IMG/VR virus record: IMGVR_UViG_3300025789_000018
Length of the DNA: 64,000 nucleotides
Strand: one strand, 5' to 3'
DNA from: a virus
Lineage: Duplodnaviria > Caudoviricetes
Position 1 is the stretch's first letter. Every line of letters begins with the position of its first letter. Below, piece after piece: positions 1 to 64,000 of the stretch. The notes under the pieces are model-generated. The model had not been told where the DNA came from and made no database searches. It was given only the letters and a program-made list of their open reading frames with translations. A program made the translations under genes and the position numbers.

Positions 1-16
1 AAATCTTTCTTTATTA

Positions 17-571
17 TCAAGCATTCATGTAGTCTGCAAAAAGGTCATTTTTGATTGCTTCCTGCGCATAGATAATCAGATTTTTGCGTTCTTCATTGGA
101 GAGCTTATCAACCAAAATAGTAGCATTGACATATTCTCCATCCTTACCGCCCGACGCTTCTTTCCACTTGAACTTGTACCCAAAATGCTTTTGCATTTCG
201 TTATGAAATAGATTTTCCATGAAAGTGGTATTTTCCTCGCTGCAATAAAGAACACGAACAAAACAACTATCGGGATTTAGATTTTGGCGAATATAAGTGC
301 CTGCGCCATGAGAATTTGAGTTAGTTTTTGAATTTGCAGTCTGGCGAATCTTATATGTTCTATCATGAATATTAGAACTCTTGCCAATATATCCAATATG
401 AGGGCTTACAAGATCATCGCCGATAAGCTCAATATCTTCACCATCAGCCACCTGATAAATCCCAGTAGAACCGTACTGAGAATCTAGACTGCGCTGAACG
501 TTGTTGGAAGAAGGCAATTCAGAAATTTTTCTCCACTCAGAAATATGCGTAATTTTACTCTTATCAATCAT
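17..571 (-). CDS. GIY-YIG-family nuclease (endonuclease II/DenA-like or homing-type)
   Basis: GIY(QVA)...YIG(KS) motifs, followed by Arg in HDRT and Glu in FMENLF, in GIY-YIG order; GGAG RBS; own sigma70-like promoter at 608-636. Confidence 0.6.
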   Translation of the reverse strand: MIDKSKITHISEWRKISELPSSNNVQRSLDSQYGSTGIYQVADGEDIELIGDDLVSPHIGYIGKSSNIHDRTYKIRQTANSKTNSNSHGAGTYIRQNLNPDSCFVRVLYCSEENTTFMENLFHNEMQKHFGYKFKWKEASGGKDGEYVNATILVDKLSNEERKNLIIYAQEAIKNDLFADYMNA

Positions 572-607
572 TTAATAATTCTCCATAATGTAGGTAGTAG
601 TAACAGC

Positions 608-636
608 AGCTTATATCATTTTTCACTGCAAGTCAA
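608..636 (-). promoter_or_regulatory. sigma70-like promoter for the GIY-YIG gene
   Basis: Minus strand reads TTGACT-N17-TAAGCT, overlapping the 3' end of the GNAT gene. Confidence 0.5.
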
Positions 637-1135
637 TAGCTGATACAACGCCGCCCTTTCTTCCACTATTTACTGCAGAAGAGATGACATCATCATAATC
701 ATAGATACCATCAGTGTATCGGTCTCCCCCTATTTTAAAAATACTTAAAGAAGAGCCAGACTTCTGTTTTCCCCAAAACTTGAATCCACACTTTTTGTAG
801 AATGGAACAGCATCAGGTTCAGCAGAAACTCTAAAATATACAGCATCCATTTTCATAGCTTTCAGTAAAGCGTAATCAGTTAGCACTCTACCCACACCCT
901 TTCCTCTGTGAGAATGGAATGTGTGAAGTAATTGAAGATTTGCCACCTTTGGATCACGTTTGCTGACTGTAACAATTATTGCTCCAAGCAACTCGTCGCC
1001 ATCCCATGCTCCGGTGCAATGTGCCCACTGATCTTGCATGTTGGCTTTAGCTAAGAATGTCTTAGCAAACGAATCTTCTTTTTTGTTAGTGATGGCTGCG
1101 GTAAATTGTTCTTTGCTACAATTAAGTAACTTCAT
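623..1135 (-). CDS. GNAT-family N-acyltransferase
   Basis: LQLLHTFHSHRGKGVGRVL (acyl-CoA-binding motif A) and AVPFYKKCGF (motif B). Start moved from the track's 1201 to ATG 1135 (MKLLNC), which overlaps the upstream stop. Confidence 0.85.
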   Translation of the reverse strand: MKLLNCSKEQFTAAITNKKEDSFAKTFLAKANMQDQWAHCTGAWDGDELLGAIIVTVSKRDPKVANLQLLHTFHSHRGKGVGRVLTDYALLKAMKMDAVYFRVSAEPDAVPFYKKCGFKFWGKQKSGSSLSIFKIGGDRYTDGIYDYDDVISSAVNSGRKGGVVSAIDLQ

Positions 1136-1994
1136 GGAACTCGCGCTTTTTTTCTCCACGCTCTTTATCATATTTGGTATCAACCCATCCTGAATATTCA
1201 TTAGCGTTCCAAATAAATGGAGGAAACTTCAGTTCATATTTATCAAGAATATCTTCCACACTATCACCACCATTCAGAGCAGCATCAATGAAAGCCTCAG
1301 CAAATATGAACTGAGATTCAAGTTCTTCTCTTTTAGTAGTTGATCGGAAACAGCGGAACTCAATAGTTCCTGTGTGCTTCATGCAATATGTGTTGATTGC
1401 ATATCGGAAAGGCCGACCCATAGAAATACCATCTTTACCTGCAGCATGCAATTTGATAAAATGGTTAAAGTCTGTGGCCATGTTAATGATGTTGTCACAC
1501 ATATATTCAGGCATAACACGACCGCCATCATATTTTAGATATGTTTTGGCATTCTTGAATCCCTTCATATCTACACGATCTTCAAACTGATAACAAGCAG
1601 CAATGGTAGCTTCTTGATTCTTCTTGATATAAGAAACCAGTCTCTTTAGTGCATCAAGATCATCTTTAAGGCCAGGAACAAATACATGAAGATGGCCATG
1701 ATTAACACAAGAAGATGATGGAGTATTACCGTGATCTTCAAATATCTTTTTAATTTCTAGAATACGATCAACCTGTTCTTGCCAAGTTTTAGTAGGCTTG
1801 GTGTTTATTTCTCCACCCATAGGAGGTTCTAGACCTAGCGGATCACACGCAATATACTTGTAATCGCCGTGGATATTCACAATATCAGTTTCAGCGTATT
1901 CCCACTTTCCTAAGTTTTCTGGAATACTAATAGAGCGATCAATATCACCCCATTCAATTTCATATCCCCAAGTATAGTCTTTAGTGTTATACAT
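1122..1994 (-). CDS. Putative amidoligase (COOH-NH2 ligase / glutamine-synthetase-like, Amidoligase_2 type)
   Basis: TWGYEIEW, GGEINTKP, HGHLHVFV and TIEFRCF match the GxExE...E...HxH...ExR pattern. Start moved to ATG 1994, overlapping the GATase stop (ATGTATAA). Confidence 0.75.
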   Translation of the reverse strand: MYNTKDYTWGYEIEWGDIDRSISIPENLGKWEYAETDIVNIHGDYKYIACDPLGLEPPMGGEINTKPTKTWQEQVDRILEIKKIFEDHGNTPSSSCVNHGHLHVFVPGLKDDLDALKRLVSYIKKNQEATIAACYQFEDRVDMKGFKNAKTYLKYDGGRVMPEYMCDNIINMATDFNHFIKLHAAGKDGISMGRPFRYAINTYCMKHTGTIEFRCFRSTTKREELESQFIFAEAFIDAALNGGDSVEDILDKYELKFPPFIWNANEYSGWVDTKYDKERGEKKREFHEVT

Positions 1995-2679
1995 GTTGTA
2001 AATCTTTCTTTCGTACAATATCAACTTCGTGTCGTTCTATCAAAAAACTAACATCGTTCATAAAGTATGTAACATAAGGTTTTGCTTCAGCAATTCCAGA
2101 AACTCCGGCACGATGTAAAATGTCTTTAGTCGATGCAAAAACAACACTCTTAGGCTTATATGAATAATACAAAGGACGCTTACCGTTTCTAAAAAAAGAT
2201 ACTTGTTTATTATACAAAGACAATACAGCACCAGAAATAGAAGCATCTTCCCAAATAAAAGGACTTTTACCTTCAGCCAAACTTTTTAGTAAGAGTTCAG
2301 AATCATTTTTAGTATTACACTTATATCCATAAAGCTCTTCCCATCGCTCAGGAAGTTCTTGAGATATGACACCATTATGGACTAACGAAATCTGAGAAGT
2401 TTCTAGAGGCTGATTATACAACAAGTCAGAAGTGGAATATCTGCAATGTCCAACAAAGCATATATTTCCATCTTCATTTACTAGTTGCTCAAACTCATAA
2501 GTTTCAGCAAATTCATCAGCAGGAAGAGCAGTTCGCTCTGTCCAAATTTGTCCATCTTTGATATATGAAAGACCTGTAGCGTGTTTACCTCTGATCCGAG
2601 ATTCAATAAAAATATTTCTGATAGTAGTAAAATCGGCTTCAGTTGGATCAGAAATATAAGCGCCGATAATACCACACAT
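1987..2679 (-). CDS. Class II (Ntn) glutamine amidotransferase
   Basis: N-terminal MCGIIG (Cys2 nucleophile), GHCRYST, HNGVI, NDSE motifs. Confidence 0.9.
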   Translation of the reverse strand: MCGIIGAYISDPTEADFTTIRNIFIESRIRGKHATGLSYIKDGQIWTERTALPADEFAETYEFEQLVNEDGNICFVGHCRYSTSDLLYNQPLETSQISLVHNGVISQELPERWEELYGYKCNTKNDSELLLKSLAEGKSPFIWEDASISGAVLSLYNKQVSFFRNGKRPLYYSYKPKSVVFASTKDILHRAGVSGIAEAKPYVTYFMNDVSFLIERHEVDIVRKKDLQHV

Positions 2680-4016
2680 TAAAAGAAACTTTCTAGAGAA
2701 CCTGCTGTACTCTTGTCATAAGGATCAGTCATACCGTGCGCAGCAAGGTAGTCAAACCATTCTTGCTCGTCCCACATACCAGGACTCACACCATTCCAAA
2801 GTTTACGCTGAAGGGGATGGTCTTTATTAAGTCTGCGGGAATCAACAAACTTCTTACGAAGCTGTTCATATTCCCAACTTCCAGGTTCAAGCATATCTTC
2901 ACGGAAGTATGCAACAATAGTCATACGATCAGGATTCTCGCCCCGAATTTCTGCATTACCATGGATAGCAGTATGGTTTGCCACAAGGAGAAGATCACCA
3001 GGCTCTAGTTTTACTGCTGCACGATATTCAGGGAGGATAAGTTCCGCGCCTTCCCAACCAGCACCAAGACCGGATAGGTTCGAGAATCCTGACGCAAGAT
3101 CGCCCGCATCGAGGTGCGCGGCGGTGCGGAAATTGTGATTCACTGTAAGAGTAGTGAATACAGTATCAGAAATCAAAAAGTTAGGATCAAGTTTATCTGC
3201 AGCTGCTCTTTGGTTGCCCCAACGCTGCGGAAGAAGTTGGCTGAAACAATGATTCAGCTTCTTCAAATACGGAAAGCTCTTTTCGAAATCCTGCGGATTC
3301 TTTTCAGTAAAAGCAGTTGCTCGCTTATAAGGAATTCTAGGATACCGAGAATAATATCCAGCAACGCCAGACATAACAGTTTGTGCGTAGTTAGTTTCCG
3401 AAATATAATTGTCAAGAATATACTTGGCTTCCGCTCGGCGAGTGTCTTCATGTTTATTGCTTAGACCCTCAACCCAACGATCAAACCATCCAAAATAAGG
3501 ATCATGATCTTTACAGACTTCACTGCGCAACCACACGCAACCACGAGTCTGATCAGGCTCTTTCTTTTGATGTTTAATCTTGATAGATTCTAGACTTTCA
3601 TCATCAAACACAGAAACGTTAGTTCTGGTGAGATATTCAAGAACATCAATCTGATAATTAGAAACCCACTCACGACCACCTCGACCAGAAGCAGAAAGCA
3701 TTTCACCGCGAGGGCCAGCAGCCATACCGCGATTCTGCGATTCAGAGGCAGCACCAATCAGACCTTCATAACAAAGGTAAAGTTCTTCTTGAGTAAAAAC
3801 GTTCTTACGAAATTTCAGGATAATATTATCTTCAGTCATGCTTCCATCAAGAGAAGGACCATAAACGTCAGTATCTTCTGTCAATAAGACATCATAATGG
3901 CTCTCATCAACAAAGCTGCCGATAAGATGATCGCTAGGAATCTTTTGATCAATATAAATTGTTTTTACTGACAAAGAAGTGCAAGGACGGTCGCAGTCTT
4001 TCACGCAGTCTTTCAT
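2679..4016 (-). CDS. TET/JBP-family 2-oxoglutarate/Fe(II) dioxygenase
   Basis: FTTLTVNHNFRTAAHLDAGD (HxD), GDLLLVANHTAIHGN (distal His) and RMTIVAYFRE (2OG Arg) resemble the JBP/TET catalytic core. ATG 4016 follows a GGAG RBS; TAATG overlap with GATase. Confidence 0.85.
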   Translation of the reverse strand: MKDCVKDCDRPCTSLSVKTIYIDQKIPSDHLIGSFVDESHYDVLLTEDTDVYGPSLDGSMTEDNIILKFRKNVFTQEELYLCYEGLIGAASESQNRGMAAGPRGEMLSASGRGGREWVSNYQIDVLEYLTRTNVSVFDDESLESIKIKHQKKEPDQTRGCVWLRSEVCKDHDPYFGWFDRWVEGLSNKHEDTRRAEAKYILDNYISETNYAQTVMSGVAGYYSRYPRIPYKRATAFTEKNPQDFEKSFPYLKKLNHCFSQLLPQRWGNQRAAADKLDPNFLISDTVFTTLTVNHNFRTAAHLDAGDLASGFSNLSGLGAGWEGAELILPEYRAAVKLEPGDLLLVANHTAIHGNAEIRGENPDRMTIVAYFREDMLEPGSWEYEQLRKKFVDSRRLNKDHPLQRKLWNGVSPGMWDEQEWFDYLAAHGMTDPYDKSTAGSLESFF

Positions 4017-4041
4017 AATAATCTCCAAATAACGAGCAACA

Positions 4042-4070
4042 AGTATACTATAAAGTTACAAACTTGTCAA
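4042..4070 (-). promoter_or_regulatory. Near-consensus sigma70 promoter for the TET/JBP operon
   Basis: Minus strand reads TTGACA-N17-TATACT, embedded in the last codons of def, about 25 nt upstream of ATG 4016. Confidence 0.75.
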
Positions 4071-4569
4071 CTGCTTTTCGCATACGCTGCAGTTTTTTCC
4101 AATCTTTCTTGGCCCGTTCTTTATCTAACGACTCTGCACGGTCAAGATGGCATTTACCAATAAGATGATCGTATTCATGAAGGAATACTCTTGCCGTCAT
4201 ACCATCAAATGTGTGTGTTTTGATATATCCATCAGGAAAAGCAAATCGCACTTTGATCATTCTAGGACGCTTGATCTTAACAATCAACTTAGGATATGAT
4301 AGACAGCTTTCTTCCATTTTAATTGTCTCAGAAGAAACCTCAACAATCTTAGGATTAAACGCCACAATAGGAGTTTCTCCAATCATTGCAAAAATCTGAT
4401 AAGGATAACCAACCTGTGGAGCAGCAAGACCAAGACCACGATGTTCTTTCATCTTTTTGATCAGCTCAATGGAAAATTCCATGGGGTCAAAAGGAGGATT
4501 ATCAAAGTTAAACCTTTGAGCCGGAGTCTTTAAAATAGGATCATTATGAGAAACAAGCTCAAGATTCAT
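4048..4569 (-). CDS. def: Peptide deformylase
   Basis: GLGLAAPQVG, EESCLS (EGCLS variant) and HEYDH motifs. Confidence 0.92.
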   Translation of the reverse strand: MNLELVSHNDPILKTPAQRFNFDNPPFDPMEFSIELIKKMKEHRGLGLAAPQVGYPYQIFAMIGETPIVAFNPKIVEVSSETIKMEESCLSYPKLIVKIKRPRMIKVRFAFPDGYIKTHTFDGMTARVFLHEYDHLIGKCHLDRAESLDKERAKKDWKKLQRMRKAVDKFVTL

Positions 4570-4946
4570 TACTTAACTCCCAAAACTTTTCTAAGATTAG
4601 GACGTTCGTAATTTGGACCCTTTTTAATCTTGCCATCTTCACGATAAACAGGCTTTCCATCTTCGCCCAGTTTGGTCATATTACTCCGATGCACTTCAGC
4701 ATAACACTTATCAAGATCAATACCAAAAGCAAGACCTGCTCCGTAAGTGACGTACAAAATATCAGTGAGAGCATCGGCAACCTCAACGATGTCTTTATCT
4801 TTGATAGCATCTTTTAGCTCCTCTAGTTCTTCACGAATTAATTCGTAACGAAGTTCTACAACATCATTGCTAGGAAACTTTGGCTTGGTTGCAATCTTTT
4901 GGCCAAACTTTTCCATGAACTCTTTACCTTTTTCAAAATTAGTCAT
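4569..4946 (-). CDS. MazG-like / PRA-PH-like NTP pyrophosphohydrolase
   Basis: LIREELEEL and EVADALTDILYVTYG acidic helices (ExxE...ExxD), plus VHRSNMTK. Confidence 0.85.
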   Translation of the reverse strand: MTNFEKGKEFMEKFGQKIATKPKFPSNDVVELRYELIREELEELKDAIKDKDIVEVADALTDILYVTYGAGLAFGIDLDKCYAEVHRSNMTKLGEDGKPVYREDGKIKKGPNYERPNLRKVLGVK

Positions 4947-5148
4947 TTTTAATCTCCGTAGCCCAATTGACTGTTACCCAGTCTTCAATACAGTTTTCTT
5001 CTGTAATTAATTCATGGCCTTCGCCATACTTTTTAACCATTCGTTCTTTCCAATACGGCCAGTATTCAAATAAAATCTCAGCTTCATCATAAACAAATTC
5101 TACAGGATTACCGTCTTCATTCGGCTCAACATAAGAATATTTTGTCAT
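4939..5148 (-). CDS. Hypothetical protein (69 aa)
   Basis: Coupled ORF overlapping both neighbours; no recognisable motif. Confidence 0.6.
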   Translation of the reverse strand: MTKYSYVEPNEDGNPVEFVYDEAEILFEYWPYWKERMVKKYGEGHELITEENCIEDWVTVNWATEIKND

Positions 5149-6863
5149 ACTGACATCCTCGAAAAATTCTTGACCTTATCGAACTTAAGAATTCGGCCAA
5201 ATTTATCACTAATGTTTTCAGTCTTATGCGAAATAATAAAGATATTGGAGTCGCCCAGAAGAGTCTTAAGAATCTTCATGAACTCTTCCGAACCCGTTGC
5301 ATCAAGCGCCCCATCGAAGATTTCGTCCATGACCAATAGATTTGTGCTATTGCTATTTCTGAGCTTAGAGATTGTACGCCAACATAGCATAAGAGCAAGA
5401 TCAATGCGGCATTTTTCGCCTTCGCTAAAGGACTCGTAGGAGAAGTCGTCTCTATGTCTTGACCTAATTTTTTCATTGAAGTTTTCATCCAGTTCGAATT
5501 GGACAAAGAAGTCCATTGCGGTCAAGTATTTATTAATCAATTTATTCATGATAGGAACGTATTGCTTAATAATTTTTGCTTTGATACCACTATCCTTTAG
5601 TAGTACAGAAGCTAGATCGAGAGTTGACTTTTGTTTTATAAGGGTTTCAGTTTCTGCTGTGTATTCAACCAATTGGTTTTGAAGTTCTACGAGTTTAGCA
5701 GTTTCTTCTTTAATGGTATCATCATCTCCCTGAACCTTGGTCACTTCAGATTCTTCAAGCTGAATTTGCTTTTGGATAAAATCAACTTGATTATTGTTTG
5801 TATTAATAGTCGACCAAAGATCAATTATTTTATCACGAACTTCTTTGATATCAGCCAACCTCAGAGAAACCGCATTGTATTCCTCTTCGAGTTTAGTTAA
5901 AGCATCACACAGTTCGTGTTCTTTTCTTTCGCGATCGGAAACGCTATCCGCTTTGAACGTGTCATCAATACTTTGCTTACAAGTAGGACAGCTATCATTC
6001 TCTCGGAAAAACGCGATTTCCTTTTGCAACTTAGATTGGCGAGTTTCCATTTGCTTTTCTAGTTGAAGCAATGAAGTCTGTTTCTTAGAAAGAGCCGCCT
6101 CATCATTTACCGAAAGCTCAAGTTCTTCGACTTGTGTATTCAGCAAACGATTTTGCTCAACCAGATCAGAAATAGAGTCTCTCATATTCTGAATGAGAGT
6201 TTTCTTGCCTTCAATTATTTTATCACTACTTTGCTTAAGACTCAAGATATGCTTATTTTGCATATCAATCTTTTCCTGAGCTAAGGTAGCTTTATACTTC
6301 ACATCAATGATATTGCCTTTATTTTCAGATAGTTTATCTTTCAGCAAAGAATACATCGTCGAGAAAATCTGAATGTCTAGAAGATTTTCATTAAATTCAC
6401 GACGAGCGTGTGCAGGCATTTGCATGAACGGAACATAAGTCGAAGAACCCAAAGTAACAATTTGAGTGAACGACTTATGATTCATCCGCAGAATATGTTT
6501 CTCAAGATATTCCTGATAGTCTCTAGTTGCAGCATCCTGATTTACCAAGGTGCCGTTTTGAATGATTTCAAAAATATTAGGTCGCATACCACGACGAACT
6601 AGATACTCATTAGAATTAATACTGAATTCAATCTCACAAAGAAGATTCTTGGCATTGATGCTGTTAATAAGCTGAGGCTTATTAATTTTACGGAACGGTT
6701 TTCCATAAAGAGCAAAAGAGATAGCGTCGATGAATGTGCTTTTACCTGACCCGTTATGACCGACAATCAAAGTCATAGGGTGCGTATCGATATCAATTTC
6801 TGTAAATGTATTTCCGGTGGAGAGTAAATTCATCCACCGAACTTTTTTAAATGTAATTGCCAT
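5145..6863 (-). CDS. 46: Recombination endonuclease ATPase subunit, T4 gp46 (Rad50/SbcC-like)
   Basis: Walker A GHNGSGKST, zinc hook CPTC, signature FSEGE, Walker B LVMDEIFD, ISH. Confidence 0.95.
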   Translation of the reverse strand: MAITFKKVRWMNLLSTGNTFTEIDIDTHPMTLIVGHNGSGKSTFIDAISFALYGKPFRKINKPQLINSINAKNLLCEIEFSINSNEYLVRRGMRPNIFEIIQNGTLVNQDAATRDYQEYLEKHILRMNHKSFTQIVTLGSSTYVPFMQMPAHARREFNENLLDIQIFSTMYSLLKDKLSENKGNIIDVKYKATLAQEKIDMQNKHILSLKQSSDKIIEGKKTLIQNMRDSISDLVEQNRLLNTQVEELELSVNDEAALSKKQTSLLQLEKQMETRQSKLQKEIAFFRENDSCPTCKQSIDDTFKADSVSDRERKEHELCDALTKLEEEYNAVSLRLADIKEVRDKIIDLWSTINTNNNQVDFIQKQIQLEESEVTKVQGDDDTIKEETAKLVELQNQLVEYTAETETLIKQKSTLDLASVLLKDSGIKAKIIKQYVPIMNKLINKYLTAMDFFVQFELDENFNEKIRSRHRDDFSYESFSEGEKCRIDLALMLCWRTISKLRNSNSTNLLVMDEIFDGALDATGSEEFMKILKTLLGDSNIFIISHKTENISDKFGRILKFDKVKNFSRMSV

Positions 6864-6870
6864 GCTATTC

Positions 6871-7932
6871 CTATTCTAACGAAAGAGCCTCGCTGTAAAG
6901 ATCCGTCAACAAAAGGCTTAACGAGTTCTTATCAATATCAGCATCAATGTTGGTAACATATTTCTTCAAAAAAGACATAGTGTCTTCAGCGCCATCAACG
7001 ACATCGCTTTCATCTTCTAGAGCAAGATTAATATCACTTTCAACAACTTCTATGTTCAAAGGATCAGACGCTTCTAGTTTATCAAGAAACAAGTCAAACC
7101 AATAATGGTTGGTCTTTTCTTTAACAATAACCTTCACATACGTATTGCGATAGGCTTCCGCATCAAAATCTAGTATACTCGAAGAAGAGTGTCCAGCGTC
7201 ATCGTAGTACACCTTATGGAACATAATATATGGGTTTGGCACAAAAGTCAAGTCCCGAGTTTCGGTATCGAAAATATGAAAGCCTTTTTGGTCGCCGTAG
7301 TCAGACCAGTCCATTTCATAGGGGCATCCCAGATAGTGGATATTGCCACGAGAAGATCTATGATGCAGGTGTCCAGAAGCCACCAATTCAAACTTATTAA
7401 AGACATAAGACTCTAATCCGTGAGAGACATAAACCCCTCTGTGCATCTCAAACCCAACAATCTCAAGATGACCAAACATCATTTGAGCGCGAGTTTCGTC
7501 AATAAGTTTCATAGCATCTTCTTGATTGTCTTGGCAGATCCAAGGCATCAAAACAATATCAAGGCCACCGATATTAACGACTTGCGGACTTTGAATAATA
7601 TGAAAGTTCTTATATCGACTGAACACAAGCTCAGGTGTGTTAACAGAAATAGTATTTTTGAAATACGCCGTGTGATTACCAACGATATAATAGTAATTAA
7701 TATTGCGCGATTCTAGTTGATCAAACCACATTTCTTTCGAGCGCGATAGCGTAAAAAAGTTGACGAACTTCCTACGCTCAAACGTATCACCCAAATCAAT
7801 AACAGTGTCTATCTTATTCTCATCAATATATGGAAATACTACGTTTTCATAAAACTTCTCGTAGTAATCCAGAAAAGCAACATTATCATTACGAATACCG
7901 AAGTGTTGGTCAGTAATCAACAATACTTTCAT
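6871..7932 (-). CDS. 47: Recombination endonuclease nuclease subunit, T4 gp47 (Mre11/SbcD-like)
   Basis: ITDQHFG, DLGDTF, VGNH, GHLE, SGHLH metallophosphoesterase motifs; adjacent to gp46. Confidence 0.95.
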   Translation of the reverse strand: MKVLLITDQHFGIRNDNVAFLDYYEKFYENVVFPYIDENKIDTVIDLGDTFERRKFVNFFTLSRSKEMWFDQLESRNINYYYIVGNHTAYFKNTISVNTPELVFSRYKNFHIIQSPQVVNIGGLDIVLMPWICQDNQEDAMKLIDETRAQMMFGHLEIVGFEMHRGVYVSHGLESYVFNKFELVASGHLHHRSSRGNIHYLGCPYEMDWSDYGDQKGFHIFDTETRDLTFVPNPYIMFHKVYYDDAGHSSSSILDFDAEAYRNTYVKVIVKEKTNHYWFDLFLDKLEASDPLNIEVVESDINLALEDESDVVDGAEDTMSFLKKYVTNIDADIDKNSLSLLLTDLYSEALSLE

Positions 7933-7945
7933 AATATAGTCCCAA

Positions 7946-8146
7946 TCAATATTTGATTCTGCGCTTCATTTGTTTTAGTTCTAACTCTTTGTCAAAACTA
8001 TCAACATTTCGCTTGCAGAAATCAGCGATGTTTTCAAGCGAAGTTCTATAATTAAATCTAATGTGTTCCGGCGCGCTTTTGTCGTTCAGCTTACTGATCA
8101 TATCAGCAACTGGCGCTGGAATAATAATATCTTTAGCCATCTTCAT
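7946..8146 (-). CDS. Hypothetical protein (66 aa)
   Basis: ORF fills the gp55-gp47 gap; start overlaps the gp55 stop. Confidence 0.55.
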   Translation of the reverse strand: MKMAKDIIIPAPVADMISKLNDKSAPEHIRFNYRTSLENIADFCKRNVDSFDKELELKQMKRRIKY

Positions 8147-8741
8147 TATCCTCTACAAATACATCTAACCCTTTTTTCTTTGGGGTTTTTTTGTTTTTGA
8201 GCTTTGTTTCATAATCAGAAACAAATTTGCCCATTCGTTCAGTATGATCTACTGTATGAGAAGATGACCCTTTTATAGCAGTTTTGCTTGTTTCACTATT
8301 AACAAACTCGGTCAGTTCATCCATGATATCCATATTCTCGAATATCTTGTATTTGACGTAAGTCTGTCTGTGCTCTTTAGCGATCCTATGCAAAAAGGCA
8401 TTATATATGATCATAGTGAAATAGGCAAATGGATTATTGCTTTTGTCAGGGTTAAAATTGTGCATGTATGCGATGCAATTTTCTATCCCGTCTCCAATCA
8501 TCTCCTCTTTATATGTATATGATATAAAGTTATGTTTGTATGATAATTTTGTGGCAATCTTTAAAATACAATCGCCAACATATTCTGGGATTCTGGGAAG
8601 CGGCTTATTGTTTTCTTTTGCATCACGATACTCATTGATATAATGAATCATATATCCGTAGAGCTTCTTGTTATCTACGTAATGCGGCTGACTTTTCTTT
8701 AGTGCTTTTTTTGACACCTTAATCACTTTTTCACTTGACAT
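8133..8741 (-). CDS. 55: Late-transcription sigma factor, T4 gp55
   Basis: HYVDNKKL, YTYKEEMIGDGIENC, NFNPDKSNNPFAYFTMIIYNAF; synteny with gp47/gp46. Confidence 0.93.
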   Translation of the reverse strand: MSSEKVIKVSKKALKKSQPHYVDNKKLYGYMIHYINEYRDAKENNKPLPRIPEYVGDCILKIATKLSYKHNFISYTYKEEMIGDGIENCIAYMHNFNPDKSNNPFAYFTMIIYNAFLHRIAKEHRQTYVKYKIFENMDIMDELTEFVNSETSKTAIKGSSSHTVDHTERMGKFVSDYETKLKNKKTPKKKGLDVFVEDNEDG

Positions 8742-8777
8742 ATTTCAAAACTCCGGTATAATCACGAATGTGCCTTA

Positions 8778-9134
8778 TTAATGGATACTGCTATTACTCG
8801 TCCTAAGCATATTCTTAAACACATCCAAAGCATCATCTCTATCTGATGCCTTTTTCTTTTTCTTTCGACGTTGTTCTCTAAATTCCTCAAAGTTAGTAAC
8901 AACATCTTTGATAGGATCAACTAAAAACAGAATATCCGTCTTACGGATTTCAATAGGATCATCTGTCGTTGCACAATATCTAACAAAATACAACACAAAG
9001 TCCGATCCGTCCCAATAGGATTTGGAAGCTAACGAGTCGTGTAAAGTATATGTTTCTTTAGTTGAATCTTTTTCAAGATCAATATCTGCTATGATCTCAT
9101 CACCGTTGATTAGTTTTACTACTTTTAATGTCAT
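8778..9134 (-). CDS. Conserved hypothetical protein between uvsW and gp55
   Basis: KVVKLINGDEIIA N-terminus seen in small T4-like phage proteins; position; function unknown. Confidence 0.6.
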   Translation of the reverse strand: MTLKVVKLINGDEIIADIDLEKDSTKETYTLHDSLASKSYWDGSDFVLYFVRYCATTDDPIEIRKTDILFLVDPIKDVVTNFEEFREQRRKKKKKASDRDDALDVFKNMLRTSNSSIH

Positions 9135-10573
9135 TCTATACCAACCTTATATGTTTTAAAGTCGAATCCTTCAGTTGCGTAGATTTTAATTCTTTCTCTG
9201 TAGTGATTTGCTGTATGGTTAGTATGTGACTTGTAGCTAAGATCATCAGCAATATCAAATAGAGTAGCAATTGATTTGGTAGAAGATTTGCGCAATGCTC
9301 TACCTATAGACTGAAGAATACGTACAATAGATTTACTTGGAGAAGCAAATATCAAATTGTGTAAATTCTTGATATTAGTTCCTGTGGACATTGTGCCATA
9401 AGAAGCGACTATTATGGCGTTGCTTTCTTTTTCGACTATGTGTCGAATTTCTTCTCTTTCCTCACCATCCACACCACCGTGAACAAAGAAAACTGGTCGA
9501 TCCCCTGCATTATCTTTTATTAGATTGTAAAGAACTTCACCATGTTTCTCTACATACTGATAAAGGATCAGAGTGTTTCCTTGTAGAGAAAGAGCAAGAT
9601 TCTTAATGAATTTGTTTCTAGATTCTTTGCGAACAATAAAGTCCATTTCTTCTTGATATGATGCTTTCTTTACTTCTTTACATACCTCTTCTGGATAGGT
9701 AAGAACGATAGCCTTTATCAGAAGATTAGAAACGTGTTTCTTTTCCATTAACTCAGTAGTGGAGATGACTTTCTTAACTCTACCAAATAGTCCTTCAAGC
9801 ACTAGCTTATTTGTTAGTGTTCCATCCAGTGTGCCTGTGAGACCGTAGCGGTATTTACATTTGGTCAGTTTAGTCATAATAGAAACAAGAGAAGTGGCTT
9901 TGAATAAGTGGGCTTCGTCTCCGAATACAGCACCGAACTGATCAAACCATTCCTTTGGTTGTTTTGCTATAGACTGCCAAGTAGTTACTGTAATATCGCA
10001 GTTAGTTTTCTTATCTACACCGCCTGTAATTTTATACACTTTACTCGTGTATCCATAATCAGCAAAGTCTCCAGCTAGCTGATGTACAAGCGAAATAGAT
10101 GGAACGATGATAAGAGTTTTTTCATTGAGGAAACGGGCAAGAAGATATATGATTAAAGATTTTCCTGAAGCTGTTGGAGAAATCAATAATGCTCTTCTAT
10201 TCCGGACTCCATAAACAAAAGCATCAATTTGGTGATCGTATGGTACATGAGGCAACTCTAGTTCTTTGATAAACTGTTTTGCTTCAGCTACTGAAAAATT
10301 ATCCGCTGCATTGTTATATTCGTATTCAACTTCATAGCCTCTATCACTAGCGAATTTCTCAACTAAAGGTGTCAGACCTGCATAAAGTTGTTTTGTTAAT
10401 ACATTGTATAGGCGGATTTTGCCATCCCAGATTTTAGCTTTTACCTTTGGATGGAACTGTGCGTTTGGTATCGTGAAAGTAAAATAATCAGAAAGCTCGT
10501 AAGAAGTCGATGCCTCAGCATGAATCTTTACGTAAACTTCATCCACTTTCTTGATTATTAATTTTTCCGTCAT
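9131..10573 (-). CDS. uvsW: SF2 DNA helicase UvsW
   Basis: SPTASGKS, DEAH, GLTGT, QSIGRALR; follows uvsY. Confidence 0.95.
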   Translation of the reverse strand: MTEKLIIKKVDEVYVKIHAEASTSYELSDYFTFTIPNAQFHPKVKAKIWDGKIRLYNVLTKQLYAGLTPLVEKFASDRGYEVEYEYNNAADNFSVAEAKQFIKELELPHVPYDHQIDAFVYGVRNRRALLISPTASGKSLIIYLLARFLNEKTLIIVPSISLVHQLAGDFADYGYTSKVYKITGGVDKKTNCDITVTTWQSIAKQPKEWFDQFGAVFGDEAHLFKATSLVSIMTKLTKCKYRYGLTGTLDGTLTNKLVLEGLFGRVKKVISTTELMEKKHVSNLLIKAIVLTYPEEVCKEVKKASYQEEMDFIVRKESRNKFIKNLALSLQGNTLILYQYVEKHGEVLYNLIKDNAGDRPVFFVHGGVDGEEREEIRHIVEKESNAIIVASYGTMSTGTNIKNLHNLIFASPSKSIVRILQSIGRALRKSSTKSIATLFDIADDLSYKSHTNHTANHYRERIKIYATEGFDFKTYKVGIE

Positions 10574-11004
10574 GCGCCTACTTTAAATTGTTCCCATTTA
10601 ATGGCCGAGCTAATCTCATACCCTCTACTATTTAGACTTTTAATAATGGCTTCTAACAAATCCATCTTTTCTTGTTGATAGGATATTTTGAGATTGAGTT
10701 CTGACATTTCTTTGTCGCCTTCGATGTACATATCGATATCGCCACGAATAATTCGTTTTGGATTAGGCGACCATCCACGCTCAATCATGGTTTCTTCATC
10801 AAGAGAACCAGAGTAATATTCAAACTTCAACACTTTTAGTTGTTTCTTTTTCTCAACAAGTTGCCTATATACCATTCGCTCTGATGAGAATATCTTAAAA
10901 TATTTGTTGTGGAGCGATGGAATTTTAATTGCCTCTAGACCCAATTCAGTTCTATCAATTTTAGTGTCTTCACTCCACATGGCGTAAATATCATCAATTT
11001 TCAT
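10570..11004 (-). CDS. uvsY: Recombination mediator UvsY
   Basis: DTKIDRTELGLEAIKIPSLHNKY, YYSG, RGYEISSAIKWEQFKVG; synteny. Confidence 0.9.
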   Translation of the reverse strand: MKIDDIYAMWSEDTKIDRTELGLEAIKIPSLHNKYFKIFSSERMVYRQLVEKKKQLKVLKFEYYSGSLDEETMIERGWSPNPKRIIRGDIDMYIEGDKEMSELNLKISYQQEKMDLLEAIIKSLNSRGYEISSAIKWEQFKVGA

Positions 11005-11034
11005 ATTGACCTCGTTCTCTTCTACAGAAGATTA

Positions 11035-11063
11035 TCCATACTATACTATTCGCGAAAAGTCAA
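11035..11063 (-). promoter_or_regulatory. sigma70-like promoter for uvsY
   Basis: TTGACT-N12-TATAGTATGG, same architecture as 4042-4070 and 63510-63538. Confidence 0.55.
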
Positions 11064-11068
11064 GTAAA

Positions 11069-11605
11069 TTATTGATTGCCAGAAATATATTGTCTTGTAA
11101 ATTCTCTGTATTTGAATACGACTGTACCAGTAAGATAACTGATTTCAGTATCTGTTGTGTTGAATTCATTGATTGTTAATGATGATGGTATTAGGTCTCT
11201 AAAGGTTATGATTACATTAGGTTGCATTGCGCTATTCAATACTGTAAGCACAGCATTGGTTATGATTGCTTGTTTCGATCCAGGCGCATTAGACGCTAGT
11301 GTTTGATAACCCGAAAAGCTATCAAGAAGACCAACATCAGTAATCCAGTCATATATTTCAAAGTATGATAGCATATCTTCGTCAATTTTAAATGTAACGG
11401 ATAAGTCACTAAATGTAACGTGATCGCCTGGAGTAGTAATTTTTCCAAATGGCGTTTGGTATGCACTAGTAGAATTTAACTCCAAAGAGGGAATTTGAAC
11501 TGTTTGCACAAAATAACTAAATGTTGGCAACTGAGGAATATCAAATTTAAATCCAGTTGGAGATAAGAAATTCTTATTAATTACCTGCGTAGTGATAGCG
11601 TTCAT
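11069..11605 (-). CDS. 3: Tail completion / tube terminator, T4 gp3-like
   Basis: NFLSPTGFKF, PGDHVTFSDLSVTFKIDEDMLSYFEIYDW; downstream of gp23 with a late promoter. Confidence 0.85.
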   Translation of the reverse strand: MNAITTQVINKNFLSPTGFKFDIPQLPTFSYFVQTVQIPSLELNSTSAYQTPFGKITTPGDHVTFSDLSVTFKIDEDMLSYFEIYDWITDVGLLDSFSGYQTLASNAPGSKQAIITNAVLTVLNSAMQPNVIITFRDLIPSSLTINEFNTTDTEISYLTGTVVFKYREFTRQYISGNQ

Positions 11606-11635
11606 TGTCGATCCAAAGTTTGTTGCTCATAGTCA

Positions 11636-11643
11636 TATTTATA
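11636..11643 (-). promoter_or_regulatory. T4 late promoter TATAAATA (gp3)
   Basis: Exact TATAAATA on the minus strand upstream of gp3. Confidence 0.8.
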
Positions 11644-11644
11644 T

Positions 11645-11674
11645 AAAAAAAGGGGGGCAGTTTCCTGCCCCCCT
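11645..11674 (-). terminator. Rho-independent terminator after gp23
   Basis: Minus strand AGGGGGGCAG-GAAA-CTGCCCCCCT then a T-tract (10-bp perfect stem). Confidence 0.9.
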
Positions 11675-11702
11675 CTTAAGTTTAAACAACTTACTCTTAT
11701 TA

Positions 11703-13109
11703 TTATAGGAGGTTGTTGATTAGGATACGACGGTAGAATACGTTGCTGTTCTGGATTAGTGCACCCTGCTGGCTCTGGGTCGCGCCCTGAGCAAATGGGT
11801 TAGCAACAACACCATAACGTGTCTTGAAGCCGATCTTAGGCTGGAAGGTATCCTGACCAACCGCACGAACCATCTGTAGTGGAACGTATGGGCAGTAGAA
11901 TAGACCAGCGTCGAACGCTGACGAACCCTTATAACCGACTAGGGCATAGTTACCAGCAGCATATGGATCGATATAGACGCGAGTACGTCCATTTAGAACA
12001 CCAGCGAAGGTATTGCCTGTATCGTCAACCTGTAGGTTGTTCGAGTTTAGAGCAGGAGTATAGTCAAGAACGCCAGCCATCTGAAGAGCCGAAGCTACGT
12101 CTGACGAGCAGATCATGAAGTTACCCTTACCACGACGTGTATCTTTGGCGATACGGTTAGAGTCGCGCTCGATCTGGAACATCAGACCCTTGAACTTCTC
12201 AACTGACCAACGACCGTTTGAGTCGATGTCAAGGTCGAAAGTACCAGCAGTTGTTGTTTCAGCAGCACCCTGAACACCAGTTAGAACAACAGTACGGATG
12301 ATTTCACGGTTGATGTCAGCCATGATTTCAGCCTGTAGAATTGTTGCCAACTCAGTTTCAGCGTCAAGACCGTGAATTGCTTTTAGGTCCTGTGCTAGTT
12401 CGATTGTGTACTCAGCTTTTAGAGCACGTGACTTAGCAGTAACCGAGATACGGTCGATGGTGATTGCCATCTGACCAAAATCGTTACCACCAGTTGTCGA
12501 ACCGAGCTGTTCAGCAACCGAAGTAGCCATACCCGATGCGAAGTTGTACTGCTGAGCGTTACCCGAAACAACGTTGTTACCTGTAGCGACAACACCAGGA
12601 GTGTAGTTACCACCGAAGTCAAGAGAAGCGTTACCTAGACCAGAGTTACCACCGATCGAGTTAGCAACCTGAATGGTTGAAGCACCAGTGTTAGCTTCGT
12701 AGTAGAACGCTGTGTTTGCACCAGTTGGGTCGTTTGTCGAACCGAAGGTGTTGTTCGAACCAGTATTCGAAGCATACTGTGGACGTAGAGCAAAGATAAG
12801 TCCTGTTGGACCTGTCATTGGCTGAACACCGCAGAAGTCGTAAGCAACGAGGTTAGGCATTGCGCGACGGATTAGAGAAATTAGAACGGGGTCGTAGTTC
12901 AGTGAGTTGCCAGTTGTGTTAACTGGAGCAACGTCTGAAGTTTCCAACAGAGAAGTAGGCGCGAACGCTGCTTCTTGTTGCATTGCGATTTCTGTGTTTT
13001 CTAGAAGCTGAGCAGTAACAGCACGACGGTGTGAGTCTTTGAACTCTGGCGAACCTTCGTGATCTAGAACAGGTGCCCACTTCTTTTGGATTGCTTCATT
13101 AATGAACAT
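11703..13109 (-). CDS. 23: Major capsid protein, T4 gp23
   Basis: LISLIRRAMPNL, GVQPMTGPTGLIFA, AKSRALKAEYTIELAQDLKAIHGLDAE, FQPKIGFKTRYG. Confidence 0.98.
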   Translation of the reverse strand: MFINEAIQKKWAPVLDHEGSPEFKDSHRRAVTAQLLENTEIAMQQEAAFAPTSLLETSDVAPVNTTGNSLNYDPVLISLIRRAMPNLVAYDFCGVQPMTGPTGLIFALRPQYASNTGSNNTFGSTNDPTGANTAFYYEANTGASTIQVANSIGGNSGLGNASLDFGGNYTPGVVATGNNVVSGNAQQYNFASGMATSVAEQLGSTTGGNDFGQMAITIDRISVTAKSRALKAEYTIELAQDLKAIHGLDAETELATILQAEIMADINREIIRTVVLTGVQGAAETTTAGTFDLDIDSNGRWSVEKFKGLMFQIERDSNRIAKDTRRGKGNFMICSSDVASALQMAGVLDYTPALNSNNLQVDDTGNTFAGVLNGRTRVYIDPYAAGNYALVGYKGSSAFDAGLFYCPYVPLQMVRAVGQDTFQPKIGFKTRYGVVANPFAQGATQSQQGALIQNSNVFYRRILINNLL

Positions 13110-13145
13110 TAGTTTCTCCTTGTGATTCCTAATTGGATTATATCT

Positions 13146-13153
13146 TATTTATA
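13146..13153 (-). promoter_or_regulatory. T4 late promoter TATAAATA (gp23)
   Basis: Exact motif 37 nt upstream of the gp23 ATG. Confidence 0.85.
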
Positions 13154-13159
13154 TTTTTA

Positions 13160-14278
13160 TTACTTTGTCGATAGTCTAGAGAGATTTTCTACATAGCGAC
13201 CCATAGTGCCAGTGGGCTTAACAACAGTACCACTTGTATCTTCATCAAATTCTTCATTTAGATACTCAACAGCAGATGTTGTTTGTTTTCTGTCAGCAGG
13301 GAAATAAGTTTCCTTGATAACAGTTAGTTTCTTCGTGAACTCTTCAACCGAACCATACTCAATACCTTCAGAAAGAACCTTTAGCTTTTCAGCTTGTGTC
13401 ATAGCCAAACCTTCAGTCATTTCAGCAAATACTTTAGAAACTTCAGCTTCCTTCATGGCAGCTGATAGATCGATGTTTTCTTCAATCGATTCGTTTAGTT
13501 GTGCTTCTAGTTCTTCAACTCGTGCGACTAGTTCTTCGATTACATCAACCTTTTCTTCAGGGATTTCGATGTAATGCTCAACAAATAGGTTCTTAAGTCC
13601 GCCGATGAATTCTTCAGCAACTTCATTGCGCAGTGAAGATTCAATAGCTAGTTCATTTTCGTCCATCCACTGTTCTACAGCGTAGGTTAGATACTTGTCT
13701 ACAGATTCGACAACTTCTTGACGAATTGTTTCAATAGCTTCTTCTAGTTTGATTTCGTTTTCTTCTTCGATACGAGCTAGTTCAGTAACGATTCTTGCGT
13801 TAACTGCTGCTTCAAAAACGATCGATGCTTTTTCTTTTAGTTCTTCTGATAATTCATCACCGTCGAATAGATCAGCGATATCTTCTTTGGCTAGTTTAAG
13901 ACCATTTGTGTGATGATCAATAGCGGCGTGATCTGATGTTGGAGAAATATATGATTGAGCTAGAGTTTCGCCTTTGACATTTTTGTCAGCATTACGACCT
14001 TTGTGTGCCTTTTCTGGACTTAGACCGGCATCATCAGCCATACCTTTGAAAATGTCACCGATCTTTTCTTTTGGTAGACCTGATAGCTGTTGTACAACAG
14101 CGTTAATAGCTTCAATTTTGGTAGCAAAAGTTGGGATTGCTTTTTCACCTTCACTCTTGTCAGCTGAACGAGCTTTATGTCCATCCTTTGTGATAGGATC
14201 TGGAGCTTCGCTCTGACCGTCGGATGCTTTGAATTCATCCAGTTGCTCAGCACTTTCGTTGATAATCTTTCTAGCCAT
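13160..14278 (-). CDS. 22: Prohead core scaffold protein, T4 gp22
   Basis: Acidic coiled coil; KASIVFEAAV, VDKYLTYAVEQWMDEN, LFVEHYIEIPEEK. Confidence 0.92.
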   Translation of the reverse strand: MARKIINESAEQLDEFKASDGQSEAPDPITKDGHKARSADKSEGEKAIPTFATKIEAINAVVQQLSGLPKEKIGDIFKGMADDAGLSPEKAHKGRNADKNVKGETLAQSYISPTSDHAAIDHHTNGLKLAKEDIADLFDGDELSEELKEKASIVFEAAVNARIVTELARIEEENEIKLEEAIETIRQEVVESVDKYLTYAVEQWMDENELAIESSLRNEVAEEFIGGLKNLFVEHYIEIPEEKVDVIEELVARVEELEAQLNESIEENIDLSAAMKEAEVSKVFAEMTEGLAMTQAEKLKVLSEGIEYGSVEEFTKKLTVIKETYFPADRKQTTSAVEYLNEEFDEDTSGTVVKPTGTMGRYVENLSRLSTK

Positions 14279-14311
14279 AATTTGATTTCTCCCTGAGAGC
14301 TAATTTATTAG

Positions 14312-14319
14312 TATTTATA
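14312..14319 (-). promoter_or_regulatory. T4 late promoter TATAAATA (gp22)
   Basis: Exact motif upstream of gp22. Confidence 0.8.
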
Positions 14320-14324
14320 TATTC

Positions 14325-14993
14325 TTATCTTTTGACCAATGAATTTACGAAATTCTCGAACATTCTGACCTTATTTTCTTGAATTTGTCTTGTGGACATT
14401 TTCTTAATTTCTGTTTTAACAGCTTCAACCTGTCTCCAAGAACCTTCAGCAATATCATACCACCATTCAGTACCTTCCATAATGCCCTTAACAAAAGCAT
14501 CAGGAGCTGATGGATCAGCAACAATATCAGCAGCAGTAGCAAGCATAAAGTCATTTTGAACTTCCATAATGCCATCTTTGTTTTGTTTTAGCGAACCCAT
14601 GCCTCTTGACGAAACACCAAGGTTAGCACCAGCATCAATAAGGTTTCTGGCAATGTTTCCCATAGGGGTCTCAAGAACTTGCGCTCTACCGATATAGTTA
14701 GGTCCATCTTTACGCAGTTCTTTGATCATGTGCGATACGCGATCTAGATTAATTGTAGGACCCGATGGGTGATTAAGTTCACCATAGGCTCTGTTTGATT
14801 CAATTAGAGATTTTGTGTAACGTGCAACTTCTCTATCCATTACTTCTTCTGGATACATTCTTCCGTTGCGATTTTTAATTGATGACTGAAGAAATACACC
14901 TTCAATGAAGTAATTCTTCTTACCGTTTTCGGTAGTCTCTTTAAGAGTTCTTACGTCTTCAATTTTTTCGCAAATTAGTAAAGCGCCGCTCAT
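14325..14993 (-). CDS. 21: Prohead protease, T4 gp21
   Basis: NRNGRMYP, GELNHP, GVSSRGMGS, DIVADPSAPDAFV. Confidence 0.96.
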   Translation of the reverse strand: MSGALLICEKIEDVRTLKETTENGKKNYFIEGVFLQSSIKNRNGRMYPEEVMDREVARYTKSLIESNRAYGELNHPSGPTINLDRVSHMIKELRKDGPNYIGRAQVLETPMGNIARNLIDAGANLGVSSRGMGSLKQNKDGIMEVQNDFMLATAADIVADPSAPDAFVKGIMEGTEWWYDIAEGSWRQVEAVKTEIKKMSTRQIQENKVRMFENFVNSLVKR

Positions 14994-16588
14994 TACTTGG
15001 TTCCTTTGCTTCTCTTATTGATCAGATGCTTTTTGAAATCAGTACGAATAGCATCTAGCGCGTCACTATCGTTTGTTGTTGTTATGCCGCCTTCATCGGG
15101 AGATAACTTCTCGCCTTTGACTGGCTTCTTGTTGTTGAACTTAATATCTTTGAGTTCAGGAGAAACGTAATCAGCAGATTCAGTAGCAGGAACTTTAGCT
15201 TTGCTGTGTTTTGCTAATTTTGAAAAAGCAAGTTTTCTTCCTTTTCCATGACCTGTTTTTCCTACAGGACCTGATACAAATTCATTTTCTGGTTCTGTTT
15301 TATCTAAAAACGAAGTAGCAGTTTTTTTAGAAATTTCATCAAGCTGATCCACATCTTCTTTGATATTATATGGCTTTGACAGCATATTATTATATCTATG
15401 CATTCTTTCTCTGTGATGAGTTAGACGTTCTGCGTGATGATCAATATGCGAGTTAATTTCATCTTCAGCTCCGCGCATCCAATTGTGATCATCAGTTGGT
15501 ATTCCTAGATTCCCTGATTTGAGATCATGATGAGCATCTTCCCAATTCTGGAGTTCATCTTTATGATGTTTATATCTTTCGCGATGATGCTTAACTAGGT
15601 CTCTAGTTCCACTTTCCGAATTTTTAAAAATTGATGATTTCGGTTGTGCTTTTGGTGGACCATCACGCAGACGAGCTTGCGCGGCTCTAAGAGCGGGAGT
15701 AACTTCTCTAGCTTCTCCGAGCGCACGTGTTAGTCTAGTATAAGATTCACTCTTCATGCTACCTTGAGCTGAAGAATAAGCATTTGGCTTCATTTCAGTA
15801 TTGTCATCAGTCGATTTCTTTTCGTTTGATGTATCCTGAGATGATGTTGCAGCTGTTTCATAAATGTCATTGATATAAGTTAAAGCATACTCAATTTTTT
15901 GAGCATCTTCTTGGCTAATGTCTTTATTGTCTGACATCATTTCGTATAGCTGGGCTGATGTTAGAGCAAGAGCTTCTAGCTGTTTTCTATATTCAGGAAC
16001 TTCAGTACCTTCGCCTGTATCGGGTTCAGAATCTGTTTCGTTCTTGAATTCACGAGAATTTGATGTTGGATTGCCGTCGCCTTGACCTGGAGAATCTGAA
16101 GTAGCAGGAGCAGCCGACATTGGGTCACCCATTTCTGCCATATACTCTTCGTTCTTCTTGCCGTAATATGCACCTAGTGCCATTCTAATGCGTGTTTTTT
16201 TGTCTTTACCTGCAAAACGAGGATCTTTAGATTTAACAAAATCATCAATTACAGGACCAGCGCCTCTTGACATATCTAGCTTTTCTAGAATATCGTCAAA
16301 TGATTCGTATACGTATTCATCTTCTTCAGCCGAGCTATCGATATCTGCCTTTACAGTATCGTCTTTCTTAGCTTTCTTGCCTATCTCAAACTGTTCGCTG
16401 CCGCCTTTAACGCCTGGGGGAGCATTCTTTTGGTCATTTTTGAGATTGTCAATAATCTTAACAACGTGTTTCTTAAAGAAACGAACTTCATCCCCAGCAG
16501 TTGGCTTAGGCTGATAGTATTTCGGGTTAGGTACAGTTCCCTTAGATAAGCGAACCTGTGTTTGACTTAGGTCTTGATTTTCAGCCAT
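14993..16588 (-). CDS. Large prohead core / internal head protein at the gp68 position
   Basis: Lies between gp67-like and gp21; charged, low complexity, many (I/L)xE sites. Start moved to ATG 16588 (MAENQD), just after the upstream stop. Confidence 0.6.
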   Translation of the reverse strand: MAENQDLSQTQVRLSKGTVPNPKYYQPKPTAGDEVRFFKKHVVKIIDNLKNDQKNAPPGVKGGSEQFEIGKKAKKDDTVKADIDSSAEEDEYVYESFDDILEKLDMSRGAGPVIDDFVKSKDPRFAGKDKKTRIRMALGAYYGKKNEEYMAEMGDPMSAAPATSDSPGQGDGNPTSNSREFKNETDSEPDTGEGTEVPEYRKQLEALALTSAQLYEMMSDNKDISQEDAQKIEYALTYINDIYETAATSSQDTSNEKKSTDDNTEMKPNAYSSAQGSMKSESYTRLTRALGEAREVTPALRAAQARLRDGPPKAQPKSSIFKNSESGTRDLVKHHRERYKHHKDELQNWEDAHHDLKSGNLGIPTDDHNWMRGAEDEINSHIDHHAERLTHHRERMHRYNNMLSKPYNIKEDVDQLDEISKKTATSFLDKTEPENEFVSGPVGKTGHGKGRKLAFSKLAKHSKAKVPATESADYVSPELKDIKFNNKKPVKGEKLSPDEGGITTTNDSDALDAIRTDFKKHLINKRSKGTK

Positions 16589-16589
16589 C

Positions 16590-16811
16590 TTATTCCTCTG
16601 TATCCTCTCCGTCATCCTCGTAGTCATCACTTTGTGGTGTAGCATCGAGGAATCTTTGTGCGATTAAAACTTTTTGGACTTCTAATTCTTGTGCCGCTTT
16701 CTGCATCATTACGTCATGTACAGCAGCTCCGAGATTTACTTTATCTCCCGCCACAATCATATTAACTACGTCATCAATGGTGTAAGTATCTTCTGGCATA
16801 ATATTCTCCAA
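16590..16811 (-). CDS. Prohead core protein, gp67-like
   Basis: Small ORF with an acidic tail immediately after the portal gene; T4 synteny. Confidence 0.65.
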   Translation of the reverse strand: MENIMPEDTYTIDDVVNMIVAGDKVNLGAAVHDVMMQKAAQELEVQKVLIAQRFLDATPQSDDYEDDGEDTEE

Positions 16812-16826
16812 TAATCTATTTATTAT

Positions 16827-18443
16827 TTATGCTTCTTTAGGAACTTTTGGTGCTTTTGGTGCCTTTTCGGGAGTAGGAGCATTACCTGACTCGCTCGAAT
16901 CCGCCGCTAATTTTGCATCAGCATTATCAGTTCCTTCTACGCCTTGATCCATTTGCAGAGCAGTTAATCCAGGTGTATTGTTTTGGATTTCAAATTCGAT
17001 TTCAGTATCCATCTGTTCAATATCCGAGTCCGTCATTCTTAGAACGTTCTTACGCACCCACTCAACAGAGTAATACTTACCGACATATGGGTCGATCTGC
17101 TGTAGGGTGGTTAGACGCTCACGAAGAATTTCACTGTCTTTAAGTTCAGCAAAATAGTTATCACGGCGGAAGTCAAAGTGAATAGAATCTTTAATTGAAT
17201 CCCAGTCTTCAGTTGTAAGAATACCAGTCAAGATAAGCTGCTTTTCTAGAGCTTTCATGAATAGTTCTGAGAATTTCAAACGAAGGCGATATACAAACTT
17301 CTGAAACTTTAATTCATCACGAGTAATTTCTGACGAACGACCCATATTGAATCCTGATTCTGATTCAAGTCTAGAAACAGGAACGTTGAGTGATCTGTAT
17401 AGTTTCTTTTCGAAATAATGAACGTCAGCAAGTTCACCTAGATTTTGGCCCGATGGCAAAGTTGTAATTTCAGTACCACGACCTTCGCTACGACGAGGTA
17501 GCCAGTAGTCTTCGAGCATGGTCATGAATTTACGATCGTCTCTCATGTCACCAGTCGTGGCATCATAGACTAGACGATTTTTATGGCGGGTCATCATATC
17601 TCTAACATGCTGCTCTGCCTTAATCTTTGGCAGGTTACCAACGTCAATATAGAAAATGCGACGTTCTGGTGCGCGTGAGATACGATAGATTACAGTAGCG
17701 TCTTCAAGAACGCGCAGCTGGTTTAATGGCTTGATTGCTTTATGTAGGTGTCCGAGAACAATTTTATTGTCCTTATCTACAATACCTGAGGTAACATGAA
17801 TGATTGAATCTTTAGAAATCTGAAGACCCTGGTTATCCATGTTAGAAGCCGAAGATCCTTTGAATCCTCTTTCGTTAAACATATAGAACTCTGATTCTAT
17901 GATGTTAACATACATTCCATTCTTTTTGATTCTCTTAACAGGACGAACCTTACGAATCTTTCTTGGATCAACATAACGCAATTCTTGAATACCAGAACGA
18001 GGGTTTGCTGTATCAATCATGATATGATAATACATTCTGCCATCAATATACCAACGACGGAAAATATCATATCCGTGAGTGTTGATTTGAAGCATTCTAG
18101 AAATTTCGTCCCACTGACCTTTGATAGCATCTTTGATAGTGTCTTCTAGTGGAACGTCATCGAGGTTTAGCTCAACGATTTTGTCATTATCTTCTTTTAC
18201 AATAGCTTCGTTTACGATATCGTCAATAGCCAATTCGCATTCTGGTTGAATTGACATTTCACGATATTTTGCTACGATTTCTGCTTCAGTCTTGGCGGAA
18301 CCTTCAAGATCTAAATATGTCCCGAAAGTTCCGCCCGCTGAAACAACTAATGCGCCATCGTCTGTTTCTTTTGAAACAAAAGATTGTATCGACGATGTAT
18401 CTTCTACGGCTCTTTTAATTTCAAAGCCAAACAGTTGTGCCAT
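16827..18443 (-). CDS. 20: Portal protein, T4 gp20
   Basis: FRRWYIDGR, IYRISRAPERRIFYIDVGNLPK, MLEDYWLPRR, LYRSLNVP. Confidence 0.97.
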   Translation of the reverse strand: MAQLFGFEIKRAVEDTSSIQSFVSKETDDGALVVSAGGTFGTYLDLEGSAKTEAEIVAKYREMSIQPECELAIDDIVNEAIVKEDNDKIVELNLDDVPLEDTIKDAIKGQWDEISRMLQINTHGYDIFRRWYIDGRMYYHIMIDTANPRSGIQELRYVDPRKIRKVRPVKRIKKNGMYVNIIESEFYMFNERGFKGSSASNMDNQGLQISKDSIIHVTSGIVDKDNKIVLGHLHKAIKPLNQLRVLEDATVIYRISRAPERRIFYIDVGNLPKIKAEQHVRDMMTRHKNRLVYDATTGDMRDDRKFMTMLEDYWLPRRSEGRGTEITTLPSGQNLGELADVHYFEKKLYRSLNVPVSRLESESGFNMGRSSEITRDELKFQKFVYRLRLKFSELFMKALEKQLILTGILTTEDWDSIKDSIHFDFRRDNYFAELKDSEILRERLTTLQQIDPYVGKYYSVEWVRKNVLRMTDSDIEQMDTEIEFEIQNNTPGLTALQMDQGVEGTDNADAKLAADSSESGNAPTPEKAPKAPKVPKEA

Positions 18444-18481
18444 GTTACCTCACAATTTAATTAATCATTATATTATATATG

Positions 18482-19033
18482 TTACGCTCCGCCAGCGTTT
18501 CCAGTAGTTCCGTTAGTTACTTCCCACCAGTCGTAGTTGAAGTTAACAGTGAATTCTTCAATCTGGTCAGTTGCGCTCCAGTCAAGACCAATTGACGCAA
18601 CGTTTTCAGGGTAAATACCATGGAAAGTGTATTGTCTTAGAGTCTTACCTGTCTTGCTGAACTGAGTAACAATAGCGTTTGACTTGTACAGAATAGGAGC
18701 AGAGCTGCTAAAGGTTCTTAAGTTTCCTTGTAGCGAGTTGATCTTATTTGTCCATTGTTCAAGAGCATTACGGATCAGGAAGTCTTCATCATTGATGATT
18801 GTTACTGCCCAAGGGTCAAAAGTGCGATCGCCCGCAAGTTTGATCATTCTTCCGAAATAAGGAACTTGGATAGTTCCTAGATTTGAAGAAGGAAGAGATG
18901 CTGCTTTGCAAAGGAATGGAACCTTTACGTCAGCAATAGAGTTTGCTGGGTTGCTGAACTGCACTTGGAATAGTGACTGTCTTGCACCACCAAATTCTAA
19001 TTGAGCTTTAAATTGTTCAATACTGAATGCCAT
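18482..19033 (-). CDS. 19: Tail tube protein, T4 gp19
   Basis: GGARQSLFQV, CKAASLP, GDRTFDPWAVTIINDEDF, IEEFTVNFNYDWW. Confidence 0.96.
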   Translation of the reverse strand: MAFSIEQFKAQLEFGGARQSLFQVQFSNPANSIADVKVPFLCKAASLPSSNLGTIQVPYFGRMIKLAGDRTFDPWAVTIINDEDFLIRNALEQWTNKINSLQGNLRTFSSSAPILYKSNAIVTQFSKTGKTLRQYTFHGIYPENVASIGLDWSATDQIEEFTVNFNYDWWEVTNGTTGNAGGA

Positions 19034-19060
19034 CGTAGTATTCTCCTATCTTGCTATTTA

Positions 19061-21457
19061 TTAGAATTGGCCAACAATCGTCGAGAAGTCAACACCAGTT
19101 CTAACAGCAACGAAATTCAGCTGAATGAAGTTAATTGCTCTTGCAGGTTTGATGTAGATATCGCCAACGAACTGCTGATTATTGATAATCTGTGCAGTGT
19201 TATTGGTTGTATCACATACAATACGATAGTCTGTAATGCCTCTTCTTCCCTGAATATCTCTCAGATATGGATCAATCAGATTGATAAACTGAGTTCTTGT
19301 GAAGTCATCATTGAACTCGAATAGAGTATATTGAGCAGCCTTTTTAATTGCTTTCTCAAGAACAATGAATAGACGGCGAACGTTAATTCTATCGAATGCA
19401 CTTGGTTTAGTCGAAAGAGTTTTATCGCCGAACAGAACTGTACCTTGTCCTGGGAATGTAACAACTGGGTTAACAGCGTTTTGATATAGAAGATCACGAT
19501 CAGCTTTCTTAGGATTATAAGCAAGTTTGATTGTGTTCAGGATCTGTCCACGATTGTAGCCAGCTGGCGACCACCATGGATCGTTGGTATTATCTGTTCT
19601 TGCGCATAGACCAGCAACGTCACCGTTAAGTGGGATATAGCGATATACGTCGTTGTATTTGTCATATTGATACTTGTAACCTGTATCCATAACTGCATAT
19701 GTCGAAGAACGATTATACACGTTATTTCTGAAGTTTACAATATTTGCAGCTTCGAGGCCGACTTGGTTTACAACGTCTGACTTACGTGGAGAGATGAACG
19801 CCACGCAATCTCCGCGAGCCTGTGTGATGTTATCTGTAATATATCCTGGGATATATGCAGACGCATCAGTTCTTCCGCCAAGAACCAGAGAAATATCAAT
19901 ACTTTCTGGTGATCTGAAAAGATCGTATCCAGCAGCAATAGCTGCAGTTGCTACAGTTGTTTCGTCAGCACCATCTGAACCATAAGCGAACTGAATAGTT
20001 GTTGGTGATGCGCTAGTGACACTCGCAACAGTTCTTGTGTTTGCCGAAGCAGCTGTTGAAGCAACATCGTCGATGTTGTAAACATATACAGAGTTATCGT
20101 TGATTACCGATCTGTAATATAGAGTAGCTCCATCCGTTGTTTTGGCATCAGTGTTTCTTGACAGATTTTGGAAAGTCTCAAGAACTGTTCCTGGAATGCC
20201 TGTGAAGTATCCATAAGCATCTTGAACAACAACATGAACTTCGTCCTGTACCGATGCAGTACCGAAAGCAGCACCATATGTTGACTGGTAGATAGAAGTA
20301 CCAGGAGCGCCATTTACGTTATTGAAGAACTGCCAATAACGAGTAGCATTAGGATTTGAACCAGCGTTGTTTGCTGATGTATCGATAATGGTATTTGTCG
20401 ATAGGTTATAGTTTGTTGCAAGGTTCAGAGTAATAGCAGCAATTGAAGCGTTTACCGTTGTGTTACCAAGACTGATTGTGTTGGTTGTCTTTCCAGTAAC
20501 TTGGACGTATTGAGTACCAATTGTAGTATTACCTAGAGCAATAATGTCGCCGATTGCGATCGAGCTGTTTGCAGTGCTTTGTGCAGTTGCATTTGATACA
20601 GTCCAAGCAACAGTACTATTACCAACAGTAGCCGAACCTGTTCCAGTAAAGGTTGGTGCTACGTTTGATGTGAAGTACAGTGTTAGAGTATTGCTTCCGA
20701 TAGAAGCAAAGCCAGACATAATTGCGTTTGCTGTTACAGTTGAGTTTGCGATATTCGAAGAATATTGCTGAGAACCAGCGCAAACAGAAACAAGCAGCGA
20801 GCTACCAAGAGCGCCTGGATACTTAGCGATAAATGGCACTTTGTTGGTATCGTTAGAAAGTGGATAAGTTTTATTCTGAACAGCAGCATCATACGCTGCT
20901 CTGTTGTTAAGAATATATGAACCTAGTGGGTTCGAGATAGCAGCTGTGTTCGCAATAGCAGTGAATGGAGCAGTTGCGTTAGCAAAAAGGAAACTTACTG
21001 CTGATGCGTTAGCAGTGATATTTTGTGTTAGAGTAACAACAGAAGTAGTGGAGTTAGACGATACTGTTGAAACCTGAGTATTCGCAGGAACAATAGACGA
21101 ATATACGATATCGCCAACGTTAATAGCAGTTGTAAGCGGCAATGTAATGCTATTTGCTGCGCTATTGCTTGTTGCTGTTACTGCAGCTGATGTGCCGTTG
21201 CTTGCAGCGCGGCCAACATATAGAGCGTTGCCGTATGCAAGGAAGTTTGCGGCTGTGAAGAATGTTTCTGGGTTTAGGTTTGATGGTTTACCAAAAGTAT
21301 TAACTAATTGCGACTCTGTTCCAATTAGAACTGGAGATAGAACCGGACCCCAACGAAATAGACCCGCGATAGCTCCTGTTGTAGTAGCTACTGCAGGAAC
21401 AACGGTAGTTAGGTCAATTTCGCTTACTGTTACACCTGGGCTTATGCTGAATGCCAT
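19061..21457 (-). CDS. 18: Tail sheath protein, T4 gp18, with a Ser/Thr/Asn-rich insertion
   Basis: SPGVTVSEIDLT, FRWGP, WWSPAGYNRG, FDRINVRRLF, FEFNDDFTR, IKPARAINFI. Confidence 0.97.
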   Translation of the reverse strand: MAFSISPGVTVSEIDLTTVVPAVATTTGAIAGLFRWGPVLSPVLIGTESQLVNTFGKPSNLNPETFFTAANFLAYGNALYVGRAASNGTSAAVTATSNSAANSITLPLTTAINVGDIVYSSIVPANTQVSTVSSNSTTSVVTLTQNITANASAVSFLFANATAPFTAIANTAAISNPLGSYILNNRAAYDAAVQNKTYPLSNDTNKVPFIAKYPGALGSSLLVSVCAGSQQYSSNIANSTVTANAIMSGFASIGSNTLTLYFTSNVAPTFTGTGSATVGNSTVAWTVSNATAQSTANSSIAIGDIIALGNTTIGTQYVQVTGKTTNTISLGNTTVNASIAAITLNLATNYNLSTNTIIDTSANNAGSNPNATRYWQFFNNVNGAPGTSIYQSTYGAAFGTASVQDEVHVVVQDAYGYFTGIPGTVLETFQNLSRNTDAKTTDGATLYYRSVINDNSVYVYNIDDVASTAASANTRTVASVTSASPTTIQFAYGSDGADETTVATAAIAAGYDLFRSPESIDISLVLGGRTDASAYIPGYITDNITQARGDCVAFISPRKSDVVNQVGLEAANIVNFRNNVYNRSSTYAVMDTGYKYQYDKYNDVYRYIPLNGDVAGLCARTDNTNDPWWSPAGYNRGQILNTIKLAYNPKKADRDLLYQNAVNPVVTFPGQGTVLFGDKTLSTKPSAFDRINVRRLFIVLEKAIKKAAQYTLFEFNDDFTRTQFINLIDPYLRDIQGRRGITDYRIVCDTTNNTAQIINNQQFVGDIYIKPARAINFIQLNFVAVRTGVDFSTIVGQF

Positions 21458-21488
21458 TTTTGTCTCCTATTGAGGTCTTATTTTGTTA

Positions 21489-21496
21489 TATTTATA
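21489..21496 (-). promoter_or_regulatory. T4 late promoter TATAAATA (gp18)
   Basis: Exact motif upstream of gp18. Confidence 0.8.
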
Positions 21497-21507
21497 AAAT
21501 TCAGGAA

Positions 21508-23175
21508 TTAGAAAAGGCTGATCCAGTCTGCATAGTTCCTATCTTCAACAGTATACACCACTTCCTCATCAGGACTACCATCATCAAAAACACCAAAAGG
21601 CAGAAGATCTTCCATAATTTCTTCTTCTGTTCTATCTCTTAATTTCGTAATTGTATTTATGTCTGAATACTCTTTGAAGAAATTCTGGTCAGTAAACCAA
21701 GAAAACAATACCAAACACATAACTAAGTCGTCATGCGCTCCAGGTTCTGCTTCATAAGAGTTTCCTTTTTTAGAAAACGTAGATAATTCTCTAATTGTAT
21801 CAAAATCGTTCACAATAAATTGATTTTGTTCTACTAATAATTTCAGCATAGAACATCCAACAGACTTAACTGTTTTTGTTGTTCTAATGCCTCTTTCTGC
21901 GCCACGACCGTAACCTAATGTTACTTTTTTCCCGCCCGCTCTACCGTCATGAGCTGTGTACAAAATATTATCGTATCCATATTCATACAACACGTTATCT
22001 GCAACTTGTCCACCAATATCGTTTATTTCAACAAGCAAAGCTGCATTGTTGTATACTTTACAGATATTGTATAAAGTCTTAGAATATTCAATAGGAGTTA
22101 TCATATTGTTTCTGTATGTACATACTTGCTGATACGGCAGAGACGTTACATCAACAATTTGGAAAGCTGAATAGTCTAGACCTTTACCTCTTGACGTATC
22201 TGCAACAACAGCGTAAATATGATTTTCTTCAGGCTGTTTGTATTGATTCAACCCATCCTTTGACATCAACGGATATTGCGGAACAAGCTCTTTTAATTTC
22301 CATCCCGAAATAAGCGTACCAGAACTTCCCAAGAACTGAACATTATATTCTTGGTCAAACTTTTCCTGATCACCACCCATACCTGCAAGGGTTGATCTTC
22401 TCCACTCTTCATCTCTTCCAGGAACTCTAGACCAATGAACTTCAATAGCGTTGTAATCATTTTTGCCGTTTTGCGCTTCTGCCCAAAGTTTGTAAAAGTG
22501 ATTGAGACCATTAGGCGTAGAAACTAGAACGATCTTAGTTGTTTTACCTGATGAAATAGTAGGGAAAACTGATGTGAAGAATTCTTCCCAGTTTTCAATG
22601 AACGCAGCTTCGTCGATGAATAGAAGGTTGATTGCGTAACCACGAATCGCTGAGGCTGACGTAGCAGATGCGATAACACGAGAATTATTTTCTAATTGGA
22701 AAGATCTTTTGTTCCATTCAATAACACCCTGTTGTAGCCATTTTGGTAGATGCTCATACGCTAACTGAACTTTGCCAAGAATTTCCTGAGCAGTTTCAGC
22801 TTTGTTGGCGAGAATAGCCACGTTCTTTTCAGGGTGGAACAATATGTACCAAAGAATAAATCCGCAGGTTGTTGTTGACTTGCCGACCTGACGAGCAGTT
22901 GTGATGATAGTATGGCGATTGTCTGCCATACTTTCGACCATTTCTTTCTGGAAATCATACATCTTGAACGGCACTAGACCTTCATCGACATTGATGATTT
23001 TCATGTATGTTTCAATAAAGTAGGTTACATCTTGAGAACACTTGATGTATTCTTTAACTAATTCTGGAGTCCACTCAACAGAAACATTAGTTCTTTTTAG
23101 GTTTGAATTTCCTTGATACCCTGTATAACCATGAATTACTGCATTAACAGAATTGCTCGAAGAATTTGCTGTCAT
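21508..23175 (-). CDS. 17: Terminase large subunit, T4 gp17
   Basis: ARQVGKST, LLFIDEAAF, VSTPNG, DTSRGKGLDYS, HDDLVM. Confidence 0.97.
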   Translation of the reverse strand: MTANSSSNSVNAVIHGYTGYQGNSNLKRTNVSVEWTPELVKEYIKCSQDVTYFIETYMKIINVDEGLVPFKMYDFQKEMVESMADNRHTIITTARQVGKSTTTCGFILWYILFHPEKNVAILANKAETAQEILGKVQLAYEHLPKWLQQGVIEWNKRSFQLENNSRVIASATSASAIRGYAINLLFIDEAAFIENWEEFFTSVFPTISSGKTTKIVLVSTPNGLNHFYKLWAEAQNGKNDYNAIEVHWSRVPGRDEEWRRSTLAGMGGDQEKFDQEYNVQFLGSSGTLISGWKLKELVPQYPLMSKDGLNQYKQPEENHIYAVVADTSRGKGLDYSAFQIVDVTSLPYQQVCTYRNNMITPIEYSKTLYNICKVYNNAALLVEINDIGGQVADNVLYEYGYDNILYTAHDGRAGGKKVTLGYGRGAERGIRTTKTVKSVGCSMLKLLVEQNQFIVNDFDTIRELSTFSKKGNSYEAEPGAHDDLVMCLVLFSWFTDQNFFKEYSDINTITKLRDRTEEEIMEDLLPFGVFDDGSPDEEVVYTVEDRNYADWISLF

Positions 23176-23588
23176 TATTCACCTATCTCGCCTTTCAATA
23201 ATTTCTGTAACGCCGCAGTACTTCCGACAAACAGATTGTTATTTACCGTTCCTGGATTGTTTGGTGATGCAGCTGGTGCTTGCTTTTCAATTTCTTTAAT
23301 TTGCTTACTTAATGCAAGAAGCTCTTTGTTTGCGCTCACTAATTCTTTCATCATAGTAGCCACTACCTCATACGCGCGAGGATGTTGTGTCTGCGTAGCA
23401 AAATCAATCATATCGCCCAGAGCCTCAGCACCATCTTCAATGATGCTTCTAAGATTTTCTCTTGCATAATTAAAATCATCAACCGCTGCATTTCCTGTTG
23501 CTTCAGGAGTTTCTACGATTTCTTTTTCAATTTTCGCAGGAAGCGGTGATACATTTAGAATTTTGCTTATGTTTTCAGTGTTTGCCAT
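23175..23588 (-). CDS. 16: Terminase small subunit, T4 gp16
   Basis: DFNYARENL, HPRAYEV, NNNLFVGSTAALQKLL; upstream of gp17. Confidence 0.92.
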   Translation of the reverse strand: MANTENISKILNVSPLPAKIEKEIVETPEATGNAAVDDFNYARENLRSIIEDGAEALGDMIDFATQTQHPRAYEVVATMMKELVSANKELLALSKQIKEIEKQAPAASPNNPGTVNNNLFVGSTAALQKLLKGEIGE

Positions 23589-24397
23589 TATAAGTTTTCC
23601 GTAAAGTCATAAATGAATCCATAATTTGAATTAGCTTGTATTAGATTTCTTGCAATCGATAGTGATGCATTGGTTGTTGGAGTACCGTTAGCAAGTTGTC
23701 CTGGAGTTATTGTAGAAGTGAATACAGGAGTTGTGTTAGAAGTTACAATTGTATCATCATAAAGATTAGTAATAGCCTGTGTGATGACACCACCCTTACT
23801 CGTTGGACCGTATAGATAACCTTTAAGAGTAAATTCTAAAGTCCATACAATCGCTCTTCTATTTTCAAACCCGTTTTCATAATTATCTTCCATGCTAACA
23901 GATTTAATAACAACAGGAATATCCATTGAGATATTCATTTCAGGGATTATGTTTATAGTTGCTGTCCACTCTGGTTTAAAGAATGGCAAAATTTGTTCAA
24001 TTATCTGTGTTCCATCATCAGCATTTCTGGTCATTACTGACATAGTAATATCAAAATCGTAAGGCACAGGATTAAACTGTGTCAAAAATGTTGATGCATC
24101 TCCAGAAAGATTTTTATTTCTTGAGATTGATGTTAGTTTTCTCTCTTCAGCATATCTAAAACTTTTAATTTCAAACGAAATTCTAGGAAGAATAGTATCA
24201 ATTTGTCTCAACAGATCAGGATTCTGTTCTATGCGTGTGAGATATCTTTCTCTAGGTCCATAGGCAATAGGAACATTTATTTCATTAAGAAGATTTCCTG
24301 AGGAATCAAATCTCTGAACAGTGATGTCATTAAACAGCGTACCAAATAGGACGATGTATTTTCTTATTGTGCCAAAATAGTACGTATATCCAAACAT
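23588..24397 (-). CDS. 15: Tail sheath stabiliser / terminator, T4 gp15
   Basis: YFGTIRKYIVLFGTLFND, VPIAYGP, LPRISFE, QIIEQILPFF. Confidence 0.93.
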   Translation of the reverse strand: MFGYTYYFGTIRKYIVLFGTLFNDITVQRFDSSGNLLNEINVPIAYGPRERYLTRIEQNPDLLRQIDTILPRISFEIKSFRYAEERKLTSISRNKNLSGDASTFLTQFNPVPYDFDITMSVMTRNADDGTQIIEQILPFFKPEWTATINIIPEMNISMDIPVVIKSVSMEDNYENGFENRRAIVWTLEFTLKGYLYGPTSKGGVITQAITNLYDDTIVTSNTTPVFTSTITPGQLANGTPTTNASLSIARNLIQANSNYGFIYDFTENL

Positions 24398-25131
24398 TAG
24401 AAAGTTCCTCCTTCACTAAACGGATCTTTAATCGAGAAATCAATAAAGCCGCTTGCTGTGTTTTGGAAGAATTCATTCTCTTGTCCAAACAATGGATTGT
24501 CTGGTTGATTTGATCCGAAGTTTTCTGTTACAAATGGTTCAGATGCTTCAGAAGTAATGCCGGTATTTGATTCGGTATCTATTGATCCACCAGTTGCCTT
24601 TTGTGAATAATTGTTTGAGACTTGGTCAATGACATCGACACCAGTATCGAAAGTTTCGCTGCTGTAGTTGAATTTCTCGCAACGCAATTCATAGTGCTGT
24701 AGAGCACCAGTTTGATAGAAAGTTGACTCGTGTTCTACAAACTTGATTTCAAAAATCCCTGTTGTGAATGGGAAATACAACAGATCACCTTCGCGCGGAC
24801 GAGCGAAATTATACTGTCTTCCAACTTCTTCATCAAATCTACGACGAGCAACACACATAGTAAGTGTATCACCAACCATTAGCCCAAATTTAGACATCAG
24901 ATCACCATCACCACCGAATCCAGCATAATCTTTAAGATACATTTCAATCTGTATTGCATTGTCAAACTTAGAAGAAGAATCTTCACCAAACAACTCATCC
25001 AAGTTTACATGAGTTCTTGGCATATAATATACGTCAATACCATGCATCTTAATCATCTCTGTAGCGAGATCATTAAGGAGGTTTTGTTCTCCGTTGAATC
25101 CGTAAAGGTTAAAGAATGGATTAGTTGGCAT
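24397..25131 (-). CDS. 14: Neck protein, T4 gp14
   Basis: EMIKMHGIDVYYMPR, RPREGDLLYFP, FEIKFVEHE, FYQTG. Confidence 0.93.
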   Translation of the reverse strand: MPTNPFFNLYGFNGEQNLLNDLATEMIKMHGIDVYYMPRTHVNLDELFGEDSSSKFDNAIQIEMYLKDYAGFGGDGDLMSKFGLMVGDTLTMCVARRRFDEEVGRQYNFARPREGDLLYFPFTTGIFEIKFVEHESTFYQTGALQHYELRCEKFNYSSETFDTGVDVIDQVSNNYSQKATGGSIDTESNTGITSEASEPFVTENFGSNQPDNPLFGQENEFFQNTASGFIDFSIKDPFSEGGTF

Positions 25132-25711
25132 CAGCAGGTTTTTTCATTTTAATGTGGCCCAAATAATATTTCTTATGCCATTCTGCAGATTGTTCTGGTG
25201 TTAATCTGACTTCTGCTGATGCATATGGGTGTGTTGCATTTCTTTTGTTTGACATAAAGTCGCTTTTTTGTTGGTCAAATCTTTTTTTATTTTTCAGATT
25301 TTGTCTTGGAGTCAACCCAACAGTTTTATTTTCATTTCCTGCAAAATTAGTATCTTCTAACGCCTTTCGTACAAGATGTTTAGGCACTTTCATCACATGA
25401 ATATCTCTTTTTTCATCTGGAAGACGGCTTACTTTTTTCCTTTTTCCTGCCTTTGCTTGGCCTTCTTCTGTATAAGCATAAGCCTTTGCTGTATTTGGGT
25501 CAAACGCATGTGAAACCATTCCTGTTGTTGGATCTGGACGAACAATGCCATGTTTTTTTATACTATCTCTATGCTCTTCAGATGCTCCATGATACAAATA
25601 CATATGATCTCCATCGTCATCATCATGTATAGAGTGTAAAGACCCTTTTCTATAATGAGCTTTATATTGTTTCGTTTCTTCTTCACTAAGGAATTGTTTA
25701 AATGATCTCAT
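25121..25711 (-). CDS. ADP-ribosyltransferase-fold protein with a capsid-targeting-like N-terminus
   Basis: MRSFKQFLSEE N-terminus; LYHGAS...SIKKHGI, AFDPNTAKAYA and AEVR resemble the H-Y-E ART core. Start set at ATG 25711, after the gp13 stop. Confidence 0.6.
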   Translation of the reverse strand: MRSFKQFLSEEETKQYKAHYRKGSLHSIHDDDDGDHMYLYHGASEEHRDSIKKHGIVRPDPTTGMVSHAFDPNTAKAYAYTEEGQAKAGKRKKVSRLPDEKRDIHVMKVPKHLVRKALEDTNFAGNENKTVGLTPRQNLKNKKRFDQQKSDFMSNKRNATHPYASAEVRLTPEQSAEWHKKYYLGHIKMKKPADAN

Positions 25712-25715
25712 AGAA

Positions 25716-26456
25716 TTACCCAATCATATCTGCCAGCGGCAGGCTGTAATCGTTAATCATTTCGTGCTCTAATGCATCAATTTCTTTAGTGGCTTCATCA
25801 TAGATCTTTTCAGCATTAAACTTCATTCCGCCAGGAAGAGCAACATCACGATATTTAATTAGATTTTCACCCCACTGCTTTTTGATAAGAGCAGTAGCAT
25901 AACGACAAAGCCAACGGTCGCCCCACGCCTTTGAGTATACATTAGGATCAATTACTTGATACGCTTCAATTATCATATACTCGCCCACATTAATTGCTGT
26001 CCAGTCCATATCAACATACAAAATACTACTATGGCGGTTATATCGTAAAGGCTGTTGTCCGACCAACATTTGTTCTAGGAATTGAATGTTTTGCATGGCC
26101 AGATAATATGGGACCATAGTTGTTGCAGTAAGGTCATACAAATCGTTTAATGCGATCTGATAACGAATATTGAACAAATTGTTTGTTGACAAATTTTGCC
26201 CAATAGGATAGATGTTAACAACACCGATGATATTATCTGGCATTGTGATGTATCTATTGACTTTATCTTGAGCAGTGACCTGATATTTGTAATATGTTTT
26301 ATCAGTACCATCATAATGATAGTCCCAAAAGTATTTTAGAGCATCATCAACGCGATCATCAACTTGATCGTCATCTACGTTGATTTCTATAACTGGTTTA
26401 CCAAGTCTACGTAGACAATATTCTACAAACGATGGTCTATCTGTTGGTACTGCCAT
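25716..26456 (-). CDS. 13: Neck protein, T4 gp13
   Basis: YCLRRLGKPVIEINVDDDQVDDR, WLCRYATALIKKQWGENL. Confidence 0.95.
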   Translation of the reverse strand: MAVPTDRPSFVEYCLRRLGKPVIEINVDDDQVDDRVDDALKYFWDYHYDGTDKTYYKYQVTAQDKVNRYITMPDNIIGVVNIYPIGQNLSTNNLFNIRYQIALNDLYDLTATTMVPYYLAMQNIQFLEQMLVGQQPLRYNRHSSILYVDMDWTAINVGEYMIIEAYQVIDPNVYSKAWGDRWLCRYATALIKKQWGENLIKYRDVALPGGMKFNAEKIYDEATKEIDALEHEMINDYSLPLADMIG

Positions 26457-26475
26457 ACTCGTATGTCCTTTTTTA

Positions 26476-26483
26476 TATTTATA
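26476..26483 (-). promoter_or_regulatory. T4 late promoter TATAAATA (gp13)
   Basis: Exact motif 20 nt upstream of the gp13 ATG. Confidence 0.8.
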
Positions 26484-26487
26484 CTAC

Positions 26488-27165
26488 TTATGCGTATGTA
26501 ATAATAACTTGTCCGTTTGCCCCAGAACCCTGATAGTTTGTTCCTGTTGCTCCTATACCAACAATAATACTTAAACTAGTTCCTGGAGTAACTGTATTCG
26601 TGATTGTTTTGGTATATCCACCTCCACCTCCACCGCCACCTGCGCTGCCAACAGGAGTACCGTGTGGCTCGTTATATCTTGATCCGCCACCACCGCCTGC
26701 TCCTGGGACTGTTCCGGGTAACCCAGAAGCAAACCCCAATCCAGCATATGCCCCAGCTCCTCCTGTTCCTCCAGCAACTGAACCTGTTATACCGTTTCCG
26801 CCGGATCCACCAACAGCACCAGCACCATCACCATTACCGCCTGCATTACCTGTTGTATTTAATGTTGTTCCTCCAGAAGAAGTTCCTCCATTTCCTCCAG
26901 GAACAGGAGAATTTGTAGATCCTATAGAACCGCCGCTTCCTCCACCAGAAGTCATTGCAGATAAACCGCTTCCTGTTACAGAAGAATATCCGCCTGAAGT
27001 TCCGGAATTTATCGGATCTCCTCCTGATCCCCCAGCACCCCAAACTTCAATTGTCAGAGTTGTGTATCCAAACGGAACAGTAAATGATGAGTTTGATGTA
27101 AATACCTGCGACCCTGCTTTAAAAGGAACAGCTCCAGACAAAACAACCATTTGAATACCACTCAT
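26488..27165 (-). CDS. Glycine-rich fibre/tip protein
   Basis: FTVP...IEVWGAGGSGG...GGGGGGY...IIVG...GANGQVIITY glycine-rich-domain pattern. Start moved to ATG 27165 (MSGIQMV), after the upstream stop. Confidence 0.7.
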   Translation of the reverse strand: MSGIQMVVLSGAVPFKAGSQVFTSNSSFTVPFGYTTLTIEVWGAGGSGGDPINSGTSGGYSSVTGSGLSAMTSGGGSGGSIGSTNSPVPGGNGGTSSGGTTLNTTGNAGGNGDGAGAVGGSGGNGITGSVAGGTGGAGAYAGLGFASGLPGTVPGAGGGGGSRYNEPHGTPVGSAGGGGGGGGYTKTITNTVTPGTSLSIIVGIGATGTNYQGSGANGQVIITYA

Positions 27166-27166
27166 A

Positions 27167-28090
27167 TTATGATATCCCAGAACCACCAACAAACCATCTA
27201 TCCGCAGCAACACGTATACATGTAGCAACAGCGCCAGGAGATAATGTTCTATTTCCTGTTGTTGTTGTTCCTGATAACTGAAGAGAAACACCAGTTCCTC
27301 CTGCTATTGTTATTATTCCTGTGTTTCCATTAATTATCGTAATAGCAGCTCCATTTGAATATGCTGCATTTAAGTTATTTGCAACAGTATATGTTAAAGA
27401 AGCTGAGTTTGATGCATTAAAAATATGACCACCTGCATCTGTTAATACAGTTGTATAATTGCTATTTTGAATATTCTGTGGAATATCGCGATAACCAATA
27501 GAAAATGCACCAGCTCCGTAATTTATTGTACTTCCTGTTCCTGTGAAATTTAAGTTTCCTGCAATTGTGTAATTTGCTGTTGTGTTTACGTAAGATGATG
27601 CTGGGGCTGTACCAAGATATGTTGCATTATTTGCTGCGGCAGCTGTTCCTGATGTGCTATTTACATACCCATAAGATGCTAGTGTTGTTGCGTTAATCAC
27701 TGCAGAAGCAGGTGTTGTTCCAAGATAAGACGCCGAATTCGCTGATATTGTTGCAATGTAAGAAGGATTAACAGTTATTGTACCGGAACTGTTTGTTAAT
27801 CCTGTGCTAAACGTATAATTGGTTGGGCCTGTTATAGCTCCCCAATAAGGAGATCCTGTAGATCCATTGGAATACAGTACATATCCTTGTGAACCGTTAC
27901 TTCCATTAGCAACCAATGTTGATCCAAGAGTAAAGCTTCCAGTTATATTTGCCGCTCCATTAATTTTGAACGCGACACCACTATCTACTGAATTTGTGTT
28001 TATTCCTACTTGGCCTGATCCACCAGCAGCAAAAATTAGGTTTGTATTAACAATAAGTCCGTTGCGTACTTTAAAATCGACATCTGTCAT
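27167..28090 (-). CDS. Fibre-like virion protein
   Basis: MTDVDFKVRNGL N-terminus, S/T/N/G-rich stalk, C-terminal RDIPQN...WFVGG beta domain; lies in the fibre cluster. Confidence 0.7.
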   Translation of the reverse strand: MTDVDFKVRNGLIVNTNLIFAAGGSGQVGINTNSVDSGVAFKINGAANITGSFTLGSTLVANGSNGSQGYVLYSNGSTGSPYWGAITGPTNYTFSTGLTNSSGTITVNPSYIATISANSASYLGTTPASAVINATTLASYGYVNSTSGTAAAANNATYLGTAPASSYVNTTANYTIAGNLNFTGTGSTINYGAGAFSIGYRDIPQNIQNSNYTTVLTDAGGHIFNASNSASLTYTVANNLNAAYSNGAAITIINGNTGIITIAGGTGVSLQLSGTTTTGNRTLSPGAVATCIRVAADRWFVGGSGIS

Positions 28091-28167
28091 TTCGGTTCCC
28101 TTTCCCCGATTATGTTACTTTTGTTATATTATATAGCTACAATCACTAAAAACACTCATCATAATTT

Positions 28168-30471
28168 TTATATTCCTATTGCTGTCCAATATACTGTTGT
28201 ATTTGCACTATTACTTGTGAGTATAGTATATCCTGTTTTAGAAAGTGTAGTAACTGCAGGAACATATGTCGCGCCCGTTGTGCTGGCAACAGCAGTAAAA
28301 CTAAAAGCATTTACTGTATATGGAGTATAAAATGTTTGTGCAGATGTAGTTGAATTTACTAACAACGATCCCCACTTCATAACAATACCATTTGTTAATT
28401 GTGTTGATCCATTAGCTCCTACTGAAGCATTAGAAGAAGGTATTGTTGTACCAACAGAATTTACGTATAACACACCTGGAGATATATTTGAATATATTGA
28501 TGTGTTTCCTATTTGTATAGTATTTGTTGTTAGCGAAGAACCATTAGAAGTAGAAGATATTGTTCCAATTTGAATATTGCTACTTGATGCTATTGTTCCT
28601 GAAAACAACGAATTGCCTGCTGAATAAAAGCTATCCACACCAACAGCATATTTGTTGGTTACTTTTACAGTAGAACCATTAGCAGGATTGGCAAAATATG
28701 TTCCAAATAAGTTAGTTATTGTTATGTTAGAATTCAAAGCTGAGTATGTAGGAGTTTCAAAATTATTCATGTATGTAGAAGAAATAACGGCATTACTTGC
28801 AGTTGTGGTATCTGTATACGTAGCGTTTGCAATGACAATTCCAGCTCCATACGTACCCCATGCTGGCAATGAAGTGTTGGCATTCGTTGGAATAATTGTA
28901 CTTAGTTGGATAGAGCTAGTGCGGTTGGTTGTAGGTAGAGTACCACTTGTTGCACCAGTTGTTTGACGGAAACTATACACTCCTGAATACGCGTAAGCTG
29001 AAACAGAAATGTATTTGTTTTGACCACCAGAAGTAGTACTGAACCAAACCTGATACGAGGAAAGAGCTTGAGGATAAGAAACACTCCAGTAAATATCAAT
29101 AGAGGTACCTGCTCCAGTATTGAAAGATACTTCTTGGCTAGGTAATGTTGGATTACCGAATGAATCGATGCCCACAACTTTAAAATAATAAGTTGTGTTG
29201 TTTGCAAGACTTCCGGGAAGTGTTCCAGCTTTAGGAACAACCACACCGATAGTGATTGGTTGACATATAGGTGACACTATGCTTGGTATAGTATCTAAAA
29301 CAACAGTTTGAATTGATGTATTAGAATCCGAGGATCCTGTGGTATTCCACAGATTGAAATTACCATCATTGTCTATATAAACGACACCACCACCACCGAG
29401 TGTTATTGGCAGGTAGTATGTGTCGGAAGTTGTGGCGTAAGGATTACCAGCAAAGGTGGATGTCTGAATCCCGTTGCTTCCTGAACTGCCAGCAGCAAAA
29501 GCTACATTAGAATAAATGTTAACAACGGAAGCATTAACAACACCACCGTATACTGGCAAATAAGCAGCAATATTAGCATTTAAACCTGCTTTAGTCTGAT
29601 AAGCATCAGAAGTTAATCCACCAAAATATGTAGCATTATTAGCTGTATAAGCGAAACTAGAGTTTGTTGCATACACTGCCGAATTTACATTAAGATTCGC
29701 TTCAGTTTTACCACCAAGATAGGCAGCACTATTTGCTGAACCTGTGATACTAGCAGAAGCAGTAATGTAACCTGCTGGGTTAGATGCCAGATAATAGTTA
29801 GCTAGTGAGCTATTGGCAGCAAAGTATGAACTCTGGAACCCATTTAAGTAAGTAGCACTATTTGCGGAACCAGTGATGCTGGAAGAAGCAGTAATATAAC
29901 CTGCTGGATTTGATGCTAGATAGTAATTGGCTAGTGAACTGTTAGCTGCAAAGTATGAACTTGTAAACCCACCTAGATATGTAGCACTATTTGCGGTATA
30001 TGAGAATGTGGAATTTGTTGAATAAATTGCTGCATTTACATTGAGATTCGCTTCAGTTTTACCACCTAGATATGTAGCACTATTTGCGGAACCAGTAATG
30101 TTTGCTGATGCAGTAATATAACCTGCTGGATTTGATGCTAGATAGTAATTGGCTAGTGAACTGTTAGCTGCAAAGTATGAACTTGTAAACCCATTTAAGT
30201 AAGTAGCACTATTAGCAATGCCTGTATATGCAGTAGTTTGCACGGTATTATCAGGAAAAATTATAACGCCACTGTTAGCAAAGCACCATTTATCTATACC
30301 AGATGTGATGTTAATACTACTGTTTGAAATAATATTGCTTGTGTTGATAGAATTTGCAGTTAATATGTTAAAATAGCTATTTGAACCAAGTTGTATTTGG
30401 TTGCCAGGAAAATTTTGCAAAGAAATAGTATTTGCTGCATTCTTCAATACTACATTTATTCCGCTCGACAT
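28168..30471 (-). CDS. Tail fibre-like protein with internal repeats
   Basis: Repeated ANSATYL/FAANSSLANYYLASNPAGYIT units; C-terminal NGSTQLTNGIVMKWG fibre-tip motif. Confidence 0.75.
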   Translation of the reverse strand: MSSGINVVLKNAANTISLQNFPGNQIQLGSNSYFNILTANSINTSNIISNSSINITSGIDKWCFANSGVIIFPDNTVQTTAYTGIANSATYLNGFTSSYFAANSSLANYYLASNPAGYITASANITGSANSATYLGGKTEANLNVNAAIYSTNSTFSYTANSATYLGGFTSSYFAANSSLANYYLASNPAGYITASSSITGSANSATYLNGFQSSYFAANSSLANYYLASNPAGYITASASITGSANSAAYLGGKTEANLNVNSAVYATNSSFAYTANNATYFGGLTSDAYQTKAGLNANIAAYLPVYGGVVNASVVNIYSNVAFAAGSSGSNGIQTSTFAGNPYATTSDTYYLPITLGGGGVVYIDNDGNFNLWNTTGSSDSNTSIQTVVLDTIPSIVSPICQPITIGVVVPKAGTLPGSLANNTTYYFKVVGIDSFGNPTLPSQEVSFNTGAGTSIDIYWSVSYPQALSSYQVWFSTTSGGQNKYISVSAYAYSGVYSFRQTTGATSGTLPTTNRTSSIQLSTIIPTNANTSLPAWGTYGAGIVIANATYTDTTTASNAVISSTYMNNFETPTYSALNSNITITNLFGTYFANPANGSTVKVTNKYAVGVDSFYSAGNSLFSGTIASSSNIQIGTISSTSNGSSLTTNTIQIGNTSIYSNISPGVLYVNSVGTTIPSSNASVGANGSTQLTNGIVMKWGSLLVNSTTSAQTFYTPYTVNAFSFTAVASTTGATYVPAVTTLSKTGYTILTSNSANTTVYWTAIGI
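29660..30212. repeat. In-frame intragenic repeats in the fibre gene
   Basis: Three copies of ANSATYLxGFxSSYFAANSSLANYYLASNPAGYITAS and two of YLGGKTEANLNVN; exact 84-bp duplicate at 29888-29971 and 30110-30193. Confidence 0.9.
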
Positions 30472-30480
30472 TATGGTTCC

Positions 30481-30816
30481 TTAATATGTTGCTGTAGGAT
30501 TAACAGTAAGTATACCTTCTACCAATCGTGTCACAGAATTTGCTGTCATATTTTTTGCATCAATGTCATAAACATATCTACCAAAAGACATGTTTGCTGT
30601 TGTACCATAATCTAAAGAAATGGTAATTGTCCCATTTGTTGGTGTTGGGATACTAACAGAAAAGCTAACAGAAGAATTTGATGTATACCATTTTCTGATT
30701 TTGCCTTGAACAGTATAATTTGTTAAATCAATGGGATTTCCGCTACTATCTGTTAATGACAGATCAGTAGAAAACGTAGAACCTTGATCAACATATATGT
30801 TTGCTTTTGCTGCCAT
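30481..30816 (-). CDS. Small virion structural protein (BppU N-terminal-like adaptor)
   Basis: ANIYVDQGSTF...DLTNYTVQGKIRK...GRYVYDI...RLVEGILTV. Confidence 0.7.
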   Translation of the reverse strand: MAAKANIYVDQGSTFSTDLSLTDSSGNPIDLTNYTVQGKIRKWYTSNSSVSFSVSIPTPTNGTITISLDYGTTANMSFGRYVYDIDAKNMTANSVTRLVEGILTVNPTATY

Positions 30817-30825
30817 GTTATCCTC

Positions 30826-31443
30826 TTATACCGATAGAATTGTTTTTTGGAAAACAGCATTAACACCACCGCCTGCAATAGTAGTGTTTACTAGAGGTGT
30901 CATGGTAATAACAGCATTTCCTGAAGAAATACTAGCAGTAAAGACTGCAATAGGACCGCTAGTATTTGTACAAACAGTACCATATTCTGTAAGAACAACT
31001 GCTGCGGTGTTTTGCGTAATAAGCAATTCAGAACATTGCGCGCCAGCTGATGGCATATTGACTTGAATTACGTATTTTGCTGATCTATATGATGAAAGTG
31101 AAAATGTATCAATTTGTTGAGCAGCATTGGATGTTGAGTTTAATCTTCCACCCAACATAGAAAATATGTTTATTGTGGCAGCGCTGTTTGTTACAGCAAT
31201 ACCGCCGTCTACTGTTAGTGTATTTGGTGTTGATACACTGCCGCCACGAAGATATCCGTTAGCGACAAGAACAGTAGAAGAAAACGTACCATTAACAAAT
31301 CCATTGCCTGTACTTACATTGCCTGTAGCAGTACCATCAACTGAAACCATATTGTTGTTTACGGCAAGAGCGACCTGATTTGTATTATACAACCAAGTAG
31401 CAAAAGTATCTGTAGCTAAATTTGTTTGATTACCATTTATCAT
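30826..31443 (-). CDS. Fibre-associated structural protein
   Basis: TDTFATWLYNTN N-terminal motif and IDTFSLSSYRSAKYVIQV C-terminal domain, as in T4-like marine/freshwater fibre proteins. Confidence 0.65.
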   Translation of the reverse strand: MINGNQTNLATDTFATWLYNTNQVALAVNNNMVSVDGTATGNVSTGNGFVNGTFSSTVLVANGYLRGGSVSTPNTLTVDGGIAVTNSAATINIFSMLGGRLNSTSNAAQQIDTFSLSSYRSAKYVIQVNMPSAGAQCSELLITQNTAAVVLTEYGTVCTNTSGPIAVFTASISSGNAVITMTPLVNTTIAGGGVNAVFQKTILSV

Positions 31444-31661
31444 TTAGTTATTGCCTTTAGAATTTGAGAAAGCATTTCTTTCATTTCAACAAAATCAGAT
31501 TGCAAATTAGAAATATCTTCTTTAATTTTATTTTGCTCAAGTATTCTATTACGTTCTGCTTTATACAAATCTAAAGCATTAGTATCTGTATTTAGTATAG
31601 CTCCTGTTGTCATATCTCTACATAATCCAGGATGGGAGTCTATTTTAACTAATTTATTCAT
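31440..31661 (-). CDS. Conserved small hypothetical protein
   Basis: HPGLCRDMTTGAILNTD plus a C-terminal coiled coil; coupled to both neighbours. Confidence 0.7.
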   Translation of the reverse strand: MNKLVKIDSHPGLCRDMTTGAILNTDTNALDLYKAERNRILEQNKIKEDISNLQSDFVEMKEMLSQILKAITK

Positions 31662-33790
31662 TATGCACTAACACCAATAGCCTGGAATGAATTCATTGTC
31701 GGATAGACCGAGCTTGCATTTGCTCCAAGAAGAACAATCTTAAATGCCATACTATCGATCGCATCGTACTGAGACATAGAGCTATTGTAATATCTAACCA
31801 CGTTTGAATTTTGAGGATTGATAAACGCAGTATGTGGGGTTGACAATCTATCAACTAGCATATTACTCTGTACAAGACTTGTGTTTGTAGTAGAAACGTC
31901 CAAAGTGATAGAGTTAGCAGAGTTGACAGTTAACACAGTACCAATGAAGTATGTGTTTGTGTTAGGGAATAGAGCAGGATAAATCTTAACCAAGTCGCCC
32001 GCAACAACACCATTGATGCTATTACCGAAGTTTGTGTTAATCCCGGTAATAGTTGAGTTTCCGCTTGTTACAGTAACTGTACCATTAGCAGTATAGTTTG
32101 TTGGCGGATAAGGAGGCAATGACCAAGATAGATTTACATAATTTTGAGTATTGCCTGGAGTGCTCACTTGACCGTTATTCTGAGTATTTGGCAGCATGAG
32201 AGTCCAGTCTTTAGAGTTAAAGCTGTCTGGATCTTTTGCGTTGTATACCTTAGCATAAACAGCGACGTTTGTCGTTGGTGGGATATACGCAGAAGCATAA
32301 GCGAAGATATTTTCTGCTTGCTGGCCCTGATTAAACGAAACCTTTGTAGTAATGTGCTTAGAAACAGCATTACCCTGTGTTGTGTTTTCGTTTGTTTGGT
32401 CGTTATTTAGAATAGCAGCCGAAGAGAACAGATTCAATCTTTCGCCATAAAGCAGAGGAGAATCATAAATTGGCGAAGATGATGGCAAATTCATTCCCAT
32501 GTTCAACGTAATTCTAGCTGAACGATAATCGCTTATTGCTGCGTTTGGTTGATAGATCCCATTGTTGATCGAAAGAACTTCAAGCGATCTAGAAAGAATT
32601 GCAGCATTACCGTTAAAGCTATTCACAGGTAAAGTAGTTAATGTGTTATTGTTGAACTTAATATCATTACCCGAATAGAAAGTATATGATGAAGGATTGC
32701 TTGGATTGACAAACGCAAAATTGATAGATGGATTAAAGTATCCAGTAGAAGGCGTTGTGATAAAGAGTTCTGGGGTAAACTGATCTACAGTAATCGGCAA
32801 TACAGAAGCGATTGTTGCTGTTGCGTTTGAGTGCTCGCCAACAATTGTATTACCAGTCTGCAGATAAAACGTCGAGTTTGCTGTCGATCCGCTAAGAATA
32901 ATAGAATTTGATGTTTGATTGATGTTATACACATTGGCAATCATAGATTTCAAATATCTAGCATTGTTGTTGGTTACAGGCAATGGTTCTGTAACGTACA
33001 ATACAGTATCGCTTGCTGGTGTATTTGCTACCTGTCTGATAAAATTACCAGCTGATGTAGAAATTACAATATAATCGTTTGAACTGAACGTGCTTAAGAA
33101 TCTTGTACTAGTTCCTGTAACTGTACTGTTTCCAGTAATTACACTTATTGTTTGCGCAGAAACATATGATCCATTAGTTGCGAATACATTCTCACCACCA
33201 ATAAAAGTTCCAGTGATAGACGAATAGTTGAGAGACTCTACACCACTGTCAGCAACGACAACAGTTTGTGTATTGCTAGTAAACTGTGCAATATTAACAG
33301 AGAAACAAATATCTGTAGAACTTACAGGATTCCATGTTCCATCATTTTGAAAGTTGAATTTTTGTCCTTGGAAATTAGAAACACCAGCAAAAGCTGTAGA
33401 TCCACCAAGAATAACATCTCCGGTTTTGGCTTCCCATAATTGATAACCTGGATCATCAAAAGCAATCAGAACAGCATAAGTCGCACCAGTAGAAAGTTGA
33501 ACTGGTGTTTTAAAATTGAATGTAGTAGGAACATCTGCAGTTGGCGATGGATTGATTGCAGCATATTCTGCTCTTGTTATAGAATTTAGATATACGCTTG
33601 TAGGGTCAGGAACCCCATTGATAGTTTTGGCCAAAGAAACTTGCATACCAGGGGCATACATTCCTGATACCGTTTTGCCCATAGTAGGTTGCGTTTTTAC
33701 ATAAAGAGTTATGCTCGTTACATATATGTTATCAGAGTTAGAAACTGCTTGAGGATCAACATAAAAGGTTTGAGCTAAATTATTAGACAT
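31661..33790 (-). CDS. Virion structural protein resembling the C-terminal part of VrlC/DUF4815-type proteins
   Basis: LAQTFYVD...YVTSITLYV, YAVLIAFD, KHITTKVSF, FKIVL. Confidence 0.7.
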   Translation of the reverse strand: MSNNLAQTFYVDPQAVSNSDNIYVTSITLYVKTQPTMGKTVSGMYAPGMQVSLAKTINGVPDPTSVYLNSITRAEYAAINPSPTADVPTTFNFKTPVQLSTGATYAVLIAFDDPGYQLWEAKTGDVILGGSTAFAGVSNFQGQKFNFQNDGTWNPVSSTDICFSVNIAQFTSNTQTVVVADSGVESLNYSSITGTFIGGENVFATNGSYVSAQTISVITGNSTVTGTSTRFLSTFSSNDYIVISTSAGNFIRQVANTPASDTVLYVTEPLPVTNNNARYLKSMIANVYNINQTSNSIILSGSTANSTFYLQTGNTIVGEHSNATATIASVLPITVDQFTPELFITTPSTGYFNPSINFAFVNPSNPSSYTFYSGNDIKFNNNTLTTLPVNSFNGNAAILSRSLEVLSINNGIYQPNAAISDYRSARITLNMGMNLPSSSPIYDSPLLYGERLNLFSSAAILNNDQTNENTTQGNAVSKHITTKVSFNQGQQAENIFAYASAYIPPTTNVAVYAKVYNAKDPDSFNSKDWTLMLPNTQNNGQVSTPGNTQNYVNLSWSLPPYPPTNYTANGTVTVTSGNSTITGINTNFGNSINGVVAGDLVKIYPALFPNTNTYFIGTVLTVNSANSITLDVSTTNTSLVQSNMLVDRLSTPHTAFINPQNSNVVRYYNSSMSQYDAIDSMAFKIVLLGANASSVYPTMNSFQAIGVSA

Positions 33791-33803
33791 AATATCTTAA
33801 TCC

Positions 33804-36800
33804 TTAACGATAAAATCTGTAATATGGCCACCAGCAATAGTCATAACCAATTGGTACAACATAATTGCTTGCTGGGATGACATTAATTGTTGCTTGTGCT
33901 GTAGAACTGTTATCCGCCGTAGCAACAATAGCAACCTTGGATGCTGCTAGTGAGTTAGATAGAGCTTGGGCAGCAGACAATCCGGTTGTTGTGGAATTTA
34001 TTCCATTTCCGAAGTAGAACGAGAACTCCATTTGACCGTGCTGATCAGATACAAGACCACCACCCAGAGTGCCACCGAATTGCTTACATAGAGCTGTTTG
34101 ATCAGTTCCATCAAACGTAAACGTATGTTTAGTAGATGGTCTTAGCCCAGTAACAGCAAAATCAAATTTCTGCTGGTTTGCATAGTAATATAGACCATTG
34201 TACAATCCATAAACACCGTAATACCATGGATATGGAACATATCCAGTCAACAGATACACACCAGAAGCAGCATATGCATACGAATATGTATATAGCTGGA
34301 AAGTGCTTGGTGACGGAATCAGAGTACCGCTATAAGTCGAAGGAACAACAGCAGAAGTAGTTGTTGATGGATACTGAATTGTATCTACAGGATATGAGAA
34401 TCTGTAATTGTAATATTCAAATTCCCACCATCTATTATATGTATAGATCTTATAGTATTGCCCCTTTGAAGGGTCATGGGTGAAGTTGTACTGGTACATG
34501 CTTCCAATAGGAGCAAAGTTGCCTGGAGAGTTAGACACCGCTGCAACATACTGATTCAATCCTATAGTGTTTGATGATAGCGGAATAGAACCATCACCGT
34601 TAAATCCAAGAACACCAGTTAATGCATAACTGCTATTGTATCCAGGATATCCTCCAGCATAAAATGGAGGATGATAGATTACATCAGATTCTGGATCTGG
34701 TGTCTGGAAGATAATATATCCTCTATATCCATACCACCAGTCTCTACTAAACACAAACGAGCACGTATTCGAAGTTGCGCTTGCCTTAAATGTATCAATA
34801 GAAACACCAAATCCTGAATTGAACGCATTCATTGTTTGCTGAACAACAACGGGTGATGGTGGTGGTACTGCTCCGTTAGTAGCGGCTGTCTGTTTTACAA
34901 GACGAGTTTCTACATACGGAAGAACAATAGCGTTACCAATCTTAGAATATGAAGTTGCACCAAAATCATTAACAAAATCAATAGGAATATTAGTTGCTGC
35001 CTGGAACGGAACTAACAGGCCATTATTAACGACAGCGGTATTCTCTGGGTTTGTTGTGTCAGTATATTGTGTGCTGCTGAAATCATCAGCAAAAAATCCA
35101 TATTTGAATCTATTTGTTGTTGCTGTGATAGAAGAAGGAATTTGCACATTTTGTACACTCTGTTCAAGCTGAGACAGAGAAACGTACTGTTCTAGCTGAT
35201 AAATTCTTCTTTCAAGATTAGCAATATCTGACATAGTATATCCACTAACCTGAACAGCGTTATTTCCTGTATTGGACACAAAAGGAGCAACAACAGTTTG
35301 GTTTGCAATTCTTTGTAAACTATATGATTGAGAAGCAACTTTAGTATCAAGAATTGACAGATAGTCTGAAGACATATTCTGTGGGATAGAAGGATAAGCA
35401 GGAACCTTAACCAAGCTAATAGTAATACCTGCACTTGGTGTTGGCGGAGGAATTAGAGTTCCTGGAGTTCCAGTAGAATCAAGAACTTGTCCGCTTCCAG
35501 TCACAACAATAGAATCAACTCTTCCAAGATAGCTGACTTGATCACAAATGTGACTTGATCCAGGAACAGGGAAGTTGAAGGTAACTCCACTAAACTTGGT
35601 AGTGCTATTTGATGAAGGTGGATTGATTGGTGCACTTGATGTGCTATTTGTGATAGCAACAGTATTTACAACCGAAGGTCTGAAATCGATAGTATTGATA
35701 AGATCATAATATGCGCCGGTTCCTCCTGTGATTTCAGGAACCTCAACAGCATTAACATATGATGTAGTTAGTGTTGTTGAGTTTGCAGCATCTGTATTTA
35801 CGTTAACATTATATGAGCTAACTGTTTTTACTGTGCTCGAAACTGGAATTGTGAAGTTATCATAAACAACCAATAGAGCTGAGTTGCTTGCTGCAAGCGG
35901 AAGCGAAACTCCTGGCTTTCTATATAGCAACGAAAGATCCATGTAATCTGTTTTCTGGTTGCTATCAACATAGAACATGTTGGTAACATCAGTCAAAGTT
36001 TGAGTAGATGGGCCGATATTTTTTAACGGAACACCAGTAAACGTAACATTTCCTGCAACAGCGCTGGAGTTAAAGGTTACGTTAGATCCACCAGAAGTGG
36101 TTGATACAGAAAATCCAGTCGAATTTGCGTAAACAGCAAAATAAGTTGTGCCGTTAGTTAGACCAGATAGACCCGCAGAAACTGCACTGTTAGAATAAGT
36201 AAAGCTATCGCCGTTAGCAAATACGTTATTGGAAATTGTGATTCTTGCCGAAGAAGTAGCACTTCCTGAAACGTTAGCTTGAGCGTCAATGCTTTGTGTA
36301 TACGGAGAAGAAAGGAAAACGTTTCTTAATCTGAATACACCAGGAACACCCAGATTCCAAGGACCAGTGTCACCACTCGCATTATTAGAAGCAACAATCT
36401 TGATCAGGTTGTTTCTATTAATTGTAATGTTATCTGGCGAAGAAGCAACAGTGTTTGCGTTATAACTAATCGATAGAGGATATGATGAGATGAAAGTCTG
36501 AGCAAATTGAATCGTTAGTGTCTGCGCACTACTGTTTACGTTAACATAACGATTTGGGCGACCATCGATAGGAATAGGAACGTTATTTGGGAATACCTGA
36601 GTAGCGTTAGCTGTAGAAGTTGTAGCTACAGGAACAGAATCAAGGTTAACAGTTACACTGCTTCCTGCTACAGTAAGAGCAGTAATTCTATTAGTTGTTG
36701 TTGATGTAGCGTTAGAAATCTGTAAGTAGTCACCAACATATAGATTTGTCGCACCACCACTAGATGCTAATATGATACTATTTGCAGTTGAGCTGGTCTG

Positions 36801-39023
36801 GCCATTTGTTGTTGCCAATAATGTAGTGAATGGAATTGTTGCAGTAGGAACAACGATAATATCTTGTGCGCTATTCAGAGTTGTGCCTGGAGTATAAGGG
36901 AATGTATTAGAACCAGTCAGCGTAATAGACACACTATTTCCGCTGAACGAACCGATTGTAGCAGTTGTTCTGTATTGGAATTTGTGATTTGCTGTTGACT
37001 TCAGCATCGATGCTGTGCCTGAAGGGAACAGTAGTGTTGAATTAGTATTTACGATCTTAGCAACATTTGTTCCAGTTGTTGTATCTACGGCTAAGATAAC
37101 GTCAGCAATAGCTGAGTTTGATGTTCCTACAACAGACTTTACTGATCTAAAGTTAGCGCCATTCGACATAGCAACGTCAAACAGATACAGTCTATTTGAG
37201 CCAGTAGGTGTTCCTTGAATTCCTCCAGGAAGAACAACCTGAGATCTAATTCTGGCAGTACCAATAATATTTCCTACTGGAGAAATTGTTCCAGTAGCAT
37301 ATCCGCCTGCAGCATTTGAAATAAACTGGTTGGCTGTGTCATAGAATGTGACAAGATCACCAGTTGTGAACTTGAACATACCACCAATTTCTTGGCAGTC
37401 AATATAGTTATTGTAAATTAGAGAAGTAGCAACTGCAGAAACAGAGTTAGTATCAATACCTTTATTTACAGGAAGATAATAATTGCCATTGGTCTTTACT
37501 CTATATCCACCAATATATGCTTCGCCTGGATTTACAACAATGTTGAATGTGCTGTTTGCCTGAGAAGCGGTTGTTGTTGTTTTTGATGTGACTAGGAAAG
37601 GATCAATAACGAAATCGCCGCTAACATCATATGTTCTTTGTGCCATCTCATCTTCGATGACATTATACTGTGTTTGTTGATTTTGCTGATATGGCTGGCC
37701 CTGCGACCAAGTAACCAACGGAAGAAAATCTGTATTAGAAGCTGCAGAAGTTGTAGTAAGAACAGTAAGAGTTGGTGTTAGTTGTAATCTATCTGCTCCT
37801 GGTGACAGATAGCCGTCGGTACCAACAGCGTTGTCATACAACGAAGGATCAACATAAGCAGTTACAATGCTTTCGGCTGTATCAAACCCAACAGAAACTG
37901 CATCAGGAGTAGAACTGTATGGGCTAACTACGATAGTCTGAGAACTTACCTGAGAGAAGTATCCCTTCTGGTAGATAACACCATCAGTTACACCAAATGC
38001 ATATCCATTTCCAACTGGATTTGCTACGCTTGATGGAATAGTAACTTGTGCAATATAGTTTTGAGCAACCAGACTTGCTCCTGATCCTGTAGCCGAACGA
38101 ACGAAAACAGAAGGAGAAATGCTATAGTTGTTTCCTGTGCTGTTAAGAACAACGCTGGTAATAGCTCCTGTATACGTATTCGTAATAAGAGAAGCAGAAG
38201 CACCAGTGCCGATAGAATTTGCTACGGTTGCGCTTGGTCCAGCAGTTCCTTGTCCACCAAGTTGGCTATATTGTGTTACAGTTGATCCTGAAGAGAACGA
38301 CCATGCTTGAGTGTTTGGACTTCCGCTCGCTTGTAAGTCTGAAGCATTTGGCTGCAGAGTAAGAGCATAGTATCCTGGAGCATTTGTAGTATAAACACCA
38401 GTAATTGTCGCGTTACCGCCACCCGAAGACCAGATATATTGTCCAGTAGTAAACGCTGAACTGTTGCCATAAACGAGAATACTATCAACAAAAATTACAG
38501 AGTCTGTATTTGCGTATGAAGAACCTGCCCCAATAATATTAACATTGTTAATTGGATAATTATTGTTATATATTTGGAGGGTGTCACCTACAGAGAACTG
38601 CGTTGTGTTATAGTTATATCCAGAATTTATGTATTTTAGATATATCGTATTAAGGTATGGAGCAGTTGACACATATCCTGTGTTGCCCCCAAGAATATAA
38701 GCAGCCAACCCTGTGGTTGTATTGATAATATAATTGTTTACGTAGTTATTTACGTTTGTAGGTGTATTGTCTACCTGAGTGTCAGCAAGTTTAATGTATG
38801 GGTAATTAGGCATAAAGGTGAAGTTACAGCCTTCAACTATTGTGCCTCTTTTTAGAATATTGTCACCGAACTGTTCTACTTGATTCTGGAGAACAGTTTG
38901 AAGTTGGTTTAATTCTCTCGTCTGAACAGCAATCCCAGGCTTGAACAGAATTTTGCTGTAATTGTTAGTTACATTAAAATCGTCAAAATATGGGTTTCCA
39001 CTTAGATTAGTTTGGATTGGCAT
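33804..39023 (-). CDS. Large virion/baseplate protein, VrlC/DUF4815-like
   Basis: NPYFDDF...ILFKPGIAVQTRELNQLQTVLQNQVEQFG, PGADRLQL, RTYDVSGDF, GEAYIGGY, YTMSDIANLERRI, RFKYGFFADDF. Confidence 0.8.
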   Translation of the reverse strand: MPIQTNLSGNPYFDDFNVTNNYSKILFKPGIAVQTRELNQLQTVLQNQVEQFGDNILKRGTIVEGCNFTFMPNYPYIKLADTQVDNTPTNVNNYVNNYIINTTTGLAAYILGGNTGYVSTAPYLNTIYLKYINSGYNYNTTQFSVGDTLQIYNNNYPINNVNIIGAGSSYANTDSVIFVDSILVYGNSSAFTTGQYIWSSGGGNATITGVYTTNAPGYYALTLQPNASDLQASGSPNTQAWSFSSGSTVTQYSQLGGQGTAGPSATVANSIGTGASASLITNTYTGAITSVVLNSTGNNYSISPSVFVRSATGSGASLVAQNYIAQVTIPSSVANPVGNGYAFGVTDGVIYQKGYFSQVSSQTIVVSPYSSTPDAVSVGFDTAESIVTAYVDPSLYDNAVGTDGYLSPGADRLQLTPTLTVLTTTSAASNTDFLPLVTWSQGQPYQQNQQTQYNVIEDEMAQRTYDVSGDFVIDPFLVTSKTTTTASQANSTFNIVVNPGEAYIGGYRVKTNGNYYLPVNKGIDTNSVSAVATSLIYNNYIDCQEIGGMFKFTTGDLVTFYDTANQFISNAAGGYATGTISPVGNIIGTARIRSQVVLPGGIQGTPTGSNRLYLFDVAMSNGANFRSVKSVVGTSNSAIADVILAVDTTTGTNVAKIVNTNSTLLFPSGTASMLKSTANHKFQYRTTATIGSFSGNSVSITLTGSNTFPYTPGTTLNSAQDIIVVPTATIPFTTLLATTNGQTSSTANSIILASSGGATNLYVGDYLQISNATSTTTNRITALTVAGSSVTVNLDSVPVATTSTANATQVFPNNVPIPIDGRPNRYVNVNSSAQTLTIQFAQTFISSYPLSISYNANTVASSPDNITINRNNLIKIVASNNASGDTGPWNLGVPGVFRLRNVFLSSPYTQSIDAQANVSGSATSSARITISNNVFANGDSFTYSNSAVSAGLSGLTNGTTYFAVYANSTGFSVSTTSGGSNVTFNSSAVAGNVTFTGVPLKNIGPSTQTLTDVTNMFYVDSNQKTDYMDLSLLYRKPGVSLPLAASNSALLVVYDNFTIPVSSTVKTVSSYNVNVNTDAANSTTLTTSYVNAVEVPEITGGTGAYYDLINTIDFRPSVVNTVAITNSTSSAPINPPSSNSTTKFSGVTFNFPVPGSSHICDQVSYLGRVDSIVVTGSGQVLDSTGTPGTLIPPPTPSAGITISLVKVPAYPSIPQNMSSDYLSILDTKVASQSYSLQRIANQTVVAPFVSNTGNNAVQVSGYTMSDIANLERRIYQLEQYVSLSQLEQSVQNVQIPSSITATTNRFKYGFFADDFSSTQYTDTTNPENTAVVNNGLLVPFQAATNIPIDFVNDFGATSYSKIGNAIVLPYVETRLVKQTAATNGAVPPPSPVVVQQTMNAFNSGFGVSIDTFKASATSNTCSFVFSRDWWYGYRGYIIFQTPDPESDVIYHPPFYAGGYPGYNSSYALTGVLGFNGDGSIPLSSNTIGLNQYVAAVSNSPGNFAPIGSMYQYNFTHDPSKGQYYKIYTYNRWWEFEYYNYRFSYPVDTIQYPSTTTSAVVPSTYSGTLIPSPSTFQLYTYSYAYAASGVYLLTGYVPYPWYYGVYGLYNGLYYYANQQKFDFAVTGLRPSTKHTFTFDGTDQTALCKQFGGTLGGGLVSDQHGQMEFSFYFGNGINSTTTGLSAAQALSNSLAASKVAIVATADNSSTAQATINVIPASNYVVPIGYDYCWWPYYRFYR

Positions 39024-39036
39024 TCAATATTCCCTT

Positions 39037-40863
39037 TTAAAACGAAAGAGTCAAATTAATATTTTCGGTTTGCGTGTTTGATCTTGTGATTGGTGTAATG
39101 TTTTCAACATAAAGGATGTCACCACTACCTTGAATAATATCAGGAAGCGTTTCACTATATATGCTGAAATTCGCTTGACTTTTCGCACCAATTAATGAAG
39201 ACCCAACTGGAAACAGACCCATTTTGTTTGTAACTACAGCTGTTGTGCTATTAGAAAATAGGCAAACTGCGGTATTTCCTGAAGAAGAATTTGCTCCAAT
39301 ATAAACAATTTCACCATTTGAGAATCCTTGCGAGAGGAATGCTCCAGTATACGTATATGTTTGGTTGAAGGTAGTAAAGCCTACAGAACCTTTATTTCTT
39401 CCTGAAATGACAGCGTTTGCTGTCAAATACGTATTTACCCCAGAAGTGCTTCCGTAAATAGAGTTAGAAGTACTGTTTCCTGTTACAAATTTTCCATTAA
39501 CATTCGTTAAATACAGCGCACCATTAATTGTATCAAAAGAAACGATTTTACCGAAAGCTCCAGTTGCTGGCTGGGTTACATTTTCTCCACGAACAAAATT
39601 GCTAATACTTGACACATCGACATAGACGTTTGCAAATTGAGGATCTCTTACGATGCCTACTGTTCTATATGTACCTGATGCGTAAATTGTATTGCTTATA
39701 CTATTAGCAAACTTTGCGCTTACTGAAACGTATTTGGCATTAAGCTCTTCAATAGGATTAGCCCCATGGCCTTGTATTGGGCTGATTACAGCCGCTACTA
39801 CAGCAGAATTAGAAATCCCAACAATAGGCGCAGAATAAACAGATGCAACAGCAGAGCTATAACCTTGTCCTTGAGAAAGTATGGTGATATTGTTAATTGC
39901 TGTCGATGAAGAATTTACAACAGCAATAGCATATGCGTTTGATGTTTGATATCCATCACCAGTAATTACAACTTTAGGACCAACAACAAATGTATCATTC
40001 GGTTGGGCTAAATTCTGTAAAGAATTGACTAGAGTAATTATAACTCCGCCATATGTTGGATTATAAACAGAACTTGCAATTTCAGCATAACTACCAACAG
40101 AAGAGCCACCATTCATGTATAGGTAGCATCCTTGATAGTAGTTTGTTGTTGTGTTTGCAGTGCTAGGTAGCATATACTGGATTGGATTGCGGCTGTTTGT
40201 TCCAGTAAAATAGATTTGATTATACGATAAAGTTCCTGTTAGATAATTATTATATCCGGATCCACCATTCGATATTTTTATTTTGTTAATTGTTCCAGGA
40301 ATAGCCGCAGAAACAACTGAAGTGTTAGCGATAACAGGAATGTAGTTTGTTGTGGCAAAGGTACTGAATGCAGTAGAGCTTATGCTGAACATGTATTTCC
40401 AATTATAACCATCGCTTGTGAAATAGAAATTTCCAAGAGAAGCAGCTTGAGATTTAACTGGAGTTACTGTCGATGCTGCGCCGTTATTATTGTCCAAACA
40501 TTTGAATACGTCGTAGTATGAACCGTTTTGAACACCAACATAAAATTGAGATGAATACAATGAAGAATTAGTATCATCATATGGCGTATATACTGTACCC
40601 GAGGCCCAGTCATATCTATTCACTGCTAAGTTTACGTTTGTTGAGTTTAATTTGACTCCAAACAACATATCTTGCCAATAATTGTGTCTTGTTGTTTGAA
40701 TATTATCAACTGGAGTATCAATTACAGTATCACCCTGAGAAAACGGAGTAGGCTTACCTGCGAAAACATAATACGTTGAATTTGATGTAGAAACGCTATT
40801 TGCAAATTCCATTGCATTGTGCATTCTATACAAATTCGTAATTGTTTGAATATATGAAGCCAT
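39037..40863 (-). CDS. 8: Baseplate wedge subunit, gp8-like
   Basis: YYVFAGKPTPF, RYDWASGTVY, VFKCLDNN, DGYNWKYMFSI, ILYVENITPITR. Confidence 0.85.
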   Translation of the reverse strand: MASYIQTITNLYRMHNAMEFANSVSTSNSTYYVFAGKPTPFSQGDTVIDTPVDNIQTTRHNYWQDMLFGVKLNSTNVNLAVNRYDWASGTVYTPYDDTNSSLYSSQFYVGVQNGSYYDVFKCLDNNNGAASTVTPVKSQAASLGNFYFTSDGYNWKYMFSISSTAFSTFATTNYIPVIANTSVVSAAIPGTINKIKISNGGSGYNNYLTGTLSYNQIYFTGTNSRNPIQYMLPSTANTTTNYYQGCYLYMNGGSSVGSYAEIASSVYNPTYGGVIITLVNSLQNLAQPNDTFVVGPKVVITGDGYQTSNAYAIAVVNSSSTAINNITILSQGQGYSSAVASVYSAPIVGISNSAVVAAVISPIQGHGANPIEELNAKYVSVSAKFANSISNTIYASGTYRTVGIVRDPQFANVYVDVSSISNFVRGENVTQPATGAFGKIVSFDTINGALYLTNVNGKFVTGNSTSNSIYGSTSGVNTYLTANAVISGRNKGSVGFTTFNQTYTYTGAFLSQGFSNGEIVYIGANSSSGNTAVCLFSNSTTAVVTNKMGLFPVGSSLIGAKSQANFSIYSETLPDIIQGSGDILYVENITPITRSNTQTENINLTLSF

Positions 40864-40890
40864 TATTAATCCCAGTTTAATTTATTATAT

Positions 40891-43713
40891 TTATGATAGT
40901 GTAATAGAAGGAACCCCTGCACCCGAGTATTGGCCGATATCGATAGAAGCAGTTTTGTGCACAGAACCAAACATCTGGGTTCCTGCAATATGCACTACTT
41001 TCTTTACAACATCAGAATAAACACTCAAATCCAAAGAACTCTGTATCTCATAAGAAAATGGTTGGTAATAATACCCATCCTGTACATATTGATTACTATC
41101 CAAAAAGCTATTATTATATTTATAATATCCTAGCGACTTTCCTTGCGTAGATGTTACGACAGAAGCAACCCCAACTGCAGAAGCATTAGATTCGCTTACA
41201 AAATTGACTAAAGCAGTATTTGTATATCCGAATCCAGAATCAATTAATGTAAGCTGTGTTACTGAGCCGTTTCCTGTTTGTATGGCAGAAGTGATTACTG
41301 CATTAAGACCCGAAATTTGTCTATTTGGATTTGATGCAACCGTATAGATCTGGAAAGAAGATCCCTGTGTGTTATTTGTAAGAGGTATAGAGCTATTGGC
41401 AACAAATGACTGCTGTGCAGATAATCTCTCCACATAGATTGTGTTTCCTGATCCTGCAGTAACAACACCTTTAGCTACAAAAGCATAAGCCGTTGAATTT
41501 ATTGTACTAACTGTCGCAGCATTCTTCGTAGAATTGTCGTATAATATAAACGACGAGTTTGTTGTAAATCCGCCACTAGTTGTCTTTATTGCAATATGTG
41601 TTGTATCAGGAATATCAATAATAACGCCGTTCGCGCATGTGTATGATCCATTACTTTGATACACTGCTCGACTGTATCCAAATCCAGTTGTTCCATTTAC
41701 TGCAAGAGTTACAGAGTTTGTGGCCGCCACGTTTTGGTAAAGATAATCACCAACCTTAAATGCAGAAGCTGCAGCATTAACAGACATAATATAATCTTTT
41801 TCGTATAATTGCGTAACACCAGTATTAGCTTGCGCAAGAACGAAAGGAGGATACGAATATGAATACCCAGGACTTGTTGTTTGTATTTGAGTAATAAACC
41901 CAACAGAGTTAGAATATTTACCAAAAGCTAAAGCAGTAGAAATACTATAATTTGTTGCATTAGTTGATGCATTTGCAGGGAATGCATATGCAGCAGCATT
42001 CAATTTTGTATTTGCATAGGTTGCTATTGAGTCAGTAGCAACCCAGAAATTAGAATCTGTATTTGTTACGCTAACAATCTTTACGTTAGAAGATTGGCCA
42101 TACATTACAGCATTGACTGTAGCTATGGTCGCTACGTTTGGTGCAAAAGAAACGCTGTTTGATGTAGAGTTTGCATAAAAGGTTATGTTTGCTCCACCAG
42201 AAGATGAAGACAATGAAAACCCACTAGTATTTACGTATGTTGCATAATATGTGGTGCCGTTAGCTAATCCACCAATTGCAGTAGCTCCAACACTGTTGGT
42301 GTAAAATAATGCTTGACCATTAGAATATGGATTAGCAGCAAGAATTCTAGCACTAGATGTTCCTGAGTTAGAAACTGCTGAATTCGCATTTATCAATAAT
42401 GGAGGATTATATCCAACAACTTTTGTAAATTGTGTTGCATTAATCGAATCAGAAAGATTGTTGATACCCACATACATGTTATAACTGGCCAGCGTCGCTG
42501 TTGCGCCAGAAGAAAGACCTTTCACTGTCTGCCCTGTAATAAACACTCCAGAACGCTTGGTTGTAGTTAATACTTGTGTGGTTGCATTTGCTGTTGAGGA
42601 ATAAGAAAGAACCGCTGTTGCGTTTCCACCAACACTCAATGATTCTTGAGCAGAAAATGTTCCGTTTACATTATTTACATACAATATAGTGTTAGAAGAT
42701 ACGCCCACAGCATTCGCCGTTATCGTCCCACCTGTAGAATTAGAAAAAGTAAGTTTCTCTAATGGACCATAAGGAGCAATGTTCAATGTAGTATTATTGA
42801 CTTGAACATTTGTCAAAAATACAACATTGCTTGATACAATAAGATTAGAAGTAATAGCGTTATAGCCAAATCCTCCATCAGTTAATGTATATGTCGTAGT
42901 TCCTGATATATTAGAAATATTAGCAACAACAGCTTTACCTCCAGAACCACTAAATGTAGTTTGTTGTGGAATTAAGTCAACGATATTTCCTACGCTGAAC
43001 CCCGCGCCGCCGCTCACAATCTGTAGGCTTGTTGCAGAACCGACAACAGTAGGAACGTTACTTGTTACAGGATTAGAAGCAAGAGTAACAAGTTCTCCAG
43101 TAACAAAGTTGTTTTTGATATTCGATAGATAAAAAATATTCACATACTTAGAGCTAACACCGCCTGTTACGACACTGTCCACAAAAGCTGTAGCGCCAGA
43201 ATTAACACCAACAATTTCTTGTCCGACATACTGATTCAAATTAGGAACATATGTCACTTCTAGATACTGAGGGACCACCCATTTGTTGTCTGAAGTTTTA
43301 AAGACATTTTGTCCAGGATAGTATAATGTAACATCTTCAGCAAATAACAGTTTGAATAGAAGCTGAATAGCTCTCGGCGATCCCTTTGTTCTATAAAGAT
43401 CAAGAACTCTTTTTACAACAAGACGCTTATCTGTTTCTGTATTAAACTGCATACCTTGAAGATATGTGTTTTTGAAATATACCAGAAACTGATCAACAGT
43501 ATTGTCAATATCAGAGTAATCAAGCAATCTTCTTGAATTATAAAGGGTTTGTCCACCAGTTTGTGTGGTTCCTGTAGAATCTACCCACGAATTTAATTCT
43601 AGCCATTCATAATATGCTTGAACGAATGCAATAAGCATCGGCCCTTCAGACTTATAGAAAGAAGGGAATTGGTTCTGAATTAAATTCGATATGTAAAGTT
43701 CTACGTTTTCCAT
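40891..43713 (-). CDS. Baseplate wedge initiator, gp7-like
   Basis: IQNQFPSFY...FVQAYYEWLE, LYRTKGS...LLFKLLF, YYYQPFSYEIQS, VVHIAGTQMFG. Confidence 0.8.
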   Translation of the reverse strand: MENVELYISNLIQNQFPSFYKSEGPMLIAFVQAYYEWLELNSWVDSTGTTQTGGQTLYNSRRLLDYSDIDNTVDQFLVYFKNTYLQGMQFNTETDKRLVVKRVLDLYRTKGSPRAIQLLFKLLFAEDVTLYYPGQNVFKTSDNKWVVPQYLEVTYVPNLNQYVGQEIVGVNSGATAFVDSVVTGGVSSKYVNIFYLSNIKNNFVTGELVTLASNPVTSNVPTVVGSATSLQIVSGGAGFSVGNIVDLIPQQTTFSGSGGKAVVANISNISGTTTYTLTDGGFGYNAITSNLIVSSNVVFLTNVQVNNTTLNIAPYGPLEKLTFSNSTGGTITANAVGVSSNTILYVNNVNGTFSAQESLSVGGNATAVLSYSSTANATTQVLTTTKRSGVFITGQTVKGLSSGATATLASYNMYVGINNLSDSINATQFTKVVGYNPPLLINANSAVSNSGTSSARILAANPYSNGQALFYTNSVGATAIGGLANGTTYYATYVNTSGFSLSSSSGGANITFYANSTSNSVSFAPNVATIATVNAVMYGQSSNVKIVSVTNTDSNFWVATDSIATYANTKLNAAAYAFPANASTNATNYSISTALAFGKYSNSVGFITQIQTTSPGYSYSYPPFVLAQANTGVTQLYEKDYIMSVNAAASAFKVGDYLYQNVAATNSVTLAVNGTTGFGYSRAVYQSNGSYTCANGVIIDIPDTTHIAIKTTSGGFTTNSSFILYDNSTKNAATVSTINSTAYAFVAKGVVTAGSGNTIYVERLSAQQSFVANSSIPLTNNTQGSSFQIYTVASNPNRQISGLNAVITSAIQTGNGSVTQLTLIDSGFGYTNTALVNFVSESNASAVGVASVVTSTQGKSLGYYKYNNSFLDSNQYVQDGYYYQPFSYEIQSSLDLSVYSDVVKKVVHIAGTQMFGSVHKTASIDIGQYSGAGVPSITLS

Positions 43714-45512
43714 TAAATTCTAACTTGATTTACAGTGAGATTAATCTCATCATTAGCGATAGTCAAAATAGTATTTTGTGTTGAAGCAAAATCTTTATTT
43801 CTTGGCGTAGCGTAAATTCTAATACTGTCACCAAAATACGAAGAAACAATCAAATTCGTAATTGTAACAACACCAGTATCATAGTTCACAGTACCTACAT
43901 TCTGTAAAGTATAGTGAAGACCGTTAGAAGAAGTAACTAGCCTGATATTGCCCTGAGAGTCATCTTCTAGTTCTACAAACTTGCCTTCATATAAGAATTT
44001 GCTTGAACTTACAGCATGGATTTGTGATGCTCCATGTATTAAAGGGATCGGTGGAACCGTATTTTCTAATTCTGTATTAAAGTTGACTGTAAAATTCTGA
44101 GGTATTCCGTTTGTTGTTGGATTTACCTTAATGAACATGTCAACATCAGTTTCATTGCTTACGATGCTTGAAGTTGTAGCGTCTATAGCTTCAACAATTT
44201 TACTGTAGTGCAGAGTTGTTTTGAAATCGTTCAAATACGTTGTGTTGTATGTTTGCACTGCTGATGCAACTAGAGTAGAAATGTCATTTGGAGACAATGC
44301 TGTCATATTGATATTGTAATTTACCGTCGATTTAACTCTAACATACAGATAATTTGGTAGAACAAATACTGGAGTTATCGTAGTCGGAGCTCTTGCTGAA
44401 ATATAGTTTCCGTATTCAGTCTGTTTTGTATCAGGAATGCCTGCATAATTTTTAATAGCCAGAGATATGAATACTTTGCCGTATTGTGGTGGAGTTAGTG
44501 TTTCGCCACCATAAACTGAAATAGCAGAAATTTCAGGGAACTTGCTCTTCAATAGAGTTTCATAATCTGTTTGTGTTATTGCTCTGTCTTGTGTTGCATA
44601 AGACAGAGGAGCATAATATTGAATGCTTTCTGTTGATTCACTAATAGAACCGCCTTGCGCTGCTTGGTTAACAGTAACTGTTACATTTTGCTGGCCGTTA
44701 ATTGGCGCATCAAGGCTGAATGTCGAAACGCCGTTTGGTAGTTCGCCATTTGGTATTCTATATTCTGCAATAATCACAGCACCATCAGCAGGCTTTCTGC
44801 CGATATTATTATCACCAAAATAGAATTGATATTTGTTGTTTTCAGTTCCTTGCAAGAAGAATACTGGTGATGTATTTTTGACATCTAGAAGAGAAGAAGA
44901 GAATGTATATGAAATCAGATTCGCGCCATTATTTTCTGCTGAAATCAGAGTCAGAGACGAAATATCAATTTTTGGATCAGAAAGAACGAATTTCTGAGGC
45001 TCAAGCGAATAATTTACGTTGAATGTTTCTGTTACGTATTGACCTTCATAAATCGAAAGATTGTTGGCAAAGAAATTGCCGGTAACTGGATCTTGCGTAA
45101 TTGTGGTCATTTCATCAGTAACAAATGTATAATTGTTTGCACCAAACTTACCTGTAAAAGATGTACCTTTAGGTATAGCCAGAACTGCACTTGTATAATT
45201 CGATGGCGAAATAGTAAGATTGATATTTGCTACTGCAGATCGGAAAGAACTTGGAAGATAATTTAGTTCTTTAGCTCTAAGAACAGCAGAGTCTCTTTGC
45301 TGCGCTGTACTCAGGAACATTTCTGAACCGACCATGTTTAGATAGAAATTATTCAGATAGGTGTTATATGCAAGAATGTCTAGAATGACACTCATGTTAC
45401 TTCCATCAAAATCATAATCCTGAAACGTCGACTGCGAACGCAGATACATTTTGAGATTGTTTTTAATATCATCAAAATCCATTGCAGTCAAATTGATATT
45501 TGGTGTAGCCAT
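43713..45512 (-). CDS. 6: Baseplate wedge subunit, T4 gp6
   Basis: DFDDIKNNLKMYL, DYDFDGSNMSVILDILAYNT, QDRAITQTDY, PPQYGKVFI. Confidence 0.95.
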   Translation of the reverse strand: MATPNINLTAMDFDDIKNNLKMYLRSQSTFQDYDFDGSNMSVILDILAYNTYLNNFYLNMVGSEMFLSTAQQRDSAVLRAKELNYLPSSFRSAVANINLTISPSNYTSAVLAIPKGTSFTGKFGANNYTFVTDEMTTITQDPVTGNFFANNLSIYEGQYVTETFNVNYSLEPQKFVLSDPKIDISSLTLISAENNGANLISYTFSSSLLDVKNTSPVFFLQGTENNKYQFYFGDNNIGRKPADGAVIIAEYRIPNGELPNGVSTFSLDAPINGQQNVTVTVNQAAQGGSISESTESIQYYAPLSYATQDRAITQTDYETLLKSKFPEISAISVYGGETLTPPQYGKVFISLAIKNYAGIPDTKQTEYGNYISARAPTTITPVFVLPNYLYVRVKSTVNYNINMTALSPNDISTLVASAVQTYNTTYLNDFKTTLHYSKIVEAIDATTSSIVSNETDVDMFIKVNPTTNGIPQNFTVNFNTELENTVPPIPLIHGASQIHAVSSSKFLYEGKFVELEDDSQGNIRLVTSSNGLHYTLQNVGTVNYDTGVVTITNLIVSSYFGDSIRIYATPRNKDFASTQNTILTIANDEINLTVNQVRI

Positions 45513-45513
45513 A

Positions 45514-45939
45514 TTATCTTACTCTATACAGGGTTGTCTGAAACGTTACAGGAGCACTATTATTTATTATATAGAATACGATAGATATAAAATATGCATT
45601 ATCATCAGGATATGGAGTGGCCGTAACACTTAATACTTTTGCTCTTGGTTCGTGATTTTTTAATGTTTCTGATATTGCATCTTGTATAGCATTTGTTGTA
45701 ATAGCATCAATTGGCTCAAACAGCAGATTATTAATTTTAGATCCTAAAGTCGGATTAAATAATCTTTCATATTTTCCAGTAGAAAGAAGATTTCTAATAG
45801 AACGCTTAACCGCATTTTCGTTTACATATCTGGCCAAATCTTTTTTAAACGGATGTGGATCAAAATTGGTGAGAAAATCACTATAATATTCTGATTCTTT
45901 ATTTACTGTTGAATAGTTGTTTTGGTTGAATTGGGCCAT
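45514..45939 (-). CDS. 25: Baseplate wedge subunit, T4 gp25
   Basis: AVKRSIRNLLST...ERLFNPTLGS...LLFEP...HEPRAKV. Confidence 0.93.
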   Translation of the reverse strand: MAQFNQNNYSTVNKESEYYSDFLTNFDPHPFKKDLARYVNENAVKRSIRNLLSTGKYERLFNPTLGSKINNLLFEPIDAITTNAIQDAISETLKNHEPRAKVLSVTATPYPDDNAYFISIVFYIINNSAPVTFQTTLYRVR

Positions 45940-45960
45940 CTATTCCTCTTTTATCTTTAT

Positions 45961-47973
45961 TTATGTCGTAGGTAGACCTAGTATACCCGCAAGTTCTTGG
46001 TTATATGTAGTAGATAACGGTCCTCCAGCTTGACCGAAATCTAACCAGATCATAACACCTAACATACCAAGCGCCAAATAGCTTCTTATTGTTGTGATAT
46101 CAGTTGAGCTAAAAGATTCGCCGGTTGAAGTTGACATACTACAGGTCATCAGAAGTTTACTGTAATTAATTTGTTGATCTCCGTTCGGCCCTTTTAGTAA
46201 ATTAAATTGATTTGCCAATGATGATGCAAGATTACCTTCAATATTGTTTTGCCAGGCAACCGGGCATAAAAATAGATTTGGAGTCTGGTGTATTTGATAA
46301 AGATTTGTTATGTCAAATCCAGTATTTTTAGCTCCAGAACCATTAAATGGATTTGGGTACACAACAAACTCTGCCGGACGATATGGGTTGTTTGCGCAGA
46401 TATTTGCAAGATTCTGTAGTTGTGTTAGCAGAGTCGCTGGCGTTCTACCATCTTGTGCTTCGCTATCTAAAACAATACCTCCGGGAGTTTTGGCATCATA
46501 TAATCTACTATCTGGTAGTATTATTTTGTCTAGACACGAATATGTTTTTTCGTTTAATGATCTTGATTTATAATAGTTAGAAAATACAGAAGATCTATTT
46601 ACATAGGCATACTGCCATGTATACACATCAGTATCAGGAATACCTGCAGCGTTTGCAGCATCTAGATAACCCATTGTCAGATATGTTGGAGAAGAAACAT
46701 GAGCAGGGTATCCGAGAGAATATCTAATAGAAACTTCAACTGCAGCAATTGCCTTTGCTATTGTTGAGTATCTTGCTCTACATGGAAGTGTTCCGTACCC
46801 CGCTGTAGTAGTAATTGCAGCTATCGTTGTACCGTTATGTCTTCCTGGCGGAATTAGATTAGTTCTATCATTAAAAACATGTCCTGTATTAGTTAAAGTC
46901 TCGTATGACCTATAGTGCCAAATCCAATGATGCCCTTTAATTGATGACGAAGTAATACTTGGCTGTAACTGATCTACCGCTTGTGTCGCAGCATCTGTTA
47001 CTGGATAAAATCCATAAGAAGTATTTGTTAGTGCATCTGATGTTGGAGGTGGATTTTGCTGATATACTCTAAAATTACTACCGTTGACACTTTTCACTGT
47101 AACGATTGTGTTATTCGTGAAATATCCAGGAAGAACTGATCTTGGAGGACCAGGAGGCGCAGGATTATTATCAATACTTCCTGAAGAAATTAAATACTCT
47201 TTACATATTATGTAGAGAGAAGTCATCTGTCTAACTGTAGGACGAGCGCCAAATCCACACAAGGCTATTAAATTATTAGAATAAAAATTTCCAGATATTC
47301 CGGATCTAAGTATTGCAACATTGCTGTTTGCTGGACTGTAATTTGCTCCTGATCCGTTTAAACTACCAGAACCTAATGGCTGGTAAAAATATGTCGATCC
47401 TGCAAGAGATTTTGACCAGGCTGTAAATCCATTTGCGTTTGCATTAGGTAGAAACCCTTGGTCATAATTTGTATAATAATAAGAATCCCCACCATTATCT
47501 GCAACAATACCAGATTGGTAAACCCCATCATCAGCTCCAATATCAAAAGCTGGTCCTTGGTTATCAGTTAAAGACCACATAAACATTAAAGAACCATTTG
47601 ATCCATTTCCATAATGTAATCCCGAAGATGTTCTTAGATTACAATTTGTGTCAATCCAAATACTAGAGCCGTCTCCTTGAATACCATAACCTGGATTAAA
47701 TCCTGCTTGGTTTGTTGTATGTATAGTGCAATCAAAATTTGGTTGTACTAAGTTATAACCAAGAGAGCCATATTCATTAGTGTTAAAGACATACAAGGCA
47801 TCTAATAGCGACCAAACACCAACACTTTTTAACGAAGTAATAAAAGTATTTAAGGCTTTTGTTTCATCTAAAGAAGGTTGTTGTGTGCATCTAGCAAGAT
47901 AAAGATTCAGTTCTTTGTTTAACCCAGAGCTGTTATTATTGTCTAATTTTGCTAAACCTGCTTGTATTGTCAT
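45961..47973 (-). CDS. Putative tail-associated protein with lectin-like and possible glycan-processing domains
   Basis: Aromatic/Gly/Asn-rich N-terminal beta region, PPGPP linker, C-terminal alpha/beta region with IVLDSE; lies among baseplate genes; function inferred. Confidence 0.45.
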   Translation of the reverse strand: MTIQAGLAKLDNNNSSGLNKELNLYLARCTQQPSLDETKALNTFITSLKSVGVWSLLDALYVFNTNEYGSLGYNLVQPNFDCTIHTTNQAGFNPGYGIQGDGSSIWIDTNCNLRTSSGLHYGNGSNGSLMFMWSLTDNQGPAFDIGADDGVYQSGIVADNGGDSYYYTNYDQGFLPNANANGFTAWSKSLAGSTYFYQPLGSGSLNGSGANYSPANSNVAILRSGISGNFYSNNLIALCGFGARPTVRQMTSLYIICKEYLISSGSIDNNPAPPGPPRSVLPGYFTNNTIVTVKSVNGSNFRVYQQNPPPTSDALTNTSYGFYPVTDAATQAVDQLQPSITSSSIKGHHWIWHYRSYETLTNTGHVFNDRTNLIPPGRHNGTTIAAITTTAGYGTLPCRARYSTIAKAIAAVEVSIRYSLGYPAHVSSPTYLTMGYLDAANAAGIPDTDVYTWQYAYVNRSSVFSNYYKSRSLNEKTYSCLDKIILPDSRLYDAKTPGGIVLDSEAQDGRTPATLLTQLQNLANICANNPYRPAEFVVYPNPFNGSGAKNTGFDITNLYQIHQTPNLFLCPVAWQNNIEGNLASSLANQFNLLKGPNGDQQINYSKLLMTCSMSTSTGESFSSTDITTIRSYLALGMLGVMIWLDFGQAGGPLSTTYNQELAGILGLPTT

Positions 47974-47991
47974 TGTACTTCCTTTAAACTC

Positions 47992-50430
47992 TTATACGCC
48001 CCAGAGAAGACCAATATCTTCCCATCCATATGACCAGCAAGAAACTGTACCACCAGTAGCGCTAGAGATATACTGGATTTGTCCGGATGTATTAGTTAGA
48101 ATATCTGGTTCAGCAACACCATTTGCGCCGGTTGTATCATACCCGTAATTGCTATTGAATGCTGATGCGCTAGTCGTCACATCATCCATTGAACCAATTG
48201 ATGTGTTTACAGTACCACCATTCCATTTTGTTCTTGGTTTGACGCGAACACCAGTAGGAACGCTTGATAGTGTTTTTGTTGTGGCGCTAGTAGCAGAAGC
48301 TACAGCGTTTAATTCGTGGACTGGAGTACCAAGAATGAAACGATTAAATCTCTGAGTAAACATTACCCAATTTGATGATGCATCTGTGTACAGAGATGCT
48401 ATTCTTACATAATATCCTGAAGAATATCCAGAAGGCATAGATGGCGAGGATGCGCTTAAAGAACATATAAAATCGCCCCCAGATAGATCACTTTTGCATA
48501 TTGCATAGATATGATATGTTGTGCTGGCAGAAACAGAACCTGTATCAAGCAGGCCTCCAATTGCGCCAGCAGACCAGTTAGAAGCGATGGTTTTGCTGGA
48601 CATAGCAGCCACAGAAATAACCACTGCCGCAGTACTATCTGGCATTTTATATGTAGTAAAATCTAGAAGTTTTGATGCTGATGCGTGGTTAGAAACAACA
48701 CCTAGTCTTGGAGCACCTCCTCCTCCTGTCCCAGCAGGACCCTGCGCTCCCGTAGCCCCAGTCGCTCCAGAGAACGTGACTACTGCGCCAGATGACAAGG
48801 TCGTGCCGTTGGAACTAACAGCATTGAGCGTGATGCTACCAAAAGAAGAAGAAGTTACCTTTCCTTGAGCCCAATTTGTTCCGTCTGTAGCATAAGCGTA
48901 AGAGCCAACAGGAAACGCAGTACTGTCGTTGACGGAAATCGACATAGAAGTGGAAATTGTTGAGTTCGTTGTACTCGTTGTAGATCCGCGCCCGTCATTA
49001 CCAGAGGGTCCAGTTGCTCCTTGCGGCCCTGAGAATGTTACGATAGCATTTGAACTAAGTGTTGTTCCAACTGAAATATATCTATTTACTGTAACAGAAT
49101 TAAAACCACTAATACTAGTGACCTTACCTTGAAGAGAATCTGTTCCGTCGGTTGCATATACAAAGGTACCAACAGGAAAGGCTGTGTTATCTAAAACAGG
49201 TAATGTTGTATTCTGAACAAGACTAACAGATGCTGTGGTTGTAGTTGTTCCGTGGCCGGTCGCTCCTGTAGTACCTTGCGGTCCCATATTTCCTTGAGGC
49301 CCGATTCCACCACATGGTTGTAATACTATGCTTCCGCTACTATAATTAATAGTGCCACATGATATATTTGTTACTGTCAATATTCCTGCAGGATAATTAC
49401 CACTAAAAATAACATTAGTAATTAAAATATACCCAACTACATATGGAGAAGACCCAGTAGCATCAATAAACTGTGCATACGATCCAGTATTAAAACTTCT
49501 CACATCATCAACAGAAATAGTAGTTGTTGCTCCGTTTCCTGAAAACGCCACAGGAAATCCTGTCACGTTACCAAAACAGTCAGCGCCTTTGGTGCCATTA
49601 GTCCCAGGATAACCAGAGAACCCTACAACCGTGCCTGATGGTATTGTGTTTCCTGAGCTTGATGATCCTGAATATATTCTTGTAACAACTAAGCTATTTG
49701 TCCCGCCACCAGAAATGATAACACCATACATTGATGGTGAACCAGGTATATAAACATAAGCACCATTTGAATAAGAAGTACCATTAGCAACATCTATTAC
49801 AACTGATGAATTAATAGCAGGAACTACAAACGAAGCAGTAGTATAAGTGACACCAACAGGAGCAGGAATCATTCCATTACTTATACGGACTTGGAATTGT
49901 CCTGCAAGAGTAACAGAAATAGAAACAATATCTGTTACTCCAGGTGTTACGCTCAAAGCATCACCAATACGAGTTACGAAGTTTGTTGGGTTTCCGCCTG
50001 TACCGAAAGATATAGCATGACTGCCTACACTATCTTGTGTGACAAATATATCAATTTGTGTTCCAGGATTAAACGTAAGAGGGTCAGGAAAATTTATATC
50101 ACCTGTTGCTGTTAATTCATAAATTTGATTTTGTGTGTACGATATACTGGTTAATGGAATAACACCAGATACACTACCTAAAGAGATCGGAGTGCCGCCA
50201 GAAGATCCTGATACAGAAGACCAGTATACGTTTCCAGCTCCATTTGATGTAAGTACTTGCCCTGAAGATCCTATGCTACCTTTAGAATCGTATATTACAG
50301 AATTTTTGGGCAAACTTATTGCTGAAAATGTTGAATTTCCTGTAACTGCCATATTTCCATTGACATACAGTTTTAAATTACTCTGTAAAAGATAATTGTA
50401 TTTATTAAGAAATTCTGAAATACCTGCCAT
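47992..50430 (-). CDS. Fibre protein with collagen-like (Gly-X-Y) segments
   Basis: GPQGNMGPQGTTGATG, GPQGATGPSGNDG and GATGATGAQGPAG alternate with repeated beta modules. Confidence 0.75.
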   Translation of the reverse strand: MAGISEFLNKYNYLLQSNLKLYVNGNMAVTGNSTFSAISLPKNSVIYDSKGSIGSSGQVLTSNGAGNVYWSSVSGSSGGTPISLGSVSGVIPLTSISYTQNQIYELTATGDINFPDPLTFNPGTQIDIFVTQDSVGSHAISFGTGGNPTNFVTRIGDALSVTPGVTDIVSISVTLAGQFQVRISNGMIPAPVGVTYTTASFVVPAINSSVVIDVANGTSYSNGAYVYIPGSPSMYGVIISGGGTNSLVVTRIYSGSSSSGNTIPSGTVVGFSGYPGTNGTKGADCFGNVTGFPVAFSGNGATTTISVDDVRSFNTGSYAQFIDATGSSPYVVGYILITNVIFSGNYPAGILTVTNISCGTINYSSGSIVLQPCGGIGPQGNMGPQGTTGATGHGTTTTTASVSLVQNTTLPVLDNTAFPVGTFVYATDGTDSLQGKVTSISGFNSVTVNRYISVGTTLSSNAIVTFSGPQGATGPSGNDGRGSTTSTTNSTISTSMSISVNDSTAFPVGSYAYATDGTNWAQGKVTSSSFGSITLNAVSSNGTTLSSGAVVTFSGATGATGAQGPAGTGGGGAPRLGVVSNHASASKLLDFTTYKMPDSTAAVVISVAAMSSKTIASNWSAGAIGGLLDTGSVSASTTYHIYAICKSDLSGGDFICSLSASSPSMPSGYSSGYYVRIASLYTDASSNWVMFTQRFNRFILGTPVHELNAVASATSATTKTLSSVPTGVRVKPRTKWNGGTVNTSIGSMDDVTTSASAFNSNYGYDTTGANGVAEPDILTNTSGQIQYISSATGGTVSCWSYGWEDIGLLWGV

Positions 50431-50433
50431 CTA

Positions 50434-51501
50434 TTAATTCCCCAAATACATATATCCTGATGCTACATCATATTGTGTATTGCTTGTTCTAAATTGATCA
50501 ACTTGTTCCATATATATATCGTAATTTGAAGTAACGCTATTGAAAAAATTGGTCGGAGAAGATGTATCAAATGAAACACTCAAAGATGGCCCCATGATAC
50601 TTTGTAGAGTATCATGCGTTGTCTGTATTTGTGTTAATGCGCTAGAAACAGTATTACTCGATCTATCAAATACATCTTGAAACGATGATGTTAAGATTCT
50701 TTGGACTTCTGCAACAACAGGATCATGAAATGTTGTCAGATAGTTAACAGAAGGACTAAAATTAGGATCAGTTGGACTTGTTATTGTAGAATCGCCATTT
50801 GCGCTTACTGTTGATGCAATGGCAAGACTACCAGATAACGAAGGGTTTCCTTGAGAATCTTTAGCTAGTCCAGTAGCGATAACAGTTGGCGGAAGCTGTC
50901 CTGCTTTTATTGCATTAACTGCAGCTTGGCCTTGATCTGCTGGAATACCTAGAGCTCCAGAAATGGCAGAAGATTCTATAGCAGAAAGAAGGGTTGATGT
51001 GTTACCTAGAGCTTTAATGCTATATTCTACTTGAGCAATATATGATGTTATAGAATTTAGAGCATTTTCTATTTGCCCAAGAGTAGATTTTTCAATTCTA
51101 TTAACATATTTCTTTTCAAGTGCAATTGCGCAAGCAGAGATTTTAGGAGCAGCACTAGAAATAGCAGCAATTAAATCTTGCATAGCTTGTATATACATGA
51201 TAATCATCATAGCGTACATGATATACGCTTTGTACTGAGGAAGAGCAGTTCCAAATACTAATTTCGATATCCATTTAACAATGGAAAATGGATCAGGAGA
51301 AGGAATAGTCATAATCGGTATAATTTTTTGCAATTGATCTTTCATCTCATCACCGATCCCGTCTATATGGTCGATAAGAGATTTAAGATGTTCTTTAACT
51401 AAAAGTTCTAAAGCAGCGCAATCAGTAGTTTTTTGTATCTGTTTTGTGATATCTTTTATGTGGTCTAAATTAGCAACCACAGATCCCATCGCAATACTCA
51501 T
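50434..51501 (-). CDS. Hypothetical protein downstream of gp5
   Basis: 355-aa ORF with a helical, hydrophobic N-terminal half; no recognised motif. Confidence 0.6.
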   Translation of the reverse strand: MSIAMGSVVANLDHIKDITKQIQKTTDCAALELLVKEHLKSLIDHIDGIGDEMKDQLQKIIPIMTIPSPDPFSIVKWISKLVFGTALPQYKAYIMYAMMIIMYIQAMQDLIAAISSAAPKISACAIALEKKYVNRIEKSTLGQIENALNSITSYIAQVEYSIKALGNTSTLLSAIESSAISGALGIPADQGQAAVNAIKAGQLPPTVIATGLAKDSQGNPSLSGSLAIASTVSANGDSTITSPTDPNFSPSVNYLTTFHDPVVAEVQRILTSSFQDVFDRSSNTVSSALTQIQTTHDTLQSIMGPSLSVSFDTSSPTNFFNSVTSNYDIYMEQVDQFRTSNTQYDVASGYMYLGN

Positions 51502-51511
51502 TTATATTCCT

Positions 51512-52327
51512 TTATGATTTTGCTATATTGGTTATTATACCATCATGGACGCTTATCATTTTTCCTGTAATATCGGTAAAGGTGCCTGAAGCACCAACAG
51601 TAGTAGCAAGAGAGCCAACAGCAGTTAATCCTCCATGAGGAAGAGTAACCCCTCCTGGAGCATTCAAAGTTATACCTTCTGCCGCAGTCATTACGATACT
51701 TTTGCCAGAAGTTATACTTACATTACCTTGAACATAAACAGTATGGTCTTTGACCATAACTTCAATATTGTCACCAACAGTTTTTTTAACAAATTGTCCA
51801 TCTTTATTTATTTCAATATAAGTACCACTTTTGTGATATATTCTTATTCTTTCGTTGTCTTTGGTGTCATCAAGTTCGATAACATGACCGGACAATGTCT
51901 GAGTTACATTATTATAAGGGTATTTTGCGGCAAATGAAGAGGCAGGTTCAGGACCAACCAGATTATCTTGGATGGTGTTCTTGCCTCTAGATAATCCTGA
52001 AAGCTCATTACCAGTATCTTTACCGCCAACAAGTTTAGCGTAAGTTCCCCAGATAAAGGGCATGTTTTTTTCATTGCCATCAGCAAAGAAGCCAAATACT
52101 ACAGCGCCATTTTTTAATGCCGGAGTTTGATTTGTTCCTGCTACACCACCTGATGTTGTTGGTAGAAGTGGAATAGCCCAACGCAATTCTTCAGTGCTTA
52201 CGTCATTTCTTGAGTGTTCGTTAATTACTCTTACTTTAACACGCCCAAGTTGCTTAGGATCATTAAAATCTTCAACAGTACCAATAAACCATCTTAAGCC
52301 TTCTTCGCCTAAATGCTGAGTAGTCAT
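51512..52327 (-). CDS. 5: Baseplate hub spike, gp5-like (OB-fold plus beta-helix, no lysozyme domain)
   Basis: WFIGTVEDFNDPKQLGRVKVRV, VFGFFADG, YPYNNVTQTLSGHVIELDDT, RIYHKSGTYIEI; only 271 aa. Confidence 0.88.
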   Translation of the reverse strand: MTTQHLGEEGLRWFIGTVEDFNDPKQLGRVKVRVINEHSRNDVSTEELRWAIPLLPTTSGGVAGTNQTPALKNGAVVFGFFADGNEKNMPFIWGTYAKLVGGKDTGNELSGLSRGKNTIQDNLVGPEPASSFAAKYPYNNVTQTLSGHVIELDDTKDNERIRIYHKSGTYIEINKDGQFVKKTVGDNIEVMVKDHTVYVQGNVSITSGKSIVMTAAEGITLNAPGGVTLPHGGLTAVGSLATTVGASGTFTDITGKMISVHDGIITNIAKS

Positions 52328-53601
52328 TATATCGCCTCCTGATATTCGCCTTTAATCAATTCCATACTGCACGTATACAATCTCTGCTTATCAAAGGTTA
52401 TAATGTGTCTCAGTTTAGACACTAGATAATTGCCGGAAATAAGTCTGTTATATTGTGTTTGATCTGTTGTACCAGTCATTCTCGGTAGGTTGACTTTAAT
52501 AACATCACCTACTGTTATCTCAGAATCGCCATACACATGAATCTGAAACAGATTTTGAATAATCTTATTGACAAAAGCTCTTTTTGGACCTAAAGCATCA
52601 GCAATATAATTTTCAGGAAACTCACTACTTGTTGGCACTAGCATCGAAAGACCTTCTTTATCGTCTCCGTATTGCTTTTCAAAACTTGTGCTATTTAATC
52701 CAGCAGAACTATTTTTATCAGAAATAGATTTAAACTTGTCTTGCTGATCAATATTTACATAATGATTTTCTGTTATAGCGCCTGTAAGAATATCAAACTT
52801 TCTGACTGTATTTTGTATACCACCAGAGTTTAACTTAGAAGCTGTATCGAATGTGCTAACATTCTTCATACCGAGAATATTTCTATATCTTATAGCGGCA
52901 GTTTCTGTTACTGGTTTAGAGTCATAATAGAAAACCTTATCGCCGATTTTATCTTTACCTTGGTCGAAAAGATACTCTACTGTACAGAAATTATATCCTC
53001 TTTTATTTTCAAAAAACACATAAGATGATGAGTAGTATTTTTGAGAAGCAGCTCTTCTTCTGACAAAGTCAACAACCTGAAACGGAGCAAGTCTAGAAGG
53101 AAACACATCTTGTGGTCCCTTTGATGGCTCAGAGTGGTAGTTTTTCTTTGATCCGATATACTTTGTGTTTCTAAGCATATCAGAAACAATACCTTCGCAT
53201 GTACCTTGAAGTTTGGTCGTCACCACTCTTGATGCGTTTCTTAGATACTCTTCGCTACAGCATTTAAGAGTATAGGTTTTGTATTTGCCTGTAAGATTTG
53301 TTGTCGCTTGAGTTGCTGACTGAAGATAGAGTTTATATGTGTTGAATTGTAGAGAGTCAAAACCTGCAGTTCTAAATGAAATCTCTACAAACTCTTCACC
53401 AATTAAAGGAAATTGTGACTGTAGATCAGCAGAATCTTGAATTTGAATTTCTGCGTAAATTACAGGAGAAAGAAGATCTTCATAGATGTTTATAGAAGTT
53501 GTTGTAGCGATTAAAGAAATAGAACGCTTACCATCAGCAGAACTTAACTGTAGCTTTTGTATTTCTACTGAACCGTCTCTTGGGCTTGTATCTGATGCCA
53601 T
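52327..53601 (-). CDS. Baseplate hub protein, gp27-like
   Basis: Between gp53 and gp5; NIYEDLLSP, YVFFENKRGYNF, VYGDSEITVGDVI, SGNYLVSKLRH. Confidence 0.75.
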   Translation of the reverse strand: MASDTSPRDGSVEIQKLQLSSADGKRSISLIATTTSINIYEDLLSPVIYAEIQIQDSADLQSQFPLIGEEFVEISFRTAGFDSLQFNTYKLYLQSATQATTNLTGKYKTYTLKCCSEEYLRNASRVVTTKLQGTCEGIVSDMLRNTKYIGSKKNYHSEPSKGPQDVFPSRLAPFQVVDFVRRRAASQKYYSSSYVFFENKRGYNFCTVEYLFDQGKDKIGDKVFYYDSKPVTETAAIRYRNILGMKNVSTFDTASKLNSGGIQNTVRKFDILTGAITENHYVNIDQQDKFKSISDKNSSAGLNSTSFEKQYGDDKEGLSMLVPTSSEFPENYIADALGPKRAFVNKIIQNLFQIHVYGDSEITVGDVIKVNLPRMTGTTDQTQYNRLISGNYLVSKLRHIITFDKQRLYTCSMELIKGEYQEAI

Positions 53602-53604
53602 AGT

Positions 53605-54522
53605 TTATTTGCTCAACAGTAATGTAAGTTGATTCGAAATATCATTTCTTCTTGTTTTATCAATCAAGAACATCTTTCTTTTGTTTTCATTCTTACTGAA
53701 TTCATAGTCATAGAAACTTTGAGGTGCCCAATAGATATCTTCATTAGCTGTAATATTTCTTTGAATATTATTACCACCGTTAGCAATAGTGTCATCCACA
53801 ACTGGCTGTATTGTTGCAGTTGCTCCGCTAATACTACCTTGAATTTCGCTATAAGCAAAGTTGCCAAAAACATCTTGAACAGTCAAAACAGAATTGGTTG
53901 AGTCAATTGTTTTGATAACAGCTGATATACCCGAAGATGCTGACGAAATGATATTTGTGCTGTTATAATATGCTATCTGATTTATGGTTTCTCCAACAAC
54001 AAAGGTATTAGATCCGTTGTTATAAGAAAACGGAACTGTGCATACTCTATTTGTTGTTATGTAGTCGTCCACCCTTTTGCGCGCGTACGAAAAGGTTCTA
54101 TTGGTATTATCGCTGATAGGATTCCAGTATTTCTTTACTTCTCCAGGAAGAGAATCGTATCCGACTTGGTCTAATACTCTAAAATCATTTTCCCAATTAG
54201 TTTTCCACGAATGGATATTAGATTGAGCATTCTCAATCGATCCATACTTTTTGATGATAAATTCATTGAAGTCTTCAGGCGATAATAGAAACCCATAATA
54301 CGGATCCAGAGTTTGGTTTGTATGATAGATTAGCCAAGAAAAGTCAGGATCATTATAGTAGTCATACGAAAGATTGTCGATTCTTTCATAATCTTTCATC
54401 GTATATGGATAATAAACCAAAATGTTCTTTTTAGAAACATCGTTGAAGTTCACTCTTGCCATTATGTTTCTGGCAATTTGTCCATTATATGTTATCGTTG
54501 GGAATTTTGTAAAATACTGCAT
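53605..54522 (-). CDS. 53: Baseplate wedge protein, T4 gp53
   Basis: MQYFTKFPTITY, ERIDNLSYDYYNDPDFSWLI, YEFSKNENKR. Confidence 0.88.
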   Translation of the reverse strand: MQYFTKFPTITYNGQIARNIMARVNFNDVSKKNILVYYPYTMKDYERIDNLSYDYYNDPDFSWLIYHTNQTLDPYYGFLLSPEDFNEFIIKKYGSIENAQSNIHSWKTNWENDFRVLDQVGYDSLPGEVKKYWNPISDNTNRTFSYARKRVDDYITTNRVCTVPFSYNNGSNTFVVGETINQIAYYNSTNIISSASSGISAVIKTIDSTNSVLTVQDVFGNFAYSEIQGSISGATATIQPVVDDTIANGGNNIQRNITANEDIYWAPQSFYDYEFSKNENKRKMFLIDKTRRNDISNQLTLLLSK

Positions 54523-54524
54523 GA

Positions 54525-55712
54525 TTAGGTGTTTACACCTCCGCTTACAAAGGTTCTAAGATCACTGAGAGCATTTACCAATCCTTTTTCAGATTGCGCA
54601 AAATTAGTTCCAGAAGTTGCTCCATATGCTTCAGCAGTAAAGTATTCAATTTCTTGAAGAGACATACTTAATTGAATAGCAAAAGGACTAGCATCTTTGT
54701 AGAATGCAGGAGAACCTAGCGGAGAATAGTTCACAGTAAATCTATTACACACACAAAGTTTAAATTTGTACAGAGGTTTTCCATTTGTGATAATTTGTGG
54801 TTGTATCATAAAAGGATAATCTAGCAGATTTGCCACTTGACTACTATCAGCTGTTGGTAGAGTTTTCTTTCTAATTTCATTGATAATAGTAGCTAATTGA
54901 GCACCTTCAGCTTGATTAGAAGGAACAAATGTCCAGTTAAAGCTATGTTCTCTGAGAGAAATTCCCTGAAAGAAAACTGACGGATGTGGATTGGGTACTA
55001 CTCCAGTAAACTGACCTAACGTACCTGCAGCACCGTCATCTAAACTATTAAGAGTAGCTGCACCGAAAGCATATATGTCTGCTGTTGCCTTCTGACCACC
55101 ATTCGTTTTATCACCATAAAAACGTTTATATGTTTGTTTTATGTTGCCTTTATCCTTAATTGTCTGGGCAATCTGCTCAGCAAGAATACCTTCTGCACCA
55201 AGCTCCTTTGTTGTATAGTTTATAGACTGGCCTTCTACCAACTCATTCGGAATAGGAAGAATGATAGTTGACGCAACATCAAACTTCGTAGGAGATAGCG
55301 GAGAAGGTCTTGAGTATTTTGAAAAAGCCAGCTGGAAGAAGTATTTGTCAGGCAAATCAAGAGGATATCTAAGAACTTTACTTCCTGCAGTATCGCTTTT
55401 AGAATTTTCAACGGCAGATTGCGGCGCGATAGAACTCAGATAAGTTTCTGTGTCTGGGAGATTTCTTAAAGAAGAAATGGCATCAAGAGAAGCTCTAGCA
55501 GCAGAACCTGAGAAAAATTGCTGATCGCCGCCAGCAGTTAAGTTATCGACTTGAGATGCCCCTTGACTAGTCATAGTGCTAGTAGATGCTCCCGCAGAAG
55601 CGAAGCCACCAAATAACCCATTCAACACCGAAGTAATCCCGCTACTAACTCCAGTAGCTATTTGCCCAATAGGTGTTTTATTTGTGATAAAATTTAATGG
55701 GTCTATGGCCAT
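54525..55712 (-). CDS. 48: Baseplate tail-tube cap, T4 gp48
   Basis: LRYPLDL, ILPIPNEL, NPHPSVFFQGISLREHSFNWTF, IQLSMSLQEIE; first ATG at 55712. Confidence 0.82.
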   Translation of the reverse strand: MAIDPLNFITNKTPIGQIATGVSSGITSVLNGLFGGFASAGASTSTMTSQGASQVDNLTAGGDQQFFSGSAARASLDAISSLRNLPDTETYLSSIAPQSAVENSKSDTAGSKVLRYPLDLPDKYFFQLAFSKYSRPSPLSPTKFDVASTIILPIPNELVEGQSINYTTKELGAEGILAEQIAQTIKDKGNIKQTYKRFYGDKTNGGQKATADIYAFGAATLNSLDDGAAGTLGQFTGVVPNPHPSVFFQGISLREHSFNWTFVPSNQAEGAQLATIINEIRKKTLPTADSSQVANLLDYPFMIQPQIITNGKPLYKFKLCVCNRFTVNYSPLGSPAFYKDASPFAIQLSMSLQEIEYFTAEAYGATSGTNFAQSEKGLVNALSDLRTFVSGGVNT

Positions 55713-55722
55713 CAAAAATCCT

Positions 55723-55730
55723 TATAAATA
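55723..55730 (+). promoter_or_regulatory. T4 late promoter TATAAATA (gp4-gp2-gp54 block)
   Basis: Exact motif on the plus strand. Confidence 0.8.
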
Positions 55731-55750
55731 TCGTATAATCGTCGGTATCT

Positions 55751-55758
55751 TATTTATA
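55751..55758 (-). promoter_or_regulatory. T4 late promoter TATAAATA (gp48 block)
   Basis: Exact motif on the minus strand. Confidence 0.8.
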
Positions 55759-55772
55759 TCAAAGATCTAAGG

Positions 55773-56228
55773 ATGTGTATGGCAACGACTTACAAAGGAA
55801 GATTTACGCCGAAGAATATTGAAAAATACAAAGGCGATCCTACGAATATCGTGTATAGAAGTCTTTGGGAAGTCAAATTTATGCAATTCTTAGACGCTAA
55901 TCCTGATATAATTGCTTGGGCTTCTGAAGAATTCTCGTTGGTATATTTAAGTCCTGTTGATGGAAGGCTGCATAAGTATTTCCCTGATTTTTGGATAAGA
56001 AAAATAAACAAAGAAACAGGCAGAGAAGAATGTGCAGTTATTGAAATTAAGCCAAAGAAACAAACAAAACCGCCTGTGATGCCAAAAAGAATTGGTCGCA
56101 GATACATTAATGAAGTACAAACGTATGCTGTAAATCAAGCCAAGTTTGAAGCGGCAGATAAATTTTGTAGCGAAAGAAACTGGAAATTTATGGTGTTAAC
56201 CGAAGACGAGTTAGGAATCAAATACTAA
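55773..56228 (+). CDS. 4: Head completion protein, T4 gp4 (TnsA-like fold)
   Basis: YKGRFTPKNIEKYKGDPTNIVYRSLWE, YFPDF, IEIKP, NQAKFEAA; the true start may be ATG 55779. Confidence 0.92.
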   Translation: MCMATTYKGRFTPKNIEKYKGDPTNIVYRSLWEVKFMQFLDANPDIIAWASEEFSLVYLSPVDGRLHKYFPDFWIRKINKETGREECAVIEIKPKKQTKPPVMPKRIGRRYINEVQTYAVNQAKFEAADKFCSERNWKFMVLTEDELGIKY

Positions 56229-56824
56229 TGTCTGTACCTCATTTTGACTTTATCCTTGCGCAAGGATTAAGAAAAGGTCATATCCCAAACAAAACCAAAG
56301 CTGCTAGAGATTGGTACAGAGAACGCGCAGCCAAAGTTCCTCGTGTAAGCGAACAAAATTTAATCAGAGGTAAAGTTGACGATTGGACCAAAAAGCCTCT
56401 CATCGGCAACATGTACATGTTTAAATATGATCCAAAATTAAAGAATGAACTGCCATATTATGATGTGTTTCCACTAATCTTTCCTATTGGGCCAGCAGAT
56501 GGTGGGTTTCTTGGGTTAAATATGCACTATCTTCCTCTAAACTATAGAGCCAAACTTATGGATGCTCTATATCAGACGACGAACAACAAAACGTTTGACG
56601 AGACAACTAAACTAAAAATAAATTACAGTATACTGAAAAAAGCAACAGTAATGAACTACTATAAGCCATGTATCAAACATTATTTGTTTGGTCATGTAAG
56701 ATCTAATTTTATCTACATGAAGCCTGAAGAATGGGATATTGCTTTATTCTTACCAACCGCAAGATTCATGAAGGCCACAGAAAAACAAGTCTGGGCTGAC
56801 AGCAGAAAACTCATAAGAGGATAA
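56228..56824 (+). CDS. 2: DNA end protector protein, T4 gp2
   Basis: YDPKLKNELPYYDVFPL, FLGLNMHYLP, CIKHYLFGHVRS. Confidence 0.92.
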   Translation: MSVPHFDFILAQGLRKGHIPNKTKAARDWYRERAAKVPRVSEQNLIRGKVDDWTKKPLIGNMYMFKYDPKLKNELPYYDVFPLIFPIGPADGGFLGLNMHYLPLNYRAKLMDALYQTTNNKTFDETTKLKINYSILKKATVMNYYKPCIKHYLFGHVRSNFIYMKPEEWDIALFLPTARFMKATEKQVWADSRKLIRG

Positions 56825-56825
56825 A

Positions 56826-57728
56826 ATGGCAGACACTCCTTCTACTTTACTAACAATACCTCCAGGTCAAATTACCACACAAAATGGATTTGACATAAAT
56901 GGGTTTTATTCAACTGTCAGCGGATATTCTGGTGTTCTTAAGAATAACCTGTTTTTGACTACATTTAGAATACCAACTGGAACATTATCTGCTGCGATAC
57001 CAACAGATCCTAATAATGTAAAACTATTATCTTATTATATTCAAGCAACAGAACTTCCTGGAGTTGCTATGGCGTCAGCAGATGCTGTAAGAAGATATGG
57101 ATATGGACCAACAGAAAAGTATGCGTTTTTGCCTGTGTTCAATGACATAACATTGAATTTTATCGTTGATGGATCGGGGTATAATAAGAGATTTTTTGAC
57201 TCTTGGTTAAATCTTGTTGTAAACTTTGACAGTAGTCGTGGATTTAATAACAAAGCGGAAAATGGCGCTTCTGTATATGAAATTGAATATAAAGACAATT
57301 ACATAACTGAACTTGACATATTTGTCTACAATGAGTTAAATCAGACTATTTTGGTATACACACTACTTGACGCTTTCCCAATAGCAACAGCAGGAACTCC
57401 AGTTAATTGGGGATCGCAAAACGAATTAATGTCTCTTGGTGTAACCTTTACTTACAGAGACTGGTTTGTAAATGAAACAAAAATGGATAGAGATGCCGCG
57501 CTGTATCAGGCCAACAAATCTTTAAATGAACAACTGAACAAACAAATATCACAAATAAATAATTTTAACCCAATAGCACAATTGTCTACACCGCCTACCA
57601 CTGAGCAAATAAAGAGTTTGCTTAATAATAATTTTTCATCACCACCAAGTGGCGGACAGTTTAATTTATTAAACAGCCAAACATTTGATGGTATAGTTTC
57701 TTTACCTGAACTTCCATTTACCACATAA
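56826..57728 (+). CDS. 54: Baseplate tail-tube initiator, gp54-like
   Basis: gp19-like ELPG...YGPTEKY, FFDSWLNLV, EYKDNY, LLDAFPIA, VTFTYRDW. Confidence 0.78.
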   Translation: MADTPSTLLTIPPGQITTQNGFDINGFYSTVSGYSGVLKNNLFLTTFRIPTGTLSAAIPTDPNNVKLLSYYIQATELPGVAMASADAVRRYGYGPTEKYAFLPVFNDITLNFIVDGSGYNKRFFDSWLNLVVNFDSSRGFNNKAENGASVYEIEYKDNYITELDIFVYNELNQTILVYTLLDAFPIATAGTPVNWGSQNELMSLGVTFTYRDWFVNETKMDRDAALYQANKSLNEQLNKQISQINNFNPIAQLSTPPTTEQIKSLLNNNFSSPPSGGQFNLLNSQTFDGIVSLPELPFTT

Positions 57729-57746
57729 TATATCAGGAGATTTGAT

Positions 57747-58448
57747 ATGGCTTTACCAAAAATATCGTTACCCACCTTTGATTTGACTATTCCTTCAACA
57801 AAAGAAGAAGTTAAAGCAAGACCTTTCCTTGTTAAAGAGGAAAAGATTCTTCTCATGGCCCAGCAGTCGGGAGAAGAAAAAGATGTTATCAACGCAGTAA
57901 ATCAAGTAATTCATAATTGCATTGTTACAGAAGGCGTTGATGTTACTAAATTCTCAACTTTTGATGTAGAATACGTTTTCTTAAAATTGAGATCTAAATC
58001 AGTGAATAATATTGTTGAACTTAGCTATAGAGACAATGAAGACGATAAAGTTTACGATTTTAAAGTGAATTTAGACGAAATCGAAGTAAAATTTGACCCA
58101 AATAACAATACTAAAATTGAAATCAATGATACTACTGGATTGGTAATGAAATATCCCAATTCATTTACATCACAAAAAGTTGCTAAATCTGATAATCCGG
58201 AATTTAAGCTAATTCAACTGTGCGTTGATAAGATTTATGACGCTGATAACGTGTATAGCTCTACAGACGTAACTGAAAAAGAACTTGAAGAGTTCCTCGA
58301 CAATCTTGACATGAAAACTTTTACGAAAATTAAAGAGTTTTTTGAAACGATGCCAAAATTGTATCACAAAATTGAATACAAGAATTCTCTAGATCACGAT
58401 AGATCAATTGAACTCACCTCGTTACAAGATTTTTTTACGTTGGGATGA
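57747..58448 (+). CDS. 26: Baseplate hub assembly protein, T4 gp26
   Basis: MALPKISLPTFDLTIPS, RPFLVKEEKILLMA, DVEYVFLKLRSKSV, FFETMPKL. Confidence 0.92.
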   Translation: MALPKISLPTFDLTIPSTKEEVKARPFLVKEEKILLMAQQSGEEKDVINAVNQVIHNCIVTEGVDVTKFSTFDVEYVFLKLRSKSVNNIVELSYRDNEDDKVYDFKVNLDEIEVKFDPNNNTKIEINDTTGLVMKYPNSFTSQKVAKSDNPEFKLIQLCVDKIYDADNVYSSTDVTEKELEEFLDNLDMKTFTKIKEFFETMPKLYHKIEYKNSLDHDRSIELTSLQDFFTLG

Positions 58449-58603
58449 GCCATAATACGTTAGCTAACTACTATAACGTAATCTTTGGTTTAGTCCAACA
58501 CCATAAATACTCTATTACTGACATTGAAAATCTTTTTCCCTATGAAAGAGACTTATATCTTGATATGTTAACATCTTTCATAGATAATCAAAAAGAAGCA
58601 TAA
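58445..58603 (+). CDS. 51: Baseplate hub assembly catalyst, gp51-like (52 aa; absent from the ORF track)
   Basis: Translated by hand: MSHNTLANYYNVIFGLVQHHKYSITDIENLFPYERDLYLDML...; ATGA overlap with the gp26 stop. Confidence 0.88.
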   Translation: MSHNTLANYYNVIFGLVQHHKYSITDIENLFPYERDLYLDMLTSFIDNQKEA

Positions 58604-58606
58604 TAG

Positions 58607-61009
58607 ATGGTAGGATTAATAGCAGGATTGTTTGAAGGTGGGGCGGCGGAAGCTGGTGCAGCTGAAGCCGCCGCATCTGCAGCTATGAAAAAAGCTGATA
58701 CAGGCAAGCCTGAAGACGCAAAAGCTGAGAAAAAAGAAAAGCCTACAGCTACTAGATCTACAGGATTGGGCGAAATTCCTGTGCCTTCTGACAAATACAA
58801 TGATTCTCCAAAACCAGTAAGACAAGCCGAAACAGTAGGCAATCAGGCTGAACGCATTAGAGGCAAACAGTTCAATGAACTGATAACAGTAAATACGCAA
58901 ACATTAAACGTATTGAAGAATATGCACAACTTTCAACAAGAAAAGTTGGAAGAAGAAAATGAAGCCAGAAGAATAGCAGAACTAGAGAAAAAAGGCGGTG
59001 GCGGCGACGGAGGAGGCTTCTTTGGAGAAATAGGGGTTGCTGCACAAAAAACAACTGGAATACTGTCAGCCCTAACACCATTCGCTAGTTTGTTATTGCC
59101 TTTAACTAAAGAGTTAGACGATTTTAGGAAATTCTTACAAGGAACTGGAGATAAAACTCCTGAACCCGGAACAAAATCGTTCACACGACATGTTACAGAA
59201 AACGTTTCTACAATCAGAACTCTCAGCAAAGCATATGGTGCTGCAGGATCAAAGCAAGCTGCAAATATAGCTGAAAGAATTCCAAAATTAATAGAAAAAA
59301 GAAATGTAGAAAAAATAATAAGAAATTCTCCTAATGTTGTTGCAGGAAATTTCCCTAATCACTTCAGAGGCGGAAAGCCTATAGAAGCGATAAACCCAAA
59401 GGCAACAAACAAGATAACAGGAGCTATTGTAAGAATAATAGAACCTATTGCAGCAAGAGCAACTATAACCGTACTAAAAGCCATATCTTGGGCTGCTAAA
59501 AAGATAGCCAATAGCAAATTGCTTAAATTTGCATACTTCATTGATTTTATCATAGCAATATTTCAGTCTGAAGGAAAAATAGACAGAAATGTAATAGGTG
59601 AGCTCATTAAAGCATTTATTATGTTGCTGTCAGATAAAATAGCTGCTGGATTAATTGGTGCAATATTAGGTTCTGAAGTTCCTCTTTTTGGCAACATTGC
59701 TGGATTTGCTCTTGGGATTATAGCATCTTATGGTATAGAATATTTCGGATCAGTTATTATTGAAAGTGTAGCAACACACTTAGCGTATATGCTAGTCAAA
59801 ATAGAAACTCCAGGAACAGCTGCACAGAAAATAGCAGAAGAAGTATCAAAATTCTATAGCGATAAATTTAAAGGATGGTTTGGAGGAAATCAAGACACCA
59901 AACAAGCAACTCCAACAGCAAAGCCAGCTGCAGGAGGAACCACAACAACAGCACTTCCACCTTTACCTTCAGCATCGCCAAATCCTCCAACAAATGGAGG
60001 TACTGGAAGAGCTGGAAAGCCAGGAGCATCTCCAAAGGGAGAAGAGCTGAAAGGCGATTCTTCAGTTTTCGGTACAGTAATAGCAAGCGAAACAAGAATG
60101 TTAGCAACTATGTTTCCTACAGCCACAGTAGCTGCGCTTGGAGCAGCATATATGAATGATGCTCTACACCCATCAACAAAGATTAAAGATAGACGTGATG
60201 CCAACCCAACAAACAACAATATAGATCCAAAATCTGTATTAGAATTTGGTAGAGGAGATGCGGATGAAGCACACTTCAACCAAATGAAGCCTGAAATGAA
60301 AAAAGCTGTTCTTGATGCAGCTAAAGAATATATGACAAAATATAACAAAAAACTTAAAGTAAACAGTTCAGTTAGAAGTGATGCAGAGCAAAAAGTATTA
60401 TATGATAGATCTGTGGCCCAGGGACATCCAGGTATATTAGATTGGCCGAGTGGAAAGAGAACTCCTGTTGCACAAGTAGGAAGTAGTACACACAAACAAG
60501 GTTATGCTATAGACATACACAATGGACAAGACCCAAGAATTGTTGAAATTCTACAAAAGTACAATCTTGTTCATGCATCAAATGATGATCCACACTACAC
60601 ATTAAAAGGTCACGAAAGCCATGGCGGCGGCGGATCAGGTGGCGGTTATGGTGGGTCTCATGGAGGCCATGGACACGCAAAATTAGGTTCTGGACCATCA
60701 CCACAAGATTATGCAGCAAGACAGGCAAATCCTGGGTATATTTACGGACAGTCGGAACAAAAATCAGCTGAGCCTGTAGCAACAGAACCAAAAAGAACAG
60801 TCAAAACAGGCAAAAGAGCGAAAAAGGCCAAAGCAAACGACAACACAGTATCAAACTATATGGATAAACAATCAAATCCTGGATATATCTACGGACAATC
60901 TACTTCAGGATTTCCAGGACAAGGTGATGTTCCTGATCCTGAAGCGAATAGAGGATCTATTGATGATAAACTCTATTTCCATTCGCATTCGCACAGAAAC
61001 TACGGATAA
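58607..61009 (+). CDS. gp29/tape-measure-like protein with a peptidase M15 (VanY-like) domain
   Basis: Follows gp26-gp51; VNSSVRSDAEQKVLY...GSSTHKQGYAIDI...DDPHY matches the SxHxxGxAxD...H Zn-peptidase pattern. Confidence 0.7.
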   Translation: MVGLIAGLFEGGAAEAGAAEAAASAAMKKADTGKPEDAKAEKKEKPTATRSTGLGEIPVPSDKYNDSPKPVRQAETVGNQAERIRGKQFNELITVNTQTLNVLKNMHNFQQEKLEEENEARRIAELEKKGGGGDGGGFFGEIGVAAQKTTGILSALTPFASLLLPLTKELDDFRKFLQGTGDKTPEPGTKSFTRHVTENVSTIRTLSKAYGAAGSKQAANIAERIPKLIEKRNVEKIIRNSPNVVAGNFPNHFRGGKPIEAINPKATNKITGAIVRIIEPIAARATITVLKAISWAAKKIANSKLLKFAYFIDFIIAIFQSEGKIDRNVIGELIKAFIMLLSDKIAAGLIGAILGSEVPLFGNIAGFALGIIASYGIEYFGSVIIESVATHLAYMLVKIETPGTAAQKIAEEVSKFYSDKFKGWFGGNQDTKQATPTAKPAAGGTTTTALPPLPSASPNPPTNGGTGRAGKPGASPKGEELKGDSSVFGTVIASETRMLATMFPTATVAALGAAYMNDALHPSTKIKDRRDANPTNNNIDPKSVLEFGRGDADEAHFNQMKPEMKKAVLDAAKEYMTKYNKKLKVNSSVRSDAEQKVLYDRSVAQGHPGILDWPSGKRTPVAQVGSSTHKQGYAIDIHNGQDPRIVEILQKYNLVHASNDDPHYTLKGHESHGGGGSGGGYGGSHGGHGHAKLGSGPSPQDYAARQANPGYIYGQSEQKSAEPVATEPKRTVKTGKRAKKAKANDNTVSNYMDKQSNPGYIYGQSTSGFPGQGDVPDPEANRGSIDDKLYFHSHSHRNYG

Positions 61010-61012
61010 AAT

Positions 61013-62515
61013 ATGGCTGCTTCTATAAACTCAACGAGAATTTATCCTACAGGAAGCGGAGATGCAACTCCAGTAAGATCGTCTGGTGAATCAGAAAAAT
61101 CATTCGTACAGCAAATTACTGAAATAATAAGAATCAGCACAGAATCATTCAAATCTTTAAAAAAGGTTCATGATGCTGAGAAAATATCATTAGAAAAACA
61201 AAATGCAGCTGCTCGTATTGAAAGATTAGAAGCTAAAGAAGAAGCCGTAGCCGAACACGCTAAACCAATAGAAAAGCCCAGCCTTCTTGTTACAATATTG
61301 TTTATTTTGGGAATTGTGTTATCACCGTTGCTAAAATTTATCAAAAACTTGAAAGAAACGATAGAGACATTCATAGTATCAATAAAGAATATAATAACAG
61401 GACTAGTACAAAAAGTTTCTGATATGGCAGATCTTGTAAACCATATAGGAGCATTAGTATTAGGGTTTGTTGAAGGTAAAAATTCTTTTGCAGATATAGA
61501 AGGTGCACTAAGTCAATCTGATGGATTTTTAGATAACAAACATAAAGAACAAAAAGCAGCTGAGGATGCAGCAAAAACAAACGATAGCGCTCCTATACCT
61601 GCAGCTAAATCTAACAGTACAAACAGCAATACAAATCAAGCAACACGTATAGCCAAAGATGCAACAAAGGGTTATGTAAAACCTAAAAGCACTTCTTGGT
61701 GGGATTATTTGTTTGGAACTTCAAATGCAACAAATAATGAAGAAAATAATACAAATTCAAGTGGAGCTATAGATAATAAAAAGTTTGATATTAACAAATA
61801 TATGGAACTTGTTGCTATACACGAGTCTGGAAACAACTGGAATAGCAAACCAGATTTTGGATTTGTGGGTCGATATGCGTTAGGTTCTCAGGCATTAGAA
61901 GATGCTGGATATCTTAAAAAAGGAGCTTCCAAAGGAAGAACTAAAGGAAGAAATGCAGCAATATATGATCCTAGTGCTTGGGTAAACGGATGGGATGTTG
62001 ATAAATTTTTAAGTTCACATGAAGCGCAAAATGATGCGTATAAGAAAATTACTACAGAAAATTATAATCGCCTAAAAGCTAGAGGCATCATAACTGACAG
62101 TATGTCTGGTGCAAAAGTAGCATCAATATTGTTTGGAGCTGCAGAAGGCGGTCTTGGTGGAGCAACAAAATATTTTAAACAGGGCAGAGACACTTATGAT
62201 TTCTATTTCGGATCAAAAGCCTCTGTAGGTAAATCTGCAACATGGATGGAAAACAAATATGAAAAGGGCGATCCAGTAGATCCAAAAAGATTTGCGCATA
62301 CTATAGAACCTGCTCCACAATCTTCATTTGTTTTAGAAGAAGAGGAAAATTATGAAATTGAAGAAAGATCTTCTCCTGCTCCGTACAAAGGGTATCAAAG
62401 AATGCTTGGAAATACAGCAGATAAACCATCAAGATCTTCTCCTTTTCCAAAAGGATCAGCGCCAAATAGTAATAACTCAGAGCAGTATCTTTGGTATTTT
62501 GGCGTAACGGCATAA
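61013..62515 (+). CDS. Tape-measure-like protein with a lysozyme-like domain
   Basis: LVAIHESGNNWNSK...GFVGRYALGSQALEDAGYL resembles the lysozyme/transglycosylase ES...GxYQ motif; coiled-coil N-terminus. Confidence 0.6.
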   Translation: MAASINSTRIYPTGSGDATPVRSSGESEKSFVQQITEIIRISTESFKSLKKVHDAEKISLEKQNAAARIERLEAKEEAVAEHAKPIEKPSLLVTILFILGIVLSPLLKFIKNLKETIETFIVSIKNIITGLVQKVSDMADLVNHIGALVLGFVEGKNSFADIEGALSQSDGFLDNKHKEQKAAEDAAKTNDSAPIPAAKSNSTNSNTNQATRIAKDATKGYVKPKSTSWWDYLFGTSNATNNEENNTNSSGAIDNKKFDINKYMELVAIHESGNNWNSKPDFGFVGRYALGSQALEDAGYLKKGASKGRTKGRNAAIYDPSAWVNGWDVDKFLSSHEAQNDAYKKITTENYNRLKARGIITDSMSGAKVASILFGAAEGGLGGATKYFKQGRDTYDFYFGSKASVGKSATWMENKYEKGDPVDPKRFAHTIEPAPQSSFVLEEEENYEIEERSSPAPYKGYQRMLGNTADKPSRSSPFPKGSAPNSNNSEQYLWYFGVTA

Positions 62516-62541
62516 AAAAAGGGGGGAATTTCTTCCCCCCT
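62514..62541 (-). terminator. Rho-independent terminator after gp32
   Basis: Minus strand AGGGGGGAA-GAAA-TTCCCCCCT then a T-tract; between convergent genes. Confidence 0.9.
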
Positions 62542-62546
62542 CATCA

Positions 62547-63458
62547 TCAATCTTCTTCTTCAGCGATTCGCTTAAAGAACGATAGATCTTCATCATCCTC
62601 ATCAGTGTTCCAAAGAGTTGCATCCTCTTCAGCTTCATGAGCTGCAGGCTTTGCGCGAGCAGCAGGAGCAGAAGCAACTGGACCAGCGTCAGTATTACCA
62701 CGCGAGTCAATACCAAGAACTTGATGGAGACGACGCTTCAGTTCGTCATAGCTCTTGAATGTCGAAGGATCAATGATTTCCTGCAATGAGTACTCAGACT
62801 TCCAGATCTTTTCAAGTTCCGAGTCCTTGTCAAGAAGAGGAGCGATATCATCAAACTCCGACTTATCGTAGTTACGATAACCGTCGACCTTACGGATCTT
62901 GAGCTTGAAGTTAGCGCCTTCCCAGAGATCAAAAGGATTCATAGGAGTTTCATCTTCGAACTGAGGATGCATAGCTGCATTCAGCTTTTCGAAAATCTTC
63001 TTACCGTACTTGAACAGGAAAACCTTACCGTCGTTTTCGGGATTAGCTGGATCTTTAACAACATAGATGTTAGAGATATAACCTAGACGGCGCTTCTGGT
63101 CGCGAGCTTGCTTACGTTCAGGCGACTTATCGTCGTCCGAAGCGTTCCAAAGCTGGCTGTTGAATTCAGCGCAAGGATCTTTCTGATTGATAGTTGTCAG
63201 AGACTTTTCGATGTACCAACCATTGGGTCCCTTGAAACCATGATCCCAAAGACGGACGAAAGGTACAGTTTCATCGCCAGGCGAAGGAAGGAAACGGATA
63301 ATGGCATAACCATTACCAGCCTTATCTACGGTTGGCGACCAATATCGATTATCTTCTGCGTTGTTTTCAGTCTTGTTTGCGAGCTTATTGATCTCGGCGG
63401 TCAGACTTTCAAGCGATGCGAGACCGCTCTTCTTCTTAAGGTTTGCAAATGTTGACAT
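62547..63458 (-). CDS. 32: Single-stranded DNA-binding protein, T4 gp32
   Basis: DKAGNGYAIIRFLP, WYIEKSLTT, YGKKIFEK, NPFDLWEGANFKLKIRKVDGYRNYDKSEF; acidic C-tail. Confidence 0.97.
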   Translation of the reverse strand: MSTFANLKKKSGLASLESLTAEINKLANKTENNAEDNRYWSPTVDKAGNGYAIIRFLPSPGDETVPFVRLWDHGFKGPNGWYIEKSLTTINQKDPCAEFNSQLWNASDDDKSPERKQARDQKRRLGYISNIYVVKDPANPENDGKVFLFKYGKKIFEKLNAAMHPQFEDETPMNPFDLWEGANFKLKIRKVDGYRNYDKSEFDDIAPLLDKDSELEKIWKSEYSLQEIIDPSTFKSYDELKRRLHQVLGIDSRGNTDAGPVASAPAARAKPAAHEAEEDATLWNTDEDDEDLSFFKRIAEEED

Positions 63459-63509
63459 ATGTATCTCCTTTGTATGTCGGTGTATAACGTTGTATCCACA
63501 ATATCATAA

Positions 63510-63538
63510 TATATACTATATATGCTCACTGAAATCAA
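63510..63538 (-). promoter_or_regulatory. sigma70-like promoter for gp32
   Basis: TTGATT-N12-TATAGTATATA, i.e. a 17-nt spacer to TATATA. Confidence 0.6.
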
Positions 63539-63999
63539 GCAAAAACTTTCAAGATAATTTTTTTCATTTTAAAAATATCATATGGCACAAAAGGTGCATA
63601 TTTCTTGCATTTCAGTCGCACTTCTTCCCAAACAAGATCACCATCAAGTTTACTGTCCCAGTAGCGAAAAATCCCACAGGCTTTGTCTAGGATAATAAGA
63701 GTCTCGATATTGATTTTGTTTTGGAGGAACAGCTTTAGCAGTTTAGGGTATTGTCCATCTATAACTTTGATAGAGTCATCAAAAGATGGTAACAGCTTAT
63801 CTAAATCTTGTTCGAAAATGTAGCTGATAGATTCATTTCTACGCTTCCATTCAAGATATGTGTCAGTATATTTGGATTCAGCAACCAAATCACCAACCCA
63901 TATATTATACCCGTATTTGACAAAATTAGCAACTATAAAATTGACAGGATCATCTTTTTTTGCTAACTTGTGATACATGTACTTGTCTTTACGGGTTTC
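63535..63999 (-). CDS. 59: Helicase loader, T4 gp59-like (5' end outside the window)
   Basis: Frame is open to the window edge (ETRKDKYMYHKLAK); FIVANF, WVGDL, INIETLIILD, KYAPF; upstream of gp32. Confidence 0.85.
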   Translation of the reverse strand, partial: ETRKDKYMYHKLAKKDDPVNFIVANFVKYGYNIWVGDLVAESKYTDTYLEWKRRNESISYIFEQDLDKLLPSFDDSIKVIDGQYPKLLKLFLQNKINIETLIILDKACGIFRYWDSKLDGDLVWEEVRLKCKKYAPFVPYDIFKMKKIILKVFA

Positions 64000-64000
64000 G

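Follow-up and report, generated by a model that had tools for sequence, protein, structure and literature searches.

Hypermodified thymidines make phage DNA resistant to nucleases, restriction enzymes among them, and the systems behind them supply enzymes for writing new chemistries onto DNA. Lee et al. described the kinase and amino acid:DNA transferase (AADT) steps of such pathways, together with a GNAT that acetylates 5-NmdU in DNA, and already listed metavirome contigs in which such genes accompany domains of the Tet_JBP, amidoligase and glutaminotransferase types, whose functions were unknown there (Lee et al., NAR 2021; PMC8989533). Phage T-dioxygenases (5mYOX) have been linked to GATase, kinase and AADT, and fall into a ParB-dependent clade C1 and a ParB-independent clade C2 (O'Toole et al., PNAS 2026; PMC13229309). 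Amidoligase and glutamine amidotransferase genes recur in such clusters, with their function listed as unknown in the field's main papers. An earlier note on the DNA studied here, which knew of no characterised pathway with its four-enzyme set, was right in that respect, but the gene association itself had already been published (PMC8989533; PMC13229309).

We analysed a 64,000-nucleotide stretch of phage DNA (the window), in which four minus-strand ORFs for a dioxygenase, a GATase, a 290-aa product and a GNAT were confirmed; gene calling on a public contig of identical sequence, L004, gives these genes too, and L004 positions 1-10571 correspond to window positions 10571-1 in reverse complement at 100% identity. 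In the direction of transcription, the locus contains the following features:

4048..4569, minus strand: peptide deformylase, the upstream neighbour, given for context (Pep_deformylase, E 1e-33)
4042..4070, minus strand: sigma-70-like promoter TTGACA-N17-TATACT, 11/12 matches, within the 3' end of the peptide deformylase gene
2679..4016, minus strand: JBP-like TET/JBP 2OG-Fe(II) dioxygenase, 445 aa (Pfam Tet_JBP)
1987..2679, minus strand: class-II (Ntn) glutamine amidotransferase domain, stand-alone, 230 aa (GATase_6)
1122..1994, minus strand: glutamine-synthetase-fold amidoligase (COOH-NH2 ligase), 290 aa (assigned by fold and intermediate homologues)
623..1135, minus strand: GNAT N-acyltransferase, 170 aa (Acetyltransf_10/1/7)
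17..571, minus strand: GIY-YIG/T5orf172-like ORF, 184 aa (T5orf172, E 0.0086)
1..24, minus strand: start of an AADT gene, first 8 codons MLDNKERF, which leaves the window at its left edge

The overlapping stop and start codons of the four co-oriented genes, claimed earlier, are borne out by both the ORFs and the gene calls: TAATG at 2679 joins dioxygenase and GATase, ATGTATAA at 1987-1994 forms an 8-nt overlap between GATase and the 290-aa ORF, and 14 nt at 1122-1135 are shared by the 290-aa ORF and the GNAT gene. The promoter proposed upstream of them (4070..4042) also holds up as the best site in 5.2 kb, being the only one there with more than 9/12 matches, in a background where the overall number of sites equals that of shuffles. 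A TTG at 4028 was rejected as the dioxygenase start; the ATG at 4016, which has GGAG 6 nt upstream and matches the gene call, is most likely the start of the 445-aa protein. For the GNAT the start is at 1135, giving 170 aa, in line with the starts of its relatives.

The operon had been taken to end at 623, but AADT and kinase genes continue past the window edge. On L004 (10548-14793) lie an AADT (334 aa; PF18724, 72 bits), a P-loop kinase belonging to the 5-hmdU DNA kinase family (182 aa; Ploopntkinase3, PF18751, 46 bits), DUF3310, VWA, a GT-A-like ORF and gp45. Tet_JBP, PF18751 and PF18724 stand together on one contig within 5.5 kb, and a predicted 5-hmdU source, a kinase of the 5-hmdU DNA kinase family and an AADT share one cluster, the combination that marks post-replicative thymidine hypermodification clusters (Lee et al. 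2018/2021). Because the AADT and this kinase lie just past the left edge, we regard the locus as a cluster of the Lee 2021/O'Toole 2026 type rather than as a stand-alone four-enzyme pathway. The slot between GNAT and AADT holds the 184-aa ORF here and a ParB-like gene in most relatives; the 184-aa ORF was found in none of 80 related loci and showed no relationship to the ParB-like insert family. It appears to be a lineage-specific insert and is probably not a pathway enzyme.

The dioxygenase scores 79.2 bits against Pfam Tet_JBP (PF12851; cut-off 34.9) and keeps the iron- and 2OG-binding HxD...H...R arrangement, with H301, D303, H352, R364 and R372 invariant across 39 homologues. When a model of the whole 445-aa protein (AF2, pLDDT 82.8) was compared with Swiss-Prot structures, the best 15 matches were all JBP1/JBP2 thymine dioxygenases (E 5e-15 to 1e-11, 17-20% identity), followed by NgTET; matches in the PDB were CcTet, NgTET1, TET2 and CMD1. 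The enzyme is thus JBP-like, as the earlier note had it, and falls with nucleic-acid 5-methylpyrimidine oxygenases rather than with protein or small-molecule hydroxylases. Thymine, put forward there as a plausible substrate, is the likely one: a complete related genome, G001, has ThyX, no match to the C5-methyltransferase family PF00145 (none was found among the called genes around the cluster either) and no ThyA-fold enzyme, hydroxymethylases of that fold included. We predict a thymine dioxygenase that makes 5-hmdU in DNA.

The GATase matches GATase_6 (E 3e-13), and its family profile aligns from Cys1 onto the glutaminase domains of PurF and GlmS. C2, the nucleophile Cys right after Met, is invariant in 15 relatives, as are the glutamine-site residues R80, N102, G103 and D126, and the protein is a predicted ammonia donor. 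The 290-aa ORF scores 15.7 bits against Pfam Amidoligase_2 (PF12224; E 0.014), below the cut-off of 22 and over its C-terminal part only, a shortfall that reflects a sensitivity limit rather than a defining feature of the family; its identity was set via fold and intermediate homologues. Homologues score 24-43 bits, with P0150, P0219 and P0140 exceeding the cut-off, and the ORF aligns to P0150 with an hhalign probability of 100. Its AF2 model (pLDDT 97.8) matches, in the PDB, glutamine synthetase and GmaS and, in AFDB, clusters named 'Amidoligase enzyme'; of the acidic, Arg and His active-site residues, E12, E14, E62, R197, E212 and R214 are invariant, and H101 and H103 nearly so. The predicted reaction is ATP-dependent amidation of the carboxylate of a DNA adduct whose amine the GNAT is predicted to N-acylate. 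The GNAT exceeds the cut-offs of three Pfam GNAT families (Acetyltransf_10/1/7; Acetyltransf_10 E 4e-13), and its translation shows RGKGVG, an instance of the acyl-CoA-binding R/Q-x-x-G-x-G/A motif.

The order TET-GAT-AMID-GNAT-(variable slot)-AADT-KIN is kept across 80 related viral contigs, which bears out the co-occurrence of the four genes in other genomes; the clade comprises 235 viral contigs. GNAT is present, and adjoins the amidoligase, in 80 of the 80 loci, GAT in 78, TET in 68, AADT in 64 and KIN in 59, where absences may include contig ends. GATase and amidoligase are fused in P0219, amidoligase and GNAT in P0131, P0139 and P0190, and further fusions join the amidoligase to a 5-hmdU DNA kinase, to GNAT and kinase together, and to a TAGT. 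Among independent contexts, L099 has a GATase-amidoligase fusion adjoining a GNAT, and L093 brings the amidoligase together with an AADT and with PLP and radical SAM enzymes. In a third, phage contig L098 carries a GATase, an AADT, a GNAT-amidoligase-kinase fusion and, nearby, a Thymidylat_synt-family gene that is a probable dUMP hydroxymethylase; the 16 kb of it that were read contain no called TET gene. We found no cultured phage with the full gene set, and only two weak matches to the amidoligase family in cultured phages.

These neighbourhoods support a DNA base hypermodification operon, as first proposed, and speak against the route proposed with it, in which the dioxygenase would oxidise thymine stepwise to 5-carboxyuracil, amidoligase and GATase would convert this to the 5-carboxamide and the GNAT would acylate it, with kinase and AADT uninvolved. 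Primary carboxamides make poor substrates for GNATs, which we count against this route. A carboxylate and ammonia are what the amidoligase-GATase pair requires, and iterative oxidation by phage T-dioxygenases has been reported (PMC13229309). However, AADT and kinase follow the four genes here and are frequent in the related loci (64/80 and 59/80), the amidoligase is fused to 5-hmdU kinases, and L098 combines the other three genes with kinase, AADT and a Thymidylat_synt-family gene in a stretch without a called TET. We consider oxidation to the carboxyl level followed by amidation very unlikely.

We also think it very unlikely that GATase, amidoligase and GNAT act not on DNA but on a peptide, a metabolite or the cell wall and merely lie beside DNA modification genes. 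LUZ24-like phages have GATase relatives in a cassette that has been interpreted as 'peptidoglycan modification' (PMC11945000), and a peptide deformylase gene lies next door here. Yet the LUZ24/RIO-1 amide-ligase cassette combines GAT-II and COOH-NH2 ligases with GGCT and ATP-grasp genes, neither of which was found among the 27 called genes of L004, and the amidoligase family has little presence in cultured phages. Fusions and repeated linkage bind the amidoligase to kinase and AADT, and the four genes, dioxygenase included, are translationally coupled.

We therefore favour, with somewhat better than even confidence, a reading in which a cluster for post-replicative thymidine hypermodification, with a six-gene conserved core, has these four genes as its promoter-proximal half and belongs to an uncultured T4-like (cyanomyovirus-related) phage that most likely decorates thymines of its own DNA. 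Thymine in replicated DNA would be converted to 5-hmdU by the JBP-like dioxygenase, the hydroxymethyl group would be phosphorylated by the P-loop kinase, and the AADT would swap the phosphate for an amino acid. The GS-fold amidoligase would then activate the free carboxylate of this amino acid with ATP to give a carboxamide, using ammonia from glutamine supplied by the stand-alone Ntn GATase, so that the pair would resemble a split asparagine synthetase. Acylation of the adduct's amine by the GNAT would leave thymine carrying an amino-acid adduct that is doubly capped and has no charge. The data show the domain identities, the linkage and fusions of the genes and that the catalytic residues are intact; we infer the substrates of all steps, the order of amidation and acylation, which amino acid is added and whether these last two steps take place on DNA. 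The AADT-added amino acid is the more likely source of the amidoligase's carboxylate because of the AADT and kinase adjacency, the L098 context without TET, and the kinase fusions. By tying the amidoligase to 5-hmdU kinase/AADT chemistry, the fusions yield a concrete amidation-plus-acylation hypothesis, for which this abundant clade, with its compact and translationally coupled genes, offers a workable test case.

Of 64 relatives, 38 carry a ParB/Srx-like gene within the cluster, and the dioxygenase tree implies at least 6 gains or losses of this gene. The ParB-like profile A3 had no match in the window plus 10 kb (74 kb readable of this phage), and the complete related genome has no ParB-like gene. 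Because the nearest TET relatives often carry this partner, activity of the dioxygenase on its own is not assured; close relatives with and without the ParB-like activator constitute a natural experiment on ParB dependence.

The last residues of the dioxygenase, SLESFF, form a gp43-like C-terminal peptide that resembles the end of the phage's own DNA polymerase. The AADT also carries a gp43-like, clamp-like C-terminal peptide, and such a tail occurs on the GNATs of some relatives; we found none on the amidoligase or the GATase. These polymerase-like peptides hint at how post-replicative modification might couple to the replication fork. A bolder version of the pathway, which is possible but which we hold with considerable doubt, has amidoligase and GATase work as a split, asparagine-synthetase-like pair on the DNA polymer itself and, together with the GNAT, give a new uncharged thymine adduct, while a polymerase-type clamp-binding peptide holds the dioxygenase, the AADT and the relatives' GNAT at the fork. 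The nucleoside mass calculated for this version is about 356 u for an N-linked glycine adduct and about 386 u for an O-linked serine adduct. If such peptides do hold the DNA-acting enzymes there, hypermodification would be replisome-coupled and a ParB-like activator would not be needed.

The lack of this peptide on amidoligase and GATase is also a point against the favoured pathway, as are the occurrence of more distant amidoligase relatives in other gene contexts, the GATase-amidoligase cassettes of LUZ24/RIO-1-like phages, which lack AADT and kinase (PMC11945000), and the ParB-like partner missing here. Because GS-fold ligases usually take small molecules, the pair could instead make a free donor: amidoligase, GATase and perhaps GNAT would tailor a small molecule, and the AADT would then transfer an unusual amine or amino-acid amide to phosphorylated 5-hmdU, giving the same final class of base. 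Among solved folds the nearest are glutamine synthetase, gamma-glutamylmethylamide synthetase and gamma-glutamylcysteine ligase, all of which act on small molecules, and AADTs accept non-proteinogenic amines such as putrescine (PMC8989533). The pair's missing clamp-like peptide speaks for this reading too. A dedicated donor would also fit the AADT itself, which is 37% identical to that of L098 and at most 29% identical to any from a cultured phage. However, the amidoligase's fusion partners, 5-hmdU DNA kinase and TET-associated glycosyltransferase, act on DNA, as does the characterised PaMx11 GNAT (PMC8989533), and some relatives' GNATs carry the clamp-like tail. We judge tailoring of a free donor to be unlikely, and retain amidation and acylation of the AADT-added amino acid as the preferred reading.

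Several known systems resemble parts of this cluster. The dioxygenase shares its HxD...H...R arrangement with trypanosomatid JBP1/JBP2 but has neither an SNF2 nor a J-binding domain, and whereas the base J pathway glucosylates, the phage gene is accompanied by kinase and AADT chemistry. Phage 5mC-TET systems, which Burke et al. reportedly described in 2021 with a C5-methyltransferase and a glycosyltransferase, differ in their associated C5-cytosine methyltransferase, which was not found here among the called genes around the cluster or in G001. Two cultured T4-like phages, Caulobacter phage Cr30 and Stenotrophomonas phage DLP6, have TET homologues 42-51% identical to the dioxygenase; as in the studied phage, that of Cr30 lies near an AADT (179 bits) and that of DLP6 adjoins a peptide deformylase gene. 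The GATase, amidoligase and GNAT are missing from both phages; a TAGT-like glycosyltransferase and an inositol-1-phosphate synthase are present in Cr30 instead. The two TET homologues carry the annotation 'SNF2 DNA repair protein'.

In asparagine synthetase B and other glutamine-dependent amidotransferases, an Ntn glutaminase feeds ammonia to an ATP-dependent carboxylate-activating partner, as predicted here; the partner in asparagine synthetase B is a fused adenylating PP-loop domain and here a separate GS-fold amidoligase, so that the likeness is one of mechanism and not of family membership. In the 5mYOX systems, as in the studied cluster, the TET/JBP enzyme comes without a C5-methyltransferase and is linked to GATase, P-loop kinase and AADT; ParB-dependent members have a cognate ParB-like gene adjoining the dioxygenase, unlike the readable 74 kb of the studied phage (PMC13229309). 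Similar too are the pathways of phages M6, ViI and PaMx11, in which a kinase of the 5-hmdU DNA kinase family and an AADT are followed by tailoring enzymes and which, in PaMx11, also end with a GNAT that N-acetylates the DNA adduct (PMC8989533). Those phages, unlike the studied one with its divergent AADT, are not T4-like; they make 5-hmdU from dUMP, whereas here it would be made in DNA by the JBP-like dioxygenase, and they tailor with PLP, radical SAM or FAD enzymes where this cluster has an amidoligase and an Ntn GATase.

The region at 623-4070 holds four co-oriented minus-strand ORFs, and the same genes are called on an identical public metagenome contig. Both the sequence and the gene calls bear out the overlaps described in the earlier note: TAATG at 2679, ATGTATAA at 1987-1994, and 14 nt at 1122-1135.

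4070..4042, minus strand: promoter TTGACA-N17-TATACT, 11/12 matches
4016..2679, minus strand: Tet_JBP dioxygenase (TET), 445 aa (ORF and gene call)
2679..1987, minus strand: glutamine amidotransferase (GATase), 230 aa (ORF and gene call)
1994..1122, minus strand: 290-aa ORF, amidoligase (ORF and gene call)
1135..623, minus strand: GNAT, 170 aa (ORF and gene call)

The promoter proposed previously is the sole site matching at more than 9/12 positions in 5.2 kb, where weak promoter-like sites are in total no more numerous than in shuffled sequence. The dioxygenase had been started at TTG 4028; its start is most likely ATG 4016, with GGAG 6 nt upstream, and the GNAT start at 1135 matches those of its relatives. 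By base composition the operon region does not clearly stand out as foreign (39.7% GC versus 38.0% for the window), and a near-DNA search among cultured phages returned 0 matches to the region. The gene immediately upstream of the dioxygenase encodes a peptide deformylase (4048-4569, minus strand) and contains the operon promoter; a deformylase gene also adjoins a TET homologue in Stenotrophomonas phage DLP6. Speculatively, a phage deformylase could help to expose the N-terminal Cys of an Ntn GATase.

A protein look-up with the 184-aa neighbor of the operon led to a 124-kb metagenome contig (L004) that is identical, at positions 1-10571, to the reverse complement of window 10571-1 and continues past the left edge of the window.

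24..1 and beyond the left edge, minus strand: amino acid:DNA transferase (AADT), first 8 codons in the window (PF18724, 72 bits)
Beyond the left edge, same strand: Ploopntkinase3 P-loop kinase, of the family of 5-hmdU DNA kinases (PF18751, 46 bits)
Beyond the left edge, same strand: DUF3310, VWA, GT-A-like ORF and sliding clamp gene gp45 (gene calls)

Because the AADT and kinase genes lie directly beyond the edge, the four genes are read as the upstream half of a cluster for thymidine hypermodification, in an operon twice the length described. The general interpretation as a DNA hypermodification operon was right, with AADT and kinase following on the same strand, and the operon end at 623 was placed too early. 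The AADT is 25-29% identical to all of its cultured-phage relatives. DUF3310 and VWA, downstream of the kinase, are unconserved in relatives and were left out of the pathway. Between the VWA gene and gp45, a 320-aa ORF (L004:13118-14080) resembles GT-A enzymes (Anp1/Glycos_transf_2-like) by weak Pfam matches and language-model features only; it follows the kinase in 19/80 relatives and could glycosylate some 5-hmdU. The cluster is flanked by gp46/47, UvsW, gp45/44/62, RegA and gp43, and the DNA polymerase is ~50% identical to cyanomyovirus polymerases; by gene content the phage is T4-like.

The dioxygenase scores 79 bits against Pfam Tet_JBP (cut-off 34.9), and H301, D303, H352, R364 and R372 are invariant across 39 homologues. 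Its AF2 model (pLDDT 82.8) finds, as its best 15 matches among Swiss-Prot models, exclusively the trypanosomatid thymine dioxygenases JBP2/JBP1 (E 5e-15 to 1e-11), followed by NgTET (2e-8) and then animal TETs (~3e-4); the best solved structures are CcTet, NgTET1, TET2 and CMD1. Direct PDB sequence searches with the dioxygenase or the GATase returned nothing useful, and profiles or folds were needed. Because of the Pfam match, the invariant residues and the structural matches, we predict a nucleic-acid 5-methylpyrimidine oxygenase, one that resembles JBP more closely than TET, in line with the suspicion in the earlier note, and that falls among TET/JBP enzymes rather than protein or small-molecule hydroxylases. 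A complete 168-kb related genome with direct terminal repeats (G001), on which the genome-wide absences rest, encodes ThyX; no ThyA-fold enzyme and no C5-methyltransferase was found in it, which argues that its DNA is made with thymine. Thymine in DNA, already put forward as a candidate substrate, is the only plausible one on this gene content.

The GATase matches GATase_6 (E 3e-13); its Cys2, R80, N102-G103 and D126 are invariant among 15 relatives, and its family profile, beginning at Cys1, aligns with the PurF and GlmS glutaminase domain. It is apparently an active, stand-alone Ntn glutaminase. The GNAT exceeds the cut-offs of three Pfam GNAT families. Of the family assignments made earlier, Tet_JBP, GATase_6 and GNAT are recovered by profile; for the 290-aa ORF, which alone scores 15.7 bits against Amidoligase_2, below the cut-off of 22, the assignment comes from fold and intermediates. 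An exhaustive search yielded 288 representative relatives, several of them above that cut-off, and hhalign joined the 290-aa family to one such relative with probability 100. Its AF2 model has very high confidence (pLDDT 97.8). PDB matches to this model are glutamine synthetase, gamma-glutamylmethylamide synthetase and gamma-glutamylcysteine ligase, and AFDB matches include many 'Amidoligase enzyme' clusters; E12, E14, E62, R197, E212 and R214 are invariant in the family. The protein belongs to the GS-fold COOH-NH2 ligases. Isoelectric point was uninformative as a hint of DNA binding, as the dioxygenase, AADT and kinase are themselves acidic.

The amidoligase is encoded at 70-76% identity on 235 IMG/VR contigs, from which 80 loci, all close kin, were kept for a linkage survey. 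The four genes co-occur there, in the conserved order TET-GATase-amidoligase-GNAT-(variable slot)-AADT-kinase: GNAT is present in 80 of the 80 loci, GATase in 78, TET in 68, AADT in 64 and kinase in 59, absences that may include contig ends. Distant relatives of the amidoligase are fused to a GATase (P0219), a GNAT (P0190), a 5-hmdU DNA kinase (P0140, P0171), GNAT plus kinase (P0131, P0139) or a TET-associated glycosyltransferase (P0253). On the 82-kb phage contig of P0139, GATase and AADT genes adjoin the GNAT-amidoligase-kinase fusion; a 16-kb stretch of it also carries a Thymidylat_synt-family gene (probable dUMP hydroxymethylase) and HMUDK_hel, with TET absent among its called genes. Another relative has AADT, PLP enzyme and radical SAM enzyme genes as neighbors, and on a third contig a GATase-amidoligase fusion precedes a GNAT. 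More distant amidoligases (31-35% identity) occur in unrelated contexts. These fusions and three independent contigs thus point to GATase-amidoligase-GNAT as a predicted tailoring module of a 5-hmdU-derived modification, however 5-hmdU arises. In another phage (L095:6935-8873), an amidoligase relative of 31% identity adjoins GTP cyclohydrolase I and PTPS genes, suggesting a role in a 7-deazaguanine pathway.

The earlier note had proposed that the three enzymes act on the oxygenase product itself, by amidation of 5-carboxyuracil. Because the trio also occurs on a contig without TET among called genes, and is tied to kinase and AADT, that chemistry is disfavored and probably wrong. We propose instead that the dioxygenase would hydroxylate T to 5-hmdU, the kinase would phosphorylate 5-hmdU, and the AADT would exchange the phosphate for an amino acid; the amidoligase would then amidate the adduct carboxylate with ammonia from the GATase, and the GNAT would acylate the adduct amine. 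The first three steps follow characterized homologues (PMC8989533; PMC13229309), and the amidation and acylation are suggested by the classes of the enzymes, by their intact active sites and by the gene fusions. A serious rival to amidation on the DNA is that amidoligase and GATase may synthesize a free donor molecule to be used by the AADT.

Among 64 relatives, the slot between GNAT and AADT is empty in 23/64, holds a 420-500-aa ORF in 38/64 and a 192-aa ORF in 3/64. The large ORF (L050:11433-12722 and 37 other loci) is fast-evolving, with a GIY-YIG-like N-terminus and a 'DGNHT' core. Its family (alignment A3) has a ParB/Srx-like core with profile matches to Noc, ParB and SbnI (best E 4e-4), and it is probably the ParB associated with the phage T-dioxygenases (5mYOX) of PMC13229309. 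Mapped on the dioxygenase tree, the ParB-like gene shows at least 6 gains or losses, and the window dioxygenase clusters with ParB-associated ones; no ParB-like gene was found in the 74 kb readable of this phage or in G001. In this phage the slot holds a 184-aa GIY-YIG/T5orf172-like ORF (17-571, minus strand) that shares 8 nt with the beginning of the AADT gene and was found in 0/80 related loci. It may be a homing-endonuclease-type insertion; that it is a ParB-like remnant was rejected, as hhalign found no similarity.

Four proteins of this phage share an L-[ED]-x-F-[FYV] type C-terminal tail.

Window 2679-2700, minus strand: dioxygenase, SLESFF
L004 11530-11552: AADT, GLEMFYG
L004 19915-19940: DNA polymerase gp43, TLEDFFND
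Window 8133-8175, minus strand: gp55-like late sigma factor, GLDVFVEDNEDG

A comparison of 101 window ORFs showed the tail on the dioxygenase and the gp55-like ORF only; in relatives it is kept on the dioxygenase, AADT and some GNATs, and never on GATase, amidoligase or kinase. In T4, both gp43 and gp55 attach to the gp45 clamp by a C-terminal peptide of this kind. Given this precedent and the shared tails, tethering of the DNA-acting enzymes to gp45 is plausible by analogy. Complex prediction of a gp45 trimer with the last 55 dioxygenase residues scored 0.50 (best control 0.32), which counts neither for nor against.

TET homologues also stand in other gene combinations. Caulobacter phage Cr30 (L097, 49573-64535) has, in one block, a TET homologue mis-annotated 'SNF2 DNA repair protein', a dGTP_diPhyd_N-like gene, an AADT (179 bits), a TAGT-like glycosyltransferase and inositol-1-phosphate synthase, an uncharacterized T-modification cluster in a cultured, experimentally tractable phage. 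In phage C48C1 (L003, 49583-53030), an unknown 344-aa ORF and UDP-galactopyranose mutase come after a TET homologue, an order that hints at a galactofuranose-type base-J-like modification.

In the papers found, neither the amidoligase nor the GATase is assigned a reaction. Systems of this kind are known, whereas the present set of enzymes and the base it would make lack characterization in the literature; the cluster offers a defined test case. Lee et al. (PMC8989533) already list metavirome contigs in which Tet_JBP, amidoligase and glutaminotransferase domains accompany genes of such clusters. O'Toole et al. (2026; PMC13229309) connect ParB-dependent T-dioxygenases with GATases, kinases and AADTs, and phages M6, ViI and PaMx11 carry thymidine hypermodification clusters of the same kind (PMC8989533).
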